A DNA stretch of 26,442 nucleotides, taken from Candidatus Tenderia sp. (GTDB lineage: Bacteria; Pseudomonadota; Gammaproteobacteria; Tenderiales; Tenderiaceae). The notes beneath the pieces were generated by a model. The model did no database searches, was not told the DNA's origin, and saw nothing but the letters and a program-made list of their open reading frames with translations. The first letter of the stretch is position 1, and every line of letters starts with the position of its first letter. Below are positions 1 through 26,442 of the stretch, piece by piece. A program made the position numbers and the translations under genes. The DNA is taken from the NCBI GenBank assembly GCA_031416075.1, contig JANOSY010000021.1, positions 1-26,442 of the forward strand. The letters run 5' to 3'.

Positions 1-141
1 AAATGTCATCGGCTCGATCAAGCGTTTTAAAATTATTGCTGATCGTTATCGCAACAGGCGAAAACGTTTTGGGTTGCGGTTTAACTTGATCGCAGGGATA
101 TACAACGTTGAGCTTGAAACTTGAGTTTCGAAAGAGGTCTA
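1..141 (+). mobile_element. Right end of an IS5-family (ISL2 group) insertion sequence: transposase C-terminus plus right inverted repeat
   Basis: Frame 2 (2..124, missing from the ORF track) reads NVIGSIKRFKIIADRYRNRRKRFGLRFNLIAGIYNVELET*, the typical ISL2-group DDE transposase C-terminus. It is followed by GAGTTTCGAAAGAGGTCTA (123..141), an ISL2-type terminal repeat. Truncated by the window start. Confidence 0.85.
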
Positions 142-404
142 TTACACAAAGCATGAGTCGTCGCGGCAACTGCTGGGACAATGCCCCGACCGAACGATTT
201 TTTAGAAGTTACAAAGTTGAATGGATGCCAAAGGACTTTTATTCAACGTATGAGGAAGCGGAGGAAGATGTGTTGAAATATATTATTCAGCATTACAACT
301 CGGCAAGGGGCCATAGCTATAATAATTACCTATCGCCTAATGCAGCTGAAAAAGCAGCGTGAAATATTTCTTGTCTTGGTGTACAGATTTACTTGACCAC
401 TACA
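141..404 (+). mobile_element. 3' part of an IS3-family element (OrfB/integrase-core C-terminus and right IR), interrupted by the ISL2-type IS
   Basis: 141..362 reads ITQSMSRRGNCWDNAPTERFFRSYKVE...YNSARGHSYNNYLSP, with the IS3 SxxGNCxDNA-E motif and the YN..R.HS...SP tail. The element ends ...TTGACCACTACA at 404 (IS3-type 3'-CA end). The first 11 codons of track ORF 108..362 belong to the other IS. Confidence 0.85.
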
Positions 405-592
405 AATGGCGGTTGGTCTGCTTGGCCTGGAATTTAAAACGCCTGGCGAAAATGCACCCGAGTTGCGTCCAGAGCGGTTAGATAAGGCGTAAGAAGAGCG
501 ATTTTCACGGCGATTTTGCTGTTTTTGGGTAAAAAATACGCCACCAGAGGTGCAAGAACTCTTTGGCTGGGCTAAGTCCGACAGGCTGCTAG
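405..592 (+). mobile_element. 3' remnant of an IS1182-family element (transposase C-terminus, right end, CTAG target)
   Basis: 407..481 reads WRLVCLAWNLKRLAKMHPSCVQSG*, matching the IS1182 C-terminal motif (E)W.LVC.AWNLKR. The end sequence TAAGTCCGACAGGCTG is followed by CTAG (589..592). Confidence 0.7.
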
Positions 593-679
593 GGGCTAGG
601 CCGACTACGGTACAGGTTTGTATGTATTTTATAGCCTTATCTGGCACTATAGGCGGAGCTGAACGAGTAGGTAGATGCT

Positions 680-1186
680 GTGTCTGTATATTCCCTGGAA
701 AAGTTGATTGCTGAAACGCGCCGTATTGCGCGGGATTACCGTAACGCTACTGGCAAGCCGTTGGGCGGAGTGAGTGGTGAGATTGCCCAGTTTGACGCCT
801 GTAAAGAGCTAGGCTTAGAGCCGGTGCCCGCAGGTACTGAAGGTGGTTACGACGCCGTGGGGTGTGGCAAACGGGCGGGCAAAAAGGTGCAGATCAAGGC
901 ACGTACCATCTTTGATGAGGGCAAACAGGGGCAGCGCATCGGCCAGCTTAAACTCGAACAGGCGTGGGACAGTGTGGTGCTGGTGCTGCTGGATGAGAAT
1001 TTTGAACCGTTTGAGATGTACGAGGCTGGGCGTGCCGAACTGACGGAGGCGCATCAGCAGAACGAGAGCAAACGCAGTAAACGGGGGGCGATGTCAGTTG
1101 CCAAATTCAAGGCCATCAGCCAGCTTGTCTGGACCCGTGAACGGGGTGAAGAGGATGAGGTCTGGGATAACCAGTCTGGTCTTTAA
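680..1186 (+). CDS. Conserved hypothetical protein, possible PD-(D/E)xK nuclease-like fold (DUF6998-like)
   Basis: 168-aa ORF with a GTG start and coding-like composition. Motifs GEIA...GYDA...VQIKAR resemble the E..D..QxK restriction-endonuclease-like core. The family assignment is from memory. Confidence 0.6.
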   Translation: MSVYSLEKLIAETRRIARDYRNATGKPLGGVSGEIAQFDACKELGLEPVPAGTEGGYDAVGCGKRAGKKVQIKARTIFDEGKQGQRIGQLKLEQAWDSVVLVLLDENFEPFEMYEAGRAELTEAHQQNESKRSKRGAMSVAKFKAISQLVWTRERGEEDEVWDNQSGL

Positions 1187-1213
1187 GCCACCATCAACTA
1201 TTGAACTCCACTA

Positions 1214-3160
1214 ATGCCATTGATTGAAGCAGCTGAAGTACTGGGGCTTGATGGTCCTATGGCCCGTTGTATTGACGGTTTTTTGCCACGTCTGCAGCAG
1301 CAGGAGATGGCGCAGGCGGTAGAGCAGGCTATTAAAAACAGTCAGGTACTGATCTGCGAAGCGGGTACCGGTACCGGCAAAACCTTTGCCTATCTGGTGC
1401 CGGCACTGCTGTCGGGACAGAAGGTGGTGGTATCCACCGGGACTAAAAATCTTCAGGATCAGCTCTATCAAAAGGATCTGCCCCTGGTGCGTAAGGCGCT
1501 GCAGGTGCCGGTGACCACGGCGCTGCTTAAAGGGCGCAGCAACTACCTCTGTCTCTACCGTCTGCGTGTCACAAAGGATGAGGGGCGTCTCTCCTCGCGG
1601 GAGATGATCCACCAGCTGCAACAGGTGGGGGAGTGGGCCGGCGTGACGGAGTCGGGCGATATCACCGAGTTTATGGAGATCGGTGAGGATTCGATGCTCT
1701 GGCCGATGGTCACCTCCACTATTGATAACTGTCTCGGTTCGGAGTGTCCCGATTTTGGTGAGTGCCATGTGATGAAGGCACGGCGTGAGGCGGTCAACGC
1801 CGATGTTGTGGTGATTAACCACCATCTGCTGCTGGCAGACATGGTATTGCGTGAGGATGGTTTTGGTGAGCTGTTGCCCACGGCCAATGCCTATATCGTT
1901 GACGAAGCCCATCAACTGCCAGAGATTGCCGGTAGCTTTTTTGGCACCCATCTCAGCAGTCGCCAGCTCAGCGAGCTGGCCAAAGATAGCACCCGTGAGT
2001 ATTACAGCTGTGCGGTCGATAGCCCGGCGCTGCTGAAGGTGGCGGACCGGCTGGAGTATGTGGTGCGTGATCTGCGTCTGGCACTGGGGGATACCAGTCA
2101 GCGCACGCCGTGGCAGACCTTATATAAGGAACCCAAGGTGGTCGAGCAGCTCGATAGCCTGGCACAGGTGCTGGAGGATCTGTATGGATCACTGAAATTG
2201 TTGGCTTCGCGCAGCAAAGGGATGGAAAACTGCCTGGAACGGTGTGAACAGCTACGTGCCTATTTGAAGCTTTTTAGCCACGCCGGCAGTGATGATAACG
2301 TCTACTGGGTCGATATCTACAGCCGCACCTTTGTGCTCTGCTGCACACCGCTGAACGTGGCGGAGCCTTTTCAAAAACGGTTGCAGCACCACAAAGCGGC
2401 CTGGATATTTACCTCCGCAACGCTGGCGGTGAATGGCCGGTTTGACCACTACGCCCGACAGCTGGGGCTGGAGAGTGCGGCCACGGCATTGTGGGATAGC
2501 CCGTTTGATTATCGGCGCAACGCCTTGCTTTATGTGCCCGAGGCGCTGCCGGAACCGAACAGTTTTGGTTATACCGAAGCGGTTATCGAGGCGGCGTTAC
2601 CGGTGCTGGAGGCGTCACGTGGCCGCGCCTTTTTGCTGTTTACCAGCCACCGCGCCTTGAAACAGGCGGCGGAGTTGCTGGCGGACAAGATTGAGTTTCC
2701 ACTGCTGATACAGGGTAGTTACCCCCGCAATGAACTGCTGCGCCGTTTTCGCGAGTTGGGCAACGCCATACTGCTGGGAACGGGGAGCTTCTGGGAGGGG
2801 GTTGATGTGCGGGGAGGGGCGCTGTCGTGTGTCATCATCGACAAACTCCCGTTTGCCGCACCGGATGATCCGGTGATGCAGGCGCGTGCCGATCTGCTGC
2901 GTAGTCAGGGCGGGAATCCGTTTATGGAGCAGCAGGTACCGCAGGCGGTGATCACCCTGAAACAGGGGGTTGGACGTCTGATCCGTGATGTGAATGATCG
3001 AGGTGTGATGATGCTCTGTGATCCACGGTTGATCAGTAAACCCTATGGCAAGGTATTTCTCGACAGTCTGCCAGCGATGTATCGAACCCGTAAAGTTGCG
3101 CGGGTAAAACGTTTTTTCGAATTGGAACAAACAGATCCAATTACCACATCTTCAGAGTGA
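1214..3160 (+). CDS. yoaA: ATP-dependent DNA helicase, DinG/XPD family (YoaA)
   Basis: Q motif, Walker A EAGTGTGKT, LKGRSNYLC and Fe-S cluster cysteines, DEAH box, SATL, FWEGVDV, QGVGRLIR. It lies upstream of tsaB, as in enterobacteria. Confidence 0.92.
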   Translation: MPLIEAAEVLGLDGPMARCIDGFLPRLQQQEMAQAVEQAIKNSQVLICEAGTGTGKTFAYLVPALLSGQKVVVSTGTKNLQDQLYQKDLPLVRKALQVPVTTALLKGRSNYLCLYRLRVTKDEGRLSSREMIHQLQQVGEWAGVTESGDITEFMEIGEDSMLWPMVTSTIDNCLGSECPDFGECHVMKARREAVNADVVVINHHLLLADMVLREDGFGELLPTANAYIVDEAHQLPEIAGSFFGTHLSSRQLSELAKDSTREYYSCAVDSPALLKVADRLEYVVRDLRLALGDTSQRTPWQTLYKEPKVVEQLDSLAQVLEDLYGSLKLLASRSKGMENCLERCEQLRAYLKLFSHAGSDDNVYWVDIYSRTFVLCCTPLNVAEPFQKRLQHHKAAWIFTSATLAVNGRFDHYARQLGLESAATALWDSPFDYRRNALLYVPEALPEPNSFGYTEAVIEAALPVLEASRGRAFLLFTSHRALKQAAELLADKIEFPLLIQGSYPRNELLRRFRELGNAILLGTGSFWEGVDVRGGALSCVIIDKLPFAAPDDPVMQARADLLRSQGGNPFMEQQVPQAVITLKQGVGRLIRDVNDRGVMMLCDPRLISKPYGKVFLDSLPAMYRTRKVARVKRFFELEQTDPITTSSE

Positions 3161-3171
3161 TTTTTGTCACA
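3156..3171. promoter_or_regulatory. CRP/Vfr-like binding site
   Basis: AGTGA-TTTTTG-TCACA matches TGTGA-N6-TCACA at 9/10 positions. It overlaps the yoaA stop codon, about 120 bp upstream of the small ORF at 3291. Confidence 0.5.
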
Positions 3172-3290
3172 GTTTTTTTACCACGTGAGTTAGTCAACAC
3201 TCCTCAAGTCCGCGCCACGGCTGGCCGTTAGCTGATAGGTAGTCGCAGTATCTAGAAGTACTCTTTCCAGGCAGCACAAGGAGCGCAGCC

Positions 3291-3473
3291 ATGACAAATG
3301 TAATGGGTATGTTAATTGAGGCGGTGGTATTGGCATTTTGTATGGGCGGTGCGTTGGGCGCGGTAGTGACCATGCATCTGCAACATAAGGGCCGTAGGGT
3401 TGAGAGTGATGAGTTTGCTGACCAATCGTTAACACCGGTTGAGATAAAACTGAATACTCGTCGTTTTAAATGA
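3291..3473 (+). CDS. Small single-pass membrane protein, unknown function (60 aa)
   Basis: AAGGAG RBS 7 nt before the ATG, a hydrophobic segment LIEAVVLAFCMGGALGAVVTM, and a downstream terminator. Confidence 0.65.
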   Translation: MTNVMGMLIEAVVLAFCMGGALGAVVTMHLQHKGRRVESDEFADQSLTPVEIKLNTRRFK

Positions 3474-3490
3474 GTAAACGTCTGTTGTAG

Positions 3491-3527
3491 CAGGCAGCCT
3501 GTTTTGGCGTGTGGGCTGCCTGTTTTA
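3491..3527 (+). terminator. Rho-independent terminator after the small ORF
   Basis: Stem CAGGCAGCCT / GGGCTGCCTG followed by TTTTAT. Confidence 0.6.
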
Positions 3528-3607
3528 TGGTTGGTTGTAATCCTCCTTTATCGTTGCCCCCTTTCCCTCTATCATAGTGACTCTCCGCAAACGACTGGAA
3601 AGTATCA

Positions 3608-4282
3608 TTGAATATTCTTGCCATTGAGACCTCAACCGAGGCCTGTTCCGCAGCACTGCTGGTTAACGGTGAAATCAAGGAGCGTTTTGAAACTGCCCCC
3701 CGTGGCCACGGCGACCTTATTTTACAGATGGTGGATGGGTTGCTTGCCGATGCCGGGTTAAAACCACAACAGTTGAGTGCTATCGCCTTTGGTCGTGGTC
3801 CGGGGGCGTTTACCGGCGTGCGTATCGCCACCAGTGTGGTGCAGGGGATCGCCCTGGGGGCAGATCTGCCGGTTGTGGCAGTCTCGACGCTGGCGGCGCT
3901 GGCCCAGGGCGGTTATCGACAACATCAATACCCGATGATTCTATGTGCCATGGATGCACGGATGTCTGAGATCTACTGGGGTACGTATCTGATGGAATCG
4001 GGACTGGCGGTGGCTCAGGGACAGGAGTGTGTCTGTCCGGCGGAGTCTGCACCGGCGGTGAGTGGTGATGGTTGGCAGGGGATAGGCAGTGGCTGGCATG
4101 TCTATGGTGAGCAACTGACTGAACATTATGGCACTCAGGTATCTCTCTGTGACCCTGCGGCCCTGCCACGGGCCTGGGATGTGGCGCTGTTGGCTGAGCG
4201 TGACTATCGCAACGGTATGGCGGTGAGTGCGGAGCTGGCCTTGCCGGTCTATCTGCGTGATAACGTGGTTAGCCGCAGCTAA
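3608..4282 (+). CDS. tsaB: tRNA threonylcarbamoyladenosine biosynthesis protein TsaB (YeaZ)
   Basis: N-terminal ILAIETSTEACSAAL, GRGPGAFTGVRIA, DARMSEIY and C-terminal PVYLR. TTG start. Confidence 0.95.
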   Translation: MNILAIETSTEACSAALLVNGEIKERFETAPRGHGDLILQMVDGLLADAGLKPQQLSAIAFGRGPGAFTGVRIATSVVQGIALGADLPVVAVSTLAALAQGGYRQHQYPMILCAMDARMSEIYWGTYLMESGLAVAQGQECVCPAESAPAVSGDGWQGIGSGWHVYGEQLTEHYGTQVSLCDPAALPRAWDVALLAERDYRNGMAVSAELALPVYLRDNVVSRS

Positions 4283-4299
4283 GGAGATTATGCAGACCG

Positions 4300-5097
4300 A
4301 TGAATAGCGAGCGTAACTGTATCAATCTTGTGCAAATGTCTGATCCACATCTGTTTGCGGATAGGTTGGGCAGCATGTATGGCCTCAATACTCTCCAGTC
4401 CTTGCAGGCGGTGGTGAATGAGGTGGCGCAGCAGCCGTTTGATCTGGGGGTTGTGACCGGGGATTTGAGTCAGGACCACCAGCTTGGCGCTTACCACCAT
4501 CTGCGTGACGTATTGCAGGGACTGAAAATGCCGCTGCACCTGATCCCCGGTAACCATGATGACTGGGTGTTGATGAGGGAGACCTTTGGCGAGGGCAGCA
4601 TCAGTTGCAATAAGGTTGTGGTACTGGGCCAGTGGCAGATTATCCTGCTGAATACTCAGGTGGTGGGTGAGGTGGGGGGGTGCCTGAGTGGATCGGAACT
4701 GAGCTGGCTGGAAGAGACCCTGGCCAGGGGTGACGCGGCCCATGTTGTGGTCTGTATCCATCACCATCCGGTTGATATCGGGTCACGCTGGCTTGACCAG
4801 ATTGGTCTGCATAATGCGGACAAGCTGTTTGAGGTACTGGCCTCTTATCCGCAGGTGAAGGCGTTGCTGTGGGGCCATGTGCATCAGGCGTTTGATGAGT
4901 GCCGTGCCGGATTGCGGTTGCTCTCGTGCCCCTCTACCTGCATTCAATTTAAGCCGGGGAGTGATAAGTTTGCGTTGGATCTGCTGCCACCCGGTTACCG
5001 CTGGTTGCGGTTGTATGATGATGGTTCGCTGGAGACGGGTATTCGGCGTCTTGAGACGATGCCTGGTCAGATCGATCCAGATCAGAAGGGGTATTGA
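4300..5097 (+). CDS. cpdA: 3',5'-cyclic-AMP phosphodiesterase CpdA (class III metallophosphoesterase)
   Basis: Motifs SDPHL, TGDLSQD, PGNHD, HHHP, WGHVHQ, PSTCIQFKP and PGYRWL. AAGGAG RBS. Confidence 0.92.
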   Translation: MNSERNCINLVQMSDPHLFADRLGSMYGLNTLQSLQAVVNEVAQQPFDLGVVTGDLSQDHQLGAYHHLRDVLQGLKMPLHLIPGNHDDWVLMRETFGEGSISCNKVVVLGQWQIILLNTQVVGEVGGCLSGSELSWLEETLARGDAAHVVVCIHHHPVDIGSRWLDQIGLHNADKLFEVLASYPQVKALLWGHVHQAFDECRAGLRLLSCPSTCIQFKPGSDKFALDLLPPGYRWLRLYDDGSLETGIRRLETMPGQIDPDQKGY

Positions 5098-5160
5098 GTC
5101 TCTACAAATAACCCGGCCCGCACTGAGGCGGACCCATGGGCTGTTTGAATAAAACAGTCG

Positions 5161-5862
5161 TTATCGATGTAGCTCTTCTTCCATCTGTTCAACGCTGATG
5201 TGCCTGACGTTTTTACCTTTCACCAGATAGATGATGTATTCACACATGTTTTTGGCGTGGTCACCGGCACGTTCCAGCGCACGGGCCGCCCAGATGACAT
5301 TGAGAACCCGCTTGATGGTGCGTGGATCTTCCATCATAAAGGTCATGTTCTGGCGCATGATCGCCTCGTATTCGTGGTCCACCTGCATATCCATCTTGGC
5401 CACGGCAATAGCAGCATCCACATCCATCCGCACAAAGGCGTCCAGCGCGCCGTGGATCATCTTCTGTACGTGGCTACCCAGTGACTGGATCTCGATGTAT
5501 CCGTTGCGTGGGCGCTCCATGCCAGCCAAATCTTTTGCCATCCGGGCAACTTTTTTGGCTTGATCGCCCATGCGCTCCAGATCGGTGATAGTTTTGATGA
5601 CGGCAATCACCAGCCGCAGGTCACCGGCGGTGGGTTGGCGGCGGGCGAGGATATGGGTGCACTCTTCATCAATCTCCACCTCCATGGCGTTGACCTTATA
5701 GTCACCGGTGATGACATCTTCTGCCAGTTCGATATTGCCCTCCGTGAGTGCGGCAACCGCATTCATGGTCTGTTTTTCAACCAGACCGCCCAGGGCAAAT
5801 ACATGGTTACGCAGATGTTCCAGTTCAGAATCAAACTGTTGTGATATGTGGTGTTTATCCAT
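5161..5862 (-). CDS. phoU: Phosphate signalling/transport regulator PhoU
   Basis: HISQQFDSEL, ARRQPTAGDLR, DLERMGD, LERAGDHAKN. Start placed at MDKHHIS behind a GGAG RBS; the track start at 5874 is an alternative. Confidence 0.95.
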   Translation of the reverse strand: MDKHHISQQFDSELEHLRNHVFALGGLVEKQTMNAVAALTEGNIELAEDVITGDYKVNAMEVEIDEECTHILARRQPTAGDLRLVIAVIKTITDLERMGDQAKKVARMAKDLAGMERPRNGYIEIQSLGSHVQKMIHGALDAFVRMDVDAAIAVAKMDMQVDHEYEAIMRQNMTFMMEDPRTIKRVLNVIWAARALERAGDHAKNMCEYIIYLVKGKNVRHISVEQMEEELHR

Positions 5863-5892
5863 GGCGCTCTCCAAATAGGGATAGTGTGCAGC

Positions 5893-6729
5893 TTAACCGT
5901 AACGACCGGTAATGTAATCTTCGGTCTGTTTTTTGCCAGGATTAGTAAAGAGTGTATCCGTGCTGGCCAGCTCAATCAGCTCGCCCATGTACATAAAGGC
6001 GGTGTAGTCAGAGACACGCGCTGCCTGTTGCATGTTGTGGGTGACGATGATGATGGTATAGGTCGACTTCAGTTCGTAGATCAACTCCTCAATTTTTAAG
6101 GTTGAGATGGGGTCCAGGGCCGAGGCCGGTTCATCCAGCAGCAGTACATCAGGCTCGATGGCGATGGCGCGGGCGATCACCAGACGCTGCTGCTGACCGC
6201 CGGAGAGGCCAAAGGCGCTATCGTGCAGACGATCTTTTACCTCATCCCAGAGTGCCGCCCCTTTGAGGGAGTTTTCCACCGCCTCATCCAGTACCCTGCG
6301 CTCTTTTACCCCTTGAATACGCAGGCCGTAGGCGACGTTTTCGTAGATCGACTTGGGGAAAGGGTTGGGTTTCTGGAAGACCATACCCACACGGCGGCGC
6401 AGTGCGGAGACATCGACAGTACGGGCGTAGATGTCGTCGCCGTCGAGCAGAATCTGCCCTTCGATACGGACATCATCCACCAGGTCGTTCATGCGGTTGA
6501 AGCAGCGCAACAGGGTGGATTTACCACAGCCGCTCGGCCCGATGAAGGCGGTTACCCGCTGTTTGGGGATCGGCATATTGACACCTTTAAGGGCCTCTTT
6601 GTCACCGTAAAAGAGTCGCAGATCTTTGACCTCCAGGGTGTTTTCCGTGGGGGCGCTGCTGTGTGCCGCGCGCTCGCCAGTGATCGCGCCCAGGTCAATA
6701 CCGTGTGTCATGGTTGATGATTTAGTCAC
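5893..6729 (-). CDS. pstB: Phosphate ABC transporter ATP-binding protein PstB
   Basis: [41 protein letters not shown] and C-terminal YITGRYG. Alternative ATG at 6711. Confidence 0.96.
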
Positions 6730-6754
6730 TTCAGTGTCTGCCTTTTGAGTTCGG

Positions 6755-8413
6755 TTACTGTTCTAGCGATTTATATTTTTCGCGCAGGCGGTTACGAATG
6801 GCAATCGCCGCCAGATTAAGTACAACAATTACAATCACCAGCAGTAGGGCAGTGGCGTATACCAAAGGCCGTGCTGCTTCGATATTGGGGCTTTGGAAAC
6901 CGACATCGTAGATATGGAAACCCAGGTGCATAAATTTACGGTCCAGATGCACAAAGGGGAAGTTACCATCCAGCGGTAGTGAGGGTGCTAACTTGACCAC
7001 ACCGACCAGCATTAACGGTGCCACTTCACCGGCAGCGCGGGCGATGGCCAAAATCATGCCGGTCATGATGGCCGGGCTGGCCATGGGGATAATGGTGCGC
7101 CACAGGGTTTCTGCCTTGGTGGCCCCCAGGGCTAGACTGCCTTCGCGGATGGAGCGGGGGATGCGGGAGAGCCCCTCTTCGGTGGCCACGATCACCACGG
7201 GCATCGTTAGTAACGCAAGTGTGAGCGAGGCCCAGAGCAGTCCGGGGGTGCCAAATACTGGTGCGGGTGCCGATTCGGGGAAAAACAGGCTATCGATGGA
7301 GCCACCGAGGAAGTAGACAAAAAAGCCCAACCCAAATACGCCATAAACAATGGCGGGTACCCCGGCAAGATTGTTGACGGCGATGCGGATGGTGCGGGTG
7401 ATGAACCCCTGTTTGGCATATTCACGCAGATAGATGGCCGCAATCACACCAAAGGGTGTTGCCAGCATCGACATGATGATGACCATGATGACAGTTCCAA
7501 AAATGGCCGGGAAGATCCCCCCTTCGGTATTTGCTTCACGGGGATCCTCTGAGAGAAACTCCCACACTTTCTCAAAATAGAAGAGGGTCTTGGCAAACAG
7601 TGAGAGTTTGTTGGGCTGGTAGGCACGCACCACTTTAGAGAGTGGCAGTTCAACGGTCTGTCCGGTGGAGACTTTGACGGTGACAGTGGCGCGGCCAATC
7701 TCGCGGTAGAGTCCCTGCAGTCTGTTTTGTAGCAGTTCGTACTCTTGCTGGAGCCGCTCTGTTTCAAGTTGAATGTCGGCGAGGGCCTCAGGGGAGGCTC
7801 CGTTTTTAAGCTCCAGTGTGCGCTTTTCCAGACGCAACTGCTCCATGGCGTAGTTGATGGAGCCAATGTCGCTCTTTTCGATGTCACGAATGGTGCTGTG
7901 CAGGTCCAGGGTGGTTTTGATCTGCTTCTGTAGCGCCTCCCAACTGCCTGGGCCTTCGGCCACGGTGGCACCATCGATTTTGAGTTGTTGCAGGTCGCCA
8001 TGCAGGTTGCCCCACTCCAGACGTTCAAAAACGATGATTTCCTTTGGTGTGCTGATACCGCTGATCAAGGGTTTGATGATCCAGCGGAAATCACTGCCAC
8101 CAATATCACGGTTGCCTACTTTAATCAGGTAACGCTGGATACGGTCACTGCTGCTTTCAAGTGCAACGCCGCTGTCACGAATACGCTCTAACGACACCTC
8201 CTCTTTTTCGCGTAGTTCGCCCACCACCTGCACAATCTCGCCATTCTGATAGGGGTCCTGGTATTGATAGGCGTTGATATCGGAGGGCCAGAAGTGGACC
8301 ATGCCACGGGCGATGATCAGTCCCAACAGGCCGATCACCGCCAGCAGGCAGATGGAGACGGCTCCGGCGGTCAGCCAGATCCAGGGTTTACCGCTTTTTA
8401 TCCAGTTTTTCAT
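6755..8413 (-). CDS. pstA: Phosphate ABC transporter permease PstA (long form with periplasmic/coiled-coil insertion)
   Basis: [31 protein letters not shown] loop [20 protein letters not shown]. Its start overlaps the pstC stop. Confidence 0.93.
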
Positions 8414-10668
8414 CAGAGTGAGCTGTACTTTTTCCGGAGTCGCTGACGTACAACCTCAGCGATAGTATTAAAGAAGAAGGTGAAGATAAACAGTACCAGT
8501 GCTGCCAGGAACAGGATCCGGTAGTGGGTACCATTGACCTCAGACTCAGGCATCTCTACCGCAATATTGGCAGAGAGTGTGCGTAGCCCCTGGAAAATAC
8601 TGAAGTCCATCACCGGAGTATTGCCGGTGGCCATCAGTACAATCATGGTCTCGCCCACGGCGCGGCCAAAACCGATCATCACCGCTGAAAAGATGGCGGG
8701 GCTGGCGGTGAGCAGGACCACCCGTGTCAGGGTCTGCCAAGGGGTGGCCCCCAGCGCCAGAGAGCCGATGGTCAGATGTTTGGGGACACCAAAGATGGCA
8801 TCTTCAGTGATGGTGAAGATGGGCGGAATGACGGCAAACCCCATGGCGATACCCACAATCATGGCGTTGCGCTGGTCAAAGTCGATCCCCAGTTCATGTT
8901 TCATCCAGATCCGCATGTCACCGCCAAAGGCCCATATCTCCAGGGGGTGGCTGAGGGTGAAGGCGAGCCAGACGGTGAAGATGATCACGGGGATTAACAG
9001 TGCCGCCGTCCAGCCATCGGGGACCCGGCTGTGGATATGTTTGGGTAACAGATTCCAGAGATAGCTGGTGGTCAGAATCGCCAGTGGCAGTAGCAGCACC
9101 AGACTGAAGACGGCAGGCAGGTAGTACTCAACCAGCGGTGCTAGCCATAGTCCAGCGAGAAATCCGAGGATGACAGTGGGCAGCGCCTCCATGATCTCAA
9201 TGGTCGGTTTGATGGTGGAGCGCATTTTGGGCGTCATGAAGTAGGCGGTATAAATAGCACCGAGAATCGCCAGCGGGATGGCGACCATCATGGCGTAAAA
9301 CGCCGCCTTGATTGTGCCAAAGGCGAGGGGAACAAGGCTGAACTTGGATTCAAAGTCGTTGCTGGCAGAAGAAGATTGCCAGATGTAGTCAGGTTTTTCA
9401 TAACTCTCATACCAGACCTTGCTCCAGATCGATGACCACGATACCTCGGGGTGTTCGTTATGGATGTGGAGGAAGTGGGTTTTGCCGGCCATGTCCTCAA
9501 TCAGTGCCGCGTCGCCCCGTGGGGCGATGGCAACATGGCTGGCAGGGCTATCGAGCTGATGTTTAAGTACGGTGCGCCCAGAGGTGGTGTGAAACGCATT
9601 TAACTTGCCCGTTTCGTCAATGGCCATAAAGCCCTTACGGAAATATTCCGGCGTGAGGGTGGATATCCCTTTCGGCATCTCAAACTGGCGGATTTTGGTC
9701 AGGTGTTGATCGTTATTTTCGTCCCGGACCTCAAACCATTGGCTGACGGTGCCACTGCTGTCGGCCACCAGGATGGAGATGTTACCGGCGAGAAACTCTA
9801 ACCGCACAATACGGTTCTCATTGCTGGTTGCTGTCACCTGCTCCTCGAATATCGGGGTCTCAGGGTCGGAGATGTCGAAGCGGGAGATGGTACCAGCGGT
9901 GGTGGCGGCGTAGACCACACGTTGCTCCTTGTCGAGCAACAGGTGGGATATTTTGCTGGGGGCGTTTTCGAGCCGACGGGTCTCGGTTTTGATCGTGGTC
10001 TCATCATCCATCATTGAGGTTTCGATGGTGAGTGTGGTCATTAACAGTCGGCTATCGTTGGTGAGTGCGATGAGTGTGGACTGTTCATCGTTGCTCTGCA
10101 CGGCCAGTTTGGCAAGTGGGCGGCCAGAACTGTCAACCTGAATCGGGAGTTCACCCAGGGGGTAACTCAGACGTGGGGTAATGACACGAACATTGTCAGG
10201 GTAGCTGACATCATATTCGTGTTTAAGCACGATGGCGCTACCGTCAGAGAGGCCAAACGCAACAATATTACTGGCACCGGTGCCGGCGGCAAAGCTGGTA
10301 ATCGTACTGCTATGGGGCAGCATCAGGGGCTGCTGGTTAATGATCTTACCGTCAAGGGTATTAAAAAAAGTGGTCTGTCCATCACTGGTAAAACGTACGG
10401 CAATTTCGGCCTGCTCTTCCATCGCCAGATGCAGTGTGCTGGTGCCGCTCCCGTGGGGCAGGGCGTAGTCGGCCTCTTTTTTAATAGTACCGGGGATGAA
10501 AAGCGGGATAACCACGTAAAGCAGGTAGGCAAAAATCATAGTGATGGCAATAATGACACTGATGCCACCAATACCGATCATGTGCTTGGCAATCTTGTCT
10601 TTGAGACGACGACGGGCACGATGGCGAATGCTGCTGGGGTGATTAATGGGTGGGAGAAGTGCGGCCAT
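8413..10668 (-). CDS. pstC: Phosphate ABC transporter permease PstC (long Pseudomonas/Vibrio type with large periplasmic domain)
   Basis: [49 protein letters not shown]. Confidence 0.92.
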   Translation of the reverse strand: MAALLPPINHPSSIRHRARRRLKDKIAKHMIGIGGISVIIAITMIFAYLLYVVIPLFIPGTIKKEADYALPHGSGTSTLHLAMEEQAEIAVRFTSDGQTTFFNTLDGKIINQQPLMLPHSSTITSFAAGTGASNIVAFGLSDGSAIVLKHEYDVSYPDNVRVITPRLSYPLGELPIQVDSSGRPLAKLAVQSNDEQSTLIALTNDSRLLMTTLTIETSMMDDETTIKTETRRLENAPSKISHLLLDKEQRVVYAATTAGTISRFDISDPETPIFEEQVTATSNENRIVRLEFLAGNISILVADSSGTVSQWFEVRDENNDQHLTKIRQFEMPKGISTLTPEYFRKGFMAIDETGKLNAFHTTSGRTVLKHQLDSPASHVAIAPRGDAALIEDMAGKTHFLHIHNEHPEVSWSSIWSKVWYESYEKPDYIWQSSSASNDFESKFSLVPLAFGTIKAAFYAMMVAIPLAILGAIYTAYFMTPKMRSTIKPTIEIMEALPTVILGFLAGLWLAPLVEYYLPAVFSLVLLLPLAILTTSYLWNLLPKHIHSRVPDGWTAALLIPVIIFTVWLAFTLSHPLEIWAFGGDMRIWMKHELGIDFDQRNAMIVGIAMGFAVIPPIFTITEDAIFGVPKHLTIGSLALGATPWQTLTRVVLLTASPAIFSAVMIGFGRAVGETMIVLMATGNTPVMDFSIFQGLRTLSANIAVEMPESEVNGTHYRILFLAALVLFIFTFFFNTIAEVVRQRLRKKYSSL

Positions 10669-10698
10669 TGACTAGAGGTCCCTTGGTTATGGGCGGCA

Positions 10699-10732
10699 AT
10701 CATACGTGGCCAATATTACAGAATTGTTACAC
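10699..10732 (-). promoter_or_regulatory. Pho box (PhoB site) and -10 element for pstCAB-phoU
   Basis: The minus strand reads GTGTAAC-AATT-CTGTAAT (10732..10715; consensus CTGTCAT-A(A/T)A(A/T)-CTGTCA(C/T)), then exactly 10 nt, then TATGAT (10704..10699). This is canonical Pho promoter geometry. Confidence 0.8.
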
Positions 10733-11009
10733 TTGGTTTTGTGCAGGGCACTGTTTGCAATCGCTTGATAAAACTTGAAAAAGGGTGTGGAGGCAAGGGC
10801 ATCTGCTGTTAGATCAGGGGGGTGAAGATGAAAGGTAGATTATATACAGACACTTATAGCGAAGCGCAGACTAACAGCGCCTCTTTATTTAACACAGTTG
10901 CAACACTCTATGACCCTTTAAACGGTTGAAAAAGGGTGCTTGCTGCCTATCCTCAGGAAGGTGAATCGCGGACAGTACTCTCCTTTAACGGGTAAGGCAG
11001 CCACTTCAG

Positions 11010-11681
11010 CTATTTTTGACGATAGCGCCGGTTTGTGAATCCTAGCAGGGCCAAGCCAACGAGCGCCCAGGTGCCTGGTTCGGGAACGGTCTGGGTGGTG
11101 GATCTCACCAACCAACTGCCGGTAATGGCTTCAGGCTGGGAAGGGTCCTGGAGACCGCCGATTACAAACGGCGGCTCAAAACAGCCACAAAATGTTCTGG
11201 GGATATCGGTGAGCTGCATCAATATCCCCCCGGTGGCCTGGAGGCCGACAAGGGTGGAGTCGGTGATGCCCCATAAAACACTCTTCATCGGGGCACCGCT
11301 GGGTGTCTGTGTGCCGGTGGTGCCAAATAGTGAGAGGAAATGGTTGGCGGCGGCCAGTTCGCTGGGTTGTGGTATGCCATCTACCGTCAGTCCCATGGTT
11401 TGTAAAAGTGCAAAAAGCTCCACCGGTGTGGCGTAGCGGAAGCCCGCGAATAGGCCAGCGGAGACGCCTGAGCCGAGTACTGCGTTCATTTCGTCATAGC
11501 TTTTGCCCACGGAGAGTGTGGGGGTCAGCCACTCCAGCTGGGTTGAGGTATCGACGATGATGGTGGGGTCACTGGTTCTGATCACGATTGCTTCGCAAAG
11601 GGGGGTGTAAAGCAGTGCAAGCAGGAGGGGTATGAGCAGTGCCCAGTTTTTTCCAAATTGTTGCAGTGGTGAAGTAGTCAT
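11010..11681 (-). CDS. PEP-CTERM sorting domain-containing exported protein
   Basis: N-terminal signal peptide and a D..TQLEWL motif. The C-terminus VPEPGTWALVGLALLGFTNRRYRQK has the PEP motif, a TM helix and a basic tail. Confidence 0.88.
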   Translation of the reverse strand: MTTSPLQQFGKNWALLIPLLLALLYTPLCEAIVIRTSDPTIIVDTSTQLEWLTPTLSVGKSYDEMNAVLGSGVSAGLFAGFRYATPVELFALLQTMGLTVDGIPQPSELAAANHFLSLFGTTGTQTPSGAPMKSVLWGITDSTLVGLQATGGILMQLTDIPRTFCGCFEPPFVIGGLQDPSQPEAITGSWLVRSTTQTVPEPGTWALVGLALLGFTNRRYRQK

Positions 11682-11778
11682 AAGAGTTCTCCGCTGAGTC
11701 GTCGCCAGATAAAACTGTTCCCAAAGTCAGGATCCCCCTGTTTGCAGTGGTAAACCATGAAGTAGTGAACAGTTGCGC

Positions 11779-11794
11779 TGTGAACTATTTACAC
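11779..11794. promoter_or_regulatory. CRP-like (or TGT-N10-ACA enhancer-like) site upstream of the PEP-CTERM gene
   Basis: TGTGA-ACTATT-TTACA, 9/10 match to the CRP consensus, about 100 bp upstream of the start codon. Confidence 0.4.
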
Positions 11795-11826
11795 CGATTG
11801 GAGGGGGTGGCGGAGCGGTTGCCGGG

Positions 11827-12444
11827 TTATGGGTAACGCATGGCGATGTGGGTACTAATCAGTGCAGTGGTCTGGTTGCGGATAATGTCGCCATCGATGT
11901 CTGAGATCCAGAGGCGAACCAGCCCTTTGATAAAGGTGTAGCTGTCGAGGGCGCACAGTGCCGGGTCAAGGCCACTCCGCAGCAGCCCTTTGCTGTGGGC
12001 GCTGTCATAGGCGCGGTTGAGTATCTGCATAAAGTTGCAGCGGGTTTTGATGGCGTGGTTGTCGAGGGCGGTAAATTCATCGACGTACTCACATTTAAAG
12101 TGAATGATCTCAAAGGTGGTGCGGGCGATCTCATCCTCTGTTAGCAGTTGAATAATCTCATTCATGCTCTCCTGGATGTTGCGGAGTGGGTCGTCGAGGT
12201 TGTTGGCCAGCATGCCTTCATCAATCTGGTCGATGAGCGGGAGCGAAATCTGCTCCATCATGGCAAAAAAGAGGTCAGGTTTATCTTTAAAGTGCCAATA
12301 AATGGCACCGCGGGTAACCCCTGCCTCGGTGGCGATCTGCTCAAGTGTTGAACGGCTGACGCCCCGTGCGGCAAATGTTTTGCGCGCGGCGGCGATAATA
12401 TCCTGGCGTGTCTGTTCGGTCTCAGTCTTGCTTTTACGTACCAT
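11827..12444 (-). CDS. TetR-family transcriptional repressor, AcrR/TtgR type
   Basis: MVRKSKTETEQTRQDII...STLEQIATEAGVTRGAIYWHFKDK is the AcrR/TtgR HTH. Start placed at ATG 12444 rather than 12483. Confidence 0.9.
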   Translation of the reverse strand: MVRKSKTETEQTRQDIIAAARKTFAARGVSRSTLEQIATEAGVTRGAIYWHFKDKPDLFFAMMEQISLPLIDQIDEGMLANNLDDPLRNIQESMNEIIQLLTEDEIARTTFEIIHFKCEYVDEFTALDNHAIKTRCNFMQILNRAYDSAHSKGLLRSGLDPALCALDSYTFIKGLVRLWISDIDGDIIRNQTTALISTHIAMRYP

Positions 12445-12528
12445 GGTGAGGCTGGGTCCTGCTGTTGGTATACCGTTGGGCACCTGGGTTGGCAGGTGCC
12501 ACAGTCACTTTGGTTGATAACTGAAGGG

Positions 12529-13989
12529 TCAAGAGCGGCTGTTGTTAGCCACTGGTGCGGCCGGTGGATTCTCGGCGTTCCAGCCACCCCCCAGCGCTTT
12601 CATCAGTTCTATATTATGGAGTAGCTGTGCCTGGCTATTTTGAATAAGTGCCTGGGTGGCGCTGTTGTGGGTGCGTTGGGCATCCAGAACCTCCAGATAG
12701 CTGGAGTAACCGGCATCGTAGCGCATCTGTGCCAGTCGTAAGGCGTTGCGGGCGGCGTCGGCCCTGGCTTGCAGGTCGGCAACGGATACGCCGCTCTGTT
12801 CGGTATTGGTCAGGGCATCGGCCACCTCTTTGAAGGCGGTTTCGACCGTTTTCTGGTAGTTAGCCAGTGCCTGCTGCTGTACCGCCTCGGCCTCGCGGGT
12901 GCGGGCTGAAAGCTTTCCGGCATCAAAAAGCGGCATGGTGGCCCCCAGCCCGAGTGACCAGATGCGGGCACCGCTGTTGAGTATGTCGCTTAGCTCGCTG
13001 CTCTGGCCGCCTAGAATGCCGGTGAGGGAGAAGCTGGGCAGTTGCGCGGCCTTGGTGACACCAATCCGGGCGTTGGCGGCGATGAGCATCTGTTCCGCCT
13101 GTTTGACGTCAGGGCGGCGTTCCACCAGGGTGGAGGGGAGTCCAACCGGTGGGCGGATGGCTGTGGGCAGTGTGGATTCGGCGGTTGCGGCGATGTTAAG
13201 GCCGGGGGTGCCGCTGATTAACCCCAGCTGGTTCTCCGCCAGCTGTCGTTGCCGTTGCAGCTCGTGCAGTTGCAGGGCGGCCTCACTGCGGGAGAGTTGC
13301 GCCTGGTTGAGGTCCAGCGCTGAGGCCAGCCCGCCGTTGAGGCGACTGGTGACAACAGTCACCGCCTCATCACGGAGCGCCAGGGTCTGGGTGGTGAGGG
13401 CGATCTGGGCATCGAGGGAGCGCAGTGTGAAATAGGTCTGGCTGGCGGCCCCTGTCAGGGTGATGGCCATCACATCATGGGCGTAGCGGCTGCCCAGCAG
13501 TTGGGCGCGGGCGGCCTCGGATGCCCGTTGCAGTTTGCCCCACAGATCGATTTCAAAGGCGGTGGAGAGCACCAGCCGCTGGCTGTTTGAGATGATGGGG
13601 GTGCCCGGCGGCAGTGGTTGTGCGTTGAGTGTGCTGGAGCGGGCGCGGCTACTGTTGCCATCGAGGTTGATCTGCGGCAGCAGGTTGGCGCTGGTGGAGC
13701 CAAGCACGGCGGCCGCCTCATCCATCTGGGCGATGGCCTTTTGCAGATCACGACTGTTACTAAGGGTGCCCTCCACCAGCGTGTTGAGCACGGCATCGTT
13801 GTAGAGTTTCCACCACTCATATTGCAGCATTGCAGCGCCCTCTGCCTGCTGTTCCCCCTTGGTATAGGCGGCGGGCAGGGGTACCTCAGGGCGGGTATAG
13901 GTGGGGCCAACGGTACAGCCACTGAGAAAAATCAGTGCTGCCAAGGCCGTCACTTTTTGGTGGGTAGGGCGTAGGTATTGTGCACTCAT
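12529..13989 (-). CDS. RND efflux outer-membrane lipoprotein (OprM/NodT family)
   Basis: Lipobox FLSG-C, FEIDLWGKL, PSTLVERRPDV..AE, YLEVLDAQR, LMKALGGGW. The true start is ATG 13989, forming an ATGA overlap with the RND gene stop. The track's N-terminal extension to 14463 is spurious. Confidence 0.92.
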   Translation of the reverse strand: MSAQYLRPTHQKVTALAALIFLSGCTVGPTYTRPEVPLPAAYTKGEQQAEGAAMLQYEWWKLYNDAVLNTLVEGTLSNSRDLQKAIAQMDEAAAVLGSTSANLLPQINLDGNSSRARSSTLNAQPLPPGTPIISNSQRLVLSTAFEIDLWGKLQRASEAARAQLLGSRYAHDVMAITLTGAASQTYFTLRSLDAQIALTTQTLALRDEAVTVVTSRLNGGLASALDLNQAQLSRSEAALQLHELQRQRQLAENQLGLISGTPGLNIAATAESTLPTAIRPPVGLPSTLVERRPDVKQAEQMLIAANARIGVTKAAQLPSFSLTGILGGQSSELSDILNSGARIWSLGLGATMPLFDAGKLSARTREAEAVQQQALANYQKTVETAFKEVADALTNTEQSGVSVADLQARADAARNALRLAQMRYDAGYSSYLEVLDAQRTHNSATQALIQNSQAQLLHNIELMKALGGGWNAENPPAAPVANNSRS

Positions 13990-16900
13990 GGCAGTTTCTC
14001 CTGCACAGTGGCCGGTGGCTCTGCATCGGGGTGTTTGTGTGAGGGGCGCGGTTTGCGTGCCAACAGCGTGAAGAAGAGCGGTACAAAGATCGGCGCGATA
14101 AAGGTGGCGATGATCATGCCACCAAATACACCACTGCCCATCGACTGCCGCGCAGCGGCTCCAGCGCCGGTGGCGATGACCAGTGGCAGTACGCCAAAAA
14201 CAAAGGCGAGGGAGGTCATGACGATGGGGCGGAAGCGCAGCCGTGCCGCCTCCAGCGCGGCATCCACAGCGCTCAACCCCTCTTCCATCCCCTGCATGGC
14301 AAACTCGGCGATGAGGATGGCATTTTTTGCCGCCAGCCCGATCAGTACCACCAGACCAATCTGGAAGTAGATGTCGTTGTTGAGTCCGCGCAGATAGACA
14401 AAACCCAGCGCCCCAGCAATCGCAAATGGTACTGCCAGCAGCACCGCCACCGGCACGCCCCAACGTTCATAGAGTGCTGCCAGTATCAGGTAGACCATGA
14501 TCAGGGCAAAACCAAAGGCAAAGACCGAGGCGCTGCCGGTCCGTTTCTCCTGGAATGCCTGGCCGGTCCACTCCATATCGTACCCTTTGGGCAGATTGGC
14601 TTTGGCGACCTCTTCAACGGCCTTGATGGCATCGCCAGAGCTGAAGCCGACCTTGGCGCTACCAAATACCTTGGCGGCGATATAGCCGTTGTAGCGTTCT
14701 ACCTGTTCAGGTCCGATGATATTTTCAACCTTGATCAATGCCTTGAGTGGAATCATGGTGCCGCTGGTGGAGCGCACATAGATGTTACCAAGGTCTTCCG
14801 GCTTGGCGCGATACTGGGCATCCGCCTGAATGGTGACACGATAGGTACGGCCTGACTTGTTGAAGTCGTTAACGTAGAGCGATCCCATCTGTGCCTGTAA
14901 GGCGGCAAAAACTTCGTTGACCGGCACCCCAAGTGCAAGTGCCTTTTCCCGGTCCACATCGACACGCAGTTGCGGCACGGTGGGGCGATAGAGCGTTCTT
15001 AACCCCTGCAGCGCTGGATGTTGCCCGAGGGCGGCGATGAAATCATTGGTGACCTGGGCCAGCCGTTGTGGATCGGGATCCGAACGGCCACGCACGTAGA
15101 CCTCAAAACCGCCAGTAGCCCCCAAGCCACGAATGGCAGGTGGGTTGATGGCAAAGGCGAGGCCATCGGGCAGCATCATCCCCTTGCCACTCACCTCCTG
15201 CACCAGCTCCTGTGCGGTCTGTTTTCGATCTTCCCACGGTTTGAGTGGCATGAAGATGGTGGCGGAGTTGCTCTTGCTGCTGCCGCTGATGAGATCAAAA
15301 CCGTTGACAACAAAGATATTGGCGATGGCCTCATTGTTGGCCATCATGCCACGCAGCTGTGAGGTGGTATTCATTGTGCGTTCAAGGGTTGCGCCATCGG
15401 GCAGCATGGCAACACTGACGATGTAACCTTGATCCTCCTCCGGTACAAAGCTGCCTGGCACTTGCGTAAAGAGTACGGCGACTCCTACAAGTAATAGACC
15501 GAACAGCATCATGGCGGCGATGCGCCACTGTATCGCCAGCGTTACTGCACCGAGAAAGCGCCGGGTGATCCAGGCAAAACCACTATTAAAGAGCTGAAAC
15601 AGCTTGCCCGGTGGTCGCTCACCCTCTGGATGTGGTTTGAGCAGCATGGCACACAGCGCCGGTGTCAATGTAAGGGCGATGACGCCGGAGAGCACGACAG
15701 CAATCGCTACTGTGACGGCAAACTGGCGGTAGAGCTGGCCGGCAATGCCGCCCAGGAAGGCGACCGGTATAAATACGGCCACAAGGGCCAGCACAATACC
15801 GATGACCGCATTCTGTACCTCGCGCATCGCCTCAATAGCTGCATCAAAGGGGCTGAGTTTGCGTTCGCGCATCAGCCGTTCGACGTTTTCCAGGACCACA
15901 ATCGCGTCATCGACCACGATTCCCACAGCCAGTACCATGGCAAAGAGGGTAAGGGTATTGATTGAAAAGCCAAACAACCATAACCCGGCGAAGGTGCCGA
16001 CCAGTGATACCGGTACCGCAATCATCGGGATCAGGGTGGCGCGCCAGTTTTGCAGGAAGACAAAGACCACCAGCAGCACAATCACTGCCGCTTCAATCAG
16101 TGTGTGGATAACACTGCGGATCGAGGCGGAGACAAAACGGGTGGTGTCGTAGGGGATGATGTAATCGACATCATCAGGGAACTGCTGCTGTTTGATCTCT
16201 TCCATCTTGGTGCGGATGGCGTCGGCGACATCCAGGGCGTTGGCCCCGGTTTGCAGAAATATTGGCAAGGCGATGGCGGGCATACCATTCACGCTGTTGG
16301 ACTGATCATAACTTTGGGCACCCAGCTCAATGCGTGCCACATCTTTCAGGCGTAATACACCACCGGGACCCTCGGAGCGGAGGATGATCTGGCCAAACTC
16401 TTCCGGCTCTAACATGCGGCCACGGGTGGTGACGGTATAGACCAGCTGCTGCCCCTTGGGGGCCGGATCTGCACCGATCTTGCCCGCTGCGTATTGGGTG
16501 TTCTGGGCGTTAATGGCGTTGGTGATGTCGCTCGTGGTCAGGCCTAGCTGGGCCATGCGGTCTGGTTTGAGCCAGATACGCATGGAGTAGTCGCGGGCAC
16601 CAAAGATGATCACATCCGCCACACCAGGAATACGCTTGAGCTCATCAGCAATGTTCAGGCTGGCGTAGTTGGAGAGGTAGAGCATGTCGTAGGTGCTTTT
16701 GGGCGAGTTGAGTGCCACCACCAGCAGGATGTTTTGTGACCGTTTGGCCACCGTTATGCCGTTGCGCCGGACCTCTTCAGGCAGGCGCGGGGTGGCGAGC
16801 TGCACCCGATTGTTGATGTTGAATGTTGCTTTATCGATGTCGGTACCGACATCAAATGTTGCTGTAATGGAGAGTGTGCCGTTAGAGGCGGCGGTGGAGT

Positions 16901-17135
16901 TGAAATAGAGTAAATTTTCAATTCCGGAGAGCTGCTGTTCAATAGGCGTGGCCACTGTTTTTGAGAGTGTCTCTGCCGACGCACCAGGATAGACCGCGGT
17001 AATGGTCACCGTGGGTGGTGCAATCTCGGGATACTGGGCGATGGGCAGGATGCTCGCCGCCACCAGACCGGCAAGCATCAGGATGATGGCCAGAACTGTG
17101 GCAAAGATCGGACGTTCTATAAAAAATTTAGACAT
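13986..17135 (-). CDS. RND efflux transporter permease, HAE1 (AcrB/MexB/BpeF-like)
   Basis: MSKFFIERPIFA, QYPEIAPP, GIVVDDAIVVLENVER (proton-relay DD), AKNAILI, RFRPIVMTS. 1049 aa. Confidence 0.96.
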   Translation of the reverse strand: MSKFFIERPIFATVLAIILMLAGLVAASILPIAQYPEIAPPTVTITAVYPGASAETLSKTVATPIEQQLSGIENLLYFNSTAASNGTLSITATFDVGTDIDKATFNINNRVQLATPRLPEEVRRNGITVAKRSQNILLVVALNSPKSTYDMLYLSNYASLNIADELKRIPGVADVIIFGARDYSMRIWLKPDRMAQLGLTTSDITNAINAQNTQYAAGKIGADPAPKGQQLVYTVTTRGRMLEPEEFGQIILRSEGPGGVLRLKDVARIELGAQSYDQSNSVNGMPAIALPIFLQTGANALDVADAIRTKMEEIKQQQFPDDVDYIIPYDTTRFVSASIRSVIHTLIEAAVIVLLVVFVFLQNWRATLIPMIAVPVSLVGTFAGLWLFGFSINTLTLFAMVLAVGIVVDDAIVVLENVERLMRERKLSPFDAAIEAMREVQNAVIGIVLALVAVFIPVAFLGGIAGQLYRQFAVTVAIAVVLSGVIALTLTPALCAMLLKPHPEGERPPGKLFQLFNSGFAWITRRFLGAVTLAIQWRIAAMMLFGLLLVGVAVLFTQVPGSFVPEEDQGYIVSVAMLPDGATLERTMNTTSQLRGMMANNEAIANIFVVNGFDLISGSSKSNSATIFMPLKPWEDRKQTAQELVQEVSGKGMMLPDGLAFAINPPAIRGLGATGGFEVYVRGRSDPDPQRLAQVTNDFIAALGQHPALQGLRTLYRPTVPQLRVDVDREKALALGVPVNEVFAALQAQMGSLYVNDFNKSGRTYRVTIQADAQYRAKPEDLGNIYVRSTSGTMIPLKALIKVENIIGPEQVERYNGYIAAKVFGSAKVGFSSGDAIKAVEEVAKANLPKGYDMEWTGQAFQEKRTGSASVFAFGFALIMVYLILAALYERWGVPVAVLLAVPFAIAGALGFVYLRGLNNDIYFQIGLVVLIGLAAKNAILIAEFAMQGMEEGLSAVDAALEAARLRFRPIVMTSLAFVFGVLPLVIATGAGAAARQSMGSGVFGGMIIATFIAPIFVPLFFTLLARKPRPSHKHPDAEPPATVQEKLP

Positions 17136-17177
17136 GGCTTGGGGCTCGCTCTGTTGCGGCGCTGCAAAAGGGTGAAA

Positions 17178-18359
17178 TTACTGCTTGGGGCCTGCAGCTG
17201 TTTCGCCTGGCGCGTGGGGTGCCACGGGTGCGCCGGGGCGCATCTTCATCAGATTATCGATAATCACCCGGTCACCAGGCGTAAGCCCCTCTGTCACTAC
17301 CCAGTTTTGTTCCGACCAACCGGCGGTTATAACCGGACGTGGTGCTACCGTATTGTCTGGTGCCACGGTAAAGAGCACGCTGCCCTGTTCGGTCTGGGCA
17401 ACAGCGGCATGGGGTATCAGGTAGCCATCACGGTCGCCAACATTGACCCGGACGCGCACAAACTGGCCGGGCAGGAGCCGATGGTCGGTGTTGGCAAACT
17501 CAGCCCGCATCTCCACCATGCCGGTTCTGTTATTTACGGTTGAGGCCGAGAAGTTGATAACACCAGGGTGTGCGTAGCGACTGCCATCGTCCAGAATCAG
17601 ATGGATCTCTGGTTTGCTGGAGTGACGCAGCTGAGCCGTTTCACGCTCAGAGAAGGCAAAACGGACCCAGATTGGACTGCTGGTATTGATGGTTGTGAGC
17701 AGGCTTGATTGAGCGCCTGCGGTGACCAGTGAACCTAAAGAGAGTTGCGCCCGGCCAGTGATGCCAGCGATAGGTGCGGTGACATGGATGTAGGAGAGAC
17801 TCAGCTCCGCGTCACGTAATCTGGATTCGTTTATTTTCTGTGACGCCAATGCTGCCTGGAGTGCTGTATTGGCGTCATCCAGTTCCCGGCTGCTGATTGC
17901 CTTTTCCGCTACCAGCGGCTTAAGACGGGCCGCTTCGCGTTCGCTGCGTTCCAGGCTGGCCTTGTCCTGTGCCAGTGCCGCCTGAGCCTGATTCAGGGCA
18001 ATCTGGAAAGGTGCCCGGTCGATGGTAAAAAGTACTGCGCCAGCGTTAACATAGTCCCCCTCTTTATAGCGTTGCTGCATTAATACACCGGATACTCGGG
18101 GACGCACTTCAACATCCTTGGACCCTTCGGTCTGTCCCACTGCTTCGATGAGTGTGGGCACCTTTTCAGGTTGGACGTCGATAACCGTGACAGGCATGAC
18201 GGGCATGGCACCACCTGCTGCGCCGGGGAGGGTCACATCTTCTGTTTTTGAGCAGCCACCTAAAAGGGTGAGCAAAATCATTGCCCCAAGAAGCCGAGGG
18301 TATTGAGTGGATGTTTTTGAGTGGGTAAGGGGGGCAGTGTTGAGCGTGAGTAGCGCCAT
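17178..18359 (-). CDS. RND efflux periplasmic adaptor (membrane fusion protein, AcrA/MexA family)
   Basis: Lipobox LLGG-C, VEVRPRVSG, APIAGITG, LLPGQFVRV, GLTPGDRVI. The start is uncertain (ATG 18359 or a later Met); the track start at 18404 lies inside the promoter/operator. Confidence 0.92.
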   Translation of the reverse strand: MALLTLNTAPLTHSKTSTQYPRLLGAMILLTLLGGCSKTEDVTLPGAAGGAMPVMPVTVIDVQPEKVPTLIEAVGQTEGSKDVEVRPRVSGVLMQQRYKEGDYVNAGAVLFTIDRAPFQIALNQAQAALAQDKASLERSEREAARLKPLVAEKAISSRELDDANTALQAALASQKINESRLRDAELSLSYIHVTAPIAGITGRAQLSLGSLVTAGAQSSLLTTINTSSPIWVRFAFSERETAQLRHSSKPEIHLILDDGSRYAHPGVINFSASTVNNRTGMVEMRAEFANTDHRLLPGQFVRVRVNVGDRDGYLIPHAAVAQTEQGSVLFTVAPDNTVAPRPVITAGWSEQNWVVTEGLTPGDRVIIDNLMKMRPGAPVAPHAPGETAAGPKQ

Positions 18360-18393
18360 GGCCGTGAGTCCGCAGTGGAGGATGATAATTTGC

Positions 18394-18421
18394 ATTATAT
18401 ACAAACATTCATGTATGTATA
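18394..18421 (-). promoter_or_regulatory. AcrR/TtgR-type operator palindrome overlapping the efflux operon -10
   Basis: TATACAAACATTCATGTATGTATA (18398..18421) matches its own reverse complement at 20/24 positions and resembles the TACA(T/A)ACA...TGTATGTA operators of AcrR/TtgR. A perfect TATAAT sits on the minus strand at 18399..18394. Confidence 0.75.
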
Positions 18422-18506
18422 CTGCAAAAAACTGGGAACATGGCCGTTATCCTTGAAGGGACCTCACATTTATGGCCGGATGATTGTGTTGTTGATGGGT
18501 TGCAAC

Positions 18507-18534
18507 GGAACTCTGCGGGTATAATGGGTTCACA
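18507..18534 (+). promoter_or_regulatory. SigmaE (RpoE)-like promoter of dsbC
   Basis: GGAACTC-N16-TCACA versus consensus GGAACTT-N16-TCnnA. dsbC is a known sigmaE-regulon gene. A TATAAT (18520..18525) also lies inside the spacer. Confidence 0.5.
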
Positions 18535-18566
18535 ACAGTCACTATTTGAGAAAAGGAATGTTTAGG

Positions 18567-19289
18567 ATGAAGTTTAGAATTTTGCTGCTGACCTCCCTGT
18601 TGGCATTAGGGTTGAATAGTCCAACCAAGGCGGCGGACGAGGTGGCACAGGTACGTAACGCGGTGGCTAAAATTGTGCCGGGTATGGCACCGGACTCCAT
18701 TGTGAAGAGCAGTGTTCCAGGGTTTTATGAAGTGGCCTACGGTGCGGATCTCTTCTACGTTTCGGCGGATGGACGTTATCTGTTGAACGGCAGCGTCATT
18801 GACTTAAAAGATGGTAAAAACCTCTCAGAGGTGAAGCGTGGGCAGGGGCGGTTGAAGTTAATCTCTGAAATTGATGAAAAATCGATGATTGTCTATAGCC
18901 CAAAACAGGTCAAACACCGCGTCACCGTGTTTACCGATATCGATTGTCAGTACTGCCGCCGCATGCACTTGGAGATGGCAGAGTTGAATAGTCTGGGTAT
19001 CGAAGTGCGTTATATGTTGTTCCCGCGTACCGGTGCTGGTTCAAAATCATATGATAAGGCCGTCACTGCCTGGTGTTCAGCGAATCGGCAGCAGGCGCTG
19101 ACGGATGCAAAGGCGGGCAAAAACCTGCCTAACAAGACCTGTGACAATCCGGTTGAAAAACATATGGCCCTGGTTGAAAAGCTTGGCATTACAGGCACAC
19201 CCACGCTGGTGTTGGAAGATGGCAGTGTTATTCCTGGTTACATGCCAGCGGCACGGTTGTTGGCGGCACTGGAAGGCAAAGAGCCGTAG
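18567..19289 (+). CDS. dsbC: Thiol:disulfide isomerase DsbC
   Basis: Signal peptide, dimerisation domain (YVSADGRYLL.G), VFTDIDCQYC active site, second Cys pair (WC...C) and GITGTP cis-Pro loop. Start placed at MKFRILL. Confidence 0.92.
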   Translation: MKFRILLLTSLLALGLNSPTKAADEVAQVRNAVAKIVPGMAPDSIVKSSVPGFYEVAYGADLFYVSADGRYLLNGSVIDLKDGKNLSEVKRGQGRLKLISEIDEKSMIVYSPKQVKHRVTVFTDIDCQYCRRMHLEMAELNSLGIEVRYMLFPRTGAGSKSYDKAVTAWCSANRQQALTDAKAGKNLPNKTCDNPVEKHMALVEKLGITGTPTLVLEDGSVIPGYMPAARLLAALEGKEP

Positions 19290-19290
19290 G

Positions 19291-19326
19291 CAATAAACCC
19301 ACCACTAGCGCAACGCTGGTGGTGGG
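19291..19326. terminator. Hairpin terminator between the convergent dsbC and DUF934 genes
   Basis: 13-bp stem CCCACCACTAGCG-CAA-CGCTGGTGGTGGG (19298..19326), with a U-rich tail on the minus strand. Confidence 0.65.
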
Positions 19327-19337
19327 AAAGTCGGACG

Positions 19338-19838
19338 TTAGGCGCGGCGTCTGTACAAGGGGAGTGGTTCGTCAGAGGATGTTTGATATTTGACGCTAAT
19401 CTCATCAAAGGCGTTAAGTGCATCTTCAATGGTCTGGCTGGCATCGATCTCAAAGGCGTCAAAACCGGCACGTTCCATATAAGCCAGCTGATCACGCAGC
19501 ACATTGCCCACCGCACGTAGCTCGCCAGTATAACCGTAGTGTTGGCGCAGGGCAGTGGCAATGGAGTAGCTGCGACCATCGCGGAAGCTGGGGAATTGCA
19601 GCGCGACGATGGCAAAGTGTGACAAATCGGGGCTGATTTCTGCCACGTCATGATCACTGTTAAGCCGCACACCGAGTCCACCTGAGTGTCGTAATAACCG
19701 TTCTTTGTCGCTCTGCCATAACGCAAAGGGGACGATGATGTCACCTGCGGGCAGCGTATCGGCCGTTACGCCGTCGGTCAGGTCCGGAATATGTTGCCAC
19801 CGGTCTTCAATGATCTGGCGATTCTTAATTATCTGCAT
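19338..19838 (-). CDS. DUF934 family protein (sulfite-reductase-associated)
   Basis: FPSFRDGRSYSIA..LR..YGYTGELRAVGNVLRDQL..MER.GFDAF. The start MQIIK overlaps the cysI end, the usual cysI-DUF934 pairing. Confidence 0.88.
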   Translation of the reverse strand: MQIIKNRQIIEDRWQHIPDLTDGVTADTLPAGDIIVPFALWQSDKERLLRHSGGLGVRLNSDHDVAEISPDLSHFAIVALQFPSFRDGRSYSIATALRQHYGYTGELRAVGNVLRDQLAYMERAGFDAFEIDASQTIEDALNAFDEISVKYQTSSDEPLPLYRRRA

Positions 19839-21549
19839 AGACACGCTCTTGAAAAGGGACAATTCCGATGCGCTGGAAGGTGTCGATAAACTGTTCGCCT
19901 TCGATACGTTGTTCAACATATACGTGGGCGATTTTTTCAACAGCATCCGCCACCTCATCTTTGGAGACGGCACGACCCAGGCGTTGACCCAGCTCAGCGG
20001 TGGTCTCTGCATAGCCCCCCAGCGTTAGCTGGTACCACTCTTCCCCCTTTTTATCGACACCCAGAATGCCGATATGACCGATGGCATGGTGGGCGCAACC
20101 GTTCATGCAGCCAGACATCTTCAGCCTGATTTCGCCAAGGTCGTAGAGGTAGTCAAGATCTTCAAAACGGCGCTGGATCATGTCGGCCACATCGATGGAG
20201 CTGGCGTTGGCCAGTTCGCAGAAGTCGAGTCCGGGGCAGCAGATCATGTCATTGATGGAGCCAATGGTGGGTGTTGCCAGCCCATCTTGATGCAGTGATT
20301 GCCAGAGTGGGTAGAGTTCACCCTGTTTAACATCGCTGAGTACCAGATTCTGTTCGTAGGTGCTGCGAATCAGCCCGGCGCTGTAACGATCGGCCAGCTC
20401 AGCCACCAGATCCATCTGTTTGTCAGTAATGTCGCCGGGCGCAATGCCGGGGGCTTTGAGTGAGACAAACACACCACGATACCCCTCTACCTTATGGTCA
20501 AAGGTGTTGTATTTGAGCCAGCGGGCAAAGTCATCGTTATTGTTGGCATAACCTTCATGACGTTTATCGCTGGCCGCATCGGCGTCATAGGGGAGTGGGG
20601 TGAAAAATGTTTTTACACGGTCAATTTCAGCCTGATCGAGGATAAGTTTATCCCGGTTATTGGTCCACTCGCGCTCGACCAGAACCCGGAATGTGTCCAT
20701 ACCCAGGCTGGCAACGAGTATTTTGATGCGGGCTTTGTACTTGTTGTCACGACGGCCCTTGAGGTTGTAGACACGTATTATCGCCTCCAAGTAGGAGAGC
20801 AGGTGCTGCTTCTCCAGGAAGGGGCGAATAGTCTGACCAATCATGGGGGTGCGTCCAAGGCCGCCACCAACACTGACTTGAAAACCAACTTCGCCGGTCT
20901 CATTTCTGACCAGTCTTAGGCCAATGTCGTGAACCAGAGTAGCGGCGCGATCGCGGCTTGCGCCGGTGATGGCAATTTTAAACTTGCGTGGCAGGTAGGC
21001 AAACTCCGGGTGCAGGGTGCTCCACTGACGGATGATTTCACAATAAGGCCGCGGGTCTTCCAGCTCATCGGCAGCAACACCGGCCAGTGGGTCAGTGGTG
21101 GTATTACGAATACAGTTGCCGCTGGTCTGGATGGCGTGCATCTGCACTGAGGCCAGATCGGCAAGAATATCAGGCACTGTTTCCAGCTTGGGCCAGTTGA
21201 ACTGGATATTCTGGCGGGTGGTGAAGTGACCGTAACCTTTGTCATATTGACGGGCAATATGCGCCAGCATCCGCATTTGGTCTGATGAAAAGAGGCCGTA
21301 AGGGATGGCGATACGTAACATGGGTGCGTGGCGCTGGATATAAAGGCCATTCATCAGGCGCAAGGCCATAAACTCATCAGCCCCCAGTTCGCCCGTCAGG
21401 TAACGTTTTGTTTGTCCGCGAAACTGGCTGACACGTTCGTCAACAATGCGTTGGTCGTATTGGTCATAGATGTACATGCCAGGACGCTGAACGCACGGGC
21501 GTGAGGGCTGGGGCTGCGCTGCTGGGGCTATGTTCTGGGTTTGACTCAT
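19825..21549 (-). CDS. cysI: Assimilatory sulfite reductase hemoprotein (Pseudomonas-type CysI, nitrite/sulfite reductase family)
   Basis: LRLMNGLYIQRHAPMLR, HFTTRQNIQ, TSGNCIRN, LPRKFKIA, and siroheme/Fe-S ligands CPGLDFC...SGCMNGC. Alternative start at 21477 (MYIYD). Confidence 0.9.
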   Translation of the reverse strand: MSQTQNIAPAAQPQPSRPCVQRPGMYIYDQYDQRIVDERVSQFRGQTKRYLTGELGADEFMALRLMNGLYIQRHAPMLRIAIPYGLFSSDQMRMLAHIARQYDKGYGHFTTRQNIQFNWPKLETVPDILADLASVQMHAIQTSGNCIRNTTTDPLAGVAADELEDPRPYCEIIRQWSTLHPEFAYLPRKFKIAITGASRDRAATLVHDIGLRLVRNETGEVGFQVSVGGGLGRTPMIGQTIRPFLEKQHLLSYLEAIIRVYNLKGRRDNKYKARIKILVASLGMDTFRVLVEREWTNNRDKLILDQAEIDRVKTFFTPLPYDADAASDKRHEGYANNNDDFARWLKYNTFDHKVEGYRGVFVSLKAPGIAPGDITDKQMDLVAELADRYSAGLIRSTYEQNLVLSDVKQGELYPLWQSLHQDGLATPTIGSINDMICCPGLDFCELANASSIDVADMIQRRFEDLDYLYDLGEIRLKMSGCMNGCAHHAIGHIGILGVDKKGEEWYQLTLGGYAETTAELGQRLGRAVSKDEVADAVEKIAHVYVEQRIEGEQFIDTFQRIGIVPFQERVYADN

Positions 21550-21713
21550 GCTGATCCGCTTGCCTTGTTTTTCGTACTCGGATGGTCGCCTGTAGCTTCA
21601 TGGTAGACGACCGCCAACGTTAAGATAGGGTATTTTTTATATAAGATAAATTAATCGTTTTATATAGTTTATATTAACTAATTATATAAAGACGAATGTT
21701 GATGCCGTGAAAA

Positions 21714-21789
21714 TGGTGCCCCGGGCGGGACTCTAACCTGCGACCTATCCCTTAGGAGGGGATCGCTCTATACACTGAGCTACCGGGGC
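21714..21789 (-). tRNA. tRNA-Arg(CCT), with non-canonical U19 and A56
   Basis: 76 nt: GCCCCGG TA GCTC AGTGTATA GAGC G ATCCC CTCCTAA GGGAT AGGTC GCAGG TTAGAGT CCCGC CCGGGGC A CCA. Full cloverleaf, anticodon CCT, A20 Arg identity element and encoded CCA. Confidence 0.9.
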
Positions 21790-21840
21790 GTACAGTTAAC
21801 TGCTGGGGCGACAGTATATCAACTTGAATCAGAAAGGAAA

Positions 21841-22548
21841 TCAGCTCTTACGTTTTTGTTGGGCGAGGCGTTGCAGCAACATGACACTGCGTTCAATTTG
21901 CCTCTCCTGAAGGCTGGTAACGCTGACAAATTGGCCACCGATGAAGGCTGCTTGAGCTTTTTCATCCTGGTTTTTGATCGCACGGACGATTATTTGACAG
22001 GCGAGTGCCTGCTTGCCATCGGGAGGTAGTGGGAATGAGCAGTAGAGTATTTGGTCCGTTTCCAGTGCTATGGGCAGCTCTTTGGAAAAGCGCACTCGAA
22101 TGCCACCGATTGATATGTCAGCAATATCGCCGGTTAAAATTAGGTTGCCAGGTGTGGTCAGGGTCGCAGGTAGTGATTGAAATGGGCTTAAGGGGATGCG
22201 GATACTTGCCCGTCTCTGGTGGTGGTTAAGTGATGCGGGGAGCGTAGCTCTATAATGGGTGAGACCATTTGTTTTGTAACAACCCTTGAAGTCGACGCTA
22301 AAGTCGATTGGAACACCTTCAATTTGAGTCGCAAGTGTGAGGGTGGATGTTGATTTATACAGCGCTTGATCGGGCGCAGGCCTGAATTCGTTGAACATTA
22401 GATGTTCTCCGTCGTCACTGGAAAAATCGATTATGGTAGTTGTGTATTCCTCTATATGCTCACCGATTGAGGCAGTGATTAATGTGCGCTGTTTCATGAG
22501 CTGAGTGAGGATTTTTTTGATTCGTATGGTATCGGTTAGCGTTTCCAT
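21841..22548 (-). CDS. ycgR: Flagellar brake protein, YcgR family (PilZN + PilZ c-di-GMP receptor)
   Basis: PilZ motifs QRRASIR (RxxxR) and DISIGG (DxSxxG). It lies downstream of flgN, as in Pseudomonas (flgZ). Confidence 0.82.
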   Translation of the reverse strand: METLTDTIRIKKILTQLMKQRTLITASIGEHIEEYTTTIIDFSSDDGEHLMFNEFRPAPDQALYKSTSTLTLATQIEGVPIDFSVDFKGCYKTNGLTHYRATLPASLNHHQRRASIRIPLSPFQSLPATLTTPGNLILTGDIADISIGGIRVRFSKELPIALETDQILYCSFPLPPDGKQALACQIIVRAIKNQDEKAQAAFIGGQFVSVTSLQERQIERSVMLLQRLAQQKRKS

Positions 22549-22600
22549 CGTTTTTATATTCAGGTGTTGGCGTGAAAGATGAGCATATTAACCGCTCCGT

Positions 22601-23095
22601 TTATGCTTGGATTAATGGGTTGGAGTGAGATACCGTCACTGATTGCCCATTGGCTCCATATGTGAGGCCGTCTGATGTTGGTTGACCCCGTAATATTGTC
22701 AGTGCAGTTTCGGTGGAGTGTCTATTTGCGGCGATGATTGTGCCATTAATGGTGTTAAGTTTTTGGCAGTTATCAAGTAATGCTAAAAGGGATGTCTGTT
22801 TTTGGCGAAGCTGTATTGAAAGGAGAGGGGGGTGACTATTAATGAAACTATTCATACCATCGGGGGTGTACGAAAATCCATGTTTCTTTAGTAGGTAGTG
22901 ATGTTCTTGATGAAGCTTCTCGAGTAACGCACTCTGTTCGAGTTTTTGCTGATTAAGGGTGTGAATAGCCTCAAAGTCTCTTTTAACCAGGATGTTACTT
23001 TCATCTTCAAGGGTATGTTTCAGTGAATCTGCCGCTTGAATTTGCTGTTCTAATAATGTGTCTATCTGTTGGGCAATGTGAGGCGTTGTCATCAT
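22601..23095 (-). CDS. flgN: Flagellar export chaperone FlgN
   Basis: Helical protein with the motif CQKLNTING.II...ALTILRG...TYGANG, directly after flgM. Confidence 0.85.
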   Translation of the reverse strand: MMTTPHIAQQIDTLLEQQIQAADSLKHTLEDESNILVKRDFEAIHTLNQQKLEQSALLEKLHQEHHYLLKKHGFSYTPDGMNSFINSHPPLLSIQLRQKQTSLLALLDNCQKLNTINGTIIAANRHSTETALTILRGQPTSDGLTYGANGQSVTVSHSNPLIQA

Positions 23096-23096
23096 A

Positions 23097-23402
23097 TTAG
23101 GTACCTGTCCTGGCGTTGTTCAGGTTGTTCTCAAAATTGAGTATCTTCGCCGCTAGGTCGAAGTGGCTAATTTTTGGTCCCCCTGAGTTGATAACGTGTT
23201 GCAGTTCTTCAACGCGTTGGTTATTGACAGCAGACTGCGCTGTTATTACCTGCTCAAGTTGTTGCATACGTGTGGCTGTGTCGGTGATGGTGACAACATC
23301 AGTTGTGGTGTGCTGAGGGGGCGGTAGGATGGCCGTTTTTTTATCTTGTTTCACTTCTTCTTTTACCAGGCCAGTGGTTAAGCCAGGATTGTCAATTCTC
23401 AT
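23097..23402 (-). CDS. flgM: Anti-sigma28 factor FlgM
   Basis: D.V.IT..A and VNNQRVEEL...I.SG...LAAKIL motifs, position between flgA and flgN, AGGAG RBS before ATG 23402, and a sigma28 promoter upstream. Confidence 0.82.
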   Translation of the reverse strand: MRIDNPGLTTGLVKEEVKQDKKTAILPPPQHTTTDVVTITDTATRMQQLEQVITAQSAVNNQRVEELQHVINSGGPKISHFDLAAKILNFENNLNNARTGT

Positions 23403-23435
23403 TCTTATCATCTCCTGCAATATTGCTTCATATGA

Positions 23436-23462
23436 TTATCGGTCAAGATTAATCGTGCTTGA
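23436..23462 (-). promoter_or_regulatory. Sigma28 (FliA) promoter of flgM-flgN(-ycgR)
   Basis: Minus strand TCAA-N15-ACCGATAA versus consensus TAAA-N15-GCCGATAA. Confidence 0.75.
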
Positions 23463-23510
23463 AATTTTTCACGCTTTTTAAGTGTGGTTATCTCGGGTTC
23501 GTGCATTGGT

Positions 23511-24212
23511 TCACATTTGCACCTCAACAATGCCGGGCCGCGATGCAATGGCCTCAATGATTCGTTTTGATGAGAGGTTTTCAACCTTAACTATAGCCCC
23601 CAGAATGGCGTCCTCCAGCGCCTTCCCTGGCATTTTGACTGTAATGCTGTTGTTACGGGCGACGATAGTTACTTTACTGCCACGTGTAATAATGCGGTTT
23701 TGCTCAAGATCGTTAGGTGTGATGGCTATGCCTTTGGGAAGAGATCTTTTTAGAGTTTGCCCTACTATATTATCGGTGCTTTCAAAGTAGCCATTACGTA
23801 GCTGGCTGGTTTCGCGTCTTTCCATGTGCACGTCGGACAGCTGAATGGTTGCGCCTCGTGGCAGCGGGCGTGAGATTGTAAAAATAGTAGAAAAAATAGA
23901 TGTTCTTACCGGTACGTGGATGCTCCACGGCTTTGGACTGTCACATTTTATCGTTACCGTGATATTGGGATTGTTAAGTTGTTGGCCAAGCTGCTCGGTT
24001 GCTAGGGGTTGACTGCAGCGGGGGAGGCGTAGGCGTGGATCAAGGTGACCCACTTCGATGACACGATCTTGGTCGGCAGATGCCCGGTTTATAGCAAATG
24101 TTTCCGCAGCCTTGCGAATATCCTCTAAAGGCTGTAGTTCTGTTGCAGACGTTGTCCCAATCGAGACTATAACCATCAAACCGATAACTAGTGTGTTTGT
24201 TTTATCTCTCAT
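23511..24212 (-). CDS. flgA: Flagellar basal body P-ring formation chaperone FlgA
   Basis: Signal peptide, LDPRLRLPRC, C..PKPWSIHVPV, SAF domain, GKALEDA..G..VKVENLSSKRII. Confidence 0.92.
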   Translation of the reverse strand: MRDKTNTLVIGLMVIVSIGTTSATELQPLEDIRKAAETFAINRASADQDRVIEVGHLDPRLRLPRCSQPLATEQLGQQLNNPNITVTIKCDSPKPWSIHVPVRTSIFSTIFTISRPLPRGATIQLSDVHMERRETSQLRNGYFESTDNIVGQTLKRSLPKGIAITPNDLEQNRIITRGSKVTIVARNNSITVKMPGKALEDAILGAIVKVENLSSKRIIEAIASRPGIVEVQM

Positions 24213-24247
24213 AGTCGGGGTTTACCTTAAAATATGGAACCAAACCA

Positions 24248-24264
24248 AGCAATACCCGCGCCAA
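24248..24264 (-). promoter_or_regulatory. Sigma54 (-24/-12) promoter of flgA
   Basis: Minus strand TTGGCGC-GGGTA-TTGCT matches TGGCAC-N5-TTGC with correct GG/GC spacing. Confidence 0.75.
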
Positions 24265-24274
24265 TGCAGGTGCC

Positions 24275-24301
24275 TCAAGAAGTTTAGTTTGGAGTCGATA
24301 G
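24275..24301 (+). promoter_or_regulatory. Sigma28 (FliA) promoter of cheV-cheR
   Basis: TCAA-N15-GTCGATAG, 45 bp upstream of the cheV start. Confidence 0.7.
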
Positions 24302-24345
24302 ACCCAGTATCAAAATTGTGAGAAGGGCGCAAGGGGAATGAATTA

Positions 24346-25287
24346 GTGGCTAGTGTCATGGATGCAGTGAATCAGCGGACTCAACTGGCGGGCCATAACC
24401 GCTTGGAATTGCTGACATTCCGGTTACTAGGGCGTCAACGTTTTGGCATCAATGTGTTTAAGATTCAAGAGATTGTGAAGTGTCCACGTCTGAACCACAT
24501 TCCACATTCGAATTCAGTGGTCAGGGGTGTTGCAACGATGCGTGGCAATACCCTCCCAGTGATCGATCTCAATATGGCGATTGGCCGTGCAGCAATGACC
24601 GATACGATGGGATGTTATATGATCGTGACAGAATACAACCGCTCAGTTCAAGGATTCCTGGTGGGTGTGGTGGAACGCATTATTAATCTTACGTGGTCCG
24701 ATATTACGCCGCCCCCAAAAGGCTCCGGAAAAAACTGCTATTTAACAGCTGTTACACAAATTGATAACGAGCTAGTGGAGATTATTGATGTCGAGAGAAT
24801 ATTGGCAGAAGTGTCGTGTTTGCCAACGGATGTATCGAGCAGCCTTACTGACAATGTCGAGGATCTGGTCCGGCATCAACATATTTTAATAGTAGATGAT
24901 TCAGGAGTGGCACGAAAGCAGATAAAGCGTACCTTAGAGCAGCTTGGTATCGAAAGCACATTGGTAAACAATGGTCGTGAAGCATTGAATTTATTAAAAA
25001 CGTGGGCACAGACTGATGAGCTTAAGCTAAAAAACTTGGCTATGGTTATATCCGATGTAGAGATGCCCGATATGGATGGCTATACTTTGACAACTGAAAT
25101 TAGGCGTGACCCCTTGCTAGAGCACCTTTTTATTCTATTGCACACTTCCTTAAGTGGGACGTTTAACAATGCAATGATAGAGCGTGTAGGCGCAAATAGA
25201 TTTGTACCTAAATTTAAGCCGGATGATCTGGCTGTGGTGGTGCTGGAGCAGGTTAGGGCGTTTGTTCATGACAAATGCAAAGCATAA
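24346..25287 (+). CDS. cheV: Chemotaxis protein CheV (CheW + receiver)
   Basis: RTQLAGHNRLELL.FRL, FGINVFK, and receiver motifs ILIVDDS, ISDVEMPDMDG, HTSLSG, KF. Confidence 0.95.
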   Translation: MASVMDAVNQRTQLAGHNRLELLTFRLLGRQRFGINVFKIQEIVKCPRLNHIPHSNSVVRGVATMRGNTLPVIDLNMAIGRAAMTDTMGCYMIVTEYNRSVQGFLVGVVERIINLTWSDITPPPKGSGKNCYLTAVTQIDNELVEIIDVERILAEVSCLPTDVSSSLTDNVEDLVRHQHILIVDDSGVARKQIKRTLEQLGIESTLVNNGREALNLLKTWAQTDELKLKNLAMVISDVEMPDMDGYTLTTEIRRDPLLEHLFILLHTSLSGTFNNAMIERVGANRFVPKFKPDDLAVVVLEQVRAFVHDKCKA

Positions 25288-25322
25288 TAAACAGATGAGA
25301 TACCAAGGGTTCAAGGACGAAC

Positions 25323-26210
25323 GTGACTAATCATTCGATATCAAGCCGTGATTATGACGCTTTTCGTAAATTTCTTGAAGAGGCGTGTGGCATTGTACTC
25401 GGTGACAATAAACATTATTTAGTGGCTAGTCGATTAAATCGTCTGTTAAAAGAGATTGAACTTGGGTCGGTGGGGGATTTAATTGAGTCCATGCATCTGC
25501 ATCCCCATTCAGGTATTCGTGAACGAATTGTTGACGCAATGACGACTAATGAGACTTTTTGGTTTCGAGATAACCACCCCTATGTGTTATTGAAAGAGCT
25601 TATTTTTCCGGAAATAGTTAAAAAACGTCAAGGTCAGGTGAGGATATGGTCGGCGGCCTGCTCCTCAGGGCAAGAGCCCTATTCGATCAGCATGATTGCA
25701 CAGGAGTTCATGCAGGCGAGAATGGGCATGAAGATGAGCGGCATTGACATTGTTGGTACGGATATATCACCAACGATGTTAGCACATTGTAAGGCCGCAA
25801 AATATGACGCTTTGGCTCTCTCCAGGGGCCTCTCTCCTGAGCGAAAAAATAGATTTTTTAATAATTTAGGGGAGATCTGGGAGATAAAAGATGAAGTCAA
25901 AAAAAATGTCAGATTTATCGATCTGAACTTGATGAATAGTTATTCTTCGCTTGGTAAATTTGATGTTATATTTTGTAGAAATGTGATGATCTACTTCTCT
26001 ACTGAATTGAAAAAAGATATTTTACGTCGTATGTCACAAGCATTAGTTTCCGGCGGATATTTGATAATTGGGTCTACGGAAACCTTGGCAAGCTATTCAG
26101 ATGATTTTGATCTGGTCCGTTATGAAAGCGGCATGGCATATAAATTAAAACCCAGCTCACAGTTGAGCACGCCACAGCCCTCCTGGGTCTCCTCTTTGCC
26201 AAAAGCGTAG
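25323..26210 (+). CDS. cheR: Chemotaxis protein methyltransferase CheR
   Basis: AMTTNETFWFRD, RIWSAACSSGQEPYS, GTDIS, FDVIFCRNVMIYF. Confidence 0.95.
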   Translation: MTNHSISSRDYDAFRKFLEEACGIVLGDNKHYLVASRLNRLLKEIELGSVGDLIESMHLHPHSGIRERIVDAMTTNETFWFRDNHPYVLLKELIFPEIVKKRQGQVRIWSAACSSGQEPYSISMIAQEFMQARMGMKMSGIDIVGTDISPTMLAHCKAAKYDALALSRGLSPERKNRFFNNLGEIWEIKDEVKKNVRFIDLNLMNSYSSLGKFDVIFCRNVMIYFSTELKKDILRRMSQALVSGGYLIIGSTETLASYSDDFDLVRYESGMAYKLKPSSQLSTPQPSWVSSLPKA

Positions 26211-26240
26211 TTTTACGGTCTATGCTCAACAGATCTCTAT

Positions 26241-26259
26241 TTGCCGCATAGATCGGCAA
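26241..26259. promoter_or_regulatory. TTGCCG/CGGCAA inverted repeat, candidate FlrC/FleR-type enhancer
   Basis: TTGCCG-CATAGAT-CGGCAA downstream of cheR, where the flgB regulatory region normally lies. Confidence 0.4.
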
Positions 26260-26304
26260 TGTTTTTCCGCCCTCACCCCCCATTATTCCTATAGTCACCA
26301 TTAA

Positions 26305-26442
26305 TTAAGTTACCCCCGGCAAAGCCGGGGGTTTATCTTTATTAGCCCCTCAAAGGGGCAAAAACATGAAGCGCCTGAAGGCGCTGACTCACATACCTAA
26401 CTTGAGCTGATCGTAATGAGCATCTTCTTTGTCTTGATTTCT
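26305..26442 (-). mobile_element. tnpA: Right end of an IS200/IS605-family element (TnpA C-terminus and subterminal hairpins)
   Basis: Minus strand 26442..26389 reads RNQDKEDAHYDQLKLGM*, the IS200 TnpA tail after the YIxNQ motif. Hairpins lie at 26370..26385, 26345..26359 and 26312..26332 (ACCCCCGGC-AAA-GCCGGGGGT). The exact end is approximate. Confidence 0.82.

Follow-up and report, generated by a model that had tools for sequence, protein, structure and literature searches.

The window, the whole 26,442-nt stretch of DNA analysed here, encodes one tRNA, a tRNA-Arg(CCU) in which the elbow pair G19:C56 is replaced by U19:A56. The G19:C56 pair is treated as invariant. Judged from sequence, the feature is a lineage-wide, compensated elbow swap in a working-looking tRNA, and positions 19 and 56 are paired in every Arg(CCU) sequence that we aligned.

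The tRNA-Arg(CCU) gene and its elbow

ARAGORN calls the gene, with anticodon CCT, as the sole tRNA in the window. Its features are as follows.

21714–21789, minus strand: tRNA-Arg(CCU) gene, 76 nt, CCA encoded (ARAGORN; Rfam RF00005)
21772, minus strand: U19 (T in DNA), where relatives have G19 (sequence; column 19 of alignment A1)
21734, minus strand: A56 in the T loop TTAGAGT, where relatives have C56; partner of U19 (sequence; A1 column 57)
21754–21756, minus strand: anticodon CCU, loop CUCCUAA, reads AGG (ARAGORN; loop invariant in 72 of 72 A1 sequences)
21727–21739, minus strand: T-stem mismatch of A51 (21739) and C63 (21727) (cmscan)

The Rfam RF00005 model matches at 21717–21789 over its full length (1–71 of 71), scoring 63.1 bits against a gathering score of 29. 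The gene letters are GCCCCGG-TA-GCTC-AGTGTATA-GAGC-G-ATCCC-CTCCTAA-GGGAT-AGGTC-GCAGG-TTAGAGT-CCCGC-CCGGGGC-A-CCA, from which the D loop reads directly as AGTGTATA and the T loop as TTAGAGT. Position 19 was assigned through A1, an alignment of 72 distinct Arg(CCU) sequences deliberately enriched for non-C56 sequences, in which the D-loop T falls in the column of the second G of GG; its flanks, G18 (21773) and A20 (21771), are unchanged. The acceptor stem, the D stem and the anticodon stem show no defects, and the CCA end is encoded intact. The cloverleaf has stems of 7, 4, 5 and 5 base pairs with an A·C mismatch at 51:63, the one non-standard pair that cmscan marks. A sequence-only reading had described these same details, namely U19 at 21772, A56 at 21734, the A51–C63 mismatch, the intact stems and the CCA end, and the sequence, ARAGORN, Rfam and A1 bear it out on every one.

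The anticodon CCU sits in a seven-base loop, CTCCTAA, with U33 and A37, as in the Arg(CCU) isoacceptor. From work in E. coli, the identity elements for ArgRS are reportedly A20, C35 and U36; all three are present, and A20 is invariant across the 72 sequences of A1. Of the canonical elbow, G18, U54, U55, G57 and A58 are retained, with U at 19 and A at 56. As read from these letters, the feature is a tRNA and a member of the Arg(CCU) isoacceptor by all testable features bar G19 and C56, and U19 and A56 can form a Watson–Crick pair as G19 and C56 do.

Stem columns of A1 covary, with 99.6% of cells paired over the 72 sequences. Position 51:63 is unpaired in only three of these, all from genus g1: it reads A·C in the source genome (G000) and G003, A·A in G001, G002 and G004, and A-U in other genera. 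All five genus-g1 species carry a mismatch there, with C or A at 63 (the window; L003, L004, L007), a pattern indicating that the mismatch persisted in the genus while base 63 changed. The window tRNA is predicted to fold into a cloverleaf-like structure at −31.1 kcal/mol, and a family member with A51-U63 at −34.9 kcal/mol. Position 51:63 belongs to what we take to be the region of the T stem that tunes EF-Tu binding; A51·C63 would further weaken the T arm in genus g1, and three distinct genus-g1 sequences with the mismatch fit a relaxed load on the tRNA.

An altered elbow and a weak T stem might also serve to avoid translation, in a non-ribosomal role like that of the staphylococcal cell-wall tRNA-Gly. 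The mismatch does sit in the part of the T stem presumed to tune EF-Tu. In the available part of one study, U19 occurs in four of five S. aureus tRNA-Gly isoacceptors (PMC5622331). We regard such a role as highly improbable here: the anticodon loop CUCCUAA never varies in A1, the T stem is fully paired in most family members, AGG codons are in use, and no aminoacyl-transferase gene was found among the ten neighbouring genes scanned.

Conservation within the order and at the locus

The family, which is the whole order (17 genomes), was covered by a pattern search for the A56 form, and a comparison with related genomes, as the sequence-only reading had suggested, found U19:A56 in 14 of the 17, in five genera. 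BLAST of 40 relatives, with ARAGORN run afterwards, identified 14 family loci. Each carries the letters GTATA in its D loop and TTAGA in its T loop, and the window tRNA is 91–100% identical across them. The basal genome G005 (genus g2) has a canonical GGATA/TTCGA Arg(CCU) gene with G19:C56. Two assemblies, G011 and G014 (83% and 77% complete), gave no match to the Arg(CCU) pattern. Outside the family, the 15 Arg(CCU) genes of the outgroup (other families of the class) all have G19:C56.

The surroundings of the gene are marked by three features.

21841–22548, minus strand: ycgR-like PilZ gene, upstream, syntenic marker (Pfam PilZN and PilZ)
19825–21549, minus strand: sulfite/nitrite reductase gene, downstream, syntenic marker (Pfam NIR_SIR)
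21813–21821, minus strand: TGATATACT, extended −10-like word, 24 nt upstream of the tRNA (TATACT core kept in 13 of 14 family loci)

The genes flgN, flgM and flgA precede the ycgR-like gene, which is followed by the tRNA and then the reductase gene. By tblastn, the YcgR-like protein and FlgN adjoin the tRNA in 14 of 14 family loci each, and the reductase does so in 13 of 14; this arrangement is absent from all 16 outgroup loci. The canonical gene of G005 likewise lies directly after flgN and ycgR. Because G005 carries G19:C56 at the same ycgR-adjacent site and all 15 outgroup genes are G:C, the ancestral state is G:C. As reconstructed from these loci, the swap arose once from that ancestor, after genus g2 had branched off, and the swapped gene is vertically inherited at one locus. 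Compared with the window's, the YcgR-like protein of the nearest genome (L001) is 88.5% identical, and those of the other twelve family loci 31–52%. Since the tRNA remains 91–100% identical beside a protein that has diverged this far, we take the tRNA gene to be under purifying selection.

The word TGATATACT is possibly the tRNA's own promoter; a scan for consensus promoters and terminators found no sigma-70 site and reported no other site. Between the 3′ end of the tRNA and the reductase gene, an AT-rich stretch with TTATATA/GATATA repeats (21610–21705) is kept in about 12 of the 14 family loci and is probably a regulatory region of the reductase gene.

Two altered near-invariant positions and a T-stem mismatch could be the marks of a decaying pseudogene or of an assembly artefact. 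The source genome is 3.49 Mb in 95 contigs with 52.8% G+C, and a single Arg(CCU) is among its 40 ARAGORN calls; among the remaining 39, all 38 credible tRNAs keep the D-loop GG and C56. The other call, an 83-nt 'tRNA-Asn(att)' at G000:C74:33631-33713 that lacks both GG and a TTC loop, is likely false. BLAST of the window tRNA against its own genome returned a single match, with no second partial copy. Wherever contigs from four further public DNA runs in four studies reach 21734 or 21772, they show no alternative letter; the cover is by run contigs, often broken within the tRNA, rather than by raw reads, one X7 contig spanning both sites, X4 and X7 covering 21734, and X2 covering 21772. Both letters, U19 and A56, recur in 14 separately assembled genomes of the family. 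These genomes and the agreeing independent contigs rule out an artefact.

A pseudogene is ruled out in turn by the identity of the tRNA across the 14 genomes beside a neighbouring protein that falls to 31–52% beyond its closest relative, by 19:56 pairing in 72 of 72 A1 sequences, and by an Rfam score in the canonical range. The window tRNA scores 63.1 bits, three other swapped family members 58.7–68.2, and six canonical orthologues 61.0–71.7. The expectation that automated tools might score the gene low or call it a pseudogene was not borne out, as ARAGORN calls it and its score falls among those of the canonical orthologues. We consider decay or artefact extremely improbable. The earlier argument that two such changes are compensatory and point to selection over decay gains support from their fixation in five genera at one locus and from the unbroken pairing.

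Swapped 19:56 pairs in other genomes and other tRNAs

To place the swap in a wider setting, we scanned one genome per species with a pattern of Arg(CCU)-like anticodon, variable and T arms carrying non-C56, position 19 lying outside the pattern. The scan returned at least 120 stretches, and among the matches listed 107 hold an intact Arg(CCU) spanning the match. In these 107, the 19:56 pair is C:G in 59, U:A in 38, A:U in 8 and G·U in 2, with none unpaired (105 Watson–Crick). The other listed stretches comprise six clipped at an end, about six 3′ halves or broken copies, and one archaeal tRNA-like stretch not called as a tRNA. In A1, with its deliberate enrichment, the same columns read UA in 36 sequences, GC in 14, CG in 12, AU in 8 and GU in 2, none of the 72 being unpaired; by this count the 19:56 covariation is as good as that of any helix pair. 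All three alternative pairs occur, which argues that pairing is kept rather than one particular base.

By record title, carriers include Oscillospiraceae, Faecousia and other Clostridia; Blastocatellia, Pyrinomonadaceae and Chloracidobacterium; Cellvibrio, Hyphomonadaceae (Hirschia litorea), Marinobacterium and Oceanospirillum; Halieaceae and Arenicella MAGs; an Acholeplasmatales MAG; and Bacilli. For the class to which one Acidobacteriota carrier belongs, 121 genomes were searched and 56 match, with 30 C56, 23 G56 and 3 A56 by our own count from the list. U:A and C:G forms coexist in four clades, which fits a switch from one to the other by way of a U·G wobble. On viral contigs, 14 of 14 matches are intact, compensated Arg(CCU) genes (A:U in ten, U:A in three, C:G in one). 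In a sample of the gammaproteobacterial class, a swapped Arg(CCU) occurs in 4 of the 274 genomes that have the gene, three of the four in this family. It had been proposed that the case would weaken if U19:A56 proved common in this isoacceptor; swaps do recur in many lineages and in phages, but at 4 of 274 class genomes they are rare. As far as these genomes show, the 19:56 swap in Arg(CCU) is rare and recurrent rather than unique to this lineage.

In five genomes from five carrier lineages, Arg(CCU) is the sole match of a general class-I non-C56 tRNA pattern, and at the 14 phage loci with a swapped Arg(CCU), 149 of 150 other tRNAs keep C56. The phage arrays L288, L291, L292, L297 and L296 (22–29 genes) pair an A19:U56 or U19:A56 Arg(CCU) with nearly uniform C56 in the rest; in L288, L291, L292 and L297, several tRNAs have unusual T loops (ATCGTTA, for instance). 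Within the genomes surveyed, the swap is special to Arg(CCU).

Across genomes, any such preference is less evident. The general non-C56 pattern, run on 401 genomes sampled from the class, gave 13 matches, against about 20 for a reversed control pattern. Four were intact Arg(CCU) genes, in G000, G003 and G008 of the family and in G274 (A:U). The other nine comprised one intact Lys(UUU), four 3′-half fragments after unrelated DNA and four chance matches, judged by eye; the label of chance was given by eye to seven pattern matches in all (G168, G404, G051, G389, G891, G742 and G659). The intact tRNA-Lys(UUU) has A19:U56 and lies in a 0.8-Mb genome (L156, G318). A 401-genome sample of the phylum around the Oscillospiraceae carrier held no Arg(CCU) match beyond the centre genome; it yielded an intact 77-nt tRNA-Gly(UCC) with C19:G56 in two genomes (L160, L161; G828, G635), one fMet-like gene whose G·A is not compensated, and otherwise fragments or chance matches.

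As a control, a pattern for Lys(UUU) and Asn(GUU) with non-C56 was run on metagenome and viral contigs. The metagenome contigs gave at least 118 stretches, with 30 intact tRNAs among the matches listed, and the viral contigs 25 stretches, 21 of them intact. By eye, these 51 listed intact controls have A:U in 27, G·U in 16, C:G in 2, U:A in 1 and no pair in 5. Some 45 of the at least 118 metagenome stretches (L171, L173, L175, L178 and about 40 further loci) belong to a single repeat family that resembles tRNA-Asn, has an A-rich tail and lacks an acceptor stem; it may be a tRNA-derived repeat. Since Lys, Asn and Gly tRNAs show them too, compensated 19:56 swaps are a general, if rare, property of tRNAs, and a swap exclusive to Arg(CCU) is ruled out by the compensated swaps in Lys(UUU), Gly(UCC) and many Lys/Asn tRNAs. 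Among the matches listed, inverted pairs (U:A or C:G) make up 97 of 107 cellular Arg(CCU) genes and 3 of 51 Lys/Asn tRNAs, from collections that differ and with related rows; at face value the inverted share of Arg(CCU) stands out.

Truncated copies, running from the anticodon loop to CCA with unrelated AT-rich DNA before them and a changed 56, were seen at L153, L154, L155 and L157 (G174, G313, G075, G079) and at L036, L043 and L110; they look like attachment-site remnants of integrated elements. In L090 (a Marinicella litoralis record), an Arg(CCU) copy at about 220–330 on the minus strand is normal up to the T-loop GGTT and then diverges, and an intact canonical copy lies at 7478–7553 within that 8-kb stretch, the arrangement that insertion of an element into the T loop would leave. 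By such a route, an integrase that targets the T loop could install a 3′ half with a changed position 56, compensation at 19 following later. The 3′-half fragments after unrelated DNA in several genomes, and the L090 copy interrupted within the T loop and accompanied by an intact one, are consistent with it. For the window tRNA we find this import improbable. A Pfam scan of ten neighbours found no integrase or island beside it, its genome holds no second partial copy, and it sits among flagellar and sulfur-assimilation genes in conserved synteny; the fragments, having been picked by the pattern itself, are silent on rates.

Elbow partners and the origin of the swap

Several partners touch the elbow. 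In the available text of one study, the G19:C56 platform is the surface on which the L1 stalk, RNase P and T-box stem I stack as they dock (PMC3664808). TruB contacts C56 sequence-specifically, according to an excerpt of another (PMC3753934), and TruA/PUS3 bind the elbow at G19:C56 in the accessible part of a third (PMC12710931). TruB was found in the source genome, and given its contact with C56, formation of Ψ55 on the window tRNA may be affected. No TrmA or TrmFO equivalog above cut-off was found in the source genome; the only matches were weak, to a 446-aa RlmD-like ORF and a 645-aa MnmG-like ORF (C40:4263-4979; C89:31875-33107), and the organism's tRNAs may lack m5U54. Neither enzyme is above cut-off in G000, G005 or G418; TrmA is present in G419, and TrmFO in G415 and G416. 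All of these except G005, which is canonical, carry the swapped Arg(CCU). A link to missing U54 methylation is therefore ruled out, as the swap occurs both with and without TrmA/TrmFO.

We hold it probable, if far from certain, that the swap reflects compensatory evolution in a low-load, partly redundant, functional AGG decoder, followed by renewed purifying selection. In this view the outermost elbow pair, G19:C56, gave way to an isosteric U19:A56 in an ancestor shared by five genera of one gammaproteobacterial order. A change at only one of the two positions would have been tolerated until the partner base changed, and selection would then have held the pair again. Two features could have let such a change persist. 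In a crude set of 1400 ORFs, each 300 codons or longer, no Arg codon is used less often than AGG, which accounts for 4.1% of Arg codons (2.4 per 1000); and ARAGORN calls a tRNA-Arg(UCU) gene in the source genome, whose product presumably also reads AGG there. The new pair would preserve the L shape and the flat platform offered to RNase P, the L1 stalk and similar partners, with two hydrogen bonds in place of three and with purine and pyrimidine trading sides. We infer that the tRNA is expressed, charged and used in decoding, and the neutral route likewise; the kept −10-like word and the conservation of the gene are indirect signs of its use, and among recorded public sequencing runs no RNA run is listed for the stretch.

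Two observations sit uneasily with a neutral route. The 97 inverted pairs among the 107 listed Arg(CCU) genes imply two transversions through a non-pairing intermediate. Passage through G·U to A:U would be expected instead, as in the Lys/Asn controls, where 43 of the 51 listed are A:U or G·U. At the 14 phage loci, moreover, Arg(CCU) is swapped and 149 of 150 other tRNAs have C56, which looks isoacceptor-specific, although the rows are not independent and stem from different collections.

Both could instead speak for adaptive discrimination, in which a partner that reads the elbow or C56 treats Arg(CCU) differently, leading to tuning of AGG decoding or escape from attack. Candidate partners are TruB, RNase P, the L1 stalk, ArgRS near A20, or a phage or defence nuclease directed at tRNA. 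The swap is limited to Arg(CCU) within genomes: it affects one of 39 credible tRNAs in the source genome, Arg(CCU) is the only general-pattern non-C56 match in five of five genomes of five lineages, and the phage tRNAs show the same restriction. Inverted pairs dominate in Arg(CCU) and not in the Lys/Asn controls, among the matches listed. The specific reading of C56 by TruB, as excerpted (PMC3753934), together with the presence of TruB in the source genome, also favours it. We nevertheless think adaptive discrimination unlikely. The occurrence of three alternative pairs favours no single new identity, and samples not centred on a carrier gave one Arg(CCU) (G274), one Lys(UUU) and one Gly(UCC) lineage, with no excess of Arg(CCU). 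Known RNA partners, in the part of the source available (PMC3664808), stack on the pair as a platform. There is no link with the presence or absence of TrmA/TrmFO, and no candidate partner was identified. In a sharper form, the Arg(CCU) elbow would have been inverted repeatedly, to pyrimidine-19:purine-56, in unrelated bacteria and in phage tRNA arrays, owing to a factor that reads the outer elbow face or C56 beside A20, as escape or tuning and not drift; a factor singling out this rare-codon tRNA would be, for example, a tRNA-directed nuclease or a processing or modification enzyme. We give this version little credence.

A search of full-text literature, covering few subscription journals and no supplements, found no U19:A56, A19:U56 or C19:G56 in bacterial tRNA-Arg. 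One T-loop review treats G19 and C56 as conserved, with exceptions not mentioned in its available part (PMC7912444). The accessible portion of another paper names 'C19-G56' in the elbow of an A-site tRNA, apparently a slip for G19-C56 (PMC10944890). The window thus holds a natural bacterial tRNA that, with more than 100 others, carries an alternative pair at a 'universal' site, mostly Watson–Crick and with none unpaired among the listed Arg(CCU) genes. Together they form a natural test set for which partners read the shape of the pair and which its bases, and by record title the carriers include the cultured Cellvibrio sp. OA-2007, Hirschia litorea and Marinobacterium sp. MBR-109. For annotation, A56, G56 or U56 alone is no sign of a pseudogene. 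If the bias to Arg(CCU) and to inverted pairs is true, it would imply an isoacceptor-specific constraint; if not, the swaps would be ordinary compensatory evolution.

Relative to known tRNAs, the window tRNA resembles canonical Arg(CCU), exemplified by the 15 outgroup genes and by E. coli argW, which we take as the canonical bacterial form. It shares with them the loop CUCCUAA, A20, G18, U54, U55, G57 and A58, the five-base variable loop AGGUC and the encoded CCA, at 82–88% identity to relatives in the class; it differs in having U19:A56 for G19:C56 and, in genus g1, A51·C63. In mitochondrial tRNAs, D/T-loop contacts are eroded or altered and depart from G19:C56, as part of a general erosion of many tRNAs; here, by contrast, the change affects a single tRNA among about 39 and pairing is retained. 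Some S. aureus tRNA-Gly serve cell-wall synthesis. In S. aureus tRNA-Gly isoacceptors, for a different amino acid, G19 is replaced by U as in the window tRNA, according to the available part of the source (PMC5622331). Closest in kind are the swapped Arg(CCU) genes of other lineages and of 14 phage contigs, which share the isoacceptor, a paired non-G:C 19:56 and, in all, G57. Those of other lineages have other tRNA bodies in other taxa, many with C:G or A:U and not U:A, and these different bodies and taxa make the origins of the swap appear separate.
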